Shown here: positions 1-64,000 of the stretch, one piece after another
Position numbering within the stretch: position 1 is the stretch's first letter
How the letters are laid out: every line of letters begins with the position of its first letter
NCBI GenBank assembly: GCA_963768055.1
Contig: CAVYGN010000001.1
Span: forward strand, 1,152,001-1,216,000
From: an uncultured Spirochaetota bacterium
Lineage (GTDB): Bacteria; Spirochaetota; Brevinematia; Brevinematales; JAOACQ01
DNA: 64,000 nt
Direction of reading: 5' to 3'
The notes under the pieces: model-generated
Seen by the model: the letters and a program-made list of their open reading frames with translations, nothing else
Database searches by the model: none
Told to the model about the DNA's origin: nothing
Made by a program: the position numbers and the translations under genes

Positions 1-789
1 TTCTTTATCAAACTTCTCCATAACAATAGAATAAGCCTTAATATTTTTATTGGTAAATGTTATATAGGGATGATCGGTTATCCTTGTATATCCGATTTCC
101 TTATAATAATCTATCCTGCCGGAGTTGATTGTATATCCCTCTTTCAGGTCTTCCACTTTTACATTTCCAAGCGCATTAAAGCTTTCAAGGCTGCCCTTTA
201 TGGTAAAGAAGCTGATTTTATCGGCGTTTATAATAGTCTTTTCCTGTTTTGTACACGCATTGCCAATAACTATGATGTTTCCTGTTTTTTGATAGACAGT
301 AGCCTGGTCTCCTTCGATTGTAAAATTGGTGTTCGTTATATTAACATCGCCCAGCATAATAATGGTATTTTTTTCAGGATAAATTTTCATTAAATCGCTT
401 TTAGCAACTGTGTTATCTTTAAGCATAACGATTTTAGGATTATCTCTTACCACGATTTCCTTTAACCGGGTTCTGTAAGTGCCTTCGCCGGATGTAAGAA
501 TGATATGATCCTTGTTATTCCGGTAATAAACATTACCGAAAGCGTAACCGATTTCTTCCTTATTGTCATACATTATCATATCGGCTTTAAGGGTTGATTT
601 TCCCTGGGTTAGTACCGGGATTATATTGTTGGAATTTTCCAGGAATACCTTTTCAATCTGCCATTTATAAGTCATCCTTCCGGCGGATACATCTACAGGT
701 TCGTTTGTTGAAGTTGTAGGAGATTGTATAGCCTCGGAGAAACATAAACGGAATAATATTAAAAACAGGATTACAGGAAAAATCCTCAT
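1..789 (-). CDS. LptA/OstA-like LPS transport protein (partial, runs off window start)
   Basis: Not in the ORF track. ATG at 789 reads MRIFPVILFLILFRLCFS (signal peptide), then beta-rich segments such as STLKADMIMYDNKEEIGYAFGNVYY; lies directly downstream of lptC. Confidence 0.7.
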   Translation of the reverse strand, partial: MRIFPVILFLILFRLCFSEAIQSPTTSTNEPVDVSAGRMTYKWQIEKVFLENSNNIIPVLTQGKSTLKADMIMYDNKEEIGYAFGNVYYRNNKDHIILTSGEGTYRTRLKEIVVRDNPKIVMLKDNTVAKSDLMKIYPEKNTIIMLGDVNITNTNFTIEGDQATVYQKTGNIIVIGNACTKQEKTIINADKISFFTIKGSLESFNALGNVKVEDLKEGYTINSGRIDYYKEIGYTRITDHPYITFTNKNIKAYSIVMEKFDKE

Positions 790-800
790 ATTTTTGTGGC

Positions 801-1322
801 TCATTTACTTACTTTTCCCTTTCCTTTTTCAAGGGTTACCTGCTTCAAGCCCGCATCAGCGAGCAGATTGTATCCTCTTATTACTGAATTTCCCCTTGTT
901 AAAGTGACAAGGTCATCTGGATCCGTATAAAATATCTTTTTCTTATTATCCCAATAAACCTTGTTGGCTTCAAGGGTCGACTGATTATCCGAAAGGATTT
1001 TAACCTTGCCTTCGGCGTATACATCGGTGGTTATTTTATTTACATAACCCCCGTTAGCTGCCAGGAATGATTTTACAGTGCCGTCGGGGTTAAAAAAGGT
1101 CATTGCAAGATTGTATAAAAAAATCTCGTTTTTCGGGTTGTACATTTTCGCTTCGCTTGCTCTGAGCTCCCATTCCTTGGTACCTGATAAATTGGCCGAT
1201 TCATATTTAAAATCTCCCAGTACAAGGTCCGGAAATTCCGTGTTCTTATTAGTCGGATTTTTGAAAATAACAGCGCATGAGCATAATGAGAATATTAGAA
1301 ATAAATAAACTGTTTTCTTCAT
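801..1322 (-). CDS. lptC: LPS export ABC transporter periplasmic protein LptC
   Basis: N-terminal anchor; KEWELRASEA, VYAEGKVKI, LEANKVYWDN and IRGYNL segments typical of LptC; upstream of an LptA-like gene. Confidence 0.85.
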   Translation of the reverse strand: MKKTVYLFLIFSLCSCAVIFKNPTNKNTEFPDLVLGDFKYESANLSGTKEWELRASEAKMYNPKNEIFLYNLAMTFFNPDGTVKSFLAANGGYVNKITTDVYAEGKVKILSDNQSTLEANKVYWDNKKKIFYTDPDDLVTLTRGNSVIRGYNLLADAGLKQVTLEKGKGKVSK

Positions 1323-1463
1323 TGACCGTCCTCAATATTCTTTGTATTTCAGAGTATCATAGCCGGCCGGGTATAAATAATTATTGAATTTTAGTAGTAA
1401 TTTTTCTACTCTTATCTTATTATATTAGATATATCGATTTATTGCAAAGAGTTCTTAATAGTT

Positions 1464-2180
1464 ATGAAAAACAAACTTATTTTAAAAGCCCTTGATATAT
1501 CAGAAAAGGCGGATATAAGCAAGGCTTTCAATCTTCAAAAAAATCTGTCCCGCTTCATAAGGCGGGAAGACGCAATAAAAGGAGTAAGATATATAGCAGG
1601 AGTCGATATATCTTACTCGAGGGAAGAATCGTTTTGTTCTATAGTTTTATTGGATAATTATTCAAAGGATAAACCTGTAATCGAAAAAGTTTTTTCCGTT
1701 AAAAAAATTTCCTTTCCTTATATTCCAGGTTTGCTTTTTTTTAGGGAATTTCCGGTTTTTTTCGAGTGCTATAAAAAGCTGAAAATCAAGCCCGGGGTTC
1801 TTATTTTTGACGGCCATGGTCTTTCCCACCAGAGAATGATGGGGATTGCGACAATGTCGGGAATATTGCTGAACAAGCCGAGCATAGGCTGCGCCAAGTC
1901 GCATTTGTTCGGCAACTATACTCAGCCCGGTGAAAAAAAGTTCTCATGCTCGGAGCTTAAGGTCCATGAAACGACAGTAGGTTATGTTCTCAGGTCTAAA
2001 GAAAAAGTTAAACCTATTTTCATTTCAACCGGATACGCCGTATCGCCCCATAAAGCCCTTGAAATAGTCTTAGGGCTCATTACAAATTATAAACTGCCTT
2101 TGCCGACACATTATGCTCATTATTATAGCGAAGGATATAAAAATTCAACCCGCAAACCCAATGATCCTGACCCGGTATAA
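1464..2180 (+). CDS. nfi: Endonuclease V
   Basis: IAGVDISY, FPYIPGLLFFRE, FDGHGLSH and SIGCAKS motifs. Confidence 0.95.
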   Translation: MKNKLILKALDISEKADISKAFNLQKNLSRFIRREDAIKGVRYIAGVDISYSREESFCSIVLLDNYSKDKPVIEKVFSVKKISFPYIPGLLFFREFPVFFECYKKLKIKPGVLIFDGHGLSHQRMMGIATMSGILLNKPSIGCAKSHLFGNYTQPGEKKFSCSELKVHETTVGYVLRSKEKVKPIFISTGYAVSPHKALEIVLGLITNYKLPLPTHYAHYYSEGYKNSTRKPNDPDPV

Positions 2181-2286
2181 TGGCAGTTCTAAGAAACGCC
2201 CATAAATTACTATTCTGAATATTATCATCCGATAATATTTAGGGTAGTTCCATTAATCGCCCATAAGCTAAAGGTCTTTTCAACAA

Positions 2287-2314
2287 TTGACAACAGGAAA
2301 ATGCGTATTATAAT
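2287..2314 (+). promoter_or_regulatory. sigma70-type promoter for the 2345 operon
   Basis: TTGACA-16nt-TATAAT, 30 nt upstream of ATG 2345, with SD GAGGAG. Confidence 0.75.
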
Positions 2315-2344
2315 TTCTAATTATAAAAATCAGAAGAGGAGTCG

Positions 2345-3211
2345 ATGAGAATCAATGTTAAAGAAGCCCTGATGATCTCAGATAAGTATGATTCCGAGGT
2401 TCCGATACTCTATCTGTCCGATATACAGATAAAAAACAACAATGAATTCGTGACGATACCAAGGGATACCCCTTTCAACCCCTCCCATTACGAATATCTG
2501 GACAAGGCGGGTATCTGCAGTATAGATGTTCAATATAATGAAAAATTGCATGCTAAGCTCATATCGAATTTTCCGGTTACTTATCGTCCGCCCGTGGGTA
2601 GAAAGAACGTAATCGAATTCGACAGGTTCATAGATATACTTGAATCGGCAAACGGTTCAAGTAAAAGAAAAAGAAATATAATTTCTCTCTCTGAATTTTA
2701 CAAAAAATCTCCGGGCCTGACTTACGAGGTAATATTGGGATATGGGGAAAAATTGAACTACAAAAGGTGGAATGAAATAAAATTTAATTTAAATAGAAAC
2801 GCCTCGATCGACTATAGATTTGATGAATGCGGGATAATCGTTTTTTTCATTTTGAATGCCCTGGATTCTAATTATTCTCAAAATTTCATGAAATTTACTG
2901 AACTTGTTTCACTAATAGTCGATAGTAAAAGACTGGATATTATATTCAGTCCGGATTTTGATCCGGAAACTGACGTCTATACCGTAAACGCCAAAGGCGA
3001 TTTATTAAAATCTTATATAGAGAGCAACGCGTCTCTTATTATCGTCGGAGAAGACCTTAACGAACAATACAAGGATGCGCTCTCACAGGTAAAATTCTAT
3101 GACCGTTATGCCAAGTTCATGGTCATTAAAAACCCCGAACCGTCAAGAAGAGTGGAAATTCTAACACAGATCAAAAATGTTTACGGTAGCAGGTTATGGG
3201 AAGAAAAATAA
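2345..3211 (+). CDS. Hypothetical protein with a possible C-terminal pseudo-receiver domain
   Basis: 288-aa ORF with promoter and SD; the C-terminus has a REC-like pattern (DVYTV..DLLKSYIESNASLIIVG..FMVI) without the acceptor Asp. Confidence 0.6.
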   Translation: MRINVKEALMISDKYDSEVPILYLSDIQIKNNNEFVTIPRDTPFNPSHYEYLDKAGICSIDVQYNEKLHAKLISNFPVTYRPPVGRKNVIEFDRFIDILESANGSSKRKRNIISLSEFYKKSPGLTYEVILGYGEKLNYKRWNEIKFNLNRNASIDYRFDECGIIVFFILNALDSNYSQNFMKFTELVSLIVDSKRLDIIFSPDFDPETDVYTVNAKGDLLKSYIESNASLIIVGEDLNEQYKDALSQVKFYDRYAKFMVIKNPEPSRRVEILTQIKNVYGSRLWEEK

Positions 3212-3678
3212 ATCTTGTCCTGGAAGTGTTACCCTTCCTTGAAAATTTAATATGGTTCAATATCAAACGCTTCAGGATATTAAGCTTTTGGAGGATAATG
3301 TTTTTTTTGATCAATCTCATGCTTTTTTCAGTCACTTTCCTTACGGTTCCTCAAAGTTTTCTCTATTATATTTTTATTATTGTAAGTTTTTCAAATATGC
3401 TTTTTATTTATTCCAGAATTATTTCCCGAACAGACGCCTATATTTTACTTAGGCAGCTAGGCTCATCTTTTATATTTATAATTTTTGATAATATATTCGA
3501 AATAATTCTTGTTTTTGTACCTGCGGCCGCTTTTTCCCTTATTTTTTCTTTATATATACGGCCTTCCGCACTTTCTTTCCTTTTTATACTGTTCCAGGCT
3601 CTTGTCGTAGTATTGTTTATTCCTATCGTATCATTAATTGTCCTGATCAGGCTCGATAAACAGATCAGGGAAGAGTGA
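3196..3678 (+). CDS. Small multi-pass membrane protein (FtsX/LolC C-terminal-like)
   Basis: About 4 hydrophobic helices and ILLRQLGSS (FtsX-family LRxLGA-like); overlaps the ABC ATPase gene. Confidence 0.55.
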   Translation: MGRKINLVLEVLPFLENLIWFNIKRFRILSFWRIMFFLINLMLFSVTFLTVPQSFLYYIFIIVSFSNMLFIYSRIISRTDAYILLRQLGSSFIFIIFDNIFEIILVFVPAAAFSLIFSLYIRPSALSFLFILFQALVVVLFIPIVSLIVLIRLDKQIREE

Positions 3679-4373
3679 GCTTAAAGAATATGGATATCAA
3701 GCTTATACATATATCAAAAAAATACAAATCCGTTGACAATAAGTTTATAAAGAGCCTTGAGAGCGTCAATATCGATATAAATTATGGTAATTATATGTCA
3801 TTTGTCGGCCCGTCCGGGAGCGGAAAAAGCACACTTCTAAAAATTCTAACGTCAAATCTTAAACCCAGTTCAGGAGAAGTTTTCTGGGGAAAATACAGGA
3901 TTTCAGCAACACCTCAACAAGAAGTAGCTTATATGAGAAGAACTAAATTCGGAATAATTTTCCAGGATAATCAGTTTATTAACGAACTTTCTGTCGAGGA
4001 CAATATTCTTCTCCCGCTTGCAATAAACAGTTCCCCTGTAAGATCAAAGTTTAAATATTATAATACTCTTATGGAAAGCCTCAATATTGGGGGTCTAAAG
4101 AAAAGATACCCCTTTGAATTGTCCGGAGGGGAAAAAAAGAAAGTGTCAATTGCGCGTTCTCTCATTAATAATCCTGAAATACTGGTAGCCGATGAACCTA
4201 CTGCAAATCTCGACGAGGCGTCGGCCCGTGAGGTTTTCAATATATTCAGTAATTTGAATAAACTTGGATTAACAATTGTTATTGCTACGCATGATGAAAG
4301 ATTCGGCAATTATTGCAAAGAGACCTATTATATACGCAGCGGGAAAATCGAGAGTTTCAAGGGAAATACTTAG
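3675..4373 (+). CDS. ABC transporter ATP-binding protein (LolD/MacB/FtsE-like)
   Basis: GPSGSGKST, LSGGE, ILVADEPTANLD and IATHD motifs. Confidence 0.92.
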   Translation: MSLKNMDIKLIHISKKYKSVDNKFIKSLESVNIDINYGNYMSFVGPSGSGKSTLLKILTSNLKPSSGEVFWGKYRISATPQQEVAYMRRTKFGIIFQDNQFINELSVEDNILLPLAINSSPVRSKFKYYNTLMESLNIGGLKKRYPFELSGGEKKKVSIARSLINNPEILVADEPTANLDEASAREVFNIFSNLNKLGLTIVIATHDERFGNYCKETYYIRSGKIESFKGNT

Positions 4374-4391
4374 ATTTTAGATTTAAACAAA

Positions 4392-4442
4392 GGGATTGAA
4401 ACCGCATATTAAGCCCTGGAGGGTAATCAGCGTTTCAAACCC
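4392..4442. repeat. Intergenic inverted repeat (hairpin)
   Basis: GGGATTGAAACCGC ... GCGTTTCAAACCC, enclosing a small CCCTGGAGGG stem. Confidence 0.5.
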
Positions 4443-4452
4443 ATTATAAAGG

Positions 4453-6498
4453 ATGATTATGTTTCGAAAATATGCTGTGGCACTATTCATTAATTTCAGT
4501 ATTCTTGCAGTGATTTTTATTGTGTTTATATACTTCGATATTAATATAAACCGGGCGCTTGAAAAAAATATCCGATCAAGGGTGATTGCGTCATCAGTTT
4601 CAAACCTGGTTATACCACGCTACAGGAACTATATTGACTGGGATCCGGGCTTTTATAACGATCAGGATTTGATAAACGATGAAACTAATATAAGCAATGT
4701 ATTGATCTCTTCAAACTGCTCCGCCGAGCTGTCCTTTTATTCCTATAAAAAATCGTATTATCGATACGAAATCGTTCGTTTTATTCTTGCAGGTAAAATC
4801 GATCCCTCTAAATTTTACGTTATAATTTATAAAGATAAGGAAGCGCTAAGCTCTTATTTCGGTCCAATGAAACTAACATTCAGCGGATCCCGGAAGGAAA
4901 GTTATGCAAGCTGGATAAGCGGATGGAGGACTGAGACAGGGTCGTTCAGTGCTGTTTTATTTTACCTGGGCAAACCGGTAATAACCAGAAATTTTGAGGT
5001 CATTGCAAGAAAGCCTCCAGACTTTAAAAAAACACTAAGCCTTTTGAACCTTGAATATAATCAACCTGTTATTAAGAGAACAATATTTAACAGCCGGTTT
5101 AAAAAAATCGATTTTCTGAGCGGCCTTCTAGATTGGATGAATTATGGAAATATTGATGCTTTTTTTACCCTGGCTGGTGAAACAACAGGCTGGGGGAACA
5201 TTAACAAGGAGAAACCCTGGGAATATTATCCGTTAAAAAACCTCGAGATGATCGGGAAGGAACTCAGCGCCAGCAACAAACTTGTCGGTGCATATATTAT
5301 GTGTTTCTATACGCCTAAAAACGGTTGGGAAAAAGCGGGGTATAATCCTGCACTTGGCATAAGAAGGGACAATAATAACATAATATTGTCAAGTGGGAAT
5401 TTTATTTCTTTCAACGATAAAAAAAGATTTGATGATATTGTAAGCCTTGCAAAATATTTGAACAATCTAGATTATGTCGATTTTATAGGTTTTGATTTTT
5501 TGCGTTTCGGGGAATTGACGGGATATGAGAATGCAGATGAATTTACCCGTGATATGAATGTTGAAATTCCTTCCGGATGGGAGAGTTATACGCTTTCAGA
5601 TAAGATTATATGGCTTGGCCGAAGGCTGCAGGATAATGAAAATTCAGCTATAAAAGAACAATGGAATCTCTGGATAGCCCATAAAACCGCCGATTTTATT
5701 TACAGGGTAAGAAAGGCTGCGGGAATAACAAAACCCATATGGGTATTTACATTGGGCTGGGATCATGGCAGGGAGCATGGCCAGGACCCGTTCTTTTTTC
5801 AAGATGCAGGAGTATTCGCGGATTTTGTAATGTTGTACGAGGCTTCTCCCGATATGTTCGAAGCAATGAAAAAAAGCTGGGCCGGTTACCTCTCCGATGA
5901 GAAATTAAATTATATACCAGGCAACCAGATTGACTCCATCATTCTCAAATCATGTCATGGAAACAATCCTGTAGAAGAATATTATTACAGGCTCAAATTG
6001 GCCGCTCATTATTCTCCGAATTTCTCAAAGGGTGTTTTTATTCATGATATATCAAGAGCATTCTGGGGCAGGTTAGGAGATTATTCTTATCTTGAATGGC
6101 TTGTTTCCGGGTTATCAAGCTCCAGTTATACTCGCTGGTTAAATAATGAAATTCCATTTCACATAGAAATTCTTACAAATGAAATATTAACCGGCATCTC
6201 CGGCTTTTCGGACATTCCGGTCAGGATTCAAATAAATCCTGCCGCACTGCCGCTTCTGGCCGGGAAAATAATGACGATTGAAAATGTTGGAGATAATATT
6301 AATCAAAAGATTGACATTTCAAAAAAAACTAATATAATATTAACAGTTAGAATGAATTCAAAGATAGGTAAGATTCATTGGCTTGGGCTTTGCTCCAGAA
6401 TCGACGGCTATCCTCCTTATTTTGCTTTCGAATACATTAAGAAAAGCAATATAAATATAGCTCTAAGCAAAAATCCGAAAGTGTCCAAAAATTACTAA
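4453..6498 (+). CDS. Membrane-anchored putative glycoside-hydrolase-like (TIM barrel) protein
   Basis: N-terminal TM helix; DFIGFDFLRF resembles the FDYIRF motif of GHL10/DUF4015-type hydrolases. Confidence 0.5.
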   Translation: MIMFRKYAVALFINFSILAVIFIVFIYFDININRALEKNIRSRVIASSVSNLVIPRYRNYIDWDPGFYNDQDLINDETNISNVLISSNCSAELSFYSYKKSYYRYEIVRFILAGKIDPSKFYVIIYKDKEALSSYFGPMKLTFSGSRKESYASWISGWRTETGSFSAVLFYLGKPVITRNFEVIARKPPDFKKTLSLLNLEYNQPVIKRTIFNSRFKKIDFLSGLLDWMNYGNIDAFFTLAGETTGWGNINKEKPWEYYPLKNLEMIGKELSASNKLVGAYIMCFYTPKNGWEKAGYNPALGIRRDNNNIILSSGNFISFNDKKRFDDIVSLAKYLNNLDYVDFIGFDFLRFGELTGYENADEFTRDMNVEIPSGWESYTLSDKIIWLGRRLQDNENSAIKEQWNLWIAHKTADFIYRVRKAAGITKPIWVFTLGWDHGREHGQDPFFFQDAGVFADFVMLYEASPDMFEAMKKSWAGYLSDEKLNYIPGNQIDSIILKSCHGNNPVEEYYYRLKLAAHYSPNFSKGVFIHDISRAFWGRLGDYSYLEWLVSGLSSSSYTRWLNNEIPFHIEILTNEILTGISGFSDIPVRIQINPAALPLLAGKIMTIENVGDNINQKIDISKKTNIILTVRMNSKIGKIHWLGLCSRIDGYPPYFAFEYIKKSNINIALSKNPKVSKNY

Positions 6499-6776
6499 GG
6501 ACGCATCTAAAAACCTTCGGATAGGAAGCGTCCATAGGGCATGCACATAAAGATAAAAAGTAAGTTTTTGCAGGAAGGCTGATATTCTTGTTTATTAGAA
6601 CTGCCCTAAGGCATTTTCTTTTATAATAATCATAATTATCAATTCGGTAAGGGGAATTTAACTCGCTTGTATACACTTTCCAGAGCTTGTAAAATTTTAA
6701 TACATTGTTACTATTTGGAATTATTAAATTTCCCTATCTGATTTTATAAAAAAATTACCCTAAGAAGGAGTTTGTT

Positions 6777-8216
6777 ATGCCAAAAAGGATAAGGCTGAAA
6801 AACGGCAATGATGTTGACGAAAAATCAACAGAATCTTCAGAAAAAACTGTTCAGGATATTGAGGATAATAAAAATAATGTATTCAGCTCATATATCCATA
6901 CCAATGATCCCGAAGAGGTAATGAAGCAGATATTTACAGATGACAAAAGAATTTATATAAACAAGCTGAAACAGCTTTCAATAACCGAACTTACAATAAT
7001 AGCCGAACAGCTGAAAATCGATAACTACGAGTCCATGCACACTCAGGAAATGGTTTATCAAATACTTAGAAAGCATGCCGATAATGACGGTATAATTTAC
7101 GGCGGCGGCATACTTCAAGTTATCGAGGGCGGCTTCGGGTTTCTGCGTTCTCAAAGATACAATTTTTTACCAAGTTCGGATGATATATATGTTTCACCGT
7201 CTCAAATTTCTCTCTTTAAATTAAGAACAGGCGATACTGTCGAGGGCCATATCCGCCCTCCAAAAAGGACTGAAGAAGAAAAATTTTTCGCCCTTCTCAG
7301 AATAGAAAAAATTAACGATAAATCCCCTGAAGAAGCAAGAAGAAGGACTCTCTTTGATAACCTTACTCCTTTATTTCCAGAGCAGAAATTCAAACTTGAG
7401 GTGGAATCGGATGAAATAGCAATGAGGATTATGGACCTTTTCACTCCTATCGGAAAGGGCCAAAGGGGCCTCGTAGTCTCCCCGCCGAAGGCTGGAAAAA
7501 CCGTTTTATTAAAGAAAATAGCAAACAGTATTACAACGAACCACCCCGAAGTCCGGCTGATAATTTTTCTTGTAGACGAAAGACCCGAAGAAGTCACAGA
7601 CATGCAGAGGTCCGTTCAGGCGGAAGTATTGAGCTCAACCTTCGACGAACCGGCATCTAAACATGTGCTTGTTGCCCAGATGGTTCTTGAAAAAGCAAAA
7701 CGCCTTGTTGAAAGCGGATATGATGTAGTTATATTGCTGGATTCGATAACAAGGCTTGCCAGGGCTTATAATCAGGTTGAACCCGCCAGCGGTAAAGTTT
7801 TATCCGGCGGAATCGATTCAAACGCACTGCATAAACCCAAGAAATTTTTCGGTGCGGCCAGAAACATAGAAGAGGGCGGCAGCCTTACTATTGTTGCCAC
7901 AGCCCTTGTTGATACGGGAAGCAAGATGGACGAAGTTATTTATGAGGAATTCAAGGGTACAGGCAATATGGAAATCCATCTTGACAGGAACCTTTCCAAT
8001 ATCAGGATATTCCCGGCTATCGATATTAAACTTTCAGGTACCCGAAGGGAAGATCTTCTCCTGTCTAACGATTCCCTTGAAAAGATAAGAATGCTGCGGA
8101 AAGTCTTCGCGTCGATGCCGAACGAGGAGATCATACCCAAATTGACGACCGCTATGAAAAAGACTGAGAAAAACGAGGAATTCCTCAACAACATGCAGTA
8201 CTTCTCAAAGGATTGA
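6777..8216 (+). CDS. rho: Transcription termination factor Rho
   Basis: [40 protein letters not shown] and [10 protein letters not shown] motifs; SD AAGGAG. Confidence 0.99.
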
Positions 8217-8352
8217 ATCTAAATACCGTTTAATCTGCCATATACTGTTAAATCATATATTAATCCATCTCATCTGTGCCATCTGTGGTTAGATTTTTGA
8301 CTAAAATCACAAAATATATTAATATATAGTATTATATTTCAGGAGCACCTAA

Positions 8353-8553
8353 ATGAAAGAGGGCATTCATCCCAAACTCTTCGATACAAAAGTAAGATGC
8401 ACATGCGGAAACGAATTTGTCATACAGACAGTCGTTCCTGAAATTAACGTTGAAATTTGTTCAAAATGTCATCCCTTTTATACCGGCCAGAAGAGAATAG
8501 CTGAAAGGGGCGGTATGGTTGACAGGTTCAAGAAGAGATATAACATAAAATAA
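8353..8553 (+). CDS. rpmE: 50S ribosomal protein L31 (Cys-containing type)
   Basis: MKEGIHP, CTCG and CSKCHPFYTG motifs. Confidence 0.98.
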   Translation: MKEGIHPKLFDTKVRCTCGNEFVIQTVVPEINVEICSKCHPFYTGQKRIAERGGMVDRFKKRYNIK

Positions 8554-8565
8554 TCCATAAAAAAG

Positions 8566-9777
8566 ATGAACGGCCATATTGAAGAAGCTTTATCTGTAAG
8601 CGCTGTGGCTAAATTCATTTATTCGATCATATCTCAAAACATCTCGCCGATATGGATAAGAGGCGAGATATCAAATCTAAAGATCCAGCAAAACGGCAAC
8701 GTTTATTTCAATCTCAAGGACAGTGAATCAAAACTTAACGCCATGATAATGGCAAATTCCGGGGCCTGTTCAATGGTTCCCGGGTTAAAAAACGGACTGG
8801 AATTACTCATCCATGGCAGAGTTTCTTATTATAAAAAAGAGGGTTATATCACCCTTTTTGTAGACGAAGCGGAGTTTATAGGCGAGGGTCTTCTTAAGCA
8901 GAAATTCGACGAACTGAAAAACAGGCTTGAAAAAGAAGGTCTTTTCGACATGGCCCATAAAAGGAAAATACCGGAATATCCTCAATATGTCGGAGTCATA
9001 ACTTCCAGGAGCGGGGCTGCTATCCAGGATATCCTGAATGTTATTAACCGCAGGTTCAGCGGGGTTCACATCGTACTTTTTTCGGCTTCGGTCCAGGGCG
9101 ATTCGGCTAAGGATGAAATAGTCCGGGTAATTAAAATTGCCAATAAATTTGCGGGAGATATCCTGGATGTGCTCATTGTAGGAAGAGGGGGAGGTTCTCT
9201 TGAGGATCTGTGGTGCTTCAATGAAGAATCTGTGGCAAGGGCAATTTACGATTCAGGGATACCTGTCATTTCCGCCGTTGGCCATGAGATAGATTATACT
9301 ATTTCAGATTATGTAGCCGATCTCAGAGCTCCGACCCCTTCTGCGGCTGCGGAATTGGTTGTAAAAGATAAAAAAGACATTATAAGGCACATTACAATGC
9401 TAAAAGATAGAGTAGAAAGGCTTTTCAATGCTCAATACGATTCGTTAAAGAATTTCCTCGAAATCAGGGGTAAAAACGCTTTAAAAAGGCTCTTTCAGGA
9501 TCAGCTGTCAGACCTCGGCCTGTCTCTTGAAAATCTAAATATACGATTTTTAAATAATTTTAATAATTACCTTAACCAGGCTAAAAACTCCGTTCATTAT
9601 TATAAAGGGAAACTTGAAACTCTGCATCCCTATAATACTCTTAAAAGGGGGTATTCTATCACGTACCGTTATAATGATAACGGCACAAAGGACCTCATCA
9701 ATTCGATAAAAGAAATTTCTCCCGGAAATACGATCAATACGCTAATCCGTGATGGAGATTTCGATTCCCATGTCTAA
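8566..9777 (+). CDS. xseA: Exodeoxyribonuclease VII large subunit
   Basis: IWIRGEISN, YFNLKD, GRGGGSLEDLWCFN, SAVGHEID and RAPTPSAAAE motifs. Confidence 0.97.
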   Translation: MNGHIEEALSVSAVAKFIYSIISQNISPIWIRGEISNLKIQQNGNVYFNLKDSESKLNAMIMANSGACSMVPGLKNGLELLIHGRVSYYKKEGYITLFVDEAEFIGEGLLKQKFDELKNRLEKEGLFDMAHKRKIPEYPQYVGVITSRSGAAIQDILNVINRRFSGVHIVLFSASVQGDSAKDEIVRVIKIANKFAGDILDVLIVGRGGGSLEDLWCFNEESVARAIYDSGIPVISAVGHEIDYTISDYVADLRAPTPSAAAELVVKDKKDIIRHITMLKDRVERLFNAQYDSLKNFLEIRGKNALKRLFQDQLSDLGLSLENLNIRFLNNFNNYLNQAKNSVHYYKGKLETLHPYNTLKRGYSITYRYNDNGTKDLINSIKEISPGNTINTLIRDGDFDSHV

Positions 9778-10109
9778 TCGTATTCATGGATAAACAGGAA
9801 CTTCGCATCCAGTTTATATTCTTTTACATCGAAAGTAATGAGAAGGGGGAGCTGATCCTGCCTTTCAAGGTAAATTGCGCCGAAGGTAAATAGGGTAGCC
9901 TTGTATTTCTTTCCCTGATATGTAAACTCCAATATATAAGGAGTTTCTTTTGTAATAGTTACGTTTGGAAGTTCCGCTTGCGATATCCTGGCTCCCTGCC
10001 AGACAAAGCCCTTAAATGGAAATACCACTTCACGGTAACTAAATCCGAAACTAAGCGATTGCATAAATATAAAAAGAATGATGGGAAGAAGCATCGTCCT
10101 GATACTCAT
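9774..10109 (-). CDS. Small secreted hypothetical protein
   Basis: SD GGAGG, signal-peptide-like N-terminus, own TTGACA-17-TATTAT promoter. Confidence 0.7.
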   Translation of the reverse strand: MSIRTMLLPIILFIFMQSLSFGFSYREVVFPFKGFVWQGARISQAELPNVTITKETPYILEFTYQGKKYKATLFTFGAIYLERQDQLPLLITFDVKEYKLDAKFLFIHEYD

Positions 10110-10136
10110 AATAAGCCTCCTACTTAAACTAAATAT

Positions 10137-10165
10137 ATAATAATTCGATTTATAAACGGTGTCAA
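10137..10165 (-). promoter_or_regulatory. sigma70-type promoter
   Basis: TTGACA-17nt-TATTAT on the minus strand upstream of 10109. Confidence 0.6.
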
Positions 10166-10186
10166 TAGCAAAATTGAAATTACTTC

Positions 10187-10250
10187 AGTCAACAGTCGAA
10201 AGTCGACAGACAACGCAACTTCAGACTACAGGCTGATGACTGCAGACTAA
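10187..10250. repeat. Palindromic heptamer-repeat element (copy A)
   Basis: AGTCAAC AGTCGAA AGTCGAC AGACAAC ... AGACTAC AGGCTGA TGACTGC AGACTAA. Confidence 0.7.
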
Positions 10251-10305
10251 CGTTATATTGATATTTCCGATGCAGCGCCTTAAAATAATAAATGGAGATT
10301 TTCGG

Positions 10306-11844
10306 ATGGATTACAAGGTTACAGCAAGGAAATGGCGGCCCCAGTTATTCAGCGAGGTTATCGGCCAGGAAAATTTAATTAAAACAATCCAAAATTCCCT
10401 GTCAAGCGGCCGTATTCCCCATGCTTTCCTGTTCTCGGGGGTCAGAGGAGTAGGGAAAACTACTACCGCCAGAATTATTGCCAAATCCCTGAACTGCCGC
10501 AATCCTGAAGGTTTGGAGCCATGCAACAAGTGTTCTTCCTGCATCGAAATAACAAACGGTTATTCGCTCGATGTAATTGAAATAGACGGGGCTTCCAACA
10601 GGGGTATCGATAATATACGGGAACTGAAGGATACCGTTCTTTATATGCCGCTTTCAGGAAAATATAAGGTCTATATTATTGACGAAGTCCATATGCTTAC
10701 AAACGAGGCTTCTAACGCCCTTCTTAAGACGCTTGAAGAGCCTCCTTCTCACGCAGTGTTCATCCTTGCGACTACAGAAGCTCACAAGGTTATCCCCACT
10801 ATAAAATCACGATGCCAGCATTTTGTTTTTAAAAAAATATCATCAAAGAGTATAGTCGATCAACTGAAAAAAATAGCATCAGATGAAAAGATCAAATATA
10901 CCGAAGACGGTCTTTTTTTAATTGCAGACTCGGCGGACGGTTCCATGAGGGATGCCGAGAGCGTTTTTGACCAGATATCGATTTATTCAGACGGCGATAT
11001 TACCGAGAAAAGGGTTTCAGAACTTCTTGGAATTCCGGACGCTCATTATTTTATCGAGCTGATAGAATCGGCAAAGACCGGGGATATTATCAGGATGCTG
11101 AAAATGACTGAACTGTATTGCCTGAATGTCGGCGATATTAAAATATTCACAATGAACATGATATCTTTCCTTAAACAGGGCGTTTTAATAAAAAAACTGC
11201 CCTTTGACGATGAATTGCTGGATATAACTGAAAAAAAATACAAAGAATTGAAGGTATTTTTTGAAGATCTATCACAGCAGGAACTCATCAGGATGATCAA
11301 TATTTTTGTTGAGTTATATTCAGGCCTGAAAGGCGATTCCAGCGAGCGTTTTTTACTTGAAACAGCCCTGTTCAAAATGATGGACTATAAAAATATAGTT
11401 CCTCTGGGTGATTTAAAAAATGAAATAATCGCTCTGCTCAATTCTGAAAGAAAGGGGACAGGGGCCGATAAACAGACGGGGGATACTCCGGACAGGGAAA
11501 AAAATGAGCTTTTAAATACACTTGCATCAAGTCCGGTTTCAAAATCTATGCTTCATTCCGTCGAACATATAGATGTATCCGGTGAAAATATGTCCGTTTA
11601 TATAAACGATCTGCATTGTTATGAATATCTTGAAAAGAACAAAAAGGAAATCGAGACGGAATTAATAAAACGTACTGCTAAAAACATCCGTTTAAACTTT
11701 AGACTGAACAAGGATGGAAAACCGCCCTTTGAAAAGGAGGAGACTGAAATCCGTTCCGGCACAGAAACGGAAAAGGAAAAAGAGAAAGAAAAACCTCAAA
11801 TAGTAAACGATATAGTCAATTTATTCGACGGTAAAATACTGTAA
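10306..11844 (+). CDS. dnaX: DNA polymerase III subunit gamma/tau
   Basis: ARKWRPQ, GVRGVGKTT, EIDGASNRG, DEVHML and LKTLEEPP motifs; start moved to ATG 10306 (SD GGAG). Confidence 0.97.
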   Translation: MDYKVTARKWRPQLFSEVIGQENLIKTIQNSLSSGRIPHAFLFSGVRGVGKTTTARIIAKSLNCRNPEGLEPCNKCSSCIEITNGYSLDVIEIDGASNRGIDNIRELKDTVLYMPLSGKYKVYIIDEVHMLTNEASNALLKTLEEPPSHAVFILATTEAHKVIPTIKSRCQHFVFKKISSKSIVDQLKKIASDEKIKYTEDGLFLIADSADGSMRDAESVFDQISIYSDGDITEKRVSELLGIPDAHYFIELIESAKTGDIIRMLKMTELYCLNVGDIKIFTMNMISFLKQGVLIKKLPFDDELLDITEKKYKELKVFFEDLSQQELIRMINIFVELYSGLKGDSSERFLLETALFKMMDYKNIVPLGDLKNEIIALLNSERKGTGADKQTGDTPDREKNELLNTLASSPVSKSMLHSVEHIDVSGENMSVYINDLHCYEYLEKNKKEIETELIKRTAKNIRLNFRLNKDGKPPFEKEETEIRSGTETEKEKEKEKPQIVNDIVNLFDGKIL

Positions 11845-11867
11845 TATTAAAACAAGGGAGGAGCTTT

Positions 11868-12170
11868 ATGCCTGGTATAAATAACCTTAAGGATATGACA
11901 AAATTCAAAAAGATGGCGGATGATACAAAAAAAATCATGGAAGAAATACGGGCAACCGGCGTTTCAAAAAAGGGTTATGTGAAAATTACGCTTGATGGAG
12001 AAAAAGGACTGAAAAACATAGAGTTTTCAAGCAATGCAATGAAAACAACACCCGATGATTTATCAAAATGCGCGAAAGAAGCCCACAGGGCTGCGGCCAA
12101 AGAGGTTGATAAAATCGTTAAAAAACAGATGAAAAATTCAGGCCTTTCAAATTTCCTGCTTGGAAAATAG
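11868..12170 (+). CDS. YbaB/EbfC nucleoid-associated protein
   Basis: GYVKITLDGE..IEF motif; located between dnaX and recR. Confidence 0.85.
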   Translation: MPGINNLKDMTKFKKMADDTKKIMEEIRATGVSKKGYVKITLDGEKGLKNIEFSSNAMKTTPDDLSKCAKEAHRAAAKEVDKIVKKQMKNSGLSNFLLGK

Positions 12171-12173
12171 TAA

Positions 12174-12773
12174 ATGTTTTCAGAGGCGCTAAATTCCTTT
12201 ATTGCCGCTTTTTCAGAACTTCCGGGGATAGGCCGCAGATCCGGCGAACGGATCGCTTATTATCTTCTTACCCGGAGTGGTGATTTATCTGCCAAACTAT
12301 CGTCTGCAATAGATAATCTGAAGAAAAATACCCTTGTATGCGGCGTCTGTGGAAATTTATCGGATTATGATCCATGCTCTATATGTACCGACCCGGGTAG
12401 GGACAAGACAACCCTCTGCATTGTGGAAAGCCCGGCAGATATTTACCATCTTGAATCGACGAATATATACAAGGGACAATACCATTCTCTCGGCGGTGTG
12501 CTTTCACCTCTTAACGGCGTAACCCCCGATGATCTTAACATTAAAAGTCTTGTTTCAAGGCTGAGATCCGGCCCATTTAAGGAAATAATTTTCGCCACCA
12601 GCGCTACGACAGAAGGGGACGCTACGATTTTATATATTAAGGATTTGCTTAGCGGCGAGAAAGTAACTTTTTCACACCTGGCAAGAGGAATATCCGTAGG
12701 AATGAGCATTCAATACGCTGGTAATAAGAGCCTGACTGAAGCAATGAGGGGGAGGGAAAAGTTAATTGACTAA
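12174..12773 (+). CDS. recR: Recombination protein RecR
   Basis: LPGIGRRS, CGVC..CSIC zinc finger, YHSLGGVLSPLNG and EGDAT motifs. Confidence 0.97.
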   Translation: MFSEALNSFIAAFSELPGIGRRSGERIAYYLLTRSGDLSAKLSSAIDNLKKNTLVCGVCGNLSDYDPCSICTDPGRDKTTLCIVESPADIYHLESTNIYKGQYHSLGGVLSPLNGVTPDDLNIKSLVSRLRSGPFKEIIFATSATTEGDATILYIKDLLSGEKVTFSHLARGISVGMSIQYAGNKSLTEAMRGREKLID

Positions 12774-12794
12774 TTTAAAATATAAAGCTATAAT
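12766..12794 (+). promoter_or_regulatory. sigma70-type promoter for carD
   Basis: TTGACT-17nt-TATAAT. Confidence 0.7.
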
Positions 12795-12821
12795 AATTAT
12801 ATCCTTATTTTCTTTATTTAT

Positions 12822-13322
12822 ATGGAATTGAAAATGTTTAAAATAGGCGAGAGAGTTTTTTATCCCTATCATGGCGCAGGTGAAATCCAGGGAGTTGAAG
12901 AAAAGGAATTTCTTGGATTAAAGAGGACATATTATATCATCCGTTTTCCCTTGACTGAAACAACAATAATGGTTCCTTCGGATAACACTAAAGAACTCGG
13001 CCTTAGAGACATCGCCAAACCCAGAGATATAAAAAGATGCCTTGAAGTCATTTCATCTCACAGCAGTGAAATCGATGAGGATTGGAAAATCCGTTACAAA
13101 AAACACCAGGATATGCTTAAATCGGGAACGATCGTAGAGGTTTCAATGGTCATTAAAAACCTCTTTAACAGGAACCAGGTCAAGGAATTATCCACAACCG
13201 AAAAAAAGCTTTACAACACGGCTCTTAATATGCTTGTCAGCGAGATAGCTCTTTCAGTCGGTAAAAACCAGGAGGATGTCAAAGGCGAAGTATTCCGCCT
13301 TTTAAACGATTCTTCAAAATAA
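12822..13322 (+). CDS. carD: CarD family transcriptional regulator
   Basis: FKIGERVFYPYHGAG, IMVP, LGLR, DWKIRY and LSTTEKKLY motifs. Confidence 0.93.
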   Translation: MELKMFKIGERVFYPYHGAGEIQGVEEKEFLGLKRTYYIIRFPLTETTIMVPSDNTKELGLRDIAKPRDIKRCLEVISSHSSEIDEDWKIRYKKHQDMLKSGTIVEVSMVIKNLFNRNQVKELSTTEKKLYNTALNMLVSEIALSVGKNQEDVKGEVFRLLNDSSK

Positions 13323-13383
13323 GGGCTTGTATTTCATACGGCAAAACATGAATCCAACTTAACATAATATATCTTATAGGAAA

Positions 13384-13923
13384 TTGAATATGGCGATTTC
13401 AAAAGTGTTTTTATTCGCCCTGATATCAATGTTTGTTCTTCAAAAATCGCTATCATATTCCAGTATCGGCATTGAAAAGGAAGAGATTTCCACCCTTTCA
13501 AATTCAATGGCTAACGGTAATTATTTTACTACTAATTCCGGCACGACAAATTCCCAATTAAATACTATAACTGAACCGGAACTTCCGAACAGTTATCTAA
13601 GCTCGGGAAAGATTGAAAATATAAAACCTGAAACCGTGCCGAGAAGAATGGACCTCATTTACTGGATCGCCATGCCCGCAATTTATTATTTTACAATAAC
13701 TATAATGTACACAAAAAACGAGCTGGTTTTTAATAATATTAACGTTGACAATGCCGATATGAATTATGTTTATTTGAATACGTTTATGATTCCGCTTGCC
13801 GCGGCTTATTTTGATTATTTATACCTGGATGATCAATACAGGCTGAAAGCAAAGACATTCGGCATGAATAATAACAGCGACTTATTATTAGTCTTCCTTC
13901 CGGTCATATATTATGAATTTTAA
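13384..13923 (+). CDS. Hypothetical exported/membrane protein
   Basis: Signal-like N-terminus, S/T/N-rich linker, hydrophobic segments, C-terminal Phe. Confidence 0.65.
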   Translation: MNMAISKVFLFALISMFVLQKSLSYSSIGIEKEEISTLSNSMANGNYFTTNSGTTNSQLNTITEPELPNSYLSSGKIENIKPETVPRRMDLIYWIAMPAIYYFTITIMYTKNELVFNNINVDNADMNYVYLNTFMIPLAAAYFDYLYLDDQYRLKAKTFGMNNNSDLLLVFLPVIYYEF

Positions 13924-13937
13924 GGGATCTTTTAAAA

Positions 13938-15050
13938 ATGAACGTTTTAGTCGTTAACTGGAGGGATATTTACAATCCTGAAGCCGGAGGGGCCGAAGTT
14001 CATATAGATGAAATCCTTAAAAGGAAGCCGGGAAGCTGGAACGTTGATTTTGTTTCAGCAATGTTTAAAAATTCTCCGCCGGAGGCAGAGACCCCGGATT
14101 ATAAAATCTACAGGATACAGAATAACTTTTTTTTTAATTTTAATTTCAAAAATTACTACAACAGGGTCCTTTCAAAAAATAAATACGACCTGATAATCGA
14201 CGACATATCGAAAATTCCTCTTGCGATACCCGGATATGTGAAAAACATTCCTGTAATAGCGGTAATTCATCATATTCATGGAAGCAGCCTTTACAGCGAA
14301 CTGAATCCTCCCGCGGCATTTTATGTTTCATCGATGGAGAGGTATTTTTTAAGATATTATATAAATAGTCCGGTAATCGCTGTTTCCGAAAGCACAAAAA
14401 ACGAATTGCTGGGCCTTTACCCTTATAAGAAAATTTCAGTTTCGAATAACGGCATAGATTATGATATCCTGAGCCGTGGATTTAAAATAAACGATCAAAA
14501 GGCCCCTATTCTTCTCTCCCTGGGCAGGTTGAAAAGATATAAAAGGATAGATCATATAATCCGTTCGTTCGCCATTTTAAAGAATAAAAAAAGTACTGCG
14601 GAATTATGGATAGCCGGCAAGGGAAGCGATGAAAAGCGTTTAAAAAAGATGACCGAGAACCTAGGATTAAGCGATTCCGTCAAGTTCCTGGGTTTTATAA
14701 GCGATAAGGATAAAATTTCAGTATTCTCAAAATCAAAAATTTTCCTGATCGCTTCGGAAAAGGAGGGATGGGGAATATCCGTACTTGAAGCTAACGCGGC
14801 GGGGCTGCCGGCTATAGGTTATGATGTTGAAGGCTTGAGGGACTCCATTAAGGACGGTTATTCGGGTTATCTGGTCAGGAATAACGATATCGGACAATTC
14901 GCGGAAAAAATCACCGGCATTCTCGACGACGAAGGTCTTGCCCTGAAATTGGCCAGCCAGGCCAATAACTGGGCCAGGGGATTTTCCTGGGACAATATGG
15001 CTCTTAATTTTTACAGGATTATCAGGGAAAAATATGGAATATTATTTTGA
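13938..15050 (+). CDS. Glycosyltransferase family 4
   Basis: NWRDIYNPEAGGAE, GRLKRYKRID and EGWGISVLEA motifs. Confidence 0.93.
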   Translation: MNVLVVNWRDIYNPEAGGAEVHIDEILKRKPGSWNVDFVSAMFKNSPPEAETPDYKIYRIQNNFFFNFNFKNYYNRVLSKNKYDLIIDDISKIPLAIPGYVKNIPVIAVIHHIHGSSLYSELNPPAAFYVSSMERYFLRYYINSPVIAVSESTKNELLGLYPYKKISVSNNGIDYDILSRGFKINDQKAPILLSLGRLKRYKRIDHIIRSFAILKNKKSTAELWIAGKGSDEKRLKKMTENLGLSDSVKFLGFISDKDKISVFSKSKIFLIASEKEGWGISVLEANAAGLPAIGYDVEGLRDSIKDGYSGYLVRNNDIGQFAEKITGILDDEGLALKLASQANNWARGFSWDNMALNFYRIIREKYGILF

Positions 15051-17376
15051 CGCTCTTGAATTTAACCTGTTAATACCTATAATTGAAAAATATATAAAAA
15101 CTTATCCGGGTAATAAGGAACTTCAAGCGATAAAGAGGGTTTTGCCGGCGGAGGCGGCCCGGCAAGAACTTATCCTGACCGAGCAGATGGCCCAGTTATT
15201 AAAATTCGATTCCTCGATCTCTTTCGAGGAATTGTCCGATATCGGGGAATCTCTGGATAATTCATCCATAAACGGCTTTGCACTTGGAACCGATGAAATT
15301 CTTGAAATAAAAAAAAGCATAGTTATCCTGAAAGACATTGAAGCATCCCTGGCCCCCTATTCTGAAAAATATCCCGGGCTTAATTCTCTTTTTAATGGGG
15401 CGCCGGACTGCGGCGGCCTGAGGCAGGCCATTGCGCGCGTTATCGACGACAGCGGAACGGTACTCGACAGCGCCTCGGCCGAACTTTCCAGGATAAGAAA
15501 AAGAAAGTCTTCGGTAAGAACGGATATTCATTCCTTTATGTCTTCCCTGCTTGAAAAAAAATCCTTCAAGGAAATTGTTCAGGAAAACTATATCACTATA
15601 AGGGAGGACAGGTTTGTTGTGCCGATAAAGGCTCAGCATAAGAATAAGCTCAAATCGGAATTTAATTACATAGTCCATTCTTTTTCAAAATCCGGCGAAA
15701 CCGCATTCATTGAACCAGGCGGAATTATCGAATTGAATAATGAAATTGTTGAGATCGACGGCCAGGAAGCCCTTGAAATCAACAGGATCCTGCAGAATTT
15801 GACTCTTCTCATAAGGGATAGAAGTGATGCGCTTCGGACTGTGTCCGGCCTCATAGGCAGGATCGAGATTATATTCGCCAAGGCTAAATTTGCGATTGAA
15901 ATGGACTGCAGTTTTCCGGAAATCAGGACTGATAAGGCATGCCTTAGGCTGCGAAAGGCCCGCCATCCGCTCCTGGGCGGACAATCGGTGCCGATAGATA
16001 TTGAAGTCGGCTTTAATAACCGGGGCCTTATTATTTCAGGGCCTAACGCGGGCGGTAAAACCGTCGCCTTAAAATGCGCGGGACTGCTTAGTTTAATGGC
16101 GTTATGCGGAATTCCCATCCCTGCGGACAGATCGTCGCAGATCGGTTATTACACTGGCATTATGGCCGAAATCGGCGACGAGCAAAGCATCTCATTAAAT
16201 CTTTCAAGTTTTTCAGGCCATATTTTAAAAATTGCGAAAATTTTAAGCGTCTGCGGGCCCTCTACCCTTGTCCTTATAGATGAAATCGCCTCTTCTACTG
16301 AACCGAGGGAGGGAGAGGCCCTCGGGAGGTCGATAATCCGCTACCTCCTGGACAAAGGTGCGGATTTTATCATTACAACCCATTTTCAGGCCCTGAAAGA
16401 GATCCCGTATACCGATGACAGGGTTAAAAACGCATCGGTGGATATAGACGAGGAAAAACTCATTCCGCTTTATACACTGAGGACAGGATCCACCGGGTCG
16501 AGTTACGCTATAAGGATCGCGAAAAAATACGGGCTCGACGATACGATCATTAAAGACGCCGAGGATTACATCGAGCAAAAGAATTCCTCGCCTGAGGCTT
16601 TAATGAAAAGACTTGAGATTGAACGGAACGAACTTTCAAAAAAACGAGACATTACAGAAAAACATATGGAAGAAAGCCGTACTTTGAAAGAATTTTATCA
16701 AAAACTCCTTGACGAACTGGAATCGGAAAAGAGGGAACTGCATAAAAAGGGCATATTGAAAGCGAGGAAAGAACTTGACGAGGTATTGAATAAAATTTCG
16801 GGCCTGAAGGAGGAATTAAAAAAAAGGGACTCCGAGGCTTTAAAAAAGGCAAGACAGGGGGTGCAGGAGGCCGAAACCATACTTGACAAAACGGAAGAGC
16901 TTATTGTCAGGGAAGAGAGAATCCACCCGGCTGATATTTCAAAAGGCATGAACGTTTTTGTAGGTGGACTCAACAAGGAGGGGTACATAGAGGAAATCCT
17001 AGGGGACAGGGTAAAGGTCAGGCTCGGAATACTGAGTGTAACGGCTGAATTGGGCGACATATACGAGGCAAAAAACAAGGCGCGTGGAGAAAAGGCTGCA
17101 TCGTCATCCGGCAAACCGGCGCTGCAGCAGGGTGAAATGATTTCAATAGACGTAAGGGGGAAAACAGCCGAAGAGGCCCTTAAAATAGTGGAAAAGAGCA
17201 TTGATACGGCTTTTATGAAAGGGTCGTCCTATCTTTCGATAATCCATGGCAAGGGAGAGGGCATTTTAAAAAAGGAAATATGGAAATACCTGAGGGAGCT
17301 GGACAATGTCCGGAGTTTCGATTACGCCAGGCCCGAAGAGGGCGGCCAGGGCAGGACTATTGTTTTATTTAAATAA
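15034..17376 (+). CDS. mutS2: Endonuclease MutS2
   Basis: ISGPNAGGKT, IGDEQSI..LSSFS and TTHF motifs; C-terminal Smr domain (IDVRG, IIHGKGEG). Confidence 0.96.
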   Translation: MEYYFDALEFNLLIPIIEKYIKTYPGNKELQAIKRVLPAEAARQELILTEQMAQLLKFDSSISFEELSDIGESLDNSSINGFALGTDEILEIKKSIVILKDIEASLAPYSEKYPGLNSLFNGAPDCGGLRQAIARVIDDSGTVLDSASAELSRIRKRKSSVRTDIHSFMSSLLEKKSFKEIVQENYITIREDRFVVPIKAQHKNKLKSEFNYIVHSFSKSGETAFIEPGGIIELNNEIVEIDGQEALEINRILQNLTLLIRDRSDALRTVSGLIGRIEIIFAKAKFAIEMDCSFPEIRTDKACLRLRKARHPLLGGQSVPIDIEVGFNNRGLIISGPNAGGKTVALKCAGLLSLMALCGIPIPADRSSQIGYYTGIMAEIGDEQSISLNLSSFSGHILKIAKILSVCGPSTLVLIDEIASSTEPREGEALGRSIIRYLLDKGADFIITTHFQALKEIPYTDDRVKNASVDIDEEKLIPLYTLRTGSTGSSYAIRIAKKYGLDDTIIKDAEDYIEQKNSSPEALMKRLEIERNELSKKRDITEKHMEESRTLKEFYQKLLDELESEKRELHKKGILKARKELDEVLNKISGLKEELKKRDSEALKKARQGVQEAETILDKTEELIVREERIHPADISKGMNVFVGGLNKEGYIEEILGDRVKVRLGILSVTAELGDIYEAKNKARGEKAASSSGKPALQQGEMISIDVRGKTAEEALKIVEKSIDTAFMKGSSYLSIIHGKGEGILKKEIWKYLRELDNVRSFDYARPEEGGQGRTIVLFK

Positions 17377-17500
17377 TCCACAGATATTGCAAATGACGCA
17401 GATTCGATAAAAAATATATTTCTTCCTTTTGTCAATAATGATTGATGTCGAAGTAATACCGCATCATAACGCCCGACTTTAATCTGGATAATCTGTGGTT
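17377..17500. repeat. Imperfect inverted-repeat element between convergent mutS2 and prfB
   Basis: CCACAGAT..GCAGATT left arm and AATCTGGATAATCTGTGG right arm. Confidence 0.55.
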
Positions 17501-17510
17501 TCAACCCCGT

Positions 17511-18603
17511 TCATGCCCTGCTTTTCAGATAGCCTATGATAAAACCGTCTATGTCCCCGTCCATGACTATCTGGACGTTTTTATTCTCAATCCCTGTGCG
17601 GTGGTCTTTTACAAGCGTGTAAGGCTGAAAGGTGTAACTGCGGATCTGGCTTCCCCACTCTATGGACTTTTTTTCCGGCATGTTTTTCAGCTTTTCAGCT
17701 TCCTGTTTTTCAAGTTCGAGTTCGTAAAGCTTGGACCGGAGCATTTTCATAGCCATTTCGCGGTTCTGGAGCTGCGACCTCTCTATCTGGCAGGCTACAA
17801 CAGTACCTGTAGGCAAGTGAGTGATCCTGACGGCGGATTCCGTTTTATTAACGTATTGCCCCCCGGCCCCGCTCGCCCTGTAAGTGTCTATCTTGAGATC
17901 TTTGGGATCTATATCGAGATTAATAGTTTCATCCACTTCGGGAGATACCCCAATGGAGCAGAAAGAGGTTTGCCTCTTGTTATTCGCATTAAAGGGGGAA
18001 AGTCTCACAAGGCGGTGAATACCGTTTTCAGCCTTTAAAAGGCCGTATGCGAACCGCCCCTTGATGAAAAGCGTGGCGTCTTTTAAACCGGCGACTTCCC
18101 CCGGCTCATAATTGACCAATTCAAGGGAAAAACCCTTTCTTTCCGACCATCTCTGGTACAGGCGCAAAAGCATTTCAGCCCAATCCTGGGATTCCGTCCC
18201 TCCGGCACCTGGGTGGATATTGAGGAAAGCGTTATTTGCGTCGAATTCCCCCCTGAACATCATTACCGTTTCAAGCTCCGAAAGGGTTTTCAGAAGTTTT
18301 TCATATTCATCCCCGACACTGTTCATCATACCGGTTTCGTTGTCGTTCTCGGCAAGTTCCGCCATTTCGACAAGGTCAGAGATCCTCGGCTTTAAATCCA
18401 GCCATCCGGCCAGTTCCCTTTCAAGGGCCGATGATTTCGACGAAAGCTCAGAGGAAAGCTTATGGTCGGTCCAGGCTTTTTCGTCGTTAAGGCTATCTTT
18501 CAGTTTATCGAGCCGTATCAATTTTTCATCGATCTCAAAGATGCCTCCAGTCTTCCTGGAGTTCTCTTAGCAATTCCCTGCATTTATCGGAGAGAGCGCC
18601 CAT
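17511..18603 (-). CDS. prfB: Peptide chain release factor 2 with programmed +1 frameshift
   Basis: ATG 18603 opens 22 codons ending GGAGG-CAT-CTT-TGA (18548-18535); the +1 frame continues EIDEKL... and contains the SPF and GGQ motifs. Confidence 0.96.
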
Positions 18604-18606
18604 GTT

Positions 18607-19788
18607 TTACCTACCTTTCCCCAATAATATATTTTTAAAATCATCGACTGTCAAGCTGACAGGATTATTCTTATTTTCGGCCTTTTCTGCCATATTATCT
18701 ATATCGCCCTTCTTTAAACCTAAATCACCTATCTCCGGAATATTGAGGCTTTCCGCCGTTTCTTTTAAATATTCGGACAAAAGGGAACATCCGGCCTTGA
18801 TATCTATCGACTGTTGTCCCGAGAGTATGAAACCTGCCCTGGCGTATTTCTCAAGCGCCTGATTATCCCCGGCGGAAAACAGTTTTTCGATATTATAATC
18901 CGTAACCCTGGATAAAAGAACGGCGCAAATTGTGCCATGGGGTATGTCGAAGGACCCTCCGATTACGCCTGCAAGCCCATGAACCGGTCCGAGGCCGGCG
19001 TTTGCCAGTGCGGTTCCCGAAAGAAACGCCGCGTATGCCAGGTTAGACCTGACTAAAATGTCGTATGATTTATCGGTACAGGCATGGATCAGGGTTTTAC
19101 CGCCGTGCATTGAGATTCCCTTGAGAGCAAGGGCGTCTGATAGAAACGAGGATTCCGAGGATACAAAACTTTCTATGAGCTGCGTCAGCGCGTCCATTCC
19201 GCAGGCAGCCGAAATTTCCGGCGGGCAGCTTAAAGTCAGAGCGGGATCTATTATGGCAATATCCGGAACGAGATTGTCATGATGCAAAGATTTTTTCCAG
19301 CCTCCCGGCCCCGGCTTTGTCAATACCGAATTTTTAGTCGCTTCGCTACCGGTTCCCGCGGTTGTAGGAACCGCCATGAAAGGAACTTTCACTCCGTTAT
19401 GTTTCTTCGGGTTAGTTCCGGCAATATAATCCGCAACATTCCCTGTTTGAGGGATCATTCCGGAAACAGCCTTGCCGGCGTCTATAACGCTTCCCCCGCC
19501 GATTGAAACTACCGCGTTGATATTTCTTTTCCTGTAATATTCCGCAGCTTCATCGATAAAATCAGTAGTAGGTTCTCCGCTTACTTCCAATTCAGAATAA
19601 ATTATATTTCTTTTTCCCAGGTCTTTATATAAGGCGTCCCTGAAAGGCGATTTTTTGAAGGATGAAACTCCTGTGATAATAAGGATATTATCGCCTATGC
19701 CGTCGATTATGCCTGCCAGCCTTGAGGACGAGCCCGCCCCGAAAACCACCCTTGGATTAAAGAAATAATCATAAATATCTGCTTTCAT
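18607..19788 (-). CDS. Iron-containing alcohol dehydrogenase
   Basis: GGGSVIDAGK, VPTTAGTGSE, DALTQ, VHG and PHG motifs. Confidence 0.93.
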   Translation of the reverse strand: MKADIYDYFFNPRVVFGAGSSSRLAGIIDGIGDNILIITGVSSFKKSPFRDALYKDLGKRNIIYSELEVSGEPTTDFIDEAAEYYRKRNINAVVSIGGGSVIDAGKAVSGMIPQTGNVADYIAGTNPKKHNGVKVPFMAVPTTAGTGSEATKNSVLTKPGPGGWKKSLHHDNLVPDIAIIDPALTLSCPPEISAACGMDALTQLIESFVSSESSFLSDALALKGISMHGGKTLIHACTDKSYDILVRSNLAYAAFLSGTALANAGLGPVHGLAGVIGGSFDIPHGTICAVLLSRVTDYNIEKLFSAGDNQALEKYARAGFILSGQQSIDIKAGCSLLSEYLKETAESLNIPEIGDLGLKKGDIDNMAEKAENKNNPVSLTVDDFKNILLGKGR

Positions 19789-19792
19789 AAAA

Positions 19793-20572
19793 TCAACCTA
19801 TAGATATTCCCACAGGGCAATGATCCGACCCTGGAATTTCTTTGAGAATAAAACTGTCTTTAACTTTTGAAAAGAATTCCATGTTAACGAAAACGTAATC
19901 TATCCTCCACCCTATGCCCCTCTCCCGGGCCCTGAAGCGGTAAGTCCACCAGCTGTATCCGGCGCTTTGAGGGTAGAAAGCCCTGTAAGTGTCGATATAG
20001 CCATGAGAAACGAATTTATCCATCCATGCCCTTTCTACCGGCAAAAAACCGGAGCGGGTCTCGTTTTCCCTGGGATTTTTAAGGTCTATGTCGTTATGGG
20101 CCGTGTTAAAGTCGCCCATGATAACCAGATTTTCCCCCGAATTTTTCAATTTATCGGCGTAATCGAGGAAAGAATCATAAAAACGGAGCTTATACGAAAG
20201 CCTTTCATCGTCCATCTGTCCGTTGGGGTAATAAATATTAAAGAGAGTAAAAGGGATGGGCAGATCTTCGTAATGTGAAATAATTATCCTTCCCTCCTCG
20301 CTGAATTCGTTATTCCCGAATCCCTTCTCAAACTTCGACGGCTTTATCTTAGATAACAGCAATGTGCCGCTGTACCCCTTTCTCTTGGCAGGGTTCCATA
20401 CGGTATTATAGCCTTCCGCAAAACCGGGAAAATCTTTTTCCACCTGTTCCTGAGTTGCCTTGATTTCCTGAAATCCGATAATGTCGGGATCAAGCCCTTT
20501 TATCGTTTCTTCAAGGCCGTTCTTCAGGCAAGCCCTGATGCCGTTGACGTTCCAGGATAAAATGAGGATCAT
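19793..20572 (-). CDS. xth: Exodeoxyribonuclease III
   Basis: SWNVNGIRA, QEIK, GDFNTAH, GWRIDY and GSDHCP motifs. Confidence 0.97.
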   Translation of the reverse strand: MILILSWNVNGIRACLKNGLEETIKGLDPDIIGFQEIKATQEQVEKDFPGFAEGYNTVWNPAKRKGYSGTLLLSKIKPSKFEKGFGNNEFSEEGRIIISHYEDLPIPFTLFNIYYPNGQMDDERLSYKLRFYDSFLDYADKLKNSGENLVIMGDFNTAHNDIDLKNPRENETRSGFLPVERAWMDKFVSHGYIDTYRAFYPQSAGYSWWTYRFRARERGIGWRIDYVFVNMEFFSKVKDSFILKEIPGSDHCPVGISIG

Positions 20573-20603
20573 TTATATTCTCCTCCATCATGCTACTTTA
20601 TCT

Positions 20604-20632
20604 TTGACAATTCATCAAATCTTCATTAAACT
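20604..20632 (+). promoter_or_regulatory. sigma70-type promoter for tyrS
   Basis: TTGACA-17nt-TAAACT. Confidence 0.6.
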
Positions 20633-20661
20633 AATTTAAATGATGCGCATAAGGGGTTTTC

Positions 20662-21912
20662 ATGAATCCACCTTCCAGCCGGACTCTTGATGAGCAAATG
20701 AAGATCTTATCCAGGGGCGTAGTAGAGATTATACCGGAAGAAAAATTAAAAGAAAAATTAAAAAAATCAATAGCATGGGGAAAGCCTTTAAAGATTAAAT
20801 TCGGCGCCGATCCTTCAGCCCCGGACATCCATCTCGGACATACCGTTCCTTTGAGGAAATTAAGGCAGTTCCAGGAGCTCGGGCATGAAATCTATTTTCT
20901 TATAGGGGATTTTACCGGAATGATAGGCGATCCTACTGGAAAATCCCAGACAAGAAAGCGCCTTACCAGGGAAGAGATCCTCAAAAACGCCGAAACTTAT
21001 AGATCGCAGATTTTTAAAATACTCGACCCTGAAAAAACAAGGGTTGTGTTTAACAGCGACTGGTGTTCAAAAATGTCCTTCGGCGATGTCCTTGAACTCA
21101 CCGCTCATTACACGGTTGCAAGGCTCCTTGAAAGAGAGGATTTCAGCAGAAGGTATAAGGACGGAAAACCAATTTCGATGATCGAATTCATGTATCCGCT
21201 AATACAGGGTTATGATTCTGTTGTTCTCAATGCCGATGTGGAGATAGGCGGAACCGATCAGAAATTCAATCTGCTTGTCGGCAGAGACCTTCAGGGAGAA
21301 TACGGCCAGGAAGAACAGATCGTATTGACATTACCCCTTCTGGAGGGCACTGACGGCGTTAACAAGATGAGCAAATCGCTTGGGAATTATATAGGGATCA
21401 GCGAACTGCCCGGGCAGATATTCGGAAAGATTATGTCCATACCGGATAATATGATAATAAAATATTTCGAACTTTTGACGGATGTTCCGATGGAAACGAT
21501 AAAAAAATACGCCGAAAGCATGAAACAAGGCCGGAACCCCAGGGAATTCAAAGTAATACTGGCTGAAACGATAGTAAGCGATTATTATTCCGAAGAAGAA
21601 GCGCAAAATGCATTGATAGAATTTGAAAGGGTTTTCAAGGACAAGGGGATTCCGGATGAAATTGAGGAATTTCCCCTCGGAAGAGAAATGAAATTAATAG
21701 AAATTCTTGTCGAATCCGGTACGGTTCCATCGAAAAGCGAAGTCAGGAGACTATTGAATCAGAACGCTGTATCCTTGATGCCACATCCCGGAGATTCAGA
21801 TCAAAATTCTATATCAACTTTAAAAAATGAGAACGAGTTATTTTATCCGGGCAAACATCCGAAGGGGCTGATAATAAAAGTAGGCAAAAGAAAATTTCTC
21901 AGGGTCAAATGA
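20662..21912 (+). CDS. tyrS: Tyrosine--tRNA ligase
   Basis: GADPSAPDIHLGH, YPLIQGYD, GGTDQKFN and KMSKS motifs; C-terminal S4-like domain. Confidence 0.98.
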   Translation: MNPPSSRTLDEQMKILSRGVVEIIPEEKLKEKLKKSIAWGKPLKIKFGADPSAPDIHLGHTVPLRKLRQFQELGHEIYFLIGDFTGMIGDPTGKSQTRKRLTREEILKNAETYRSQIFKILDPEKTRVVFNSDWCSKMSFGDVLELTAHYTVARLLEREDFSRRYKDGKPISMIEFMYPLIQGYDSVVLNADVEIGGTDQKFNLLVGRDLQGEYGQEEQIVLTLPLLEGTDGVNKMSKSLGNYIGISELPGQIFGKIMSIPDNMIIKYFELLTDVPMETIKKYAESMKQGRNPREFKVILAETIVSDYYSEEEAQNALIEFERVFKDKGIPDEIEEFPLGREMKLIEILVESGTVPSKSEVRRLLNQNAVSLMPHPGDSDQNSISTLKNENELFYPGKHPKGLIIKVGKRKFLRVK

Positions 21913-21925
21913 TCCGGGGGGACTC

Positions 21926-22678
21926 ATGATACTTCAGGGAATCGATCTGTTCATGGATCTCATCATGAAATCCGATTATATCGTATCTCTGACCGGTGCC
22001 GGTATTTCTACAAATGCAGGAATTCCGGATTTCAGGGGCCCTAACGGTCTTTATTCAAAGAATGATATGCCCGCAGATAAATTATTCGACATCGATTACT
22101 TTAAAAAAAATCCTGAACTTTTTTACGATCATTTCAGCGAACTGGCTGAAATGTTTGTGAATGCAGCCCCGACAAAGGGGCACCAATTTTTAAAAAAACT
22201 TGAAATTCTCGGAAAGTTAAAAGCTGTAATAACTCAAAATATAGACGGACTTCATAAAAAAGCGGGAAATTCGAATGTAATAGAACTTCATGGAAATTTC
22301 GATAAGTTTTCCTGCATCGACTGCAATAAAGAAGTTCTTTCGGGCACTTCCCAATATCTGGAAATAATAAAGGGGATGAAAAGCAAAATAGTGCCAAGGT
22401 GCTATAACTGCGGGGGGATTATAAAACCCAATGTTGTCTTTTTCGGAGAATATGTACGCGATCTGGAAAAAGCACTTACGGAAATACAAAAATCTGATCT
22501 CATGATAACGATGGGAACTTCCCTGACTGTCTACCCGGCTTCAACGCTGCCCTCCTATTTACCGGACGGATCGAAGCTTGTTATTATAAATGAAATGGAA
22601 ACACCTTTCGATTCAAAGGCAAAAGTAGTACTGCATGAGGATATCGAAAAAGTCGTTGATAAACTTCAAATTTTTTAA
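21926..22678 (+). CDS. cobB: NAD-dependent protein deacylase (sirtuin)
   Basis: TGAGIST..GIPDFRG, TQNIDGLH, ELHG, two CxxC and GTSL motifs. Confidence 0.93.
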   Translation: MILQGIDLFMDLIMKSDYIVSLTGAGISTNAGIPDFRGPNGLYSKNDMPADKLFDIDYFKKNPELFYDHFSELAEMFVNAAPTKGHQFLKKLEILGKLKAVITQNIDGLHKKAGNSNVIELHGNFDKFSCIDCNKEVLSGTSQYLEIIKGMKSKIVPRCYNCGGIIKPNVVFFGEYVRDLEKALTEIQKSDLMITMGTSLTVYPASTLPSYLPDGSKLVIINEMETPFDSKAKVVLHEDIEKVVDKLQIF

Positions 22679-22688
22679 TGGGGAAAAA

Positions 22689-24164
22689 ATGCAGAACGAA
22701 TCGATTCTTATAGTCGAGGATGAGGTTCTTGTAGCGAAGAACCTTCAAAACATACTGATATCCCATGGCTTCGATGTTCCTTTTATATGTGATAACGGTA
22801 AGGACGCTATAGAGAAAGCGAGGGAATTAAAACCGTCTATAATCCTTATGGACATTATGCTCAAAGGCAAAATGGACGGTATCGACGCCGCCGAATATAT
22901 TTATAACAGGCTGAACATTCCTGTTGTTTTCTTAACGGCTTACGGTGATGAAAACACCCTTGAGAGGGCAAAATCCGCCGAACCTTACGGCTATCTCCTG
23001 AAACCTATTTCCGACAGCATACTTAAGACAACTATAGAGATGGCTATTCAGAAACACAGGCTTGAAAAAAAAGTACGCGAAAACGAGGAATGGCTTTCAT
23101 TTATACTCAAGAATATCGACTATGCCGTTCTGGTCATAAGAAGCGACCTTATCGTGAGTTTTGCCAACCCTGCCGCCGAGTCGCTTCTTTCTAAAGAGCA
23201 GGAAGAAATAATAAATAAAAATATAAAGGATATTTTCAGCCTTATGGAATCCGATAAAAATGTAAATATTGAAGATATGATCAAAAAAATCAGGGATAAA
23301 AAAGAAAAATTTGAATTTTTTTCACGATACTTTCTTATTTATAATGATAGTAATAAGATTCCTATTGATGGAAGCGCAATGCCGTTATGGAGCGATTCCG
23401 GCTCCTTCGGAGGGATTATTTTAATGATGCGGGATATAAATCTGCAAAAAAAAATTGAAAATGAAATGCTCAGGTTTGAAAAACTTGAATCGTTAAGCAT
23501 GCTTGCCGGGGGGATAGCCCATGATTTCAACAATATGCTCACAGTAATCATGGGAAACCTTGCCCAATGCAGGCAGAAAGATATAAACGCCGATGAGCTG
23601 GATAATTATCTCGATGAATCTTCAAATGCCATCCTCCGGGCAAAAGAACTCACTCACCAGCTTATGTCATTTTCAAAGGTCGGAACACTGTCAATTAAAA
23701 CCCATGATATCAGGAAAATAATAAAATCGATCGCATCTTTTATTATGCATGGATCAAGCATAAATGTGAATTATAAGTTTCCCGATAACCTGGATTTTGT
23801 TTGCATAGATGAAACTCAAATCGAGCAGGTCTTACAGAATATCATCATAAATGCAAGAGAAGCCATGTCAGGCGACAACACTCTTTCCATTTCGGCTGAA
23901 AATTACAGGTATGAGGATATTGATAAACCTCTTCAGCATGGCGATTATGTAAAAATTTTGATCGGCGACAACGGACCAGGCATTAATGAGAAAGATATCA
24001 ATAGGATTTTCGACCCGTATTTCACTACAAAACCTAACGGGACCGGACTCGGTTTGTCAACCGCTTATACCATTTTGAAAAAACACGGCGGCTTCATCAC
24101 AGTCGATTCTGAAGAAGGGAAAGGCACGACTTTCACTATATATCTTCCGGTTTCAAAAGGCTGA
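22689..24164 (+). CDS. Hybrid REC-PAS-histidine kinase
   Basis: ILIVEDE/ILMDI receiver, PAS, AHDFNN H-box, DNGPGI and GTGLGL; likely start ATG 22689. Confidence 0.92.
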   Translation: MQNESILIVEDEVLVAKNLQNILISHGFDVPFICDNGKDAIEKARELKPSIILMDIMLKGKMDGIDAAEYIYNRLNIPVVFLTAYGDENTLERAKSAEPYGYLLKPISDSILKTTIEMAIQKHRLEKKVRENEEWLSFILKNIDYAVLVIRSDLIVSFANPAAESLLSKEQEEIINKNIKDIFSLMESDKNVNIEDMIKKIRDKKEKFEFFSRYFLIYNDSNKIPIDGSAMPLWSDSGSFGGIILMMRDINLQKKIENEMLRFEKLESLSMLAGGIAHDFNNMLTVIMGNLAQCRQKDINADELDNYLDESSNAILRAKELTHQLMSFSKVGTLSIKTHDIRKIIKSIASFIMHGSSINVNYKFPDNLDFVCIDETQIEQVLQNIIINAREAMSGDNTLSISAENYRYEDIDKPLQHGDYVKILIGDNGPGINEKDINRIFDPYFTTKPNGTGLGLSTAYTILKKHGGFITVDSEEGKGTTFTIYLPVSKG

Positions 24165-24209
24165 CAATTAAAATTAATAATAAAAAACAAATATTTGCGG
24201 GAGGATTTA

Positions 24210-26642
24210 GTGTCTTTTTCAAAAAACGCCCTTTATATTATGGAAAAATTTTACTTAAAAAAGGATAAAAACGGCAATCTCATTGAAAAAAATTACGAAG
24301 AAACGTTTTCCCGTGTGGCTGATTTCGTAGCCTCAGCGGAAAAAAACAATGAGGTAAGAAAAAGAGTCAAAAAACAATTATTCGACCTGATGGCCGAGCA
24401 GAAATTCATGTTTTCTTCCCCGACCCTATTCAATGCCGGTTCTGACTTTCCGTTATCCTCAAGTTGTTTTGTCGGCGGCCTTGAGGACGACATGGGCGTA
24501 ATAATGAAATCTGCCTCCGATACAGCGATCACTTTCAAATCAGGCGCTGGAATGGGATTGAATTTCGGTGTTTTAAGGCCTAAGAGTGCGCCTGTGGGCA
24601 GAGGCGGTACATCAAGCGGCCCCGTCAGTTTTATGCGGCTGTTCGACGAGGTCGGCGAAGCGGTGAAAAGCGGAGGAGTTCGGCGGGCCGCTTTTATGGC
24701 AATGATGGATGTCTGCCATCCAGATATCGAAGAATTCATAACATCGAAGGACTATTCAGCTAACATCAACCGACAGTTTCCTAACCTTTCTAAATCTGAA
24801 AAATTTACAGAGCACCTGCTTCAGAGCATATCGGAAACAATTTCTGCAGATATAAAGGACGGTACGGCTGTTCAGGCGGTTATCAATGAAATAAGGAAGA
24901 AACTTTTCGAACCCCTGAGTAATATGAATATCAGCGTGGCGATCACTGATGAATTTATGGACGCCGTAAAAAACGATCATGAATTTTTGCTTATTTATAA
25001 AAATATTAATAAAAAAATATTAGCAAAGGAACTTTTCAGGAAAATAGCATTATCGGCCTGGAGAACGGCTGATCCGGGTGTCTGGTTTATCGACAGGGCT
25101 AACGAATTCGACACAGTACCTTCGATGGGAAGGATCCTCTCGACGAACCCATGCGGCGAACAGAGCCTCCACAACTTTACCAGCTGCAATCTCGGTTCTA
25201 TAAACCTTAATAAATTTATTAAAGAAAACAAATTTGACTTCGGCTCTTTCAGCGAAACCGTCGCGATAGCGGTAAGGGGCCTTGATAATGTAATAGATGT
25301 TTCCGTTTTCCCGACCGATAAATTTAAGGAAGAGACAAGGAAAATCAGGCCCATCGGCCTTGGGTTTACAGGACTGGCAGAAGTGCTGTTCAAACTCAGG
25401 ATTCCTTACAATTCAGAACAGGGTTATGAATTAGCTGCGGACATAACCAGGGTTATGACCCAGACAGCAATCGAATCGTCAATTGAATTGGGAAAGGAAA
25501 AAGGATCTTTCGAGATTTTCAATGAAAACAAGGAATCGCTAATAAACGTTGTCGGTAAATATTACGATTCCAAGGGTGAGATATCCGCGATTGAAAAATC
25601 AATAAATCAAAACGGCATCCGCAACAGCAACTGGACTACTCTGGCGCCTACAGGGACGATAAGCCTGATCCTTGACGCATCCACCTATTCCCTCGAACCT
25701 CAATTCGCTCTTGCATACAAAAAAAACCTTATTGACGGAGGAATACTGGAGTACACCGATCCTGAATTTGAAAAAGCTATAAACGGCGACCATTCTATTA
25801 TCCAAAAGATAATTGATAACGGCGGAAGCTGTATGGGTATTAATGATATACCCGAAGAAGTCCATACTGTATTTGTCGTCAGCCATGACATCCCCTTCGA
25901 GGACAGAATAAAAATGCAGTCGGCCGTTCAAAAATACATTTCCAACAGTATTTCTTCAACGATTAACCTTCCGAATTCTATAACTGTTGATGAAATAGAG
26001 AACATCTATCTTAAATCCTGGGAAGCCGGATTGAAAGGCGTAACCATTTATCGCGATGGAGTAAAATATTTTCAGCCTATGACCTCTTCGGCTGCAGGAA
26101 AAGACCGGGTAAGGGAAACGTCCGGAAAATGCCGGAGCTGGGAAAGGCCCAGGGTTCTAAAGGGCGATATTTTTAAAACAAAAACCGGCAGCGGAACTCT
26201 TTATACATCAGTTGGCATGGATGAAAACGGTTTCCCTGTTGAGATATTTATCAATATTTCAAAACATGGCTCTGATGTTTCAGCATTTTCGGAAGCACTC
26301 GGCAGGGTAATATCTATCGCTCTTCAGAACGGAATACCGGTAGAAAGTATTGCGGAAACTATCATAGGAATCACCGGAGATTCATCTGCATGGGATTCCG
26401 GAAAACTTATAAAAAGCATTCCTGACGCAGTCGGAAGGATTTTGAAGGATTTCGCAGATAAGCTTAACAAGGAATCGTTGGAACAAACCCTCTTCGACAA
26501 GGAAAAAATAAAAGCGGATATTGATGATAAACCAAGGGAAATAATTGGCGCAAAGATCTGCCCCCATTGCGGAGAAAAGTCTTACATAAAGACGGAGGAT
26601 TGCAGCACATGCCTTTCCTGCGGATTTTCACGATGCAGTTAA
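24210..26642 (+). CDS. nrdJ: Class II (adenosylcobalamin) ribonucleotide reductase with C-terminal TSCPD domain and Zn ribbon
   Basis: SPTLFNAG, SSCF, NPCGEQ, SCNLGSINL, APTGTIS, ISSTINLP and KGVTIYRDG motifs; GTG start at 24210 after GGGAGG. Confidence 0.93.
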   Translation: MSFSKNALYIMEKFYLKKDKNGNLIEKNYEETFSRVADFVASAEKNNEVRKRVKKQLFDLMAEQKFMFSSPTLFNAGSDFPLSSSCFVGGLEDDMGVIMKSASDTAITFKSGAGMGLNFGVLRPKSAPVGRGGTSSGPVSFMRLFDEVGEAVKSGGVRRAAFMAMMDVCHPDIEEFITSKDYSANINRQFPNLSKSEKFTEHLLQSISETISADIKDGTAVQAVINEIRKKLFEPLSNMNISVAITDEFMDAVKNDHEFLLIYKNINKKILAKELFRKIALSAWRTADPGVWFIDRANEFDTVPSMGRILSTNPCGEQSLHNFTSCNLGSINLNKFIKENKFDFGSFSETVAIAVRGLDNVIDVSVFPTDKFKEETRKIRPIGLGFTGLAEVLFKLRIPYNSEQGYELAADITRVMTQTAIESSIELGKEKGSFEIFNENKESLINVVGKYYDSKGEISAIEKSINQNGIRNSNWTTLAPTGTISLILDASTYSLEPQFALAYKKNLIDGGILEYTDPEFEKAINGDHSIIQKIIDNGGSCMGINDIPEEVHTVFVVSHDIPFEDRIKMQSAVQKYISNSISSTINLPNSITVDEIENIYLKSWEAGLKGVTIYRDGVKYFQPMTSSAAGKDRVRETSGKCRSWERPRVLKGDIFKTKTGSGTLYTSVGMDENGFPVEIFINISKHGSDVSAFSEALGRVISIALQNGIPVESIAETIIGITGDSSAWDSGKLIKSIPDAVGRILKDFADKLNKESLEQTLFDKEKIKADIDDKPREIIGAKICPHCGEKSYIKTEDCSTCLSCGFSRCS

Positions 26643-26822
26643 TTGCTGGCAGCAAAAGAACGAAGAAGTTTTTTGATCATTAAAAGATTTTGACGGCCCC
26701 CCGCGCTCTGCAGATGCAAAGAATAAAACTCCATGACTTGTGACTACATGTAAAATACTTTCGTAATTAATGTTATATAATAAAGTGATAAATTTCTTCA
26801 ATCCCTATTCCGATAATAACAT

Positions 26823-28064
26823 ATGATAAAAAGCATTCTCTCGAAGTTTTCCCGCTTTATTTCCGGTTTAATAAGCCAATTCAGGGTATACTACTATCTT
26901 TTCAAAAAGGAAAGCGTATTCACCTATTTTCTTGTAATATTTTTCCTTATGGTCTTTTCAGCCGGGCTATTCATGATCTTTGAGTTCGGAAGGCTTGTAA
27001 GCGCCGGCGGTGTTGAAAATGATGCATTTTATGTTCAGATAATCACGGCGCTTTACTGGGCTACGGTAACGATTTCTACCGCGGGTTACGGCGATATCGT
27101 CCCCATAACACCCCAGGGCAAGATACTCGTAATAATCGTCCTGTATTTGAGCATCGCTACAGTTTCTCTTTTTACTGCGAACCTGGCGTCAGCTCTTACA
27201 ACAAAAAAACTCATGGAAAGGAGAGGTATTATGAACCTAAGGGAATTAAACGACCATTATATAATCTGCGGATGGAAAAAGGCTATGAACCAGATCCTGG
27301 CCGAGATTGTTTTTCAAAACCCAAAAATTAATCTGAAAAAAATAATAATCATAGCAAATATCGAACCGGAAGATATAGAATTATTCTATCAGCAATACCC
27401 TGATTACCAGCAGATCACGATAATCAGGGGAGAGCATTATAATGAGGCCCTCCTTAAAAAAGCCAATGTCCAGAAAGCGAGCAGAGTTATTATTCTTTCC
27501 GATGAAAGTTCATCAACATCCCCTACTGAGGCAGATTCAAAGACTGTAATGGCTGCCATGGCCATCAATTCGCTGTCCAATAATATAAAAGTGAGCGCAG
27601 AGATTATGGATAAAAAATTCGAGAAATATCTCACTTCGGCGCATGTAGAGGAAATTATTTTTACTAATGAATACAACAAGGTTCTCATTGCCAATTCCCT
27701 GACGCAGGTCGGAATTACCAAAATCATCAACAATCTTCTTAACGCCGGCTTACCCGGGTTCATTACTACAGCTAAAATTCCTCCAATGTATGTAGGGCAG
27801 AATTTTTCAGAACTAAGAAATTATTACAGGGATAAATCAAAAGCCCTACTCATAGGCCTGCTTGAAAATGTCGGAAGCTATATTCAGAGAAAAAAGGAAG
27901 CCATAAGGGAAGCTCAGAAAACGGCAGATATAACAAAGCTTATCACTAATTTAAATTCAGCTAAAAAAATGGAAAACTACCTTCCTAACATAAACCCCGA
28001 TGAAAATTATAAAATACCTTACAATTCTATGGCTGTTCTTATTGAGCGGGAGAAAAAGTTATGA
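26823..28064 (+). CDS. 2TM K+ channel with RCK (TrkA-N-like) domain
   Basis: YWATVTISTAGYGD pore helix and filter; DHYIICGW starts the RCK domain. Confidence 0.9.
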   Translation: MIKSILSKFSRFISGLISQFRVYYYLFKKESVFTYFLVIFFLMVFSAGLFMIFEFGRLVSAGGVENDAFYVQIITALYWATVTISTAGYGDIVPITPQGKILVIIVLYLSIATVSLFTANLASALTTKKLMERRGIMNLRELNDHYIICGWKKAMNQILAEIVFQNPKINLKKIIIIANIEPEDIELFYQQYPDYQQITIIRGEHYNEALLKKANVQKASRVIILSDESSSTSPTEADSKTVMAAMAINSLSNNIKVSAEIMDKKFEKYLTSAHVEEIIFTNEYNKVLIANSLTQVGITKIINNLLNAGLPGFITTAKIPPMYVGQNFSELRNYYRDKSKALLIGLLENVGSYIQRKKEAIREAQKTADITKLITNLNSAKKMENYLPNINPDENYKIPYNSMAVLIEREKKL

Positions 28065-28546
28065 ACATTATTGAAAGGTTAAAAACAATATCGATATTTT
28101 CAGACATAAAAGACAATGATTCAATGCTTGAAAAAATCAGTGGCATCATTACAACCGAAAATTATAAATCCGGTGACTGCATTATTATTGAGGGAGAAGT
28201 CGGCGATAAGATGTATATTCTTAATAAAGGAAGCGTTAAAATAGAGAAAAAAACGCTTTATAACGACAGTTTTGTCGTTGATATTCTTCATGATAACATG
28301 AACGTATTTTTCGGCGAGATTGCCCTTATGGATAACGATTTCCGTTCGGCAACGGTAGCCGTAGTTACCGATACGGAGTGTTATGTAATAAAAAAAGATG
28401 ATTTCGAAAAACTCTGCAGTGAAAATCCTGAAATCGGATATTTCATAATCAAGCAAATCGCTAAATCGCTCGCGCTTAAATTCAGAAAGATCAACTCGGA
28501 TAATGTAAACCTTATCAATGCTATCATCAGCGATGAAAATGAATAA
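28061..28546 (+). CDS. Stand-alone cyclic nucleotide-binding domain protein
   Basis: IIIEGEVGDKMYIL and FFGEIAL...RSATV motifs; no HTH; ATGA overlap with the channel stop. Confidence 0.9.
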   Translation: MNIIERLKTISIFSDIKDNDSMLEKISGIITTENYKSGDCIIIEGEVGDKMYILNKGSVKIEKKTLYNDSFVVDILHDNMNVFFGEIALMDNDFRSATVAVVTDTECYVIKKDDFEKLCSENPEIGYFIIKQIAKSLALKFRKINSDNVNLINAIISDENE

Positions 28547-28556
28547 CGGAAAATTA

Positions 28557-28579
28557 CACAGAGACACAGAGACACGCAG
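28557..28579. repeat. Short tandem octamer repeat between convergent genes
   Basis: CACAGAGA CACAGAGA CACGCAG. Confidence 0.5.
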
Positions 28580-28634
28580 TTCTTTTTAATTCCCTATTTC
28601 TATAACCGATTCTGCATCCCCGGAATGCTGGTGA

Positions 28635-29870
28635 TTATTTAGTCATTTTCTGATCGCCGGCAATGTACCTTACATATTTCTTGATAAAAGCCGTCAGGTC
28701 GGTTTTTTTTGAATCCTCGTCGTAAATAAATTCGAAAGCCACGTTCAATCCGGCATTGTCGCCGGGAATGTAATGGTACCTTACTACTCTCGAAGGAATA
28801 TCGATTTCCTTGTTATCGGCTTTTAAATTGACCATTACGATGTTATTCTCCTTTATTGAATGAGTAAGGTAAACATTTTTAGTATTGGCCAGTATCCCGC
28901 CAACAGAGAGATCCATAACCTTGAAATCCGAATTACCCTCATCCGATTCTCCATGGCTTTTCACGATTATTTCGCCGAGGATATCTGCCAGACCCTTTAT
29001 ATAGAATATTTCGTAAATGGTTAGTTTTTTATAGGCCGGTTCGTTGGGGACGGAAACCTCGATAACGCCTACTACCCTTTCGCCGACTATGATAGGAACC
29101 ATGGCATATGAATTTATCCCTTTTGTCAGATAGTTTTGCCTTATCTGTTCCAGTATTTCAGGGGCAGCGGTTTTTTTAACCATATCGAAATATTTTTCAT
29201 ATCCGATTACACTGTATTTATCACCCAGGTGGAGATAATTGCTTAGATTGTCAGTATCGCCAATCCAGAAGGTTTTTTTATAAATATTAACTACCTTTTC
29301 TATCGGCGACAATGAAGTAAGATCCTTGAAAAGATTTATTCTGAAGCGGTTTGAATACCTTGTAAGCTCATCTCCCACCATTCCGATGATCTTTTTCATA
29401 TCAGGCGAATCAGTCTGAAGTTCCAGATATATATTTCTTAGTGTTGCCGGAAGTTCATCAATGTTCAAACCTGTCGATTCACCCGGTTTAGTCTCCACCT
29501 TCTTAATATTAAACATTAGGGCGTCGGAAATATCTACCCTTGTGAATTTACGAATGGGGTGGTAAAAAAATTTTTCAGGGAGGTAAATTTCGATATTCTT
29601 AACCGGAAGATTTAATTGTTTAACGTTTGCATCGTCAGAAGTATAAAAATTCCTGTTATAATCAAAAGAAATTCTCAGGTTTTTCAGGGGGATATATTCA
29701 GGCATCTGTTCGAAAAATAATGATATGGAATTCGTATCCGCTTTAGTAATAAACCCTGTGATCATGAAATCTTTATCTTTTTCCTTGATACTGACAGATA
29801 GATGTTTTAATCTGATATTATTTAGCAGAGCGACAATTTCATTACGCTGTGTTATTTCCTTTTCCACCAA
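28635..29870 (-). CDS. PilZ-type protein with an inserted GAF-like domain (DUF1577-like)
   Basis: RKFTR (RxxxR) and DLSVGG (DxSxxG), separated by a GAF-like segment (SYAMVPIIVGERVVGVIEV). Confidence 0.75.
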   Translation of the reverse strand: MVEKEITQRNEIVALLNNIRLKHLSVSIKEKDKDFMITGFITKADTNSISLFFEQMPEYIPLKNLRISFDYNRNFYTSDDANVKQLNLPVKNIEIYLPEKFFYHPIRKFTRVDISDALMFNIKKVETKPGESTGLNIDELPATLRNIYLELQTDSPDMKKIIGMVGDELTRYSNRFRINLFKDLTSLSPIEKVVNIYKKTFWIGDTDNLSNYLHLGDKYSVIGYEKYFDMVKKTAAPEILEQIRQNYLTKGINSYAMVPIIVGERVVGVIEVSVPNEPAYKKLTIYEIFYIKGLADILGEIIVKSHGESDEGNSDFKVMDLSVGGILANTKNVYLTHSIKENNIVMVNLKADNKEIDIPSRVVRYHYIPGDNAGLNVAFEFIYDEDSKKTDLTAFIKKYVRYIAGDQKMTK

Positions 29871-29890
29871 TCCCCCTTTAATATTACATA

Positions 29891-30919
29891 TTATTGATTA
29901 ATCCGCCAAATATTAACCGTTCTATCCCGTGATCCCGAGGCCAGATAATTCCCATCCGGGCTTAATGACAGAGTCATGATATCTCCGTTATGGGCTTTTA
30001 TTTTGTATATCATTGAACCGCTGTCAATATCAAAAACTTCTATATAATCATCCTGTCCGCCGGAGAATACAAGCTTCTCATCGCTTGAAAATATCGCCAC
30101 CGGCACGCTGCCGTTATGACCGGTCAGAACACGATACGGGGCATCATACTCTCCCCATTTCCATACGCTGATCGTAGAATCGGAGCTGGCGCAAAGTATG
30201 TATTTTTGCCCCTGAGATATACTCACATACTCGATAGACCGCTGGTGGTATTTTACAGCATTAAATAGTTCCAATGAAGGAAATTTCCAGACTTTGAAAA
30301 AACCGTCCTCGCCTCCGCTGACTGCAAATTTTCCGTCAGGCGAGATGCTGGTGCTCCATACCTCGTTTTCATGCCCTTTTACATTGGCTATTGGTTTAAG
30401 ATCCGGCACGCTCCAGACTCTTAACTGGCTGTCAACCCCGGCAGTGATGATATACTGATCGTTTGGAGAAACATCAAGGGATTGGATGCCCTTCATATGT
30501 GCGTAAGTGTTGGTAATTCCAATAAAATTGTTCCTGACCGAAACTATTTTAAGTGTTTCATATGAACCGTAAACTAAATAATTATTATCCGGAGAAAATT
30601 TAACAGGTATACCCCAAATATCATAATAACTTTCATTGAAGGTTTTTACGACTTTCCATGATGCGCAGTCGTTAATTATTACAGTTTTATCGGCGCTGCC
30701 CGAAGCAATAAATTTTCCATCGGGTGAAAAATCGACATAAAAAACATACATGTTATGATCAGTCAAAGAATTAATAAGACTGAGGCTGAAATTTTCAATT
30801 TTTTTATTATTTACCGGTTTATTATTAAGATTTTTTTCAGATTTAACGGAGCTTTCACCGCAGGATAAAATAAGAAAAAATAGAAATATCCCCGGTATAA
30901 ATTTAATAATCCTGCCCAT
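29891..30919 (-). CDS. WD40-repeat lipoprotein
   Basis: LILSC lipobox after ATG 30919; about 7 repeats of type GH..V.FSPDG..ASGS.D.TV.IW. Confidence 0.92.
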   Translation of the reverse strand: MGRIIKFIPGIFLFFLILSCGESSVKSEKNLNNKPVNNKKIENFSLSLINSLTDHNMYVFYVDFSPDGKFIASGSADKTVIINDCASWKVVKTFNESYYDIWGIPVKFSPDNNYLVYGSYETLKIVSVRNNFIGITNTYAHMKGIQSLDVSPNDQYIITAGVDSQLRVWSVPDLKPIANVKGHENEVWSTSISPDGKFAVSGGEDGFFKVWKFPSLELFNAVKYHQRSIEYVSISQGQKYILCASSDSTISVWKWGEYDAPYRVLTGHNGSVPVAIFSSDEKLVFSGGQDDYIEVFDIDSGSMIYKIKAHNGDIMTLSLSPDGNYLASGSRDRTVNIWRINQ

Positions 30920-30938
30920 TAATTCACTGCCTTTAAGG

Positions 30939-30970
30939 AAAAAGGCTATGGAAATATCCACAGCCTTTTT
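30939..30970 (-). terminator. Intrinsic terminator after the flaA pair
   Basis: AAAAAGGCTGTGGA-TATT-TCCATAGCCTTTTT hairpin with U tract. Confidence 0.75.
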
Positions 30971-31014
30971 AATTATTTCAAATAAGGTTAGCGAACTACC
31001 TGTTCAGCTTACAA

Positions 31015-31782
31015 TTACCAATTGTCTATCATATCATCGGGGTTCTGGTTCCTTTCGCTGAAGAGATCCGTGTCCGCAGTCATATAATCAAAATAGGTAT
31101 AAAAAGGCCTTCCAAGCTCATCGTCCGGGTCGAATTCAATCCTGAAACCTATGAAAGTAATACCCCTGTCTTCTGAAATTTTATAATTTTCCTGGTCGAT
31201 GGTATCAGGAATATTGATATTGACCTGCTTCCAGCCGACCCATATCATCTTTTCGGACCTCAAAAACTTAGTATTTTCCATATAATCCTTCAATACAAGG
31301 AAAAGGGTATGCTTGAAATTCCTGCCTACTACCCATACCGATACGGTTTTTGTGATTCCCTTGATTTTGATCGGCCTTGCAGGAACTATGCTGACCCAGC
31401 CCCAATCCCTTTTCATGAATTCAACTTTAATACCGAGAACATACTTGTTTTTATCGCTCACCAGGTCTTTAGGACCGCCTTCCCTTCTCATCGCGCTTGC
31501 AATGCCGAAATCCCTCGGCATAAAAGCGGTCCATTCACCCGCTTCTTCAAAATCTTCTATTAGCAATGTTTGAACGAGTTCACTTGCGGTTGTTTTATTG
31601 GTATTCTGATTTGCATTACTCAGAACGGTTAATTCGGCCGTTCTGTTCAAAGTACTGGTTTGATTGCCTGAAGTATTACCCGTATTAGTGTTTGTCGTCT
31701 GCTGTGAAAATGTTGCGCCGTATATTAAAAGAAATGATGTTATCAACAATAATTTCAATTTCATAATCTTTTCCTCCGCCAT
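31015..31782 (-). CDS. flaA: Flagellar filament outer layer (sheath) protein FlaA
   Basis: Signal peptide; LLIEDFE, YVLGIKVEF, TKTVSVWVVGRN, GWKQV and YTYFD motifs. Confidence 0.88.
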   Translation of the reverse strand: MAEEKIMKLKLLLITSFLLIYGATFSQQTTNTNTGNTSGNQTSTLNRTAELTVLSNANQNTNKTTASELVQTLLIEDFEEAGEWTAFMPRDFGIASAMRREGGPKDLVSDKNKYVLGIKVEFMKRDWGWVSIVPARPIKIKGITKTVSVWVVGRNFKHTLFLVLKDYMENTKFLRSEKMIWVGWKQVNINIPDTIDQENYKISEDRGITFIGFRIEFDPDDELGRPFYTYFDYMTADTDLFSERNQNPDDMIDNW

Positions 31783-31783
31783 A

Positions 31784-32653
31784 TTACCATCTTTTATTTG
31801 CCAGATCGTCGCCGTTGAAACGCTCTATATAAACATCGGTCTGAACCTGCAGATAGTTGAAATAACAGTAAAATTGATCCACTCTTTCTGTTGGGTAAGA
31901 CCAAAGTTTTATCATCTGGAGGCTAAGGGACTTCAGGAAGGGAACATGTCTTTCAGCCTGGGGGATATAATCCGGTATTTTTACCATAAGATTTTTCCAT
32001 CCGATAAAATCGATATCTCCCGCATTGATCTTATTGAGGTAACCTTTATAATCAAGTATGTAAAACTCCATCCAGTAGTGATAATTACCGCCCCATACCC
32101 AGATATCCATGCTCCTGACCTGACCGGGCAGAGGTAAAGGGCTTATTTCGCCCTCGCCCTGAGGTGAAGTGGGAAGAGTTGCGGTAGTAGCGGTACTGGC
32201 ATTCGTCTGGTTAGATGCAGTAGTCGTAGTAGTCTGTTTAGCCGGTTCGGTGCCGGTGCCGCTTTTCATCGGATAAACTTCGATCCAGTTATATCCTTTC
32301 CGGAGAAATTGCGCCTTTACCCCGAGGGACCATTTCTGTCGGGCGTCAACCAGTGTCGGAAGGCCGAGGGGCCTGGCTTCGACATAGGTCACGCCGCAGG
32401 CTTTCGGATCCGGAGGGCTGAGCTCCTGGTTGGGATCGGTAGGCTTGGCGAACCTTGAGAACTTGGCGTTCCATTTAATGTTATTCGATTGGTCATTCTC
32501 ATTCCCGAAGTCTGAAACCGGCAGGGTCTGAAGATTTACCGCGTTCTTTTCGGTGCCGGAAAAGCTGAAAGAATAGGAATTGTTTTTAGAAATTATGACA
32601 AACGCCAGAAGCAATGATAACCATATTAATCCAACATGTCCTTTGTTACCCAT
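31784..32653 (-). CDS. flaA: Flagellar filament outer layer protein FlaA (second paralog)
   Basis: SLGVKAQFLRKGYNWIE, MDIWVWGGNY, GWKNL..IP..IPQ and FNGDDL motifs. Confidence 0.9.
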   Translation of the reverse strand: MGNKGHVGLIWLSLLLAFVIISKNNSYSFSFSGTEKNAVNLQTLPVSDFGNENDQSNNIKWNAKFSRFAKPTDPNQELSPPDPKACGVTYVEARPLGLPTLVDARQKWSLGVKAQFLRKGYNWIEVYPMKSGTGTEPAKQTTTTTASNQTNASTATTATLPTSPQGEGEISPLPLPGQVRSMDIWVWGGNYHYWMEFYILDYKGYLNKINAGDIDFIGWKNLMVKIPDYIPQAERHVPFLKSLSLQMIKLWSYPTERVDQFYCYFNYLQVQTDVYIERFNGDDLANKRW

Positions 32654-32680
32654 AGACCTCTCCTTAGATCTTATTTTGTT

Positions 32681-33040
32681 TTATAAAATTTGCTTTAATT
32701 TATTATCGTCATCTACGCATACAATCTTCGCCTTCACCTCGGAAGCTTCTTTTTCATCAACGAGCCCGAAAGCCGCTATGATAATCCGGTCGCCAACCCT
32801 GTTCAAATGCGCACCTGCCCCATTCAGGCAGATGATCCCGCTCCCGGTTTCACCCGGAATCGCGTAAGTAACAAGCCTGGAACCGTTTGTCAGATTCCAG
32901 ACATGCACTTGTTCGTAAGGGTATATTCCCGAGGCCTTAAGAAGGCCTTCATCTATAGTAATACTTCCTATATATTCCAGATTTGTTTCCGTTACCACCG
33001 CCCGGTGTATTTTAGCCCTCAAAACTGTCAGCAGCATCAA
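32681..33040 (-). CDS. panD: Aspartate 1-decarboxylase
   Basis: KIHRAVVT, YIGSITID (G-S self-cleavage site), TYAI and CLNGAGAH motifs. Confidence 0.97.
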   Translation of the reverse strand: MMLLTVLRAKIHRAVVTETNLEYIGSITIDEGLLKASGIYPYEQVHVWNLTNGSRLVTYAIPGETGSGIICLNGAGAHLNRVGDRIIIAAFGLVDEKEASEVKAKIVCVDDDNKLKQIL

Positions 33041-33129
33041 TAATTAAGCCCCTCTTCAATTATTTATTTTAATATACAAAAACCTTTATGTAAAGAGCAA
33101 ATATAAAATTAATCATGGGCAACCGGCCG

Positions 33130-33981
33130 CTATTTAAGGCTTATATAATTTTTATCCGCTACTCCCCAATATCGGCCTTCTTTTTTTAAAACTTCATACT
33201 TGGCGTTTTTTAATTTATAATATATGTATATATTATAATTGTCCTGAGGAAGGAAATCATCGTCGACATTCATGCCGTTCCAGTACTTGGTGTACTGGGC
33301 CTGTCCGTTGACTATATCGATATTTTTAGCCTCTCCTATTATATAATCGCTATCCAGGATTTTTCCTTTTCCAACCGGCATGGCATAGATTATAAAATCG
33401 CAGTATTTATAATCCCTGGATTTCGATACCGCAACGAATGTCATTTTAACTAATTTTCGGGGAGCGGCGTTCTGGTTTGCCGTACCGCTGCCTATCATAA
33501 CAATAAGGCCGTTCCTGGCCTTCTCATTTTCTGCAGGCTGTTCTTTTATATTTATATTCTTTTCTTTTTTTACCTTATTTTTCTTCTGGATTTTTTTTAC
33601 AATAGACGGCTTTTCCACATTAGTATTTTCCTTAACAGGGCTTTGCTTTTTTATTTCGGTATTCATGGAAACCGTATTACTTTTATTCGTTAATGAACCT
33701 GCATTCTCCCCGACTTCGGGTTCGACTGCGAGAGGAGTTTTTTCATGTATTCCGGGCAGCTCATTTGTCATACTTCCGGGTTTCACCGGTTCGGTCATAT
33801 TTTCATTTGTATTGACATTTTCACTATTAGTATTGGTAGATACGAATTCTTCCCTGATATTTTCACTGAATATATCATTAGTTTGTTCGATTGACTTTTT
33901 TCCCCAGGGAAGATGAATTTTCTGACAACCCGAAGCGGAAACAATAAGAATACTAATGAAAAATATTGTTAATTTTTTCAT
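33130..33981 (-). CDS. Hypothetical lipoprotein with possible FlgD-Ig-like C-terminus
   Basis: ASGC lipobox, T/N/K-rich linker, YWNGMNVDDDFLPQDNYNIYI. Confidence 0.65.
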   Translation of the reverse strand: MKKLTIFFISILIVSASGCQKIHLPWGKKSIEQTNDIFSENIREEFVSTNTNSENVNTNENMTEPVKPGSMTNELPGIHEKTPLAVEPEVGENAGSLTNKSNTVSMNTEIKKQSPVKENTNVEKPSIVKKIQKKNKVKKEKNINIKEQPAENEKARNGLIVMIGSGTANQNAAPRKLVKMTFVAVSKSRDYKYCDFIIYAMPVGKGKILDSDYIIGEAKNIDIVNGQAQYTKYWNGMNVDDDFLPQDNYNIYIYYKLKNAKYEVLKKEGRYWGVADKNYISLK

Positions 33982-33989
33982 TAATCCTC

Positions 33990-35288
33990 CTATAAACCGA
34001 TTTTGGAATATCTATAAGAAAAGACCATTCCGCCGCTCATGACCTTCGGGTAAAGGCTGATAGAGTTGTAAGGCATCCATTTCCCCTTGTCAGCCAGCTC
34101 CAGCAGTTTGAAGGCGTTAATACCGTTTGTCAGAAAAGCCGCCTCAAATTGCCCGCTTTTAACGGCCTTAAAAGCTTCAGAGTCAGAATAGGCATAACCG
34201 ACTTCAGCATCATTGTTTGATTCGTTTATCCCGAGTAAAGGCCCGAAAATAACGGATTCAAGAACTTCACTGTCAGCCACATCCTCCTTGACGGGTATAT
34301 TCATATTCAGGATGAGAAATTTATCCGGCATTGCTCTTGTATATATTCCATAACAGATATTTCCCCGGATGATACTGTCGTTTAATACCATTCTCATTTT
34401 TTTAGCGGCAAGTTTCTCCGTATTCGAATCGGTAAAAGGCACTGCTGAAAGTTTGTATTTTTGTGTAAGGGCTTTGATGAAATCAGCCGGTTTAGTGTTA
34501 AAATTTTTTACGAGCCTGTTGACAGGATAAATACGCATTGCCTTGTCGTAGGCGTTGAATATATTCACAAGCACGTAATTGCAGGGTTCTTTGCCCGTAT
34601 GTTTTTCCCTGAGCAATGCAGCCACATCGTTTTTATATTTCAAAGCCGCTTCATACCTGTAATCGTCTATAATATAAAGGATTTTCTCAGAGAAATATTT
34701 TATTATGTCATTTTTAAGATTGATATCTTCTACCCTGTTAATTATGTTTAAATTTCCGTCAATATCGGAAAAATTCAATACGGTCTTGACTGCCCCGTCT
34801 TTTTTAGGGTTAATCAAAGAAATCAGGCTGTTGGAACTATCCTTGATAAGGCAGACAACCGGTTCAAGATTAAATTGAGTCTCTTTTAAAAGGCTGTATT
34901 TATCATCTCTGTACTTTTCAATAGTTTTTTCCTGTTTTTTTATCTTACCGTCATAGTCTTCGATCTTCAAAAGCCCTATTACACCGAATCTTTTGTATTC
35001 CACCCCGTCCAGAAGAACATTCTGTTCATTAATATAAAGCGAAGGTGTATTATCTACTACTAAAATATCCCTAAGCAGCCATCCGTATAGTTTATGAACT
35101 GCATTCTTGTATTTTCCAACTCCCTCGCCCTCGCTGTATATGGCGTTACAGAAATTGTTTCCGTTTTCCCTTAATTTCAGGATCCTTTCATCGTTAAGAA
35201 AATCAGTCGAGGGACAGACCAATTCATTAATTTTATTGGATTTATCCGGGTTGTAATATATACCGGAAAAAGGCACAATCTCAGCCAT
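33990..35288 (-). CDS. DUF1015 family protein, motifs degenerate
   Basis: MAEIVPFSGIYY N-terminus, PSLYI, RYEAA and MP...YPK..G C-terminus. Confidence 0.75.
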   Translation of the reverse strand: MAEIVPFSGIYYNPDKSNKINELVCPSTDFLNDERILKLRENGNNFCNAIYSEGEGVGKYKNAVHKLYGWLLRDILVVDNTPSLYINEQNVLLDGVEYKRFGVIGLLKIEDYDGKIKKQEKTIEKYRDDKYSLLKETQFNLEPVVCLIKDSSNSLISLINPKKDGAVKTVLNFSDIDGNLNIINRVEDINLKNDIIKYFSEKILYIIDDYRYEAALKYKNDVAALLREKHTGKEPCNYVLVNIFNAYDKAMRIYPVNRLVKNFNTKPADFIKALTQKYKLSAVPFTDSNTEKLAAKKMRMVLNDSIIRGNICYGIYTRAMPDKFLILNMNIPVKEDVADSEVLESVIFGPLLGINESNNDAEVGYAYSDSEAFKAVKSGQFEAAFLTNGINAFKLLELADKGKWMPYNSISLYPKVMSGGMVFSYRYSKIGL

Positions 35289-35589
35289 ATTGACCCCTTA
35301 TAATAATAATAAATGATTATGATTTGATGAGTACATTTGAAATATTACGACTCCTAATTCCTTATCGGATTTTTACATAATAATGATAAGCCGGCCCAGC
35401 AGTTTATTCAGAACTGGCCTGATAAGACCTTACTTTGCGGAATTCCATTTATTATGACATAATATTTTAAGCAATTTTTTAAAAAAATAAAGTTTTTATG
35501 AATTAGCGACTGGAATTAAATTAGGGCCCTTCTAATAACCGCCTTTTCATCGGGCAAGCCGGTACAAGCAAGGCGGCAAGGTTGGCCCA

Positions 35590-35656
35590 TAGGGCGGTTT
35601 CATTTTGATTAGAACATTATTTATTAATAACATAGTTAGTTTTTGGAACCGCCCTT
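35590..35656. repeat. Short element bounded by inverted repeats upstream of rdgB
   Basis: AGGGCGGTTTCA ... TGGAACCGCCCT (11/12 inverted match); related to copies at 2181, 2239, 6592, 35403 and 35521. Confidence 0.55.
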
Positions 35657-35657
35657 T

Positions 35658-36269
35658 ATGATCAGGGTAATCGCGGCTACTCACAATCAGGGTAAAATTA
35701 AGGAAATAAGGCATATTCTTTATCCTGTCGATGTCATTTCCCTCTCTGATATAGGATTCTTTGAAGAAATCCCTGAAACCGGCAAAACATTTTATGAAAA
35801 CGCCCTTCTGAAAGCTTCTCAAATCAGGGAGCATTTCAAGATCATATATCCTGACGCATATATTCTTGCTGACGACTCAGGGCTTGAAATCGAAGCCCTG
35901 CATGGAAGGCCCGGAATTTTATCGGCACGCTACGGGGGTGAAAATTCAAATTTTGAAACCAAGATCATGATGGTTCTTTCAGAAATGTCGGAAGTCCCTA
36001 AAAAAAATAGAAAAGCAAGATTTGTTTGTTCAATGGTGCTGTTATCTCCGGATGGAGGAATATATCACTGCGAAGGATATTGCATCGGCAGAATAAGTGA
36101 GACAAGCCGGGGGTCGAACGGCTTCGGTTACGACCCCATATTTTTAATAAAAGAATTAGGATACAGGAAAACCATGGCGGAAATCCCCGATAGATTAAAA
36201 AATGAAATTTCTCACAGAAAAAAGGCCCTTGACGGGATAAAAAAAATTATCGGCAAAATGGAAATATAA
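35658..36269 (+). CDS. rdgB: Non-canonical purine NTP pyrophosphatase (RdgB/HAM1)
   Basis: ATHNQGKIKE, ENALLKA, ADDSGL, GFGYDPIF and KNEISHR motifs. Confidence 0.96.
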   Translation: MIRVIAATHNQGKIKEIRHILYPVDVISLSDIGFFEEIPETGKTFYENALLKASQIREHFKIIYPDAYILADDSGLEIEALHGRPGILSARYGGENSNFETKIMMVLSEMSEVPKKNRKARFVCSMVLLSPDGGIYHCEGYCIGRISETSRGSNGFGYDPIFLIKELGYRKTMAEIPDRLKNEISHRKKALDGIKKIIGKMEI

Positions 36270-36913
36270 TGAAAAAGAACGAATTATTATTTCAGATCGG
36301 TGCGCTTGTAAAGGAAGAATGGGTTTACAGGGAAGAATTTAAAGCCGGCAATGAAAAAGCCATTAAATTCGAGGAACTTGAAACCGCATGTTCTAATTGT
36401 AAAAAATGCGTCCTTTATAAAACTGCTAAAAATCTTGTTTTTTCAGACGGCAGCCCCGATGCTTCGCTTGTTTTCATCGGTGAAGCGCCCGGAGCGGATG
36501 AGGACGAACAGGGAAAACCCTTTGTCGGCAGGGCCGGTAAGCTTCTTACAGCGACTATAGAAAAATCGGGCCTTTCAAGAAGCGAAGTTTATATCTGCAA
36601 TATTTTAAAACACCGGCCTCCCGATAACAGGAACCCCCTTCCCGATGAAATCGAAGCATGTTCTCCTTACCTTGTTGAACAATTGGCTTTGATCAAACCC
36701 AGAATTATTGTTACCCTGGGCAATTTTTCCACAAAATTTTTACTCGCGACCGATGAAGGGATAACAAAGCTGAGGGGAATCATGAAAATCTCGCCGTGGG
36801 GTTATAACGTGATACCTACCTACCATCCGGCGGCTGTTCTTCGTAATCCGAATCTCCAGCCTGTAATGGAAGGAGATATTAAAAAGGCTATAGAAGAGTG
36901 CCGTTCAGGATAA
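36269..36913 (+). CDS. Uracil-DNA glycosylase family 4 (Fe-S)
   Basis: CKKC, GEAPGADED, PFVGRAG and YHPAA motifs. Confidence 0.95.
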   Translation: MKKNELLFQIGALVKEEWVYREEFKAGNEKAIKFEELETACSNCKKCVLYKTAKNLVFSDGSPDASLVFIGEAPGADEDEQGKPFVGRAGKLLTATIEKSGLSRSEVYICNILKHRPPDNRNPLPDEIEACSPYLVEQLALIKPRIIVTLGNFSTKFLLATDEGITKLRGIMKISPWGYNVIPTYHPAAVLRNPNLQPVMEGDIKKAIEECRSG

Positions 36914-36914
36914 T

Positions 36915-38291
36915 TCAATCAATCATTCTGTGTAGAAGGACACTGTTAGTATATTCATCCATTATAGATTGAAGATAGGCGATGTCAGCCTGGTAGTATA
37001 ACATTTCCATTCCGTTTACTTCTGCCACCGGCGAAGCCCAAATCTTATATCGCTTCTGCGCCATATCGTATCCGTCAAGTGCTTTATTCATAATGTCCCT
37101 CTGGCTTATCACAATTTTTTCCCCATTCCTTTCCTCATCGTATAAGTTCCTGATCTGGTAAAAAATAGAATCGGAAACCTGTTTTTTAATCCATTCCAAT
37201 TTTTCTATGTTGTCGCCTGCTTCTTTAATGGCATTTGCTGTTTTTGAAACGGGAAAAAGATCGTCAATGGGCATGACAAACTGGAGTCCTGTATTCCATC
37301 CGGGGAGCCACTGTCTTTCTGTGTCGAGATAATTCTGTTTTTTATAGTCGTAAGTGTAGTTGAAAAAAGCGCTAAGGATCGGCCATCTTGATGATTCCGC
37401 AACTTTAAGAGATAGTTTTCCCATTTCAATAGATATGTCCAGCGTTTTAAGAGTTATATTATTGGACATGGTATTCGAGATTGCATTTTCCAGAGTAACT
37501 TCTTTATCGATTATATTTGTCAGGCTGTAAAAATCGCCGAGAAATTCAGCGTTACCGGGATAATTCAACCCCATTTCCTCGCAAAGGGCATTCCTGGCCT
37601 CGAATTCCGTATTAGAAAGTTTTATAAGAAGCGGAATGGTATTTTTATACTGCACCTCCGAGCTTATCTTGTCGAACTCGGAAATATACCCTCCGCTGTA
37701 ATTGGATATCGTCTCAACAAAACGGGAAAGAAAATGCCGGCTTAGTTCAGCCGTGAGGCTTATATTTTCATTTATGAAAAGCAGACTGTAAAAAAGTATC
37801 CTGACCCTTGCCGCAACATCGTTGCGTTTATCTTTTAATGAAAGCCCTGCCGCTTCAAGATTTATCTTTTTAAGGTCCATGGAATTCAAGTACCTGAATC
37901 CTGCAAAAAGGGGTTTCGATATGCCCAGGCTCATCGAATAATTGTCGGGAAAAACGTTTGTAATTTCATTTGAAACAATATTAAATCCGGGGGGAGTTTT
38001 GGCCGATTCTATGCTCGGCATATTGATCACAGAAGACTGGACAGAACCCGGGTTTAAGAGATTAACCCCGGCGTTAAAAGCAATCGAAGGGACCCAGAAA
38101 TCTCCCATGCTCTGGTCATATTGGGCCTGTGCTATTTTTAGATCCGTTTCATACTTTTTTATTTCGGTGTTGTTCTTAAGAGCTGTTTCCAGGGTGTTAT
38201 CCAACGTATAGGTAATAGTTTCAGCGCCGGATATTTCTAATGCTGCTACAGCCATTAATAATATAAACAATAATCTTAAAGACTTTTTCAT
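36915..38291 (-). CDS. TolC-family outer membrane efflux protein
   Basis: Signal peptide, TLDNTLETALKNN, two OEP-like repeats; last gene of the efflux operon. Confidence 0.85.
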   Translation of the reverse strand: MKKSLRLLFILLMAVAALEISGAETITYTLDNTLETALKNNTEIKKYETDLKIAQAQYDQSMGDFWVPSIAFNAGVNLLNPGSVQSSVINMPSIESAKTPPGFNIVSNEITNVFPDNYSMSLGISKPLFAGFRYLNSMDLKKINLEAAGLSLKDKRNDVAARVRILFYSLLFINENISLTAELSRHFLSRFVETISNYSGGYISEFDKISSEVQYKNTIPLLIKLSNTEFEARNALCEEMGLNYPGNAEFLGDFYSLTNIIDKEVTLENAISNTMSNNITLKTLDISIEMGKLSLKVAESSRWPILSAFFNYTYDYKKQNYLDTERQWLPGWNTGLQFVMPIDDLFPVSKTANAIKEAGDNIEKLEWIKKQVSDSIFYQIRNLYDEERNGEKIVISQRDIMNKALDGYDMAQKRYKIWASPVAEVNGMEMLYYQADIAYLQSIMDEYTNSVLLHRMID

Positions 38292-38305
38292 GCCTTTTCC
38301 TCCTT

Positions 38306-39235
38306 TCAAACAAGCTTTGTTTTCCTTACACTTGTTACAAATACGTCTTCAAGTGAAGGAAATATTTTATCTACACTGAAATTAGAGAATTTACTTTTCT
38401 TAAATGCTTTTTCAATCTTGGGAACGGCATCAAGGCCTTTATCGCAAAGAATATGAATATCGGCTCCGAAAATCGCAGCTTCATGTATGAAATCCAGGGA
38501 AGCTAACTCGTTAAAGGTTTCTATCAGGTTTTCAGTTTTTATTGAGTAAACGTCGAATTGGAGAGAGGATTTTAATCCTTCCGGCGAATCGAGTGCGATT
38601 ATCTTACCCCCCAGGATAAGGGCAATTCTGTCGCAGTGTTCTGCTTCATCCATGTAATGGGTTGTAACAAATACAGTCTTGCCCGCTTCGGAAAAAGTAT
38701 AGATAAGGTCCCAGAAATTCCTCCTCATGATCGGATCGACGCCTGATGTCGGCTCATCGAGGAACAATATGCCCGGATAATGCAGTATAGCTCCCCCCAG
38801 AGCAAGGCGCTGTTTAATTCCAAGGGGAAGGTCTTTCATCATCTTTTTTTTCATATCCGTCATTTCCAACTGCCTGACAATCTCTTCTATCCTGTTATGC
38901 AGGACTTTTTCGGATAAACCGTAAATGGAACCGAAAAATTCAAGATTCTCTACAACCGAAAGGTCGTCGTACATTGAAAATCTCTGAGACATATAGCCGA
39001 TACTTCTTTTTATATTGAACTGCTCTTTTACTATATCGAACCCGTTTACATGGCCGGACCCGGAACTCGGCGTAATTATCCCGCAGAGCATTTTAATCGT
39101 AGTGCTTTTCCCTGCGCCGTTAGGGCCTAAAAATCCGAATATCTCACCCTTTTTAACGCTGAAACTTATGTTATCTACCGCCGTAAAATGATCGAACTTT
39201 TTAGTAAGGGAGATCACATCGACTGCACCGTTCAT
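38306..39235 (-). CDS. ABC-2 type ATP-binding protein (YbhF second-half-like)
   Basis: GPNGAGKST, GYMSQRFS, LDEPTSGVDP and TTHYMDEAE motifs; start ATG 39235. Confidence 0.92.
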   Translation of the reverse strand: MNGAVDVISLTKKFDHFTAVDNISFSVKKGEIFGFLGPNGAGKSTTIKMLCGIITPSSGSGHVNGFDIVKEQFNIKRSIGYMSQRFSMYDDLSVVENLEFFGSIYGLSEKVLHNRIEEIVRQLEMTDMKKKMMKDLPLGIKQRLALGGAILHYPGILFLDEPTSGVDPIMRRNFWDLIYTFSEAGKTVFVTTHYMDEAEHCDRIALILGGKIIALDSPEGLKSSLQFDVYSIKTENLIETFNELASLDFIHEAAIFGADIHILCDKGLDAVPKIEKAFKKSKFSNFSVDKIFPSLEDVFVTSVRKTKLV

Positions 39236-40386
39236 TATTCCAGCCTCCTTCTGAATCTTACCACGCTCAGGTAAAATAGAAAGGAACCAAGAATAATCAG
39301 AGCCAGCAGATCTTTCCATAGTTCAAAGAAAGACGTCCCCTTAAGGAAAACTCCCCTTACTATTGTCACAAAATATGCCATTGGATTGATGTAAGTTATA
39401 TATTGAATCACCCTGGGCATAGCATAAATGGGAAAAACAAACCCTGAAAAAAGGGTTGAAGGAAGAAAATAAAGAAAAGTGGAAAGAAGGGCTTCCTGCT
39501 GGCTTTTCGAAATTGTTGAAATATATAGCCCTATTGAAACTGTCGATATAATAAAAAACAGAGAGGCGAAAAGCATGAAGAAGAAATTGCCTGCAAAGGG
39601 CACCTTAAACCAGAATATTGTAATTAGTGAAACTATAATAACGTCGAAAAAGCTTACCAGTATAAAAGGTACGGTCTTCCCTGCTATAAGTTCAAAAGGC
39701 CGTATGGGCGATACGATAAGCTGGTCTATAGTGCCGGTTTCCCTCTCTTTTACTATTGACATTGCTGTAAGTACGATCGTAACAAGGGAAACCACAAGTC
39801 CCAGAACAGCCGGAAGAAAAAAGTTCCTGCTGGAAAGATCCGGATTGAAGAAAACCCTTTCCTTCATATCAATATTTTGCCTGAACTTAACCCCCATAAT
39901 CCCCTTATTCAGAAGAAAAAGCCTTATTCTTTTATTTAAATAGTCGATTGAATACTGCATGGTTATCTGGTTTACATATGAAACGATAACAGCAGCCCTG
40001 CTTGAATCGGTTCCATCCACTATCAGCTGGACCTCTGAAATTTTGCCGGCTTTTATTTTTTTTGAAAAATCTATTCCCATATGCAGATAAACCTCCGCGT
40101 CGCCCCTGTCCATAATTTCATCCAGTTCACGCGGCGTATCTATTTCCCTGTAAACGGCGAAGTAACCCGAACCGGTGAATTTCTCAATAAGCTCCCTGCT
40201 CATCCGGCTCCTGTCTTCATCCAGGATTACCATCCTGACGTCTTTAACGTCGGTATTGACCGCATATCCGAACAACAGGAGCGAAATAATCGGGGCCGCT
40301 AATATGACGAGCCTCATTCTCGGATCGCGGAACATCTGCTTGAATTCTTTAATTAAAAACGATCTTAGTAAAGAAAATCGGATCAT
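39235..40386 (-). CDS. ABC-2 type permease (YbhR-like)
   Basis: KEFKQMFRD, LFGYAVNTDV, VDGTDS and KERETGT motifs. Confidence 0.92.
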   Translation of the reverse strand: MIRFSLLRSFLIKEFKQMFRDPRMRLVILAAPIISLLLFGYAVNTDVKDVRMVILDEDRSRMSRELIEKFTGSGYFAVYREIDTPRELDEIMDRGDAEVYLHMGIDFSKKIKAGKISEVQLIVDGTDSSRAAVIVSYVNQITMQYSIDYLNKRIRLFLLNKGIMGVKFRQNIDMKERVFFNPDLSSRNFFLPAVLGLVVSLVTIVLTAMSIVKERETGTIDQLIVSPIRPFELIAGKTVPFILVSFFDVIIVSLITIFWFKVPFAGNFFFMLFASLFFIISTVSIGLYISTISKSQQEALLSTFLYFLPSTLFSGFVFPIYAMPRVIQYITYINPMAYFVTIVRGVFLKGTSFFELWKDLLALIILGSFLFYLSVVRFRRRLE

Positions 40387-40394
40387 ACTCCAGT

Positions 40395-41549
40395 TTATTC
40401 CTCCGGTAATTTCATAACTATGTTTCTTAGGCTTATAAAGCTTACAATAAATGCAAAAATAAAAAGGAAAACGATCTGCACCCACATAATTGTAAAACCT
40501 ATCCCTTTCAGCGCGATACCTTTCATGTATATGATCAGGTATTTGGCGGGGATCAGGTATGTAATGATCCGGACAAAGAACGGCATATTCTTTACAGGGA
40601 AAATGTACCCGGATAAAATAATAGAAGGAAGATATGTCAGGATTACCGCCAGCTGTACCGAAAGGACCTGGGATTTAGTCGCCGAGGATATGAAAATTCC
40701 GAGGCTTGAAGCGCCGATAAGGAAAAGGAGCGCGACAAGATATAACTCCAGAAAACTGCCCCTGATCGGAGCCTGGAAGACAAAATAACCTAAGCAAACA
40801 GAGACAATCAGGTCGAACAGGGCTATGAATACATAAGGAAACAGCTTCCCTATAAATATTTCATGGCGCCTCAAAGGGGTAGTAATCAGGCTTTCCATCG
40901 TCCCCCTTTCCCATTCCCTTGATATGGTGAGACTGGTTATCAGGGCCGATATAATGGACATAATGATTACAATGATGCCCGGGACAATATAATTCCGGCT
41001 TTTCAACTCCGCATTATACCAGATCCTAGTCCTTATATCGATCGGCAGCATGAGAGAAGAAAGGCCGAAAAGGTTCATTTCGCTTATCTTATTGTTCCTG
41101 TTGAATTCAAAAAGGATATTATTCACATAACCGAGCGCGACTGTCGCTGACGTCGAATCGGATCCGTCGACAATCAGCTGAATATCGGCTTTCTTGCCGG
41201 TTTTGAATTTTTGTTCGAAATTTTCAGGGATAACTATCGCTATGACTATGGCGCCGTTATTTATCAATCTATCTATTTCTTTATATTTCGAAACATATTT
41301 GTATAAGGAAAAATATTCTGTATGGAAGAAATTTTCAAGGAACTTCCTTGAAAATGCGGTTTTATCCTGATCGAAAACGGCGAAACTCACATGCTTGACA
41401 TCCATCGAAAGGGCGTATCCGAAAAGCAGGATCAGAAACACGGGTAGAATCAGAGAAAGTACCAGGCTCCTGAGATCCCTTCTAATTTGTATCCATTCTT
41501 TACCCGCTATCGCCCTCATCCTGCGTATGGATTTTATAAATAATTTCAT
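40395..41549 (-). CDS. ABC-2 type permease (YbhS-like)
   Basis: KEWIQIRRD, FGYALSMDV, DGSDS and REWERGTME motifs. Confidence 0.92.
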   Translation of the reverse strand: MKLFIKSIRRMRAIAGKEWIQIRRDLRSLVLSLILPVFLILLFGYALSMDVKHVSFAVFDQDKTAFSRKFLENFFHTEYFSLYKYVSKYKEIDRLINNGAIVIAIVIPENFEQKFKTGKKADIQLIVDGSDSTSATVALGYVNNILFEFNRNNKISEMNLFGLSSLMLPIDIRTRIWYNAELKSRNYIVPGIIVIIMSIISALITSLTISREWERGTMESLITTPLRRHEIFIGKLFPYVFIALFDLIVSVCLGYFVFQAPIRGSFLELYLVALLFLIGASSLGIFISSATKSQVLSVQLAVILTYLPSIILSGYIFPVKNMPFFVRIITYLIPAKYLIIYMKGIALKGIGFTIMWVQIVFLFIFAFIVSFISLRNIVMKLPEE

Positions 41550-42466
41550 GAAAGGCTCCGCAGGGCAAGAATTTGAATAAAGCAATCCTCAAGTCCAGGT
41601 ATATTTTCCCTTACGGTATTAATTTTTAAACCCTCTTTTTCAAGGATATCCTTTATATTTTGTCTGTGATTTCCTTTTTCGGAAACAAATAATTTCAAGG
41701 TCGCTCCCGTCAGGATGACTGATTTGTATTCATCATAGAGTTTCAGTATTCTTTCAGCCTTTCTTGAATCGGAGGTTGTTATCTCCATAAATTTCATGGA
41801 GATCATTTGTTTAATTTCTCCGGGAGTGCCTGTAGAGATTATTTTTCCCTTATGCATAAGAGCTATCCTGTTGCATCTTTCCGCCTCGTCAAGATAAGCC
41901 GTACTAATGACTATGGTTTTTTTTTCACCCAAAAGGTCATAGAGTATTTTCCAGAATTCCCTCCGCGACACTGGATCTACCCCGTTAGTAGGCTCGTCGA
42001 GTAGAATGATTTCAGGGTTATGAACAAGACAACAGGCAAGCCCCAATTTTTGTTTCATCCCGCCCGAAAGTTTCCCGGCCATTCTGTTCCTGAAAGGCTC
42101 AAGCAGGCTGAAGGAATAAAGAACCCTTAATTTTTTACGTATTTCTTTATTCGGCATTCCGAAAAGATTCCCGAAAAAGAAAATGTTTTCCTCGACGGTG
42201 AGGTCCTCGTACAACCCGAATTTTTGCGGCATGTATGCAAGCCCGTCTTTAAGGGCGTAAAGATTTTTAAATAGTTCGATATCCTTCATAAGGACCGATC
42301 CTGAAGAAGGCTGAAGAATCCCCGCAAGAATCCGGAGAAGGGTGCTTTTACCGGATCCATCCGGCCCGACGATACCGAAAATCTCCCCTGTGCCGACATT
42401 AAAAGAAACATTGTTTAAAGCCTCTGTTCCCTTAAATGATTTGACAAGGTTCTTCGCTTCGATCAA
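41546..42466 (-). CDS. ABC-2 type ATP-binding protein (YbhF first-half-like)
   Basis: GPDGSGKST, YMPQKFGLY, LSGGMKQKL and STAYLDEAE motifs. Confidence 0.92.
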   Translation of the reverse strand: MIEAKNLVKSFKGTEALNNVSFNVGTGEIFGIVGPDGSGKSTLLRILAGILQPSSGSVLMKDIELFKNLYALKDGLAYMPQKFGLYEDLTVEENIFFFGNLFGMPNKEIRKKLRVLYSFSLLEPFRNRMAGKLSGGMKQKLGLACCLVHNPEIILLDEPTNGVDPVSRREFWKILYDLLGEKKTIVISTAYLDEAERCNRIALMHKGKIISTGTPGEIKQMISMKFMEITTSDSRKAERILKLYDEYKSVILTGATLKLFVSEKGNHRQNIKDILEKEGLKINTVRENIPGLEDCFIQILALRSLS

Positions 42467-43266
42467 TTTGAACTCTCCGTATAAATAACAGCGTCAGCCG
42501 GCATTCCCGGTTTAAGTGCTTCATCGGGATTATCAAGGGTTATTTTTACCGCGAACATCAATTTCACCCTTTCATCTTTTGTCTGTATCGTTTTTGGGGT
42601 GAACTCGGCCTCCTGGGAGATAGTTGAAACTATTCCGATGAAATCCCTCTTAGGATAGCTGTCGACATTTATAACAGCTTTCATACCCAGTTTTACAAGC
42701 CCCAGTTTTTTTTCATCAACATAAATCTTTATATAGACATGCCTGAGATCGGCCATCGTCAGGATGGCTGAACCTGGAAAAGCAGTCTCGCCGATTTCAA
42801 GGTTCTTTTCAAGAACAGTTCCGCTTATCGGAGCATAAATGACGGCATTCTCGATATCGGCAATAACCTGGTCAAGAGAGGCTTTTGAAACCATGAAAAC
42901 CGCCTCCGCATTATCCATTTCTTTTTTTGATACCGATCCTGCGGCGTAAAGGTCCTTGACCCTTTTAAGATTCAAATCCGCGTTTTCAAGGCTGGCCTTT
43001 GCTGAATTCCGTTCTGCCGCCAGTTCGTCGTAGATGAGTCTTACAATCAGTTGCCCTGCTTTAACTTCTACACCCTCGTCTACAGGAAGTTCGGCGATCC
43101 TCCCCGATATTTTCGAACTTATCTCTATCTCAGTTACCTCGATCGTTCCCGAACCTTCAATATTTCCGCTGTTTTTATTGATATTCCTGAATACTTCAAA
43201 AAATAATGTCGCCGCCGCAAGTATTACTATTACAGCGGCTATCGGCAATATCGCCTTTGATTTCAT
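42463..43266 (-). CDS. HlyD/YbhG-type membrane fusion protein
   Basis: SGTIE, APISG, AEFTPKTIQT and LKPGMPAD motifs. Confidence 0.92.
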   Translation of the reverse strand: MKSKAILPIAAVIVILAAATLFFEVFRNINKNSGNIEGSGTIEVTEIEISSKISGRIAELPVDEGVEVKAGQLIVRLIYDELAAERNSAKASLENADLNLKRVKDLYAAGSVSKKEMDNAEAVFMVSKASLDQVIADIENAVIYAPISGTVLEKNLEIGETAFPGSAILTMADLRHVYIKIYVDEKKLGLVKLGMKAVINVDSYPKRDFIGIVSTISQEAEFTPKTIQTKDERVKLMFAVKITLDNPDEALKPGMPADAVIYTESSN

Positions 43267-43276
43267 TTGAACCTCC

Positions 43277-43888
43277 TTATTTCAGTTTAAGAGTCCTCAA
43301 AAGGCTGTCTGAAAATTTTTCCGTAAAAGCATGCTCCAATTTTATATGGCTGATGCCGTAAACTCTTGCAACATCGTCAGAGATGCAATGATACATGATC
43401 AGAGGTATCCCCTGGAAGAAAAGCATTTTTGTAATATAAGATTCCCTGTCCTCAATTAAATTTCCCGCGTCTTTACTCATCATATTGTAAATTTCATTGT
43501 AAAAATCGCTCATCAGGGATAAGACAATTTCATAATCCAGTTTCCCCCTTAAAACTTCTGAAAGGATGATCCGGATGAAAGACGATTCACTGCCTATTAT
43601 CTGCCGCATATTCTCGAGTATGATTTCAGGCCTTATTGTTTTCTGGCTTTTCATACCTTCTATCTGCTCCGCCAGATGTTTTTTAGCCGCATCGATTATT
43701 CTTCCGATCAGCTCTTTAAGAATGTTTTCCTTGCTTTGAAAATGGTAGTAAAGCATGACTTTACTTACTCCGGCTTTACGGGCAATGTCCTCCATTTTTG
43801 TTCCGTCATAACCCTTATTTATCATAATTGCCCTGGCCGCGCCCAAAATACTCTCTTTCGTGTCCCCGGCCGTATTCTTTTTTTCCAT
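43277..43888 (-). CDS. TetR/AcrR family regulator
   Basis: IARKAGVSKVMLYYHFQSKE HTH; start 43888 with SD GGAG. Confidence 0.93.
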   Translation of the reverse strand: MEKKNTAGDTKESILGAARAIMINKGYDGTKMEDIARKAGVSKVMLYYHFQSKENILKELIGRIIDAAKKHLAEQIEGMKSQKTIRPEIILENMRQIIGSESSFIRIILSEVLRGKLDYEIVLSLMSDFYNEIYNMMSKDAGNLIEDRESYITKMLFFQGIPLIMYHCISDDVARVYGISHIKLEHAFTEKFSDSLLRTLKLK

Positions 43889-43928
43889 ACCATACTCCTG
43901 GTTTATACTCAAGATATGAACTCATTAT

Positions 43929-43973
43929 TTTAACTATTGGTATAATTATAAATAATAAAGAATTCAATGTCAA
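43929..43973 (-). promoter_or_regulatory. sigma70 promoter of the efflux operon with candidate TetR operator
   Basis: Perfect TTGACA-17nt-TATAAT (43973-43945), followed by the imperfect palindrome TTATACCAATAGTTAAA over the predicted start site. Confidence 0.75.
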
Positions 43974-44076
43974 TAGAAAAATAAAATAAAAAAACATGCG
44001 ATATTTTTATAATATGAATATAATAATTCGCCTGACAGGTAAAGGCCTGGTCATAAAAAAAGGGGGACTATATCGT

Positions 44077-44574
44077 ATGAAATATTCGATGATTTCAATT
44101 TTAATTGCATTTTCCGCATTCACTTTTGTTTTTTCCGAAGACGCCCCTACAAACGGCGGCAAGGCACCAATGATCAAGGGTGAAGACTTGGGTACGGACG
44201 CCGGGGATATTTCGCTCAAGCTTTATGCCGGGAAAGTAGTCCTTATTAATTTCTGGGCCACCTGGTGCCCGCCCTGCCGTGGTGAGATCCCCGACCTGAT
44301 AAAACTGCAGAAAGTTTATAAGGGGAAATTGGAGGTATTCAGTGTTTCTGTCGATCAGAACGGCCCTGATAAGGTCAGGGAATTTTCTAAAAAATACGGG
44401 ATCAATTATCCGGTCATAATGTCCGATGACGGCATAGTCCGTAGCTACGGCGGGATAGAGGCTATCCCCACGACTTTCTTAGTCGACACCAACGGCAATC
44501 TTGTAAAGAAATATGTAGGCTCTATGACTTTTGACCAGTACGAGGCTGAAATCAAGCCTTTCCTGCCGGAATGA
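44077..44574 (+). CDS. TlpA-family thiol-disulfide oxidoreductase
   Basis: Signal peptide; NFWATWCPPCRGE and IPTTFLVD motifs. Confidence 0.93.
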   Translation: MKYSMISILIAFSAFTFVFSEDAPTNGGKAPMIKGEDLGTDAGDISLKLYAGKVVLINFWATWCPPCRGEIPDLIKLQKVYKGKLEVFSVSVDQNGPDKVREFSKKYGINYPVIMSDDGIVRSYGGIEAIPTTFLVDTNGNLVKKYVGSMTFDQYEAEIKPFLPE

Positions 44575-44612
44575 ACAGGTTGACTGACATAATTTATTGT
44601 AAGGAGGTTATT

Positions 44613-45809
44613 ATGGTCGCAAAACAATTGAAAATGTGGCTGATTATTATCCTGATCTCGATTCCCGCCTTAACTTTTGGAAGTTCTCTGTATGACGCCG
44701 CCGACGACGGCAACGTCGCATTCATAAAAAATTACAGCGGCGATATCAATGCTAAAGATTCGGATGGTAAGACTGCATTGATGTTTGCATCCGAAAACGG
44801 CCAGTCTGTGGCTGCCGCAGCGCTGATGGAAGCCGGAGCCGATGTTAACGAAAAGGATAACGCCGGCATGACAACTTTAATGTATGCGTCTGAAAACGGC
44901 CAGCCTGATATTGTCAAATCACTAATTAAAGCTAAGGCGGAGATAAATGCGAAGGATAAAAATGCAAAAACGGCTTTAATGTATGCTGCTGAAAACGGCC
45001 AGTCTGTGGCTGCCGCTGCGCTGATCAAGGCGGGATCAGATGTCAATGCCAGGGATAATGACGGCAATACGGTTTTGATCTGGTCTGCCACTCGTAATGA
45101 CCCGGAAGCAGTTAAAGTTATAAAATCGTTGATAGAAGCGAAAGCCGATGTTAACGGCAGGGATAATGACGGCAGTACAGCATTAATGCAAGCGGGCAAA
45201 TCGGGGATTGCCGGAAACATCAAAGCATTGATAGAGGCCAATGCGGATATAAACGCCACCAATGAAGACGGAACGACTGCTTTGATGTATGCCATAAAGG
45301 CAGGAGCTGATTCAAATGTGATTAAATTATTAATCGATTCCGGGGCGGATGTCAACACTGTGGATAAAGACGGCAATACCGCTTTAATACGTGCGACCGA
45401 TTCATATACCTCAATGGTATCAGCAGCTTTTGGCGTTAATTCAGATGCGGCAGTAGTAATCAAACTTTTGGTTGAAGCGAAAGCGGATGTCAACATTATG
45501 GATAAAGACGGCAATACTGCTTTAATGTATGTAGCAAAGTGGGGATTAGCGGACGCAGTTAAAGTTTTGATCGAAGCGAAGGCAGATTTAAATGCCAGGA
45601 ATGATGAAGGAAAGACGGCCCTGATATTTGCAGCAAAATTTCCAATTTTGAATATGAAACCGAAAATCAAGTTAATTAGAGAGTTGATAGAAGCCGGAGC
45701 AGACATCAATATCAAGGATATGTACGGTTATACAGCTTTGACATATGCGGCCAGAAGGAATGCAACATCGGAAACGGTTGAAGTTTTAAAAGAAGCCGGT
45801 GCGAAATAG
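44613..45809 (+). CDS. Secreted ankyrin-repeat protein
   Basis: SD AAGGAGG, signal peptide, about 10 repeats of type GxTALMxA..LIEAxADVN. Confidence 0.93.
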   Translation: MVAKQLKMWLIIILISIPALTFGSSLYDAADDGNVAFIKNYSGDINAKDSDGKTALMFASENGQSVAAAALMEAGADVNEKDNAGMTTLMYASENGQPDIVKSLIKAKAEINAKDKNAKTALMYAAENGQSVAAAALIKAGSDVNARDNDGNTVLIWSATRNDPEAVKVIKSLIEAKADVNGRDNDGSTALMQAGKSGIAGNIKALIEANADINATNEDGTTALMYAIKAGADSNVIKLLIDSGADVNTVDKDGNTALIRATDSYTSMVSAAFGVNSDAAVVIKLLVEAKADVNIMDKDGNTALMYVAKWGLADAVKVLIEAKADLNARNDEGKTALIFAAKFPILNMKPKIKLIRELIEAGADINIKDMYGYTALTYAARRNATSETVEVLKEAGAK

Positions 45810-45812
45810 GCA

Positions 45813-46907
45813 TCAATTTTCGAGATATCCGAATACGGGCTCGCCGGCTTTGGGATGCCAGACCCTGTCCAGCTTTTCTTTAACGCGCCTTATGGCCCCT
45901 TCTTCGCTGGAGACATAGAGGGTTTTTCCGCTCTCGGCGGCGACAAGGGGCCTTAACTTTACCCTGTCCGAGAGGGCCATAAATCCGCCGTCGAAACCGA
46001 TAATGAACGCGAAGGGACCGTTCAAAAGCAGGCTTCCGTAAACAGTCCTGAGCCCGGTATAAAGCGATTTCGATTCCTCGTCCATAGCATCTATGTCTTT
46101 CCAGAACGGGGCGGCGAAAACCTTGGCGATCATATCCCATGACAGGTTATGTTTCCTTTTTAACAGGTCGACGCCGTAAGCGACAACTTCGGTATCGGTG
46201 CGCATTGTGCATTCGTAGCCGAAACTCTCAAGGTATCTCCGGTTGATGCCGTATGAAGAAATCTCTCCGTTATGGACTACCGAATAATTGAGAATTGTAA
46301 ATGGATGAGCGCCTCCCCACCAGCCGGGTGTATTCGTGGGAAATCTGCTGTGAGCGATCCATGTATGGGCCTCGTATTCATCAAGCCTGAAAAAATCGCC
46401 CAGCTCATGGGCCTCCCCGACCCCCTTGAATGCGCCCATGTTCTTGCCGCTTGACATGATGAAAACGCCTTCGATATTTTTATTGATGAATAAAACCTTT
46501 GAAACTACGTAGTCGTCTTCTTTTTCATTTCCCAGACGGGCGTCGGAAACCCGGCAGAAATACCTGTAAAAGAGGGGCGACCGGCCGATCGTCTTGTTTT
46601 TTCTCGTGGGTATCTGGTCTTCATAAACTATATCGAAATTCTCTTTTATATACTCCTTCCCCCTATCCATGGATGCGGTATCGTCATACATAACATGCAG
46701 GGCATAATAATCCTTATATGTATCGTAAAGGCCGTAAACGGCAAAACCGCCCCCAAGGCCGTTTCCCCTTTCTTTCATATGCTCTATGCCTTTTATGGCG
46801 TCGATGCCTTTGGATTTCCTGCCGTCCCTGTTTATAAAGCCGATAAGGCCGCAGCCGGATATATCCTTTTCACCATAAGGGCTTGAGAGCCCGTAATTAT
46901 GCGTCAT
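45813..46907 (-). CDS. Class II glutamine amidotransferase (stand-alone glutamate synthase GAT subunit / GlxB-like)
   Basis: CGLIG (Cys19), ERGNGLGGGF, HSRFPTNT, AHPF, VHNGEI, TDTEV and NGPF motifs. Confidence 0.88.
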   Translation of the reverse strand: MTHNYGLSSPYGEKDISGCGLIGFINRDGRKSKGIDAIKGIEHMKERGNGLGGGFAVYGLYDTYKDYYALHVMYDDTASMDRGKEYIKENFDIVYEDQIPTRKNKTIGRSPLFYRYFCRVSDARLGNEKEDDYVVSKVLFINKNIEGVFIMSSGKNMGAFKGVGEAHELGDFFRLDEYEAHTWIAHSRFPTNTPGWWGGAHPFTILNYSVVHNGEISSYGINRRYLESFGYECTMRTDTEVVAYGVDLLKRKHNLSWDMIAKVFAAPFWKDIDAMDEESKSLYTGLRTVYGSLLLNGPFAFIIGFDGGFMALSDRVKLRPLVAAESGKTLYVSSEEGAIRRVKEKLDRVWHPKAGEPVFGYLEN

Positions 46908-47106
46908 TTTTAACCTCTTGAAGACTATTACAGGATAATATTATAATTTCTTCATACTGATAATTCAAGAATAAGGGGTATCATCCAGGATTCATTTTTA
47001 AAATAATTCGAACTCCCGGTGGGGACAGATACTTGAAAGGCTTGGCAAGAAATTTATCGCTGAAAATAAAGTAATCGACAATTATAATTCTAAAATATTC
47101 TGAAGC

Positions 47107-47468
47107 AAGGAGGATACTTATAAAAATATTGTTATTTTAAACCTTCCTTATGATAGGTTCTTTCGAAACCGGAGAAGGTCAAACCACAAAATTGCAACCA
47201 TACAAATGTGACCCTTGATTCGGTTATTATAGTAGCCAGCTTTCAAATAAGATTAGTCTATAAATTTGGCGGAAAAGTTGAATACACTAAATTTATTATG
47301 ACTTTGAAGGCGGCATTCAAAATGAATTTGCAAAGATGTATATATACAAAATGCCCAGTCTTGAATGCATATGAATCCGAAAAGCTGGATATCGAAAAAA
47401 TTGTATCGGATTTAGTTATGAATCCTGCAGCGCTAATTACCATCAATGAAAAAATAAAGAGGGCTTGA
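47107..47468 (+). pseudogene. Possible decayed gene for a secreted protein
   Basis: AAGGAGG SD, then ATA-KILLF*TFLMIGSF with several in-frame stops; an 86-codon open frame follows. Confidence 0.25.
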
Positions 47469-47611
47469 CTTACTTGACAACGGAATGCTAACTCAACAAA
47501 AATGACAACATGATGTTATATAAATAAAATTGCGCCTAAACAACAAATGACGGCAAAAAAAGCTATTTAAGTGAAATAACCCCTGCAAGGGATAGCATCA
47601 GATCCGATTAA

Positions 47612-48190
47612 TCATATTTTCCCGACTTTTTTATAAGCGGTACGGAATTTGTCGGATTTAACAGCTTCCGCGATATCCTTTCCTATTCTGTTCATTACCT
47701 TATCAAAGGCTTCAAACATATAGCCTAAATTCGAGTGGAACAGCGTAATACAATCCATCTCCTCTTGATAAAGGACGGTCTCTTTATCGGCTGCTAACAG
47801 CCGGATTTCAACGGTGCCTTCAACCTTGTAAACCACCAATCCATAGCACCAGAACCTGGTTATGTAAACTTCCAGGGTTGGTGAGCCTTCCTCAACAACG
47901 GAATAACCGCTTTGAGAAAGCGCCTGTTTTACTGTTGTTTCCACTTCCCCCGTTATAGTCTTTCCTTTCTGTAAATATAAACGTTTGCCCATGAGAGCAG
48001 GTTCGTCTTTGCCAAAGTCCTTTTCACGCGAGTTGTAAACTTTTCCGATCGTAATATTGCCGAGATTATCTTCAGTTTTCGAGAATTTTGCCCTGGTAAA
48101 ATATATGCCGTCAAAACAGCCGTAAATGCAAAGGCAGAGAATAAAAGCGGGTAATAAAAATAAAACCCTTTTGAGCCTGAAAAACCTCAT
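47612..48190 (-). CDS. Hypothetical lipoprotein (YajG-like)
   Basis: IYGC lipobox after ATG 48190; ALSQSGYSV..LEVYITRFW pattern. Confidence 0.65.
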   Translation of the reverse strand: MRFFRLKRVLFLLPAFILCLCIYGCFDGIYFTRAKFSKTEDNLGNITIGKVYNSREKDFGKDEPALMGKRLYLQKGKTITGEVETTVKQALSQSGYSVVEEGSPTLEVYITRFWCYGLVVYKVEGTVEIRLLAADKETVLYQEEMDCITLFHSNLGYMFEAFDKVMNRIGKDIAEAVKSDKFRTAYKKVGKI

Positions 48191-48273
48191 TGAAACGGAA
48201 AAGTTCAATATATTCCCCCTTTTACCCGGCAATTAAGAATTATGGTTTACGCTCAAAAAATAATCAAGAATAA

Positions 48274-49440
48274 TCACCGGCGGCTGTTAATGTTAACAGG
48301 AATTTTTACTATGAAACGGCTTCCCTTTCCCGGGCCATCGCTTTCAGCCCATAAGGAGCCGTTGTGGAGCTCGGCCATTTTTCTGGACAGCGTTAAGCCG
48401 AGTCCTGTACCCGGTTCTTTGAACGAATTTTTGCCCTGAATCTGGTAAAAAGATTCGAAAATATTTTCAAGCTGGTCTTGAGGGATTCCTATGCCTGTAT
48501 CCTTTACGCTAATTATAATTTCATCGCCCGACATTTCACCGGCAACGGTTATTGTACCTCCGTCCGGAGTGACTTTCGAAGCATTGGAAAGAAGATTTAT
48601 AATGATCTGCCTGATCATTCTTTGATCCGCCTCAATCTCATGGTTTTCCATTTCCGAATCAAGAAACAACTCAAGCCTTATATGACGCTTCAGGCATCTT
48701 TCCTCGATTATAATCAGGCTCTTCCTGATTACCGGCCCGATCGGAAAAAATGATTTGACAAGCGTCATTTTATCGGCCTCGATTTTAGACAGGTCGAGTA
48801 ATTCGTTGATCAGCGACAGAAGATACCGTCCGCTTTCCATAATGTCACTGACATATTCCCTTTGCCGTTCATTTAATGGCCCGTAATATTGCTCATTAAG
48901 GATCTGGGAAAAACCTATGATGGAATTAAGCGGAGTCCGGAGTTCATGCGAAATATTCGCGATAAACATATTTTTAATACGATTAGCCGATTCCGCGGAA
49001 ATTTTAGCAATCTGAAGGCTTCGGATCCTGTTCAGGAAAACAAATAACAGGGTAATAAGGAAACCCGGGATCAGGACAAAAATGAAATTCGGATCCCTGA
49101 TAAGATTTACCGGATTGCCGCCGGTTAACGTCCCTATGCCATGCATATTGAAAATATAGATAAACAAAATAGAGAAAAAAACAAGAACCAGCATATAAAG
49201 AAATGTTTTAACAATCAATTCTTGCAAAAGCGAAACCCAGCGAACCAGATTGGATGAAAGTATTGCATCCAGTATAACTAAAATCAGAGAACAGGAAAAA
49301 CCTATGCCGACCGCCCCTTCAATATTGTTTAATGACGAGTTTCCGTATAAAAAAGGGATAACGAGGCTTATCAAAATACAGATAAGGATATTTTTGTTAT
49401 TGACTTTAACAGCATTGATTACGATAGAAGAAATATTCAT
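48274..49440 (-). CDS. Membrane sensor histidine kinase
   Basis: About 4 TM helices; SHELRTPLN, NLLSNA, DTGIGI and GTGLGL motifs. Confidence 0.93.
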   Translation of the reverse strand: MNISSIVINAVKVNNKNILICILISLVIPFLYGNSSLNNIEGAVGIGFSCSLILVILDAILSSNLVRWVSLLQELIVKTFLYMLVLVFFSILFIYIFNMHGIGTLTGGNPVNLIRDPNFIFVLIPGFLITLLFVFLNRIRSLQIAKISAESANRIKNMFIANISHELRTPLNSIIGFSQILNEQYYGPLNERQREYVSDIMESGRYLLSLINELLDLSKIEADKMTLVKSFFPIGPVIRKSLIIIEERCLKRHIRLELFLDSEMENHEIEADQRMIRQIIINLLSNASKVTPDGGTITVAGEMSGDEIIISVKDTGIGIPQDQLENIFESFYQIQGKNSFKEPGTGLGLTLSRKMAELHNGSLWAESDGPGKGSRFIVKIPVNINSRR

Positions 49441-49484
49441 ATGGTATTATACTTCCGCCTGATTTTACGGTCAAAAATTTCAGC

Positions 49485-49577
49485 GGTCAACAGTCAGCAC
49501 TCAATAGTCGAAAGTCAATATTATAATCAATACTTTACGGGAGACAGCATGACCGTAGACTGCAGACTGCCGACTAT
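49485..49577. repeat. Palindromic heptamer-repeat element (copy B)
   Basis: GGTCAAC AGTCAGC ACTCAAT AGTCGAA AGTCAAT ... TGACCGT AGACTGC AGACTGC CGACTAT. Confidence 0.7.
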
Positions 49578-49639
49578 ATCGATATTGACGGCAAGGTTTT
49601 TGTTGCTTAACTTTATTATATATAAAAAAGGGGTGTTTT

Positions 49640-49819
49640 ATGAAAAAAATAGATCCGGTATGCAGGGTGGAGGTGATTATGGACTCCGAATTGCATTCAG
49701 ATTACAAGGGTAAAACATATTATTTCAATTCAAAGGGATGTATGGACGAGTTCACCAAAGATCCTGAAAAATTTATAAATGAAAACGAACCGAGGAGAAA
49801 CCTCTATTCCTGCTGTTAA
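49640..49819 (+). CDS. YHS-domain small protein (59 aa, absent from the ORF track)
   Basis: MKKIDPVCRVEVIMDSELHSDYKGKTYYFNSKGCMDEFTKDPEKFINENEPRRNLYSCC; SD AAGGGG. Confidence 0.88.
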   Translation: MKKIDPVCRVEVIMDSELHSDYKGKTYYFNSKGCMDEFTKDPEKFINENEPRRNLYSCC

Positions 49820-49822
49820 AAC

Positions 49823-49902
49823 AGTCGATAGTTTAAAGTCAACAGCCTATATTCATTAATTAATGTCATACTGTTGACTTTCGGCTGGCGACTGTCAACT
49901 AT
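49823..49902. repeat. Palindromic heptamer-repeat element (copy C)
   Basis: AGTCGAT AGTTTAA AGTCAAC ... TGACTTT CGGCTGG CGACTGT CAACTAT; perfect 11-bp inverted repeat AAAGTCAACAG/CTGTTGACTTT. Confidence 0.7.
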
Positions 49903-49969
49903 TTTTGGTTCAAAATTGATTAATTCCGATATTCAAAGTACTATCTAGTAAAGCAAGTAGAGATTATAT

Positions 49970-52900
49970 ATGGTAAATCATGACGACGTTATAAGAGAAC
50001 TAACGGGATCAAGCGAGTATTTAAGGGCGCTGATATCGAAAAATAACGATATTTATTATGAGTTGGAATCGGCTATCGCTGATTGGAACGATAAAAAGGT
50101 TTTTAAAAGAACCGCATATTATGAAAAATACCAATTTAAGGCATCTTTAAAGGATAATGAAGGCATACTTCTCCAATCAAGATTAATTAAAAACAGGGAA
50201 CTGGCTTTGATAGCTTTAAGGGATTTCTTACATATAAATTCAGTAAGCGATACTCTTACGGATCTTTCAAAACTCGCGGATTTCTGCATCGATTATTCAA
50301 TAAAAAGCCTGCTCAGTTTTTCAGACATTAAAAAAAGCGTTACTTATGAAGTTTTAAAAAGAAATCTTATAATTATCGGAATGGGCAAGCTCGGGGGCAA
50401 CGAACTCAATATAAGTTCAGACATAGATCTTATCTTTCTCGGGAAAGACTCAAGTCTGTCCGATGACGGTATGAGGCATGATATTGAAAACTTCCTTTCA
50501 AGGCTTCTTGATTTTATTTACGCAACTTCCAGCGAAGGATTTTTATATCGAGTCGATATGAGACTCAGGCCGGAGGGCGAAAACGGACCCTTGATCATGG
50601 GAATTCAAAACGCAATCGAATATTACAAAAGCAGGGCCAGGAAGTGGGAACTCCAGGCTATGATAAAAAAAAGACTTGTCTGGGGAAGCGAGGAACTCTA
50701 TCAGGATTTTGCAATCCCCCTTGACAATATTGTGTACCGGCACCATCAGCCCCAGAGTATCATTTACGATATTAAAAAGATCAAGAACGAAATCGAACTA
50801 AATATCCGGCGCAAAAAACTTGCGTTTGAAATAAAACAATCTCCCGGCGGCATAAGGGATATTGAATTTATTATCCAATTTCTCCAGCTTATTCATGGAA
50901 TCCGTTATCCCGAGATAAGGAACTCGAATTCAATATCGGCATTGGCCTCGCTAAATACTTTCCATATAATAACCCCTGACGAATTTACTACTCTGAATAT
51001 CAGTTATATCATCCTGAGGAAGATTGAAAATATACTTCAGCTGAAAAACAATACCCCCGAACATGCCTTGCCGGAAAAAGACAGCGATATCGAGAAACTT
51101 TTCAGATACTGGAAGATCGGCGGATTTGAAAGCGGTTCGGGCAATTATGGCAGGGATTTTAAAAACAGGGTCGCAAAGATTATGACGGATGTGAGAAGTA
51201 TTTTCTCATCCCTGTTCGACGAAACGATCCGTTATCTTGAATTAAAGGACAACCTTATCAAGGAGCATCCGGATATAGATAAAACTCTTCTTGAGGATCA
51301 TTTTCTGAGAATGGACAGCGAATATTTTCTCCGTTTCCAGGAAAATGAAATCTATAATCATATAAAAATGATCTCAAAGCTCGATCTTCAAAATCCCGCC
51401 GAGTTGGAAGCTGAAGAGGCCGGCCAGGGCAAATGGAAAATTACAATTGTAGCTTTTGATTATTATTATGAATTTTCCAAAATCGCGGGCCTGGTCTCCG
51501 CTTATTATTTAAAGATAATCAGCGGAGAATCATTTACATACAGCGATTATACGCCTTCGATAAGCAGTGATCCGGATACTATTTACAGGAGAAAAAAAAA
51601 GAGGATCTATCCCTTTTCCTCTGCAAATAAATCCGAATTACTTATATATAGAAGAAAAATAGTATGTTTTTTATTTGTTGCGCCGCTGGAAGGGCATGTC
51701 CTGGAAGGGTATGCCCCGGAGGGACCTGATTGGGATGCCTTTAAAAAAGAATTTATCCATATACTTAATTTCCTGGAAACTAACAGAATAAGAGAATCGG
51801 AGGAATTTCTCAACAATAAGATCCTGGGACTTATTTCCGGAATTCAATCCGGGGAAACCCTGATGCTTTCACCGGTCGATATAGAGGTGGACAATGATTC
51901 AAGCAGCCAGTATACCATATTGAACATACGTTCGAGAGACAGTTTCGCTTTCCTTTACACTTTTACCAATGTACTTGCCCTCAATAATTATTATATTTTT
52001 AAAATCGAAATAGATACTGTCGATGACAGGGCCTTCGACAGGCTGTTCATTCTCACCAGGGACGGTAAAAAAATACTGGAATCTGAAAAAATTGAAAATC
52101 TTAAAATAGCCGTCGCGCTTATCAAGCAGTATTCAACCTTGCTTCAGAACGCTGTCAACCCGGATAAGGCGCTTCATTATTTCGACGAACTTCTTTCAAA
52201 GGTACTTGAAAGCGGAGGTAAAACGGAATTGCCTATTCTCGGTCAGAATGACGTTCAGAAAAAACTTGCAACCGTTTTCGGGATCGGGGATTATTTTTGG
52301 GAGGATCTTATAAGATTTCAATACACAGATATGCTCCCTATATTGAACGATCCCTCGCTTGAATTACGATTTTCAAGAAGCCTTTTAACGGCCAATTTTA
52401 CAAATAATTATCTTAAAAAAAAACCTGAAGCAGAAGGCCTTGGTGAATTCGGAAAACATTTGAGTGAATGGAAAGATATGGAAATGTTCAGGATCGATCT
52501 CAGGCAGATCCTGAAAAAAATCGATATGATCCAATTTTCACTTGAACTGACTGAATTGGCTGAAGCTGTAATAGAAATAGCCCTTCAAAGGATAAATAAA
52601 GAAATTTTCGGGGTCCATGTTAAAAATATACCTCCCCTGGCCGTATTCGGCCTCGGAAAACTCGGAGGAAGGGAACTCGGATATGCTTCCGATATAGAAA
52701 TTATGTTTATTTATGATGATACCGATATCGGCGGCGACCTGGCCGATATCGATTCGTATTTTGAAAAATTCATTCAAACTTTTCTCAGCGTCATCCGTTC
52801 AAAGAGGGAGGGAATTTTTGAAATCGACCTCAACCTGAGGCCATATGGGAAGTCTTCCAAATTGTCGGTGTCAAAATCGAGCTTCTTTGAATATTTCACC

Positions 52901-53509
52901 GACGGCAAGGCTTATTATTTTGAAAAACAGGCGCTTGTTAAATTAAGGCCTGTTTCGAACGAAAAATCCTCCTTAAAATTAATACAGGAAATAACAGCCC
53001 ACCGCGATAAATTCGTTTACAGCGGGGAAAAGCCTGACATAACAGCGCTCCTGAATTTGAGGGAAAAGCAGATCCGCACATACATTAAGGATCCCGTTCT
53101 TACAAATATAAAATATTCTAAGGGGTGTCTCGTAGATATAGAATATCTGGTCCAGACCCTTCAGATTGCATATGGAAAGACTTTTTTATCCCTGAGACTC
53201 GAATCCACGCTCGAGGCTGCGGAGGCCCTCTTCAATACTGGTATAATTAGCGAACAGGTCCGGAACGGATTAACTGAAAGCTATCTTTTTTTCAGGAATC
53301 TGATAAATATTCTCCGAATGGTTAAGGGAAACGCCAAAGATCTGAATGTATACCCGGAATCTTCAATGGAATTCGATTACCTTGTCAGGAGGAGTTATTT
53401 TATCGGCATTATCGAACAGAAATCACCCTCGCTTTTAAAAAACATGATTGAAAAATACAGACAGCAAGTCTTAAATATTTTTAACGATGAAATCGGCAAG
53501 TTAAAATGA
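49970..53509 (+). CDS. glnE: Glutamine synthetase adenylyltransferase/deadenylase with internal ACT domains
   Basis: Two nucleotidyltransferase domains (GMGKLGGNELNISSDID..RVDMRLRP and GLGKLGGRELGYASDIE..EIDLNLRP) around a central GlnD-like ACT pair. Confidence 0.9.
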   Translation: MVNHDDVIRELTGSSEYLRALISKNNDIYYELESAIADWNDKKVFKRTAYYEKYQFKASLKDNEGILLQSRLIKNRELALIALRDFLHINSVSDTLTDLSKLADFCIDYSIKSLLSFSDIKKSVTYEVLKRNLIIIGMGKLGGNELNISSDIDLIFLGKDSSLSDDGMRHDIENFLSRLLDFIYATSSEGFLYRVDMRLRPEGENGPLIMGIQNAIEYYKSRARKWELQAMIKKRLVWGSEELYQDFAIPLDNIVYRHHQPQSIIYDIKKIKNEIELNIRRKKLAFEIKQSPGGIRDIEFIIQFLQLIHGIRYPEIRNSNSISALASLNTFHIITPDEFTTLNISYIILRKIENILQLKNNTPEHALPEKDSDIEKLFRYWKIGGFESGSGNYGRDFKNRVAKIMTDVRSIFSSLFDETIRYLELKDNLIKEHPDIDKTLLEDHFLRMDSEYFLRFQENEIYNHIKMISKLDLQNPAELEAEEAGQGKWKITIVAFDYYYEFSKIAGLVSAYYLKIISGESFTYSDYTPSISSDPDTIYRRKKKRIYPFSSANKSELLIYRRKIVCFLFVAPLEGHVLEGYAPEGPDWDAFKKEFIHILNFLETNRIRESEEFLNNKILGLISGIQSGETLMLSPVDIEVDNDSSSQYTILNIRSRDSFAFLYTFTNVLALNNYYIFKIEIDTVDDRAFDRLFILTRDGKKILESEKIENLKIAVALIKQYSTLLQNAVNPDKALHYFDELLSKVLESGGKTELPILGQNDVQKKLATVFGIGDYFWEDLIRFQYTDMLPILNDPSLELRFSRSLLTANFTNNYLKKKPEAEGLGEFGKHLSEWKDMEMFRIDLRQILKKIDMIQFSLELTELAEAVIEIALQRINKEIFGVHVKNIPPLAVFGLGKLGGRELGYASDIEIMFIYDDTDIGGDLADIDSYFEKFIQTFLSVIRSKREGIFEIDLNLRPYGKSSKLSVSKSSFFEYFTDGKAYYFEKQALVKLRPVSNEKSSLKLIQEITAHRDKFVYSGEKPDITALLNLREKQIRTYIKDPVLTNIKYSKGCLVDIEYLVQTLQIAYGKTFLSLRLESTLEAAEALFNTGIISEQVRNGLTESYLFFRNLINILRMVKGNAKDLNVYPESSMEFDYLVRRSYFIGIIEQKSPSLLKNMIEKYRQQVLNIFNDEIGKLK

Positions 53510-54397
53510 AATATTCCCGTTTATTTTTTTTATTTTCTTATCGTCGTACATAAGTGAATCCGCTGCCTTCAAAGCGTCTTTAAGGGCCTCCCTGCTAAAA
53601 TCATAAAGCTTGGAAATCCCGAAGGAAAGAGAAAGGCAGTATGGATTTCCTCTTTTATTATACTCGCTGACTTGCTCCCTTATCCGGGATATAACAGCGG
53701 TTTCAAGATTTTCGGACTTACCGGTTATTACAAGTACCGCAAACTCATCTCCTCCCATACGGGCAATAACATCCCATTCCCTGAAAACATTTTTTAAAAA
53801 TAACGCTGTGTCTTTAATAACAGCATCGCCGGTGTCATGACCGAAAGCATCGTTAATCAGCTTGAGATTGTCTATATCGATATAAACTATATGAGTAAAT
53901 AAATTATTCCTTGCGGCAAACTGGTATTGCTTGGCCGCCAATGCATAAAACCCTCTTCGGTTTGATAGTCCTGTAAGTTCGTCAGTTCTGGAGAGCCGGG
54001 AAACCGAGTTGAATAATCTGAAGCGTTCAACCGCATATTTGATCGATTTATTAATATTTTCAGCATTGATCTCGGACTTTACTAAATAATCCTGAGCTCC
54101 GAACCGTATAGAGGTAAGAGCCATCCTCTCATCCCTCAAGCCGGTCAGCACAATAATCGGCACATCGCTTGACAATAATTTTATATTATTGACTGTTTTA
54201 TTTCCCTGGCTGTCGGGCAGTTCTAGATCCAGAATAATCAGCCCTATGTCTTCGTTCAGGACTATTTTCTTCCCCTGCGCCAGGGTTTCCGCTTTAATTA
54301 TCCTGCTGTCTGTGTCCTTTAAGTACTCCTCCAGCAGCCTTGCATCCCCGGGGTTGTCCTCTATGACCAGGATATTGCCGTATTCTGTCGATATCAT
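53501..54397 (-). CDS. Response regulator diguanylate cyclase (REC-GGDEF)
   Basis: ILVIEDN, LDLELPD, DELTGLSNRR, REWD I-site and GGDEF motifs. Confidence 0.95.
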   Translation of the reverse strand: MISTEYGNILVIEDNPGDARLLEEYLKDTDSRIIKAETLAQGKKIVLNEDIGLIILDLELPDSQGNKTVNNIKLLSSDVPIIVLTGLRDERMALTSIRFGAQDYLVKSEINAENINKSIKYAVERFRLFNSVSRLSRTDELTGLSNRRGFYALAAKQYQFAARNNLFTHIVYIDIDNLKLINDAFGHDTGDAVIKDTALFLKNVFREWDVIARMGGDEFAVLVITGKSENLETAVISRIREQVSEYNKRGNPYCLSLSFGISKLYDFSREALKDALKAADSLMYDDKKIKKINGNISF

Positions 54398-55944
54398 CCT
54401 GAACTCCCGGACCCATTTTGGGCCTCCAGTTCAGCGGGAATAGTAAAATAAAAAGTCGATCCTTTTTGCACTTCCGATTCAACCCAGATATTACCCCCAT
54501 GTCTTTCAACTATTTTCTTGCAGATTGAGAGGCCTATGCCGGTTCCCCCGTATTCGGACCTGGGATGAAGGCGCTGGAAGATCACAAATATCTTTTCGAA
54601 GTAAGCCGGATCTATTCCAATACCGTTGTCCTTAACTGAGAACAGCCATTTCCTGCCGCATTTCGATGCTGAAACAGCGATGCATGGTTTTTCACTCCCC
54701 TTGAACTTTATAGAATTTGACACAAGGTTTTCAAAAAGTTGTATAAGCTGCGCCCTGTCATATAAGATCTTCGGGAGACGGCTATGGGTAATTTCTACCC
54801 CGCTCTCCTTAATAGCCACAGCCAGATCTATTTTTATCTCTTCAATGATCTCGTTGCAGTCGATAATTGCAGGAGGATTACCCATAGTAGATATTCTCGA
54901 GTAATCGAGCAAATCGTTAATAAAGTTCTGCATTCTTGTGGCGCCGTCGACGGCAAAATTGATGAATTCGTCCGCATTTTTGTCAAGTTTACCCTTGTAC
55001 CGGTCAGAAAGGAGTTTTGTATAGCTTGCAACCATCCTCAGGGGTTCCTGGAGGTCATGGGAGGCCACATAGGCGAATTGTTCAAGGTCATGATTGGAAC
55101 GCCTCAACTCTTCCTGGGTTTTTTTCAAATCGGAAATTTCATGCAGAACGGAAATTATTTTCATGGGTTCGCCATGTTCATCATAAACGACCCTCGAATT
55201 GATAAGCACAGGATACTTCTTGCCATTTTTATCCATTATCTCTATTTCGAAATTTCTAAAACACCCATCGTTCAAGCATTGAGAAAGGCTTTTAACCATC
55301 CTGACATGTTCCTCTTCATCTATCATTTGAAGCGGCATGCTGCCTATAACTTCCTGTTCATTATAGCCTGTTAATTCAAGGAACGCCCTGTTCACCTGTA
55401 TTATCCTCCCCTGCAGGTCTGTTACTTCAATGGGATCCATCATGCCTTCGATAATTTCGGATGCCGTTTTAAGCGACTTGGCGGTTAATAAGGCCGTTTC
55501 CCTTTCAGCCTGTTCCTTTTTAAGCTCCGTTATGTCGTTAAATACAACCAGGAGGTTCTGGGCGCCATTGATATTGAAAGAGATGAACCGGTTGTTAAGC
55601 CATATATCCTTTCCGGTTTCTGTTGTAATATGGATTTCTCTTTCAGCCTCCTCCCCGGTATTAAGGGTATAATCTTTAGCCTCAATAAACCCTGAATTCT
55701 TCCGGTTTTCAAGAAAGCCGGGAAAACCCTTGCCGATTTTCATCAGGGTCCGATTTGCCGCCACAAGGTTCCCGTTATTATCGTACAATGCTATGCCTAC
55801 CGGAAGAATATCTATTATTTTCTTGTCAAATTCCAGGATATCCTGCCGGGGTTGCAGCGATGAATTATTCTTCAACACTTCAATTTCTCTTTCAAGTTCC
55901 ACGATCTTTTGCTTTAATCTGAAAACATCTTCCTTTTCTTTCAT
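54394..55944 (-). CDS. Cytoplasmic PAS-PAS histidine kinase
   Basis: Two PAS domains; FAYVASHDLQEPLR, DNGIGI and GTGIGL motifs; coupled to the DGC gene. Confidence 0.93.
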   Translation of the reverse strand: MKEKEDVFRLKQKIVELEREIEVLKNNSSLQPRQDILEFDKKIIDILPVGIALYDNNGNLVAANRTLMKIGKGFPGFLENRKNSGFIEAKDYTLNTGEEAEREIHITTETGKDIWLNNRFISFNINGAQNLLVVFNDITELKKEQAERETALLTAKSLKTASEIIEGMMDPIEVTDLQGRIIQVNRAFLELTGYNEQEVIGSMPLQMIDEEEHVRMVKSLSQCLNDGCFRNFEIEIMDKNGKKYPVLINSRVVYDEHGEPMKIISVLHEISDLKKTQEELRRSNHDLEQFAYVASHDLQEPLRMVASYTKLLSDRYKGKLDKNADEFINFAVDGATRMQNFINDLLDYSRISTMGNPPAIIDCNEIIEEIKIDLAVAIKESGVEITHSRLPKILYDRAQLIQLFENLVSNSIKFKGSEKPCIAVSASKCGRKWLFSVKDNGIGIDPAYFEKIFVIFQRLHPRSEYGGTGIGLSICKKIVERHGGNIWVESEVQKGSTFYFTIPAELEAQNGSGSSG

Positions 55945-56059
55945 TAACGAAACCTTGAGTCAAACAATTGTTTAAGTATTTTCTATTTTAATAGTAATAA
56001 CATTTCACAGGCGAGGCAAATTAATAGGCTTATGCTTTGCGCCCTGCCGGGCGCACCAT

Positions 56060-56091
56060 AAAAAAAACCCGCCCGTTAAAAGGGCGGGTTT
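56060..56091 (-). terminator. Intrinsic terminator of glnA
   Basis: AAACCCGCCC-TTTTAAC-GGGCGGG followed by 8 T on the minus strand. Confidence 0.9.
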
Positions 56092-56128
56092 GTGAATTTA
56101 AAATCTCGTTAGAAGTCAGAGGTTAGAT

Positions 56129-57547
56129 TTAAATATCGTAGTAGAGGAAAAACTCGTAGGGATGCGGCCTCTGCTGAATAGCCCTGACTTCGTTAACCAT
56201 TTTATATTCTATCCAGGTATCGATCACGTCTTTTGTGAATACATCGCCCTTCAGGAGAAACTCATGGTCGTTTTGAAGGTTGTTTAAAGCCTCTTCGAGC
56301 GAACCTGGAATGTTGCCGACTTTAGACTGTTCTTCCGGAGGAAGATCGTAGATATTTTTATCCATCGGCTCGCCTGGGTCAATCTTATTCTGGATTCCGT
56401 CGAGTCCGGCCAGGAGCATAGCGGAAAACGCAAGGTAAGGGTTACAGCTCGGATCGGGTGTCCTGAATTCAAGCCGTTTTGACGCAGGGTTTGTAGAATA
56501 CATTGGAATTCTTACGGCAGCGCTTCTATTCCTTGCCGAATATGCCAGTTTGATTGGTGCTTCGAAGCCGGGAACAAGCCTCTTATAAGAATTCATAGTA
56601 GGACAGGTAATGGCGACAAGGGAATTAGCGTGCTTTAAAATTCCGCCGATATACCAGAGTCCTTCCTGCGAAAATCCGGCATATTTATTACCAGCAAAGA
56701 GGTTTTTACCGCCCTTCCAGATACTCTGATGGCAATGCATACCGCTTCCATTATCGCCGAAGAGAGGCTTGGGCATGAATGTAACGGTCTTGCAGTTGTT
56801 GACGGCTACGCTCTTCGTAACGTATTTATAAAATAGAACCTGGTCGGCCATTTTCACGAGATCGGTATACCTCATATCTATTTCAGCCTGTCCGGCTGTT
56901 GCGACTTCATGATGGTGCGCTTCGATGCGGATTCCGACTTTTTCAAGCATCTGCACCATTTCACTTCGGATGTCCATAAGAGAATCGGAGGGAGGAACCG
57001 GGAAATATCCTTCTTTATGCCTGATCTTATAACCCTTGTTCCCGCATTCTTCTACCCTGCCTGTATTCCATACGCCTTCATCGGAATCGATGTAATAATA
57101 GCCCTCTTTCGCATTCTGGCCGTATCTTATATCATCGAATATGAAGAATTCAAGCTCCGGGCCAATATAAATAGTGTCTCCTATTCCGGTGCTTTTTAAA
57201 TAATTGACCGCTTTTTTAGCGATATGCCTCGGATCTCTTGTGTATTCCTGGAGGGTGATGGGATCCTTGATATCCGCTATCATTATCAAAGTGGGATACT
57301 GTGAGAACGGATCGATTACAGCAGTAGTCGGGTCAGCCATTAAAAGCATATCGGATTCGTTAATCCCCTGCCAGCCTCGGATGGAAGAACCGTCAAATCC
57401 TAATCCTTCCTCAAAAGGACTTTCGTCCTTGAATTCTGAAACAGGATAAGTACAGTGCTGCCACATACCCGGAAAATCCATGAAACGCAAATCTACCTGA
57501 ACGATACCTTCTTTTTTTATCAGGTCCAATACTCCTTTAGCGTCCAT
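56129..57547 (-). CDS. glnA: Glutamine synthetase type I (beta type, adenylylatable)
   Basis: [38 protein letters not shown] and NRSA motifs; adenylylation site NIYDLP. Confidence 0.99.
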
Positions 57548-57590
57548 ATATATACCTCCTTAATTTTATGCGAAACGCTGTCTTTTAGAG

Positions 57591-57606
57591 AGCAATTATT
57601 GTTCCA
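57591..57606 (-). promoter_or_regulatory. sigma54 (-24/-12) promoter of glnA
   Basis: TGGAACAATAATTGCT: GG-N10-GC, close match to TGGCAC-N5-TTGCW, 44 nt upstream of the ATG. Confidence 0.8.
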
Positions 57607-57639
57607 TAATTTTAACTTTTTAGGATACTTCCACACAAG

Positions 57640-57679
57640 CAGGTAACCCTAACGGACACAGGTACCCTGCGGGCACAGG
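57640..57679. repeat. GC-rich tandem repeat in the glnA upstream region
   Basis: CAGGTAACCCTAACGGACA CAGGTACCCTGCGGGCA CAGG. Confidence 0.55.
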
Positions 57680-57747
57680 CAATTATTATAATTAACTAAA
57701 ATTAAATTACAACTTTTATTAAATAATTTCTTGAGGGTTAAATTTAT

Positions 57748-57776
57748 TTGCTTATATTTTACTCAACACTTATAAT
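57748..57776 (+). promoter_or_regulatory. sigma70-type promoter of the sigma54 activator gene
   Basis: TTGCTT-17nt-TATAAT, 34 nt upstream of ATG 57811. Confidence 0.65.
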
Positions 57777-57810
57777 AATGATTAAATAATAATCATATCA
57801 AGGAATAAGT

Positions 57811-59886
57811 ATGGACAATAATTACACTAAGGAACTTGAGGAAAAGATAAAACGGTTAAAACTTATCCAATATCTCACAATAGCTATGAACGAGACTTCC
57901 GATTCCCAGGAACTTTTAAAAATAATGCTTGATAAATGCATAGCTATTACGGGCGCTGACAGCGGTTCAATTATGATAAAAGACCCCGGTTCCAGGCACC
58001 TGCGTTACGAGGCGTTTAAGGGGCTTGACGAGGATATGGTCTTCCGGACCCCGATCGAAGTGGGTGAAGGCCTCACAGGAACTGTGTTTCAGGATGGAAT
58101 TCCCAGGCTTGTCAGTGATGTAAGTATCGATCCGGTCTATATTTCTGTACGGAAGGATATACGGTCGGAACTGGCAGTCCCGCTCTCAGTACAGGGAAAA
58201 ATAATAGGTGTTGTTAATGTTGACAGCGCTAAGATAGGTGCTTTTACCGAGGGCGACATGGAATTTCTGCAGACAATATCCAACCAGGCCGCCCAGATAC
58301 TTGTCAGAACAAACCTGAACCATCAACTTGAAAGTAAAATAAAATTCAAGGATATTCTTCTGGATATATCCCAGAGTATTGAAAAGATCTTCGAATTGTC
58401 GGATTCATTTGAAATCGTGATGAAAAAACTGGCTGACAGCTTTGGAATTTACAGGGGAATGCTCGTTCTCTTCGAGAAGAACGAACCGAATAAGCTTTCG
58501 ATATATAACGCCTACAATATTACAGACGAAGAAATGTCCCGAGGTATTTACAAAGTAGGCGAAGGAGTCGTAGGCAAGGTCGTCGAAACCGGCAAGGCCC
58601 TTTCAATTAAAGATATCAATAAAGACGATTCATATCTCAACAGGCTTCAAATCAAGCGCGATAAAAATGTCCCGATCTCTTTTATAGCAGTTCCGATAAA
58701 AATCGAGGGGATAGTAGTAGGCGTTCTCGCTGTCGAAAAATACTTTGAAAATGAGAACACTTTAAACGACGAGGAAGACATGATGATCCTTGTGGCAAAT
58801 ATCATAGCAAATAAAGTCAAATCGTGGGAAAGAATATATAAAGACAAAGAGAATCTCATCGCTGAAAATACTATTCTAAAAAAAGAGCTTTTCAAGAATT
58901 TCGCAATCGACAATATTATCGGTAAAAACAAGCAAATGATAGCGGTTTTCGAACTTATTAAAACCGTGTCCGACAGCAATTCATCTATTTTGATCCTAGG
59001 TGAAAGCGGTACAGGTAAAGAACTTGTCGCCCAGGCCCTGCATGTCGGAAGCGGAAGAAAGGATTCCCCCTTTGTAAGCATCAACTGCGCATCGATCCCT
59101 GAAAATCTTCTCGAGTCCGAACTCTTCGGATATAAAAAAGGGGCTTTTACCGGTGCGATATCCGATAAAAAGGGGAAATTTCAATTGGCTAACGGGGGGA
59201 CAATATTCCTCGATGAAATCGGCGATATGCCCCTTTATCTTCAGGCAAAACTTTTAAGGGCTATACAGGAAAGGGAAATCGAACCCCTCGGCAGCGAGGC
59301 CAAAATAAAAATAGATATCAGGATCATTTCGGCAACCAACAAGGAGCTTGATAAATTGATAAAGGACGGAAAATTCAGGAAAGACCTTTATTACCGCCTC
59401 AATGTAATCGAAATCCAGATACCCCCTCTGAGGAGCAGAAAAGACGATATCCCGCTTCTTGTAAACCATTTTATCAAAAAGTATTCAACCCGGGACAACA
59501 AAAATGTGTATGGCATCTCGCAGGAATCTTTAAGGCTCCTCCAGTCTTATAACTGGCCGGGCAATATCAGGGAACTTGAAAATGTAATTGAAAGAGCGGT
59601 TCTCCTCTGCCGGTCTCAGACTATTGAGGTTGTGAACCTCCCGTCATTTCTCATGGATATAGAAGAAGTGCCTGATATTCATATAAGCAAATGGATAGAA
59701 GGCTTTGTTAAAAATCCGGCCTGCAACGGGAAACTTTATGAAAGGATTATAGGCCATATTGAAAAGGAGCTTATTTCAAGGTCTCTTATATTCAACAATC
59801 GAAACAAGGTCAAGACCTCGGACTTTCTCGGCATCAACAGGAATACCCTTAGAAGCAAGATGGAAGAGTATAATATCAAAATATAA
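57811..59886 (+). CDS. GAF-GAF sigma54-dependent enhancer-binding protein (NifA/FhlA-like)
   Basis: Two GAF domains; GESGTGKE, ESELFG, GAFTGA, FLDEIG and WPGNIREL motifs; Fis-type HTH (LGINRNTLR). Confidence 0.93.
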   Translation: MDNNYTKELEEKIKRLKLIQYLTIAMNETSDSQELLKIMLDKCIAITGADSGSIMIKDPGSRHLRYEAFKGLDEDMVFRTPIEVGEGLTGTVFQDGIPRLVSDVSIDPVYISVRKDIRSELAVPLSVQGKIIGVVNVDSAKIGAFTEGDMEFLQTISNQAAQILVRTNLNHQLESKIKFKDILLDISQSIEKIFELSDSFEIVMKKLADSFGIYRGMLVLFEKNEPNKLSIYNAYNITDEEMSRGIYKVGEGVVGKVVETGKALSIKDINKDDSYLNRLQIKRDKNVPISFIAVPIKIEGIVVGVLAVEKYFENENTLNDEEDMMILVANIIANKVKSWERIYKDKENLIAENTILKKELFKNFAIDNIIGKNKQMIAVFELIKTVSDSNSSILILGESGTGKELVAQALHVGSGRKDSPFVSINCASIPENLLESELFGYKKGAFTGAISDKKGKFQLANGGTIFLDEIGDMPLYLQAKLLRAIQEREIEPLGSEAKIKIDIRIISATNKELDKLIKDGKFRKDLYYRLNVIEIQIPPLRSRKDDIPLLVNHFIKKYSTRDNKNVYGISQESLRLLQSYNWPGNIRELENVIERAVLLCRSQTIEVVNLPSFLMDIEEVPDIHISKWIEGFVKNPACNGKLYERIIGHIEKELISRSLIFNNRNKVKTSDFLGINRNTLRSKMEEYNIKI

Positions 59887-59899
59887 TTATCAGGGCCTT

Positions 59900-60622
59900 T
59901 TACAGGGCTTCAGGAAGGCCGATAAAGGATAACATTCTCTTACCGTTATCGCCTCCTCGGTATGAATAAAACAAAGGATTTTTACTGCACTTAGTACATA
60001 AAGAGGCTTTTTTAATATTATCTGACAAAATTCCAACAGCAATTAAATCTTCAATTAGCCCTGACTCAAGGTCCAGAAATATTTTGCCGTCCCTTGATTC
60101 ATAATGAACGTTTTCGAATTCTTCAATCAATTCATGACCTACATTATAACAGCATTTCCGGATATGCGGCCCTATAAGGACATGAAGCCTTTCAGGCCCG
60201 ATATCCAGGCGTTCTTTAATTTTTTCCACTATTTTCATATGTATCTTGCCTTTTATTCCCTTCCAACCCGCATGTACTATCCCGGCGACTTTTAATCCGG
60301 CATCGGCATATAAAACAGGAATACAGTCCGCTGTAAGAACGCCAAGCAATAACTCCCTGACATCAGTAAAAATTCCGTCTCCTTCGATCAATGGGTAGTC
60401 CTGTAAGGGATTAACCAGGAATTTTTTTATATTGGCGGAATCGATAAAATGAACCTGATCTGAATGAACCTGTTTCAAGGCTGCAAGTCCCGTAAATCCC
60501 AGCCTCCGGACTATCGAACCGCCGGCATCAGCCATATCCTGAGCAAAGTTCCTGCCCCTTAAAGTCGTACCGGCATTCAACCGTCCGCCTAAAAAATCTT
60601 GATAAGTTAAAATATCGGACAT
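59900..60622 (-). CDS. pgeF: YfiH/PgeF family protein
   Basis: QVHS, TADCIPV, HAGWKG, GPHI..CCY, CTKC and FYSYR motifs. Confidence 0.92.
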   Translation of the reverse strand: MSDILTYQDFLGGRLNAGTTLRGRNFAQDMADAGGSIVRRLGFTGLAALKQVHSDQVHFIDSANIKKFLVNPLQDYPLIEGDGIFTDVRELLLGVLTADCIPVLYADAGLKVAGIVHAGWKGIKGKIHMKIVEKIKERLDIGPERLHVLIGPHIRKCCYNVGHELIEEFENVHYESRDGKIFLDLESGLIEDLIAVGILSDNIKKASLCTKCSKNPLFYSYRGGDNGKRMLSFIGLPEAL

Positions 60623-62377
60623 TTAAGGAACTTTGAAGACCAGGATGGTCATATCATCCCACTGGGGAGCTCCGTTCGACCACAAATCGATTTCCCTGAA
60701 GATGATGTTTACAATAGTCGATGAGTTTAAAGAAGAATATTCCTTTATTAATTTTTTAAGCCTTTCAAGCCCGAAATCGGCGCCCTTGTCGTTTACAGCG
60801 TCAATGATGCCATCCGTGAAGCAGAATACCAGATCGCCCTGATCAAGCTGGATGCTTGAAGATATGTAATTCTCGGATTTTGTAATTCCAAGCGGAATAC
60901 CCTTGCTTGAAAGAGAATCGAATTGCCCCGTCCTCGTTTTGTAAACATATTGGAGATTATGTCCGGCGTTCGAATATTCCAGGATCCTCCTGTTCAAGTC
61001 AAGACTGCCGTAAAACATCGTAACGAACATCCCTACTCTCGAATCTTCAACAAGAATATCATTTGAATATTCCAGGAGCCTGTGAGGTTCCTTGGTATGA
61101 AACGCGTAGGCTTTCACCACGCTTCTGGATACAGCCATATATAAGGATGCCGGTAGGCCTTTCCCCGAAACATCTCCTATTACGAATCCGATCCTGCTCG
61201 GGGTTAATGTATATATATCGTAAAAATCCCCGCCGACAACTTCAGCCGTCTGCATCTTCGCAAACACCGATATATTTTTAAAGGTATTGAAATCGCTTAT
61301 CAGCAGGGCATTTTGAAGGGTTTTCATGATATCGATTTCCTTTTTGATCTTTTCATGCTCGAGCTGTTCATTATAACTCAATATGCTTTCATATGTATGG
61401 CCTACCTGGTTGGCGATCGTCCTCAGTGTTTTTATCATTTCAGGCGTGTATCGAGCCCATTTTTTAGGTTCGGAAATATTGATAACTCCGACGCATATGT
61501 TTTTAATCTTGATAGGGGTGCAGATAAAGCTTGCATTTTTATACCTGAACCGTTTGTTCCTGCCCAGACCGGTCTTTTCAATATCGTTTGAATAAATTGT
61601 TTTACCCTGCTTCATAGCCCTGCTCGATATTTTATCTATATCGAGGCTGTGTTCCATTTTTTCCACTACATCCTGAGGCATGCCGATGGCACTCTCAATG
61701 TGAAGATTGCCTGTTTTTTCATTAATAAACATTATTGATACACGGTGCGAATTGAAGATTTTCGACAGCAGTTCTACAATCTTTGAGAAGAGAACCTTCC
61801 TGTCATATGTAAGATTTGTGAGATTGGATATCTGGTAAAGATATTCCAGTTCTTTGGCCCTTGTTTGTATAGCCTTATATAACAGGGCATTAGCAATGGC
61901 TGTTGCAGCCTGTTCGGCAAACTGTTTCAATAGCATTACGTCATCGTCTGTAAATATTTTTTTGGCGGGATTTATTACCTCGATGACCCCTATCGATTTT
62001 TCATTGTGGATCAGGGGCATTGCAAGGAGATTTTTTGTTTTCAGATTGGTCTTTTCATCGACCCCTTTGTAAAACCTTTCATCCTTTTCCGCATCGTAAA
62101 CGATGACATGCTCCTTGGTCTGAGCCGCATATCCTGCAATGCCTTTTCCCTTAGGAACTATTACATCGCTGAGGGCGTCTGCATTTTCTCCAAACGCTAC
62201 CTCGAAAAACATGTTGTTGGTATCAGGGTCTACAAGCAGAATGGATGCGCCTTCCGCATTCAGGAGAACGCCGGAATAATGAGAAATGTCATTCAGAATG
62301 CTGCGTACATCCTCAATCGAGTTGATCTTCCTGTTTATATCAAGTACTGCCTGTAAATCTTCTATCTTTAAAGCCAT
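60623..62377 (-). CDS. GAF-GAF SpoIIE/PP2C (RsbU-like) phosphatase
   Basis: Two GAF domains; VGGDFYD, GDVSGKG, MFVT, NAGH, TDGI and DDMT motifs. Confidence 0.93.
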   Translation of the reverse strand: MALKIEDLQAVLDINRKINSIEDVRSILNDISHYSGVLLNAEGASILLVDPDTNNMFFEVAFGENADALSDVIVPKGKGIAGYAAQTKEHVIVYDAEKDERFYKGVDEKTNLKTKNLLAMPLIHNEKSIGVIEVINPAKKIFTDDDVMLLKQFAEQAATAIANALLYKAIQTRAKELEYLYQISNLTNLTYDRKVLFSKIVELLSKIFNSHRVSIMFINEKTGNLHIESAIGMPQDVVEKMEHSLDIDKISSRAMKQGKTIYSNDIEKTGLGRNKRFRYKNASFICTPIKIKNICVGVINISEPKKWARYTPEMIKTLRTIANQVGHTYESILSYNEQLEHEKIKKEIDIMKTLQNALLISDFNTFKNISVFAKMQTAEVVGGDFYDIYTLTPSRIGFVIGDVSGKGLPASLYMAVSRSVVKAYAFHTKEPHRLLEYSNDILVEDSRVGMFVTMFYGSLDLNRRILEYSNAGHNLQYVYKTRTGQFDSLSSKGIPLGITKSENYISSSIQLDQGDLVFCFTDGIIDAVNDKGADFGLERLKKLIKEYSSLNSSTIVNIIFREIDLWSNGAPQWDDMTILVFKVP

Positions 62378-62401
62378 TTTCCCTCTCCCTTACGCCCTTT
62401 T

Positions 62402-63547
62402 TTAGAGAGCGGCGGAAAATATTTCATGGATCTCGCTTCTCCCGGCAGGCCTTGGGGTATATGATAAAAATTCATATTCCGAACCAATCTGAGCGGCTTT
62501 ATTGATGATTTCCTGTTCGATTTTATATTCCATCAGCCGTTGAGGAATATGAAGGTCCATCATTAATCTCCTTATGGATTCAATAGCCATAATGGCCGCT
62601 TCAATGACTGTTATATCGGCGACTTTTTCGCCGAGAGCCATTGCGATCTGGATGAACTTGTTGGCGGCGGCTGTCAGGTTAAACTCCATAACATGCGGTA
62701 ATATAACTCCGGAGCCTATCTGCTGTGCAATATCCGATGCTGAAGAAAGTCCCATGGAACAGGCCGCCGACAATCCCGGGGACGATCCGTATACTGCAAG
62801 AGAAGCCAGAAGAGTTCCAATAGAGAGGTTTCCCTTTATCTTCGTATTGGCCGGTTCCAGGGCAAGTCTTTTCAAATTGACGCTCAGATACTCTATAGCT
62901 TTAAGGCTCATAGAATCGGAGATTGGGTTTGACTTTTTAGAAATATAAGCGTCGAAGGAATAAGAAATGCCTTCAAGACTCGAATATATTAAATCATTCA
63001 GTGGGACATCCTCGGTGATCAAAGGATCGATTATCAGGGCTTCCGCATAAGAAGTTTTATCGGAATAAGGCTTTCTGATCCTGTCTGTTTCATCAATCAC
63101 ATATGTAATCGGAATTATACCCCAGGTAACGACCTGGATTGACGGCACCTCTATGTAACGGACTTTTTTAACGTTTATCCATTTGCCGCCTTTATGTTCC
63201 CCTTTAGATACTTCCTGGGTGCTGAATTGTGCTATGCATTTCGCAACCGATAGGACGTTTTCTCCGCCTACTCCGATTACAACATCCGTGCGGCTTGTTT
63301 TTGCTATGTTAACACCCTCGAAAAGATCCTTGGTGCTTGCATTGGATGGAATTTCATAGATGATTATGTCATAAGCATAACCTTCGATAAGCCTTTTGAT
63401 CTTCTGGGTAAGTCCGGTTTCAGAATACTTTTTTTCGCAGACCATAATGACTTTTTCATTATTCGGACAGGCGATTTCAGAAAGTTTCTGCAAGCTGTCC
63501 GCGCCGCAGATAATATTTGTCGGAATCTGAAATTCTATCAAGGCCAT
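62402..63547 (-). CDS. Iron-containing alcohol dehydrogenase-fold protein with degenerate motifs
   Basis: FQIPTNIICG, IIDP, SKKSNPISD, ILPHVMEFN, L.IPQRL and TPRP match the Fe-ADH scaffold; GGGS and the metal-binding His residues are absent. Confidence 0.8.
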   Translation of the reverse strand: MALIEFQIPTNIICGADSLQKLSEIACPNNEKVIMVCEKKYSETGLTQKIKRLIEGYAYDIIIYEIPSNASTKDLFEGVNIAKTSRTDVVIGVGGENVLSVAKCIAQFSTQEVSKGEHKGGKWINVKKVRYIEVPSIQVVTWGIIPITYVIDETDRIRKPYSDKTSYAEALIIDPLITEDVPLNDLIYSSLEGISYSFDAYISKKSNPISDSMSLKAIEYLSVNLKRLALEPANTKIKGNLSIGTLLASLAVYGSSPGLSAACSMGLSSASDIAQQIGSGVILPHVMEFNLTAAANKFIQIAMALGEKVADITVIEAAIMAIESIRRLMMDLHIPQRLMEYKIEQEIINKAAQIGSEYEFLSYTPRPAGRSEIHEIFSAAL

Positions 63548-63627
63548 TAAGATTCTCCCATCTCGAACAATAGTTTACCATGAATCAGCTCTTTTGCACA
63601 AGTTCGATTAATGATTATCGGTAGTAT

Positions 63628-64000
63628 TTATTTTATAAATAAGTTAAGTAAATATATGATACCCGAGAGGCTTACTATGCTTAGAAGAAGGGATGCCAGG
63701 ACTATTTCACTGGCAAGCTTGACATCACTGTTAAAATGGCTTGCAAGTATGGAGCAGTAAATTGCGGAAGGCATAGCTATCTGGGTCAATGTTACCTTTA
63801 AATCAAAACCTTTTAACCCGAAGAGCAGGAGAAGCGGAAAAGCAATGAGCGGTATTATCACAAGTTTAGCAAAGCTTATTAAAAAAACGCTTAAAAATTT
63901 CTTTTTTATATGAATATCTGAAAGGGTTATGCCTACGAAAAGAAGATTCAGGGTTATTCCGCTGTAGCCAAGTTCCCTGACACTGTTCAATACCTGGCCC
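63628..64000 (-). CDS. AEC (auxin efflux carrier/malate permease) family transporter, partial
   Basis: LLFVG, KLVIIPL, AMPSA and LASEIV..S.LLS motifs. Confidence 0.85.
   Translation of the reverse strand, partial: GQVLNSVRELGYSGITLNLLFVGITLSDIHIKKKFLSVFLISFAKLVIIPLIAFPLLLLFGLKGFDLKVTLTQIAMPSAIYCSILASHFNSDVKLASEIVLASLLLSIVSLSGIIYLLNLFIK

Follow-up and report, generated by a model that had tools for sequence, protein, structure and literature searches.

An internal ACT-domain pair homologous to the GlnD C terminus in a GlnE-family protein from an uncultured Spirochaetota bacterium

In the stretch of DNA analysed here (the window; 64,000 nucleotides), we identified a glnE-family gene whose product carries a GlnD-type pair of ACT domains between its two nucleotidyltransferase halves. 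The gene (49970..53509, + strand) starts with ATG, contains no internal stop codon and encodes a protein of 1179 residues (P0001), the only GlnE of the genome. We consider it rather likely that P0001 is a functional GlnE that modifies glutamine synthetase (GS) and uses its ACT pair as a metabolite sensor, in parallel with the GlnD-GlnK system of the same organism.

In Pfam searches, P0001 scored 269.3 bits against GlnE (PF03710; cut-off 24) over two stretches, residues 8-247 and about 764-1000, and 109.8 bits against GlnD_UR_UTase (PF08335), again over two stretches, residues 272-416 and about 1045-1124. This is the layout of the GlnE family, in which a GlnD_UR_UTase helical domain comes after each of the tandem GlnE nucleotidyltransferase domains. 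The boundaries leave an inter-half region of about 340 residues (425-763; nucleotides 51242-52258). An initial annotation of this DNA had placed the inserted module at 51299-52080, which lies inside the region, although the region proved somewhat wider. As the scores against the NCBIfam models fell below the curated cut-offs (397.8 bits, cut-off 487, for the E. coli-type equivalog NF008292/PRK11072; 350.2 bits, cut-off 724, for PRK14108; 350.5 bits, cut-off 625, for PRK14109), P0001 is not filed as an E. coli-type equivalog. Judged by these profile matches, it is a member of the GlnE family without that status. The Pfam scan gave no match to the HD domain (PF01966), a GlnD-type nucleotidyltransferase was likewise absent, and the score of 65.4 bits against the GlnD model TIGR01693 (cut-off 519.4) stems from the ACT region.

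E. coli GlnE (946 aa; structures 1v4a for the N-terminal adenylyl-removing (AR) part and 3k7d for the adenylyltransferase (AT) part) is also built of two homologous halves with a GlnE and a GlnD_UR_UTase domain each. Its catalytic motif is nearly identical to that in half 1 of P0001, and the type I GS of this genome has its Tyr site in common with the E. coli enzyme. By our account, no AT half other than that of E. coli has been characterised biochemically. Both proteins have a segment between the halves, which in E. coli GlnE is described as regulatory in PMC12409994. The E. coli segment comprises about 116 residues (437-552) and has no ACT pair, whereas that of P0001 is about 340 residues long and includes one. 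A further difference is that half 2 of P0001 has a D-x-E motif and falls in a separate clade, while E. coli GlnE has D-x-D.

Concerning the inter-half region, all the motifs pointed out in the initial annotation were found in the translation, namely HFLRMDSEYF..EIYNHI in a GlnD-like linker, and ITIVAFD..FSKIAGLV..SFTY and VDNDSSSQYTILNIRSRD..FLY..DRAFDRLFILTRDGKKI in the two ACT-like units. The region divides, all on the + strand, into the GlnD-like helical linker (residues 425-470; 51242..51379; predicted helices within module residues 2-45, pLDDT 93-96), ACT1 (about 477-572; 51398..51685; predicted strands at module residues 53-61, 64-72, 90-99 and 139-148, helix at 77-87), a pair of inter-ACT helices (588-622; 51731..51835; module residues 164-179 and 183-198), ACT2 (about 636-725, VDNDSS..TILNIRSRDSFAFLY..; 51875..52144; strands at 212-217, 225-232, 250-260 and 263-272, helices at 237-247 and 281-301) and C-terminal helices (726-763; 52145..52258; module residues 307-345) with a lower pLDDT of 57-82. 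When searched alone, the module matched the GlnD models PRK05092 (E 8.6e-15; module residues 211-291, corresponding to ACT2, aligned to 839-919 of 940), TIGR01693 (E 1.1e-12) and PRK05007 (E 1.8e-6; module residues 11-101, the linker and ACT1, aligned to 648-738 of 884). A profile of 20 module sequences was then compared with three GlnD sequences using hhalign. The whole GlnD tail aligned with the module in the same order over 227 columns (probability 99.2%, E 1.4e-19; module columns 8-272 against residues 642-872 of 887). The same profile gave a probability of 0.4% against E. coli GlnE, in agreement with the earlier statement that the E. coli protein has no ACT module. On these alignments, the module and the C-terminal part of GlnD are homologous and share the succession linker, ACT1, ACT2, as had been proposed.

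At the level of single sequences the resemblance is more distant. The module is about 18-27% identical to GlnD and matches the GlnD of its own genome weakly (BLASTP E 0.022), the two having the motifs AFD...FS..G and D.P..L in common. The HMM scan suggested along with the initial annotation recovered GlnE above its cut-off as well as GlnD_UR_UTase, but ACT_ACR9_3rd, in the ACT2 region, reached 23.3-26.5 bits and stayed under its curated cut-off of 27. No Pfam family was matched by module residues 1-153 at E values up to 10. Two homologues exceeded the cut-off for the Pfam ACT clan, P0020 with 37.3 bits for ACT_ACR9_3rd and 27.1 for PF01842, and P0031 with 33.6 bits. In P0001 the ACT pair lies inside the protein and is joined to a GlnE half, whereas it is C-terminal in GlnD, and ACT1 of P0001 differs from GlnD in a variable basic insertion (about 530-546) that is poorly ordered in the AF2 model (pLDDT below 50 at module residues 106-122). 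In ACT2, residues D641, N642, F661 and L662 were invariant among 44 proteins with the order AR-module-AT; they lie in the beta1-alpha1 region, which we take to be the usual ligand site of ACT domains.

Structure prediction had been named beforehand as a test of the ACT assignment, and the AF2 model of the module (pLDDT 84.3, pTM 0.83) displayed the ACT fold. The best structural match was the ACT pair of an aspartate kinase (3l76_B; Z 9.8, rmsd 3.8 over 158 residues), a Z score modestly over the background of 7-8 stated by the comparison tool. Other matches were the regulatory domain of threonine dehydratase (9d2s_A, Z 7.5) and CASTOR1/2 (Z 5.5-6.3, with 6.3 for CASTOR2), and ACT1 matched the ACT-like domains of maize R and GL3 (Z 6.0 and 5.9, rmsd 2.2-2.3 over 78-79 residues). 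The top match in Foldseek was a large glutamate dehydrogenase bearing ACT domains (GDH; 7jsr, E 7e-5). The module is thus confidently predicted to be a tandem pair of beta-alpha-beta-beta-alpha-beta ACT folds.

The catalytic halves were then examined. The GlnE signature is given in PMC12409994 as a glycine-rich loop and metal-binding carboxylates, G-X11-D-X-D. Each half of P0001 possesses a glycine-rich loop and two carboxylates. In half 1 (residues 1-424; 49970..51241, + strand) the motif GKLGGNELNISSDIDL (50384..50431, + strand) has a strict D-x-D (D151, D153), and residues G139, K140, G142, E145, N147, S150, D151 and D153 were invariant in the 44 AR-module-AT proteins. Half 2 (residues 764-1179; 52259..53506, + strand) has the motif GKLGGRELGYASDIEI (residues 896-911; 52655..52702, + strand), in which the second carboxylate is Glu (D908, E910), so that the strict D-x-D is not present there; G896, K897, G899, G904, S907, D908 and E910 were invariant in the same 44 proteins. 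The SDIE noticed in the initial annotation was thereby confirmed. With D-x-E and not D-x-D in all 45 of the post-module halves checked, SDIE is, across these sequences, a signature of the whole post-module clade and no local oddity.

Half 1 scored 178 bits against 1v4a and 105 bits against 3k7d, aligned to positions 34-439 of 946 in PRK11072 and clustered in the tree with canonical N-terminal halves (support 99/97). These results indicate that it is likely the adenylyl-removing half. Half 2 scored 109.9 bits for GlnE and 38.4 bits for GlnD_UR_UTase in Pfam, and it belongs to a clade of 45 post-module halves (support 100/100) that clusters with eight of the nine canonical C-terminal halves (support 99/97). 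A tree constrained to unite this clade with all ten canonical C-terminal halves was not rejected (p-AU 0.745) and was better by 21.75 lnL units than the free quick tree. The motif ELGY.SD of half 2 also occurs in the AT half of E. coli GlnE; the corresponding motif of AR-type halves is ELN[YF]SSD. Scores against the two structures did not discriminate AR from AT (82.7 bits for 1v4a, 79.2 for 3k7d), in the careful tree the E. coli AT half came out on the AR side with a branch length of 1.3, and the part of the NCBIfam GlnE models to which half 2 alone aligned was the AR part (87-438 of 946). Because none of these three supports the assignment, it rests on position, the canonical C-terminal halves of spirochaetes and one short motif, by which half 2 is likely the adenylyltransferase half.

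The presumed substrate is encoded 2.6 kb from the glnE homologue. A glnA gene (56129..57547, - strand) encodes a type I GS (TIGR00653, 676 bits; cut-off 429) that shares 57% identity with GlnA of E. coli. When the region around Tyr400 (codon at 56348-56350, - strand) was aligned to the E. coli sequence MDKNLYDLPPEE, NIYDLPPEE corresponded to NLYDLPPEE, and the target Tyr is kept, as the initial annotation had read it. The glnA gene adjoins the glnE homologue in three of five related loci (L009, L010 and L011).

Long GlnE proteins of this kind are present in other phyla too, as the initial annotation had expected. At least 150 clusters at 50% identity matched the module with E values of 7e-18 or better, and module-bearing forms were found in Spirochaetota, Nitrospira, Anaerolineae, Kiritimatiellae and Abditibacteriales. 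Among 170 module-bearing proteins, the order of P0001, with an AR-type half upstream in the same polypeptide, was the commonest (57 proteins); the others were module-AT (47), module alone (33), module-AT-AR (23), AR-module (8) and module-AT-AT (2). Where a half followed the module it was always of the half 2 type (129 proteins) and never of the half 1 type, the remaining 41 proteins either ending after the module or having no detectable half there. In the relatives, half 2 begins within a few residues of the module end. The module is therefore strictly coupled to the D-x-E half, which is retained, together with the same module, in the permuted module-AT-AR proteins (about 1240-1290 aa) and in the split module-AT form (about 730-780 aa, e.g. 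in Nitrospira). We found no publication on the ACT-bearing GlnE design in a literature search. The proteins appear to constitute a sizeable, uncharacterised GlnE subfamily, of which P0001 is one further member and not a unique invention.

As to how P0001 might function, we propose that it reversibly adenylylates the neighbouring type I GS on Tyr400, with half 1 removing the adenylyl group and half 2 most likely attaching it. The module, fused directly before half 2, would act as an allosteric sensor in which the ACT pair binds a small metabolite reflecting nitrogen status, most likely glutamine. Ligand binding would then shift the balance between adenylylation and deadenylylation through the fused half, and the protein would work alongside the intact GlnD-GlnK system without replacing it. 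Ligand sensing by the module is inferred by analogy with two precedents described in PMC11190351: GlnD needs its ACT domains for its glutamine response, and alpha-amylase 2 (AMA2) of Chlamydomonas is activated by glutamine through a GlnD/ACR-like ACT domain that is required for activation. Taking into account that direct glutamine control is reported for E. coli GlnE (PMC2736657), a protein devoid of ACT domains, direct glutamine sensing is in itself no new property. For the same reason, glutamine sensing as such can do without the ACT module, which may sense something else.

The initial annotation had gone further and suggested that the GlnD-PII-GlnE cascade may have collapsed into one protein, P0001 being a self-sufficient glutamine sensor and effector that replaces the input from GlnD and PII. 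A search of the genome did not bear this out for the present organism. The same assembly contains an amtB-glnK-glnD operon, a further amtB-glnK pair and a fusion of a permease with PII; GlnD (P0004, 873 aa) is encoded by a separate gene and has nucleotidyltransferase, GlnD_UR_UTase, HD and ACT matches, and Tyr51 is kept in both GlnK proteins. P0001 thus sits beside the classical GlnD-PII pathway in this genome and not in place of it. The distribution of genes in the phylum is less one-sided. Among 201 genomes of the phylum, 20 carry the module, and GlnD was found in four of these 20 as against nine of the 17 genomes in which no module was detected in GlnE, a difference to be read with the caution that the genomes are interrelated and several are incomplete, so that the absence of a gene is weak evidence. 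Neither GlnD nor PII was found in five of the 20, including G032 (98% complete) and G119 (95%). These counts, and the link of the corresponding GlnD part to the glutamine response (PMC11190351), speak for a collapsed cascade. On the other hand, GlnD is present in the congeners G132 and G181, and a search for PII was positive in 15 of the 20 genomes with the module, in some of which it lies near glnE (G150, G030 and G094). We regard replacement of the GlnD-PII input as unlikely.

The presence of PII genes here and in those 15 genomes also fits a different role, in which the ACT pair would be a docking or scaffold domain, for instance for GlnK/PII or the GS dodecamer, and would take the part of the central region of E. 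coli GlnE. The module occupies the position of that regulatory region, PII is reported to bind GS-ATase (PMC12409994), and some ACT-like domains make protein-protein contacts, the ACT-like domains of plant bHLH proteins being among the structural matches. This reading is however at odds with the five genomes in which PII was not found, with the module's specific homology to the tail of GlnD, a region linked to the glutamine response, and with the conserved residues in the beta1-alpha1 region of ACT2, and we judge it improbable. Also to be considered is whether the D-x-E half lacks catalytic activity or has diverged towards a substrate different from GS, in which case P0001 would be no classical two-way modifier of GS. 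The distinctness of the post-module clade, its D-x-E in place of D-x-D and the score under the equivalog cut-off would be in line with this. Nevertheless, the invariance of both carboxylates and the glycine-rich loop in 44 homologues argues for a live active site, and the synteny with glnA, the target Tyr retained in GS and the status of P0001 as sole GlnE in the genome make this reading very improbable. A sensor-equipped GS modifier acting in parallel with GlnD-GlnK is the reading that we prefer.

The GlnD-PII-GlnE-GS cascade is the textbook bicyclic system of covalent modification, and to our knowledge detailed work on it has been confined almost entirely to proteobacteria and actinobacteria. 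With a GlnD sensor pair wired onto one catalytic half, the design points to a shorter path from metabolite to GS, which may be independent of PII. We tentatively raise a bolder possibility, which we hold to be rather doubtful as it stands, that the ACT pair and the D-x-E half form an autonomous glutamine-gated GS adenylyltransferase, which would be the sole post-translational nitrogen sensor where GlnD (16 of the 20 genomes) or both GlnD and PII (5 of the 20) were not found, and would provide one of two parallel inputs in the present genome. If true, a single protein would replace the bicyclic cascade in those lineages. The naturally split (module-AT) and permuted forms would allow sensing and catalysis to be assigned to separate pieces. 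AMA2 and the plant ACR proteins resemble P0001 in combining an ACT domain of the GlnD/ACR-like type, by fusion or partnership, with an enzyme of carbon/nitrogen metabolism; AMA2 differs in having an unrelated catalytic partner, a different lineage and one N-terminal ACT domain.

The glnE-family gene spans 49970..53509 on the forward strand as an uninterrupted reading frame of 1179 residues. Pfam places a GlnE domain at residues 8-247 and a GlnD_UR_UTase domain at 272-416 in half 1 (residues 1-424), and the same pair at approximately 764-1000 and 1045-1124 in half 2 (residues 764-1179), making the protein a member of the GlnE family by Pfam criteria. Scored against the E. coli-type GlnE equivalog model, it reached 397.8 bits against a cut-off of 487 and is thus not an equivalog. 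Nor is it a GlnD, because it lacks an HD domain. The halves are separated by an insert of about 340 residues (residues 425-763, nt 51242-52258, forward strand), whereas in E. coli GlnE (locus L014 in our set) the domain pairs are only about 116 residues apart with no further domain detected. All motifs quoted for this protein in the initial annotation were found in the translation, including the second catalytic motif GKLGGRELGYASDIEI.

Concerning the insert, we searched it alone against NCBIfam. Its first 100 residues matched PRK05007 (positions 648-738 of 884, E 1.8e-6), which covers ACT1 and the stretch immediately preceding it, and residues 211-291 matched ACT2 (PRK05092, 839-919 of 940, E 8.6e-15; TIGR01693, E 1.1e-12). 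The matches to GlnD models run in the same order as in GlnD. We then built two alignments, one from 20 insert sequences and one from three GlnD proteins (this genome's own among them), and compared them. The two profiles aligned over 227 columns (GlnD positions 642-872 of 887) with an hhalign probability of 99.2% and an E value of 1.4e-19. The corresponding probability for E. coli GlnE was 0.4%, indicating that no such module is present there. The Pfam ACT-type match in the protein itself lies just under the cut-off (23.3-26.5 bits vs 27), and homologs pass it. That the module had recently been shuffled in from the GlnD of this genome was considered and rejected, with BLASTP giving an E value of 0.022 and approximately 27% identity over the linker and ACT1.

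The tandem ACT fold that had been proposed for this central region was borne out by structure prediction. An AlphaFold2 model of the insert, built on the 20-sequence alignment, had a mean pLDDT of 84.3 and a pTM of 0.83, and the sole poorly ordered stretch, at module residues 106-122, was a basic insertion within ACT1. From N- to C-terminus, the model runs through a linker of four helices, a beta-alpha-beta-beta unit, a helix pair, another beta-alpha-beta-beta unit and a tail of helices. In an exhaustive structural search the top match was the regulatory tandem ACT pair of the aspartate kinase from Synechocystis (3l76_B; rmsd 3.8 over 158 residues), with a Z score of 9.8 that is only moderately over the stated background of 7-8. 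The regulatory domain of threonine dehydratase followed (Z 7.5), and further matches were an ACT-bearing large glutamate dehydrogenase (Z 6.9), CASTOR2 (6.3) and CASTOR1 (5.5). Single plant ACT-like domains gave Z scores of about 6 with an rmsd of 2.2 over 78 of 79 residues. Foldseek against the PDB returned just two matches with E <= 0.001, both to large glutamate dehydrogenases. To our knowledge, no structure of the GlnD tail has been solved. As sequence and predicted fold agree, the insert is assigned as a GlnD-type linker followed by ACT1 and ACT2.

We examined how widely the module occurs and in which domain context. A search of 1.84 billion cluster representatives with the insert retrieved 670 proteins at E <= 0.001, 279 at 1e-10 and 43 at 1e-30, and GlnE domains were present in all 31 insert matches scanned with Pfam. 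We classified 170 proteins (the window's own, 150 listed insert matches and 19 more) by similarity to half 1, the module (M) and half 2 of the window's protein, taking half 1-type (H1-type) regions as adenylyl-removing (AR) and half 2-type (H2-type) regions as adenylyltransferase (AT). The arrangement AR-M-AT accounted for 57 proteins, M-AT for 47, M-AT-AR for 23, AR-M for 8 and M-AT-AT for 2, and the remaining 33 contained the module only and were short, probably fragments. Directly after the module, an H2-type half was found in 129/170 proteins and an H1-type half in 0/170; in 34 the protein stops within 60 residues of the module, and in 7 at least 60 residues are left with no half detected. 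H1-type halves vary in placement, lying upstream, downstream or being missing from the polypeptide. Since H2-type halves, and never H1-type halves, follow the module, the conserved evolutionary unit is, by this classification, the module together with an H2-type half.

The initial annotation had also supposed that similar long GlnE proteins occur in other phyla. In agreement with this, module proteins carry source names from Spirochaetes, Kiritimatiellae, Nitrospirae/Nitrospira, Anaerolineae and Abditibacteriales. In Nitrospira it takes the form of a 759-aa M-AT protein, which is present too on a 4.69-Mb contig. The closest relatives of the window's protein come from Brevinematales and other Spirochaetota MAGs, with 53-74% identity in the module, and a search with the single protein as query recovered only five close relatives.

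As for the two halves, half 1 scored 178 bits against the E. coli AR structure (1v4a) and 105 bits against the AT structure (3k7d), and its motif GKLGGNELNISSDIDL is almost identical to the E. coli AR motif; on these similarities it is clearly AR-type. Half 2 is less clear-cut: it scored 82.7 bits against 1v4a and 79.2 bits against 3k7d, and, when aligned alone to the NCBIfam GlnE models, it falls on their AR positions. Pairwise and profile scores did not yield a simple orthologous relationship between half 2 and the AT half of E. coli, and the trees were mixed. The glycine-rich loop and both carboxylates are invariant in 44 full-length homologs. The catalytic motifs divide the halves sharply. 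The motif ELN[YFIV]SSD.D is found in 32 of 32 halves that do not follow a module and in 9 of 11 canonical N-terminal halves, and D-x-D in 9 of 10 canonical C-terminal halves. All 45 post-module halves carry G[YFWM][AG]SD.E (D-x-E), and ELGY.SD is common to the E. coli AT half and the post-module type. The SDIE of the second catalytic motif had been pointed out earlier; with D-x-E in every post-module half, it marks the clade as a whole and is not a local degeneration.

In a careful tree of 96 halves (LG+G4), the post-module halves formed a clade at 100/100. A 99/97 split placed this clade with eight spirochaete canonical C-terminal halves, and on the opposite side lay all AR-type halves together with the E. 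coli C-terminal half (branch length 1.3). When one long-branch row was removed from a quick tree, all nine canonical C-terminal halves, including that of E. coli, grouped with the post-module clade, with an SH-aLRT of only 67. A tree constrained to unite the post-module halves with all 10 canonical C-terminal halves, a grouping named as a hypothesis before tree building and tested after the first tree had been seen, lay 21.75 log-likelihood units above the free quick tree and was not rejected (p-AU 0.745). Half 2 is probably the adenylyltransferase half, an assignment that the sole characterized AT half does not settle.

Within the phylum, GlnE was present in 37 of 201 sampled genomes. It was module-bearing (profile E <= 1e-28; ORFs mostly 1179-1317 aa) in 20, with GlnD found in four of them (this genome, G132, G181 and G077) and PII in 15; the other 17, two of them with contig-end fragments only, have a GlnE without a detected module, and GlnD was found in nine, all of these tallies being raw counts over related genomes, some incomplete. 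One genome (G019) gave an HD-region match only and was left out of the GlnD count. PII was not found in five of the 20 module-bearing genomes, G032, G119, G068, G088 and G097, which are 98, 95, 83, 75 and 84% complete, respectively. Two genomes (G021 and G047) encode GlnE proteins of about 1000 residues without the module (L019 and L025), whose N-terminal half has no recognizable nucleotidyltransferase motif. Their C-terminal half scores nearer the AR-type half 1 (120-126 bits, against 87-94 for half 2) and branches in the tree with other canonical C-terminal halves. Two genomes of about 1.8 Mb (G086 and G103; same class, family f6) encode GlnE proteins of 900-937 residues (L023 and L024) with one GlnE domain by Pfam; GlnD was not found in either, and PII is present.

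The genome studied here (3.69 Mb, 2 contigs, 94.75% complete) contains a single GlnE, that of the window. A search for glnD and glnK identified an amtB-glnK-glnD operon (L005, G000:C2:1509436-1514886) and a further amtB-glnK pair. Tyr51 is retained in the two GlnK proteins, within GREY. The 873-aa GlnD is divergent (363 bits on TIGR01693, cut-off 519), with all four domain types (NTP_transf_2, GlnD_UR_UTase, HD and ACT) present. The initial annotation had suggested that the GlnD-PII-GlnE cascade may be collapsed into one protein. As the classical cascade genes are kept, the cascade is not collapsed in this organism, and that reading does not hold for this genome. On contig G000:C1 (L003:13-1842, approximately 99275-101104), a 609-aa fusion joins an amino-acid permease (residues 21-486) to a C-terminal PII domain (497-603), with another short PII-like frame behind it (L004).

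What might the module do? According to PMC12409994, E. coli GlnE comprises an N-terminal half that deadenylylates and a C-terminal half that adenylylates, with a regulatory region between them, and its balance is set by PII and PII-UMP. Glutamine, too, directly controls the enzyme (PMC2736657). The glutamine response of GlnD is described as requiring its ACT domains, and a GlnD/ACR-like ACT domain as conferring glutamine activation on an unrelated enzyme (PMC11190351). We propose that the ACT pair, invariably attached at the N-terminal end of the D-x-E half, would act as an allosteric effector site, most likely for glutamine. The liganded pair would gate the D-x-E half and thereby set the AT/AR balance, and GlnK/GlnK-UMP could provide a second input in this genome. 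Because glutamine sensing in canonical GlnE involves no ACT domains, the main rival readings are that another ligand is bound by the module, or that it provides a docking surface.

We found no paper on a GlnE or glutamine synthetase adenylyltransferase with ACT domains in the literature searched, which leaves out most subscription journals, and among the matches listed for GlnD, ACT, glutamine and GlnE the architecture is absent from titles and the beginnings of abstracts. Some members are already public under the annotation 'ACT domain-containing protein', the NCBI name of some Anaerolineae proteins. This analysis adds a count over 170 proteins that couples the module strictly to the D-x-E half, the finding that D-x-E marks the whole clade, trees that are divided on AT identity, and tallies of GlnD/PII co-occurrence. 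The window's protein is a real, ordinary-looking member of a widespread, uncharacterized GlnE variant, one that we regard as moderately interesting and readily testable.

The presumed substrate, a type I glutamine synthetase, is encoded by glnA at 56129-57547 on the reverse strand (TIGR00653, 676 bits). Over its full length it can be aligned with the enzymes of Salmonella and E. coli (595 bits to 2gls and 57% identity with the E. coli protein), and the target Tyr aligns at residue 400, within the motif NIYDLPPEE, of which NIYDLP had been noted previously. Between glnE and glnA lie genes for a response-regulator-GGDEF protein and a PAS histidine kinase (53501-55944, reverse strand), for neither of which a match was found in L009-L011, related loci with a shorter distance between glnE and glnA. 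The order GATase2, glnE, glnA, sigma-54 activator is kept in these three of five related loci. The activator (57811-59886, forward strand) is a NifA-like protein of 691 residues (475 bits, cut-off 528.85) that combines a pair of GAF domains with a sigma-54 AAA+ domain and an HTH; it is syntenic with glnA in L009-L011 at 77-91% identity, and is probably the regulator of glnA. No sigma-54 promoter was seen 5' of glnE. The window's only one-mismatch match to the sigma-54 -24/-12 consensus, TGGAACAATAATTGC (57592-57606, reverse strand), precedes the glnA start by approximately 45 nt, next to the divergently transcribed activator gene; the consensus count over the window is at chance (28 vs 31.7 expected). 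On the other side of glnE, a stand-alone 364-aa class II glutamine amidotransferase domain protein (45813-46907, reverse strand) gave only weak matches to the N-terminal domains of GlmS, PurF and GltB, and lies immediately upstream of glnE in L009 and L010 with 87-90% identity. A 412-aa protein (44571-45809, forward strand) consists almost throughout of ankyrin repeats (Ank_2, 229 bits), and its gene overlaps the end of a thiol-redoxin gene by 4 nt.

Follow-up and report, generated by a model that had tools for sequence, protein, structure and literature searches.

A probable Brevinematales orthologue of Leptospira EbpA as the predicted sigma-54 activator of glnA and other nitrogen genes

How is glnA switched on in a bacterium in which the gene lies behind a sigma-54-type promoter and faces an activator that has no receiver domain? 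The question is posed by a 64,000-nt stretch of the genome of an uncultured spirochaete of the order Brevinematales (hereafter the window). A preliminary description made from the sequence had proposed that the divergently encoded protein, with two GAF domains, takes the place of NtrC as a metabolite-sensing activator of glnA. From our analysis of domains, motifs and related genomes, this protein very probably activates glnA through sigma-54. We further conclude, with a probability of about 0.8, that it represents Leptospira EbpA in the Brevinematales as an orthologue: an enhancer-binding protein of the sigma-54 type with tandem GAF input, which would work by the mechanism proposed below.

The glnA gene (56129-57547, minus strand) encodes a type I glutamine synthetase of 472 aa (Pfam Gln-synt_C E = 2e-136; 676 bits on NCBIfam TIGR00653 vs a cut-off of 429) and no other Gln-synt_C match occurred in the genome. 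Its product bears an adenylylation-type motif, NIYDLP (Tyr400). Just 3' of the gene is an intrinsic terminator-like hairpin (56065-56091, minus strand) with 10 pairs, 7 of them G-C, and then a T run, so glnA looks monocistronic. A kinase and a response regulator are encoded 3' of glnA; we rejected a glnA-ntrB-ntrC-like operon on the basis of this terminator and because the kinase had no NtrB-type family among its 25 best families listed and the response regulator belongs to the diguanylate cyclases.

Head to head with glnA lies the activator gene (57811-59886, plus strand), which encodes a 691-aa EbpA-type bacterial enhancer-binding protein with the order GAF-GAF-AAA+(GAFTGA)-HTH_8. A Pfam domain scan agreed with the architecture originally read from the sequence and gave no Response_reg match, i.e., no receiver domain. 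The first GAF domain (GAF1; 57898-58302, plus strand; residues 30-164) had its nearest solved relatives by sequence in the GAF domains of PtsP (enzyme I-Ntr), with residues 14-162 matching the whole PtsP domain at E = 3e-8 and a TM of about 0.83 on the target; GAF domains of free methionine-sulfoxide reductases matched almost as well. For GAF2 (58354-58821, plus strand; residues about 182-337), the nearest solved relatives were the GAF domains of Aquifex Nlh1/Nlh2 and NifA, Nlh1/Nlh2 being closest in sequence (E about 6e-14) and Nlh2 in fold. A NifA-type GAF domain was also present in a tandem-GAF PP2C phosphatase encoded two genes away. The sigma-54 interaction (AAA+) domain (58915-59418, plus strand; residues 369-536; Sigma54_activat, PF00158, E = 6.5e-73) contains Walker A, GAFTGA and Walker B motifs, with GESGTGKE starting at residue 397, GAFTGA at 444 and FLDEIG at 466, and the AAA lid is present too. 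A Fis-type helix-turn-helix (59758-59871, plus strand; residues 650-687) scored 25.4 bits on HTH_8 vs a cut-off of 22. Across 17 aligned orthologues, F, T, G and A of the GAFTGA loop were invariant, as was LGINR-T-L in the helix-turn-helix, where the intervening Asn678 was nearly so. The sigma factor on which the proposal depends is encoded in the genome (rpoN; Sigma54_DBD 183 bits at C2:75129-75593). An AAA+ domain with Walker A/B and GAFTGA, a helix-turn-helix at the C terminus, rpoN and -24/-12 elements at the targets together characterize a bacterial enhancer-binding protein, and we predict that the activator drives ATP-dependent open-complex formation from upstream sites.

By family score the protein came closest to NifA (475.3 bits), followed by PrdR, NorR and AtoC, with 342.9 bits on FhlA (PRK15429). 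These matches would suit a NifA, FhlA or NorR orthologue serving nitrogenase, formate hydrogenlyase or NO reductase, placed beside glnA by coincidence, to which we attach next to no credence. None of the respective cut-offs was reached (528.85 for NifA, TIGR01817; 830 for FhlA; 476 for NorR), and the NifA match covers residues 183-608 only, so that the best family score comes from GAF2, the AAA+ domain and the lid. We did not find nifH in the genome, the only Fer4_NifH match being 28.9 bits over 42 positions (profile positions 3-44 only). The activator also differs from NifA in having two GAF domains instead of one and in its predicted targets, which are assimilation genes rather than nif genes. 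On the NtrC model (TIGR01818) it scored 344.1 bits vs a cut-off of 558.6. We therefore rejected NifA, FhlA, NorR and NtrC identities on cut-offs and context.

Upstream of the glnA ribosome-binding site (AGGAGG, 57555-57560, minus strand), the -24/-12 element noted in the preliminary description was present as TGGAAC-N5-TTGCT at 57591-57606 (minus strand). From its -12 GC at 57593-57592 we predict a start near 57580 (minus strand) and a 33-nt leader. The sigma-54 pattern by itself is not above chance within the window (3 seen vs 1.69 expected; at least 3 in 24 of 100 shuffles), but a match preceded glnA in 13/13 loci where glnA faces the activator, and placement plus conservation indicate that the element is more than chance. 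A sigma-70-like promoter (TTGTAA-16-TATAAT; 57685-57712, minus strand; 10/12 matches in a consensus scan) also faces glnA, so sigma-54 need not be the sole route; like glnAp1, this promoter may serve basal transcription. We consider it highly improbable that the -24/-12 match is fortuitous or vestigial and that glnA is transcribed from this promoter instead. The 10/12 score and the lack of pattern enrichment in the window would fit such a reading, but the -24/-12 match is kept in several families amid diverged surroundings and sits where transcription would start 33 nt before the glnA start codon, whereas an element resembling the sigma-70-like promoter was seen by eye in only some close, same-genus relatives (L008, L009, L011). 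The two promoters may also just operate side by side, in the manner of E. coli glnAp1 and glnAp2. A G+C-rich stretch with imperfect direct repeats between enhancer and promoter (57630-57680, read from the sequence) was rejected as an enhancer, being single-copy in the genome and missing from same-genus relatives, and is probably not a functional part.

The enhancer-like 17-mer originally singled out (57749-57765; dyad A) spans -169 to -185 from the predicted glnA start, centered at about -177, and scored 19.3 bits on a dyad matrix built from related loci and refined on 20 intergenic regions. The site is real, but it is not single: dyad B (57779-57795; 21.8 bits), centered at about -207, starts exactly 30 bp away from it. 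The consensus is about TGATTA-N5-TAATCA. The two best sites were exactly 30 bp apart in 14/20 related intergenic regions with the refined matrix, and only five sites of at least 18 bits occurred in 3.69 Mb with the related-loci matrix, two of them being dyads A and B. Dyad A is conserved and far beyond chance. In two further families of the phylum, the same kind of pair stands before the activator gene, at -27/-57 and -39/-69.

The dyads bracket the -10 box of the proposed sigma-70 promoter of the activator gene (57748-57776, plus strand), which consists of a -35 TTGCTT, a 17-nt spacer and a -10 TATAAT (57771-57776). Dyad A overlaps the -35 and dyad B covers the expected start site. The -10 between the dyads is kept in relatives, and the overlap with the activator's own promoter, as first described, fits autoregulation as a prediction. 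The promoter itself is less firm, as its -35 matches the consensus at only 3/6 positions, which is why the consensus scanner omitted it from its list.

Genome-wide, 67 sequences matched the sigma-54 pattern, of which only four had a dyad of at least 16 bits 40-260 bp upstream. All four precede nitrogen genes: glnA, two amtB-glnK operons, and a gene for an amino-acid-permease-PII fusion. The next best dyad score among the 67 was 10.2, random 220-bp windows reached 16 bits at a rate of 0.0004, and three of the four dyad-bearing promoters had been left out of matrix construction. One amtB-glnK operon is followed directly by a glnD-like gene. We saw neither a -24/-12 element nor a dyad at the gltB of this genome. 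These predicted targets indicate a regulon that reaches beyond glnA and is thus wider than first described.

Full-length orthologues of the activator occurred in 28/41 related genomes, which are not independent samples. The pairing with glnA recurs: glnA diverges from the activator gene at 13 of the 28 loci and other nitrogen genes adjoin it elsewhere, namely a divergent type III glutamine synthetase gene (5), a divergent gltB (2) and a downstream amtB (2); the remaining 6 have other neighbors. The type III synthetase gene had a -24/-12 match upstream in 3/5 loci, and the two relatives with gltB facing the activator had none. In one relative (G008), sigma-54 promoter and dyad were found together both at the gene for type III synthetase and at amtB, and in another (G014) at amtB; the amtB of genus g4 (L167) had a sigma-54 promoter and no dyad of at least 11 bits. 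A small-genome family (f6) lacked the activator in 12/12 genomes, glutamine synthetase in 3/3 and AmtB in 2/2, with a PII match in 0/8. A wide locus search with AAA+ core peptides returned at least 80 loci, most of them unrelated sigma-54 regulators.

These distributions also bear on whether one of three receiver-AAA+-HTH (NtrC-family) regulators encoded in the genome could activate glnA and the amtB operons, with the GAF-GAF protein controlling something else. The three scored 355-407 bits on the NtrC model, one of them matching NtrX best, and a histidine kinase adjoins two of the three. All were nevertheless under the cut-off of 558.6, so that none of the four regulators scanned, the activator included, reached it, and no NtrB-type family was among the 25 best listed for the two neighboring kinases. 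The dyad pair accompanies the GAF-GAF gene regardless of its neighbor, and across relatives this gene has linkage to four distinct nitrogen genes and was lost along with nitrogen genes in f6. We regard control by a receiver-type regulator as very unlikely and retain the GAF-GAF protein as the predicted activator.

The circuit had been put forward as a candidate for an undescribed system, and this part of the proposal does not stand. The activator is the orthologue of a protein in genomes that fit Leptospira, where EbpA has been published (PMC12655853). According to that review, EbpA of L. interrogans (LIC_10132) has two GAF domains, AAA+ and HTH, activates the sigma-54-dependent amtB and is required for nitrogen-limited growth, with Leptospira glnA appearing as a target by software prediction only (PMC12655853). 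The activator and a 699-aa protein of family f15 (708-710-aa open frames) were reciprocal best matches with 44% identity over the full length (536 vs 296 bits). We infer that f15 is Leptospira from genome features that match the published description: in f15/g23 genomes the EbpA-like gene is situated about 140 kb along contig 1 and a sigma-54 promoter precedes amtB, and exactly two such regulators, with open frames of about 710 and 450-476 aa, were found in 3/3 genomes of genus g23. Orthology to LIC_10132, judged via the f15 protein, is putative. A protein atlas placed the Leptospira-like protein only in generic sigma-54 regulator and FhlA clusters.

The activator resembles EbpA in joining two GAF domains to AAA+ and HTH and in lacking a receiver, and its host belongs to the same phylum. 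Both have sigma-54-dependent amtB as target, here predicted from a promoter and dyad at both amtB-glnK operons, and the role in nitrogen-limited growth published for EbpA is probably shared. In contrast, the activator gene faces glnA here, whereas Leptospira-like genomes had no nitrogen gene within 1.5 kb, and we predict direct control of glnA, or in relatives of the type III synthetase gene, where Leptospira glnA is named as a target by software alone. The dyad consensus also seems shifted in Leptospira-like genomes, where TGC...GCA-type sites lie upstream of amtB. The binding site, the regulon and the autoregulatory layout predicted here are new; the kind of system is not. Within the literature searched on GAF-type glnA activators, spirochaete sigma-54 regulons and Brevinematales, we found no description of the circuit.

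We propose the following mechanism. Activator dimers would bind the TGATTA-N5-TAATCA dyads, whose starts are 30 bp (three helical turns) apart and which are centered ~177 and ~207 bp ahead of the glnA start. Under nitrogen limitation, the AAA+ domain would be freed by the GAF module and a ring would assemble, which would loop to sigma-54 holoenzyme at TGGAAC-N5-TTGCT and open the glnA promoter. Via upstream dyads, the activator would also act at the sigma-54 promoters of the two amtB-glnK operons and the permease-PII fusion gene. Bound protein should repress its own synthesis, since the dyads cover the -35 and start site of its sigma-70 promoter.

By this scheme the activator would fill the role of enteric NtrC. 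In E. coli, NtrC activates glnA and amtB-glnK from upstream sites, paired 17-bp dyads about three helical turns apart, and represses a sigma-70 promoter that the sites overlap. The activator is predicted to share sigma-54 activation of the same genes, the paired dyads and repression of an overlapped sigma-70 promoter. It differs from NtrC at glnAp2 in the tandem GAF module that replaces receiver and NtrB partner as input, and in its A+T-rich site.

What signal the GAF module receives can be approached through its relatives. GAF domains of NifA and Nlh1/Nlh2-type proteins keep the ATPase as an inactive dimer until ligand binds, according to a review; the EbpA literature examined does not state the signal sensed by EbpA-type GAF domains. 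The genome encodes two GlnK proteins with Tyr51 in a conserved T-loop context, and the GlnD-like gene directly after amtB-glnK is full length (363 bits over profile positions 13-845, the cut-off of 519 not being reached). With these genes, a PII-mediated signal is as possible as the metabolite sensing first proposed: GlnD would sense glutamine and uridylylate GlnK, and GlnK or GlnK-UMP would dock on the GAF module, so that activator and regulon would be unchanged and control would not be one-component. GAF2 is of the NifA type, and the review literature gives a precedent in Azospirillum, where PII controls the NifA GAF domain by GlnB docking. Since the predicted regulon itself includes glnK and the glnD-like gene, a feedback loop of PII, GlnD-like protein and activator would result. 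Against this stand the likeness of GAF1 to the PtsP GAF domain, which binds glutamine directly, and the binding of 2-oxoglutarate by the A. vinelandii NifA GAF domain; both precedents favor direct metabolite sensing. PtsP has another output domain, and glutamine is a candidate ligand of GAF1. A complex prediction of three GlnK copies with the GAF-GAF module (score 0.01, mark 0.32) spoke neither for nor against contact. We hold the PII route to be a serious possibility, short of probable.

A more specific form of metabolite sensing, which we offer tentatively and consider rather unlikely, is that across the Spirochaetota NtrBC has been replaced by one polypeptide. The PtsP-like GAF1 would bind glutamine and the NifA-like GAF2 2-oxoglutarate, with the opposing signals joined on one coiled-coil linker that gates the AAA+ ring, and a single ligand could act on transcription as well as on a PP2C protein-phosphorylation branch of nitrogen control.

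For an almost unstudied order of spirochaetes, the analysis provides a sequence-level model of nitrogen control with binding site, spacing, regulon and autoregulatory layout. The EbpA-RpoN pathway would thereby be widened in two respects: its regulator, described in one organism, would be phylum-wide, and its targets would take in glutamine synthetase genes besides amtB. As these activators are small and well conserved and have defined predicted targets, the signal of their GAF domains should be directly testable in vitro.

glnA (56129-57547, minus strand) encodes a 472-aa protein that both Pfam and an NCBIfam equivalog (676 bits against a cut-off of 429) identify as a type I glutamine synthetase. 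The genome (3.69 Mb, two contigs, 41.5% G+C), in which the window spans C1:1152001-1216000, has no second glutamine synthetase match. The gene has an AGGAGG ribosome-binding site in its own direction and appears monocistronic, since a strong terminator-like hairpin lies directly 3' of it. Upstream, also in the glnA direction, are a -24/-12 element, TGGAAC-N5-TTGCT (57606-57591), with a predicted start site near 57580, and a sigma-70-like TTGTAA-16-TATAAT (57712-57685). By itself the sigma-54 pattern is within the range of chance in the window (3 matches, 1.69 expected), and context decides: a match preceded glnA in 13/13 loci with divergent glnA and activator, while the rest of the intergenic sequence had diverged. 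The -24/-12 element of the preliminary description is present. Between the two promoter elements, about 50 bp (57630-57680) contain imperfect direct repeats and are G+C-rich, unlike the A+T-rich remainder of the intergenic region; this stretch had no second copy in the genome and was absent from same-genus relatives.

The divergent activator gene (start 57811, plus strand) encodes 691 aa with two GAF domains, a sigma-54 interaction domain containing GESGTGKE, GAFTGA, and FLDEIG, an AAA lid, and a Fis-type HTH. A domain search of the protein found no receiver domain, and the architecture was as first described. In the HTH, LGINR-T-L is invariant in 17 orthologues and the intervening Asn678 nearly so. 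NifA was the best family match and was rejected as an identity, with a score below cut-off, coverage of residues 183-608 only, and no nifH found in the genome; NtrC, FhlA, and NorR were also rejected, each scoring below its cut-off.

The genome contains rpoN and seven sigma-54 regulators. Independence from NtrBC had been proposed, and a canonical pair was not found in the genome, though receiver-type regulators are present: the three scored 355–407 bits on the NtrC model (cut-off 558.6), and no NtrB-type match occurred among the families listed for their adjoining kinases. Two other sigma-54 regulators are unusual by their domains as read by eye. One, of 1820 aa (C1:1003237-1008699), is Ser/Thr-kinase-like with a GAF-AAA+-HTH end and also gave a weak GAF match; the other, of 938 aa (C2:1231074-1233890), has an N-terminus like a periplasmic binding protein. 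Downstream of the glnA terminator (53501-55944, minus strand) are a PhoR/PnpS-type PAS-HisKA kinase and a diguanylate cyclase of receiver-GGDEF architecture, for which the best NCBIfam names, PnpS/PhoR-type and Leptospira DgcR, were both below cut-offs. Their position recalls the glnA-ntrB-ntrC order, but the output here is c-di-GMP.

The 17-bp sequence originally singled out as an enhancer-type site (dyad A, 57749-57765) is present and conserved; it does not stand alone, as a second 17-bp dyad (B, 57779-57795) lies 30 bp away. A palindromic 17-column matrix, started from dyad A and refined on 20 intergenic regions adjoining the activator gene, gave the consensus TGATTAAAATTTAATCA; in 14 of these regions the spacing of the two best sites was exactly 30 bp. 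Between them, on the activator strand, is a TATAAT (57771-57776) that is conserved in relatives. Dyad A overlaps a weak -35 (TTGCTT), in keeping with the overlap first proposed, and dyad B covers the expected activator start site, a predicted layout of an autorepressed promoter. A consensus promoter scanner did not list this sigma-70 promoter because its -35 matches at only 3/6 positions. In two more families of this phylum the site pair recurred, at -27/-57 and -39/-69 relative to the activator start, and the predicted sites therefore appear to travel with the activator gene itself.

Across 3.69 Mb the matrix found five sites of at least 18 bits and 26 of at least 15 bits. Only four of 67 sigma-54 promoter-pattern matches had a site of at least 16 bits 40–260 bp upstream; the next best scored 10.2, and random 220-bp windows reached 16 bits at a rate of 0.0004. 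These four predicted targets, three of which were left out of matrix training, were glnA, two amtB-glnK pairs (C2:1508963 and C1:254862), and a permease-PII fusion (C1:99203), which has three sites spaced by 30 and 31 bp. At the first pair, amtB, glnK, and a GlnD-like gene stand in one row (C2:1508963-1513386; L118, L172) with a single sigma-54 promoter and a 21.9-bit dyad; the GlnD-like match covers the full length at 363 bits, below the cut-off of 519. The fusion, outside the window, is a 633-aa AA_permease_2 protein with a C-terminal PII domain (C1:99203-101104; L117:2204-4105), followed by a second, partial PII match (C1:101153-101374). In the related genome G008, promoter and dyad preceded both amtB and the type III synthetase gene, and in G014 they preceded amtB. 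The amtB of G007 had a sigma-54 promoter and no dyad of at least 11 bits, and gltB of the window's genome had neither element.

Full-length activator orthologues were found in 28 of 41 related genomes searched, which are non-independent samples for the neighbour counts. In the synteny check, glnA was divergent next to the activator in 13/28 loci, the window locus included, and other nitrogen genes adjoined it in 9/28, namely a divergent type III glutamine synthetase in five (called by Pfam in three, by similarity in one, and by identical N-terminal coding sequence in one, L026), a divergent gltB large subunit in two, and amtB immediately downstream in two. Neighbours were unrelated in 6/28. 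Beyond the order, divergent glnA or type III synthetase recurred in other families of the phylum (L136, L140, L153). Among the matches listed, one Brevinematales record had a related protein at 62% identity. In a small-genome family of the order, the activator was absent from 12/12 genomes, where the sole regulator matches the AAA+ part; glutamine synthetase was absent from 3/3 genomes searched, AmtB from 2/2, and a PII match was found in 0/8. Linkage to four different assimilation genes would be hard to explain unless the activator regulates nitrogen assimilation.

Elsewhere, a single-GAF sigma-54 regulator is divergent from gltB or glnA in a Verrucomicrobiota record and an unclassified one (L044:3130-3510 and L045:3060-3510), with repeated ACAATATTGT palindromes in place of the spirochaete dyad. 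A Spirochaetaceae record (L038) pairs a single-GAF sigma-54 regulator with a nitrogen-assimilation gene, as does an Acidobacteriota record (L049) with a sigma-54 regulator that did not match the GAF region of the activator.

The N-terminal 355 residues of the activator were modelled as a confident fold (pLDDT 87.8), a tandem GAF linked by long helices and resembling the PDE5 and CyaB2 regulatory modules. By sequence, GAF1 is nearest to the GAF domain of PtsP (enzyme I-Ntr), and GAF2 to those of Aquifex Nlh1 and Nlh2 and to NifA. The PtsP domain is described as binding glutamine, and a review describes an Nlh1 GAF dimer that keeps the ATPase domains apart until ligand binding. These relatives make direct sensing of glutamine or 2-oxoglutarate plausible, at a probability of roughly 45%. 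The nitrogen signal could instead reach the activator through PII, a somewhat less likely route. The predicted regulon includes GlnK and the GlnD-like enzyme, and in some bacteria NifA is controlled through its GAF domain by PII proteins, according to the review.

A PP2C (SpoIIE-type) phosphatase with a tandem GAF lies two genes from the activator (60623-62377, minus strand) and might share the activator's ligand. Its GAF part matches the activator's GAF-GAF region at 25% identity (E=5e-16), its second GAF matches the NifA N-terminus, and many genomes across the phylum encode proteins of 584–608 aa with the same match. The window also encodes a 1179-aa GlnE-like protein (49970-53509, plus strand) with two GlnE nucleotidyltransferase stretches, previously termed ACT-GlnE; an internal region (~635–715) matches the ACT portion of GlnD, with 70 bits on PRK05092 and a Pfam ACT-like hit of 23 bits, below cut-off. 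The glnA product of the same window has the adenylylation-type Tyr, in the motif NIYDLP.

The observation was confirmed and extended, and most of its functional reading was right; the idea that the system is undescribed was not upheld, as the EbpA type is already published in Leptospira. According to a 2025 review and an L. interrogans start-site paper (PMC12655853, PMC5243855), this species has two sigma-54 regulators, EbpA (LIC_10132; two GAF domains, AAA+, HTH) and the receiver-type EbpB. EbpA acts together with sigma-54 to switch on amtB and two genes for lipoproteins, growth of an ebpA mutant is poor when nitrogen is limiting, and glnA is a sigma-54 target by software prediction only (PMC12655853, PMC5243855). 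Our search across the phylum, with only the GAF-GAF part as query, recovered open frames of 708–710 aa at ~140 kb of contig 1 in family f15 (699 aa as called in L147). They aligned full-length to the activator at 44% identity, and the best hit back was the window activator (536 bits; next 296). Genomes of one f15 genus, g23, had exactly two regulators in 3/3 (open frames of ~710 and 450–476 aa), and in f15 genomes one amtB copy was preceded by a good -24/-12. Because this two-regulator set and amtB promoter match the published picture, we infer that f15 is Leptospira and that the window activator is an EbpA orthologue. A literature search, original EbpA papers not covered, found neither an account of this circuit in Brevinematales nor one of a GAF-type activator of glnA. 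The window activator is probably a new member, from an unstudied order, of the EbpA type of spirochaete nitrogen regulator, and what is new here is the predicted enhancer, the predicted regulon, and the predicted autoregulatory design.
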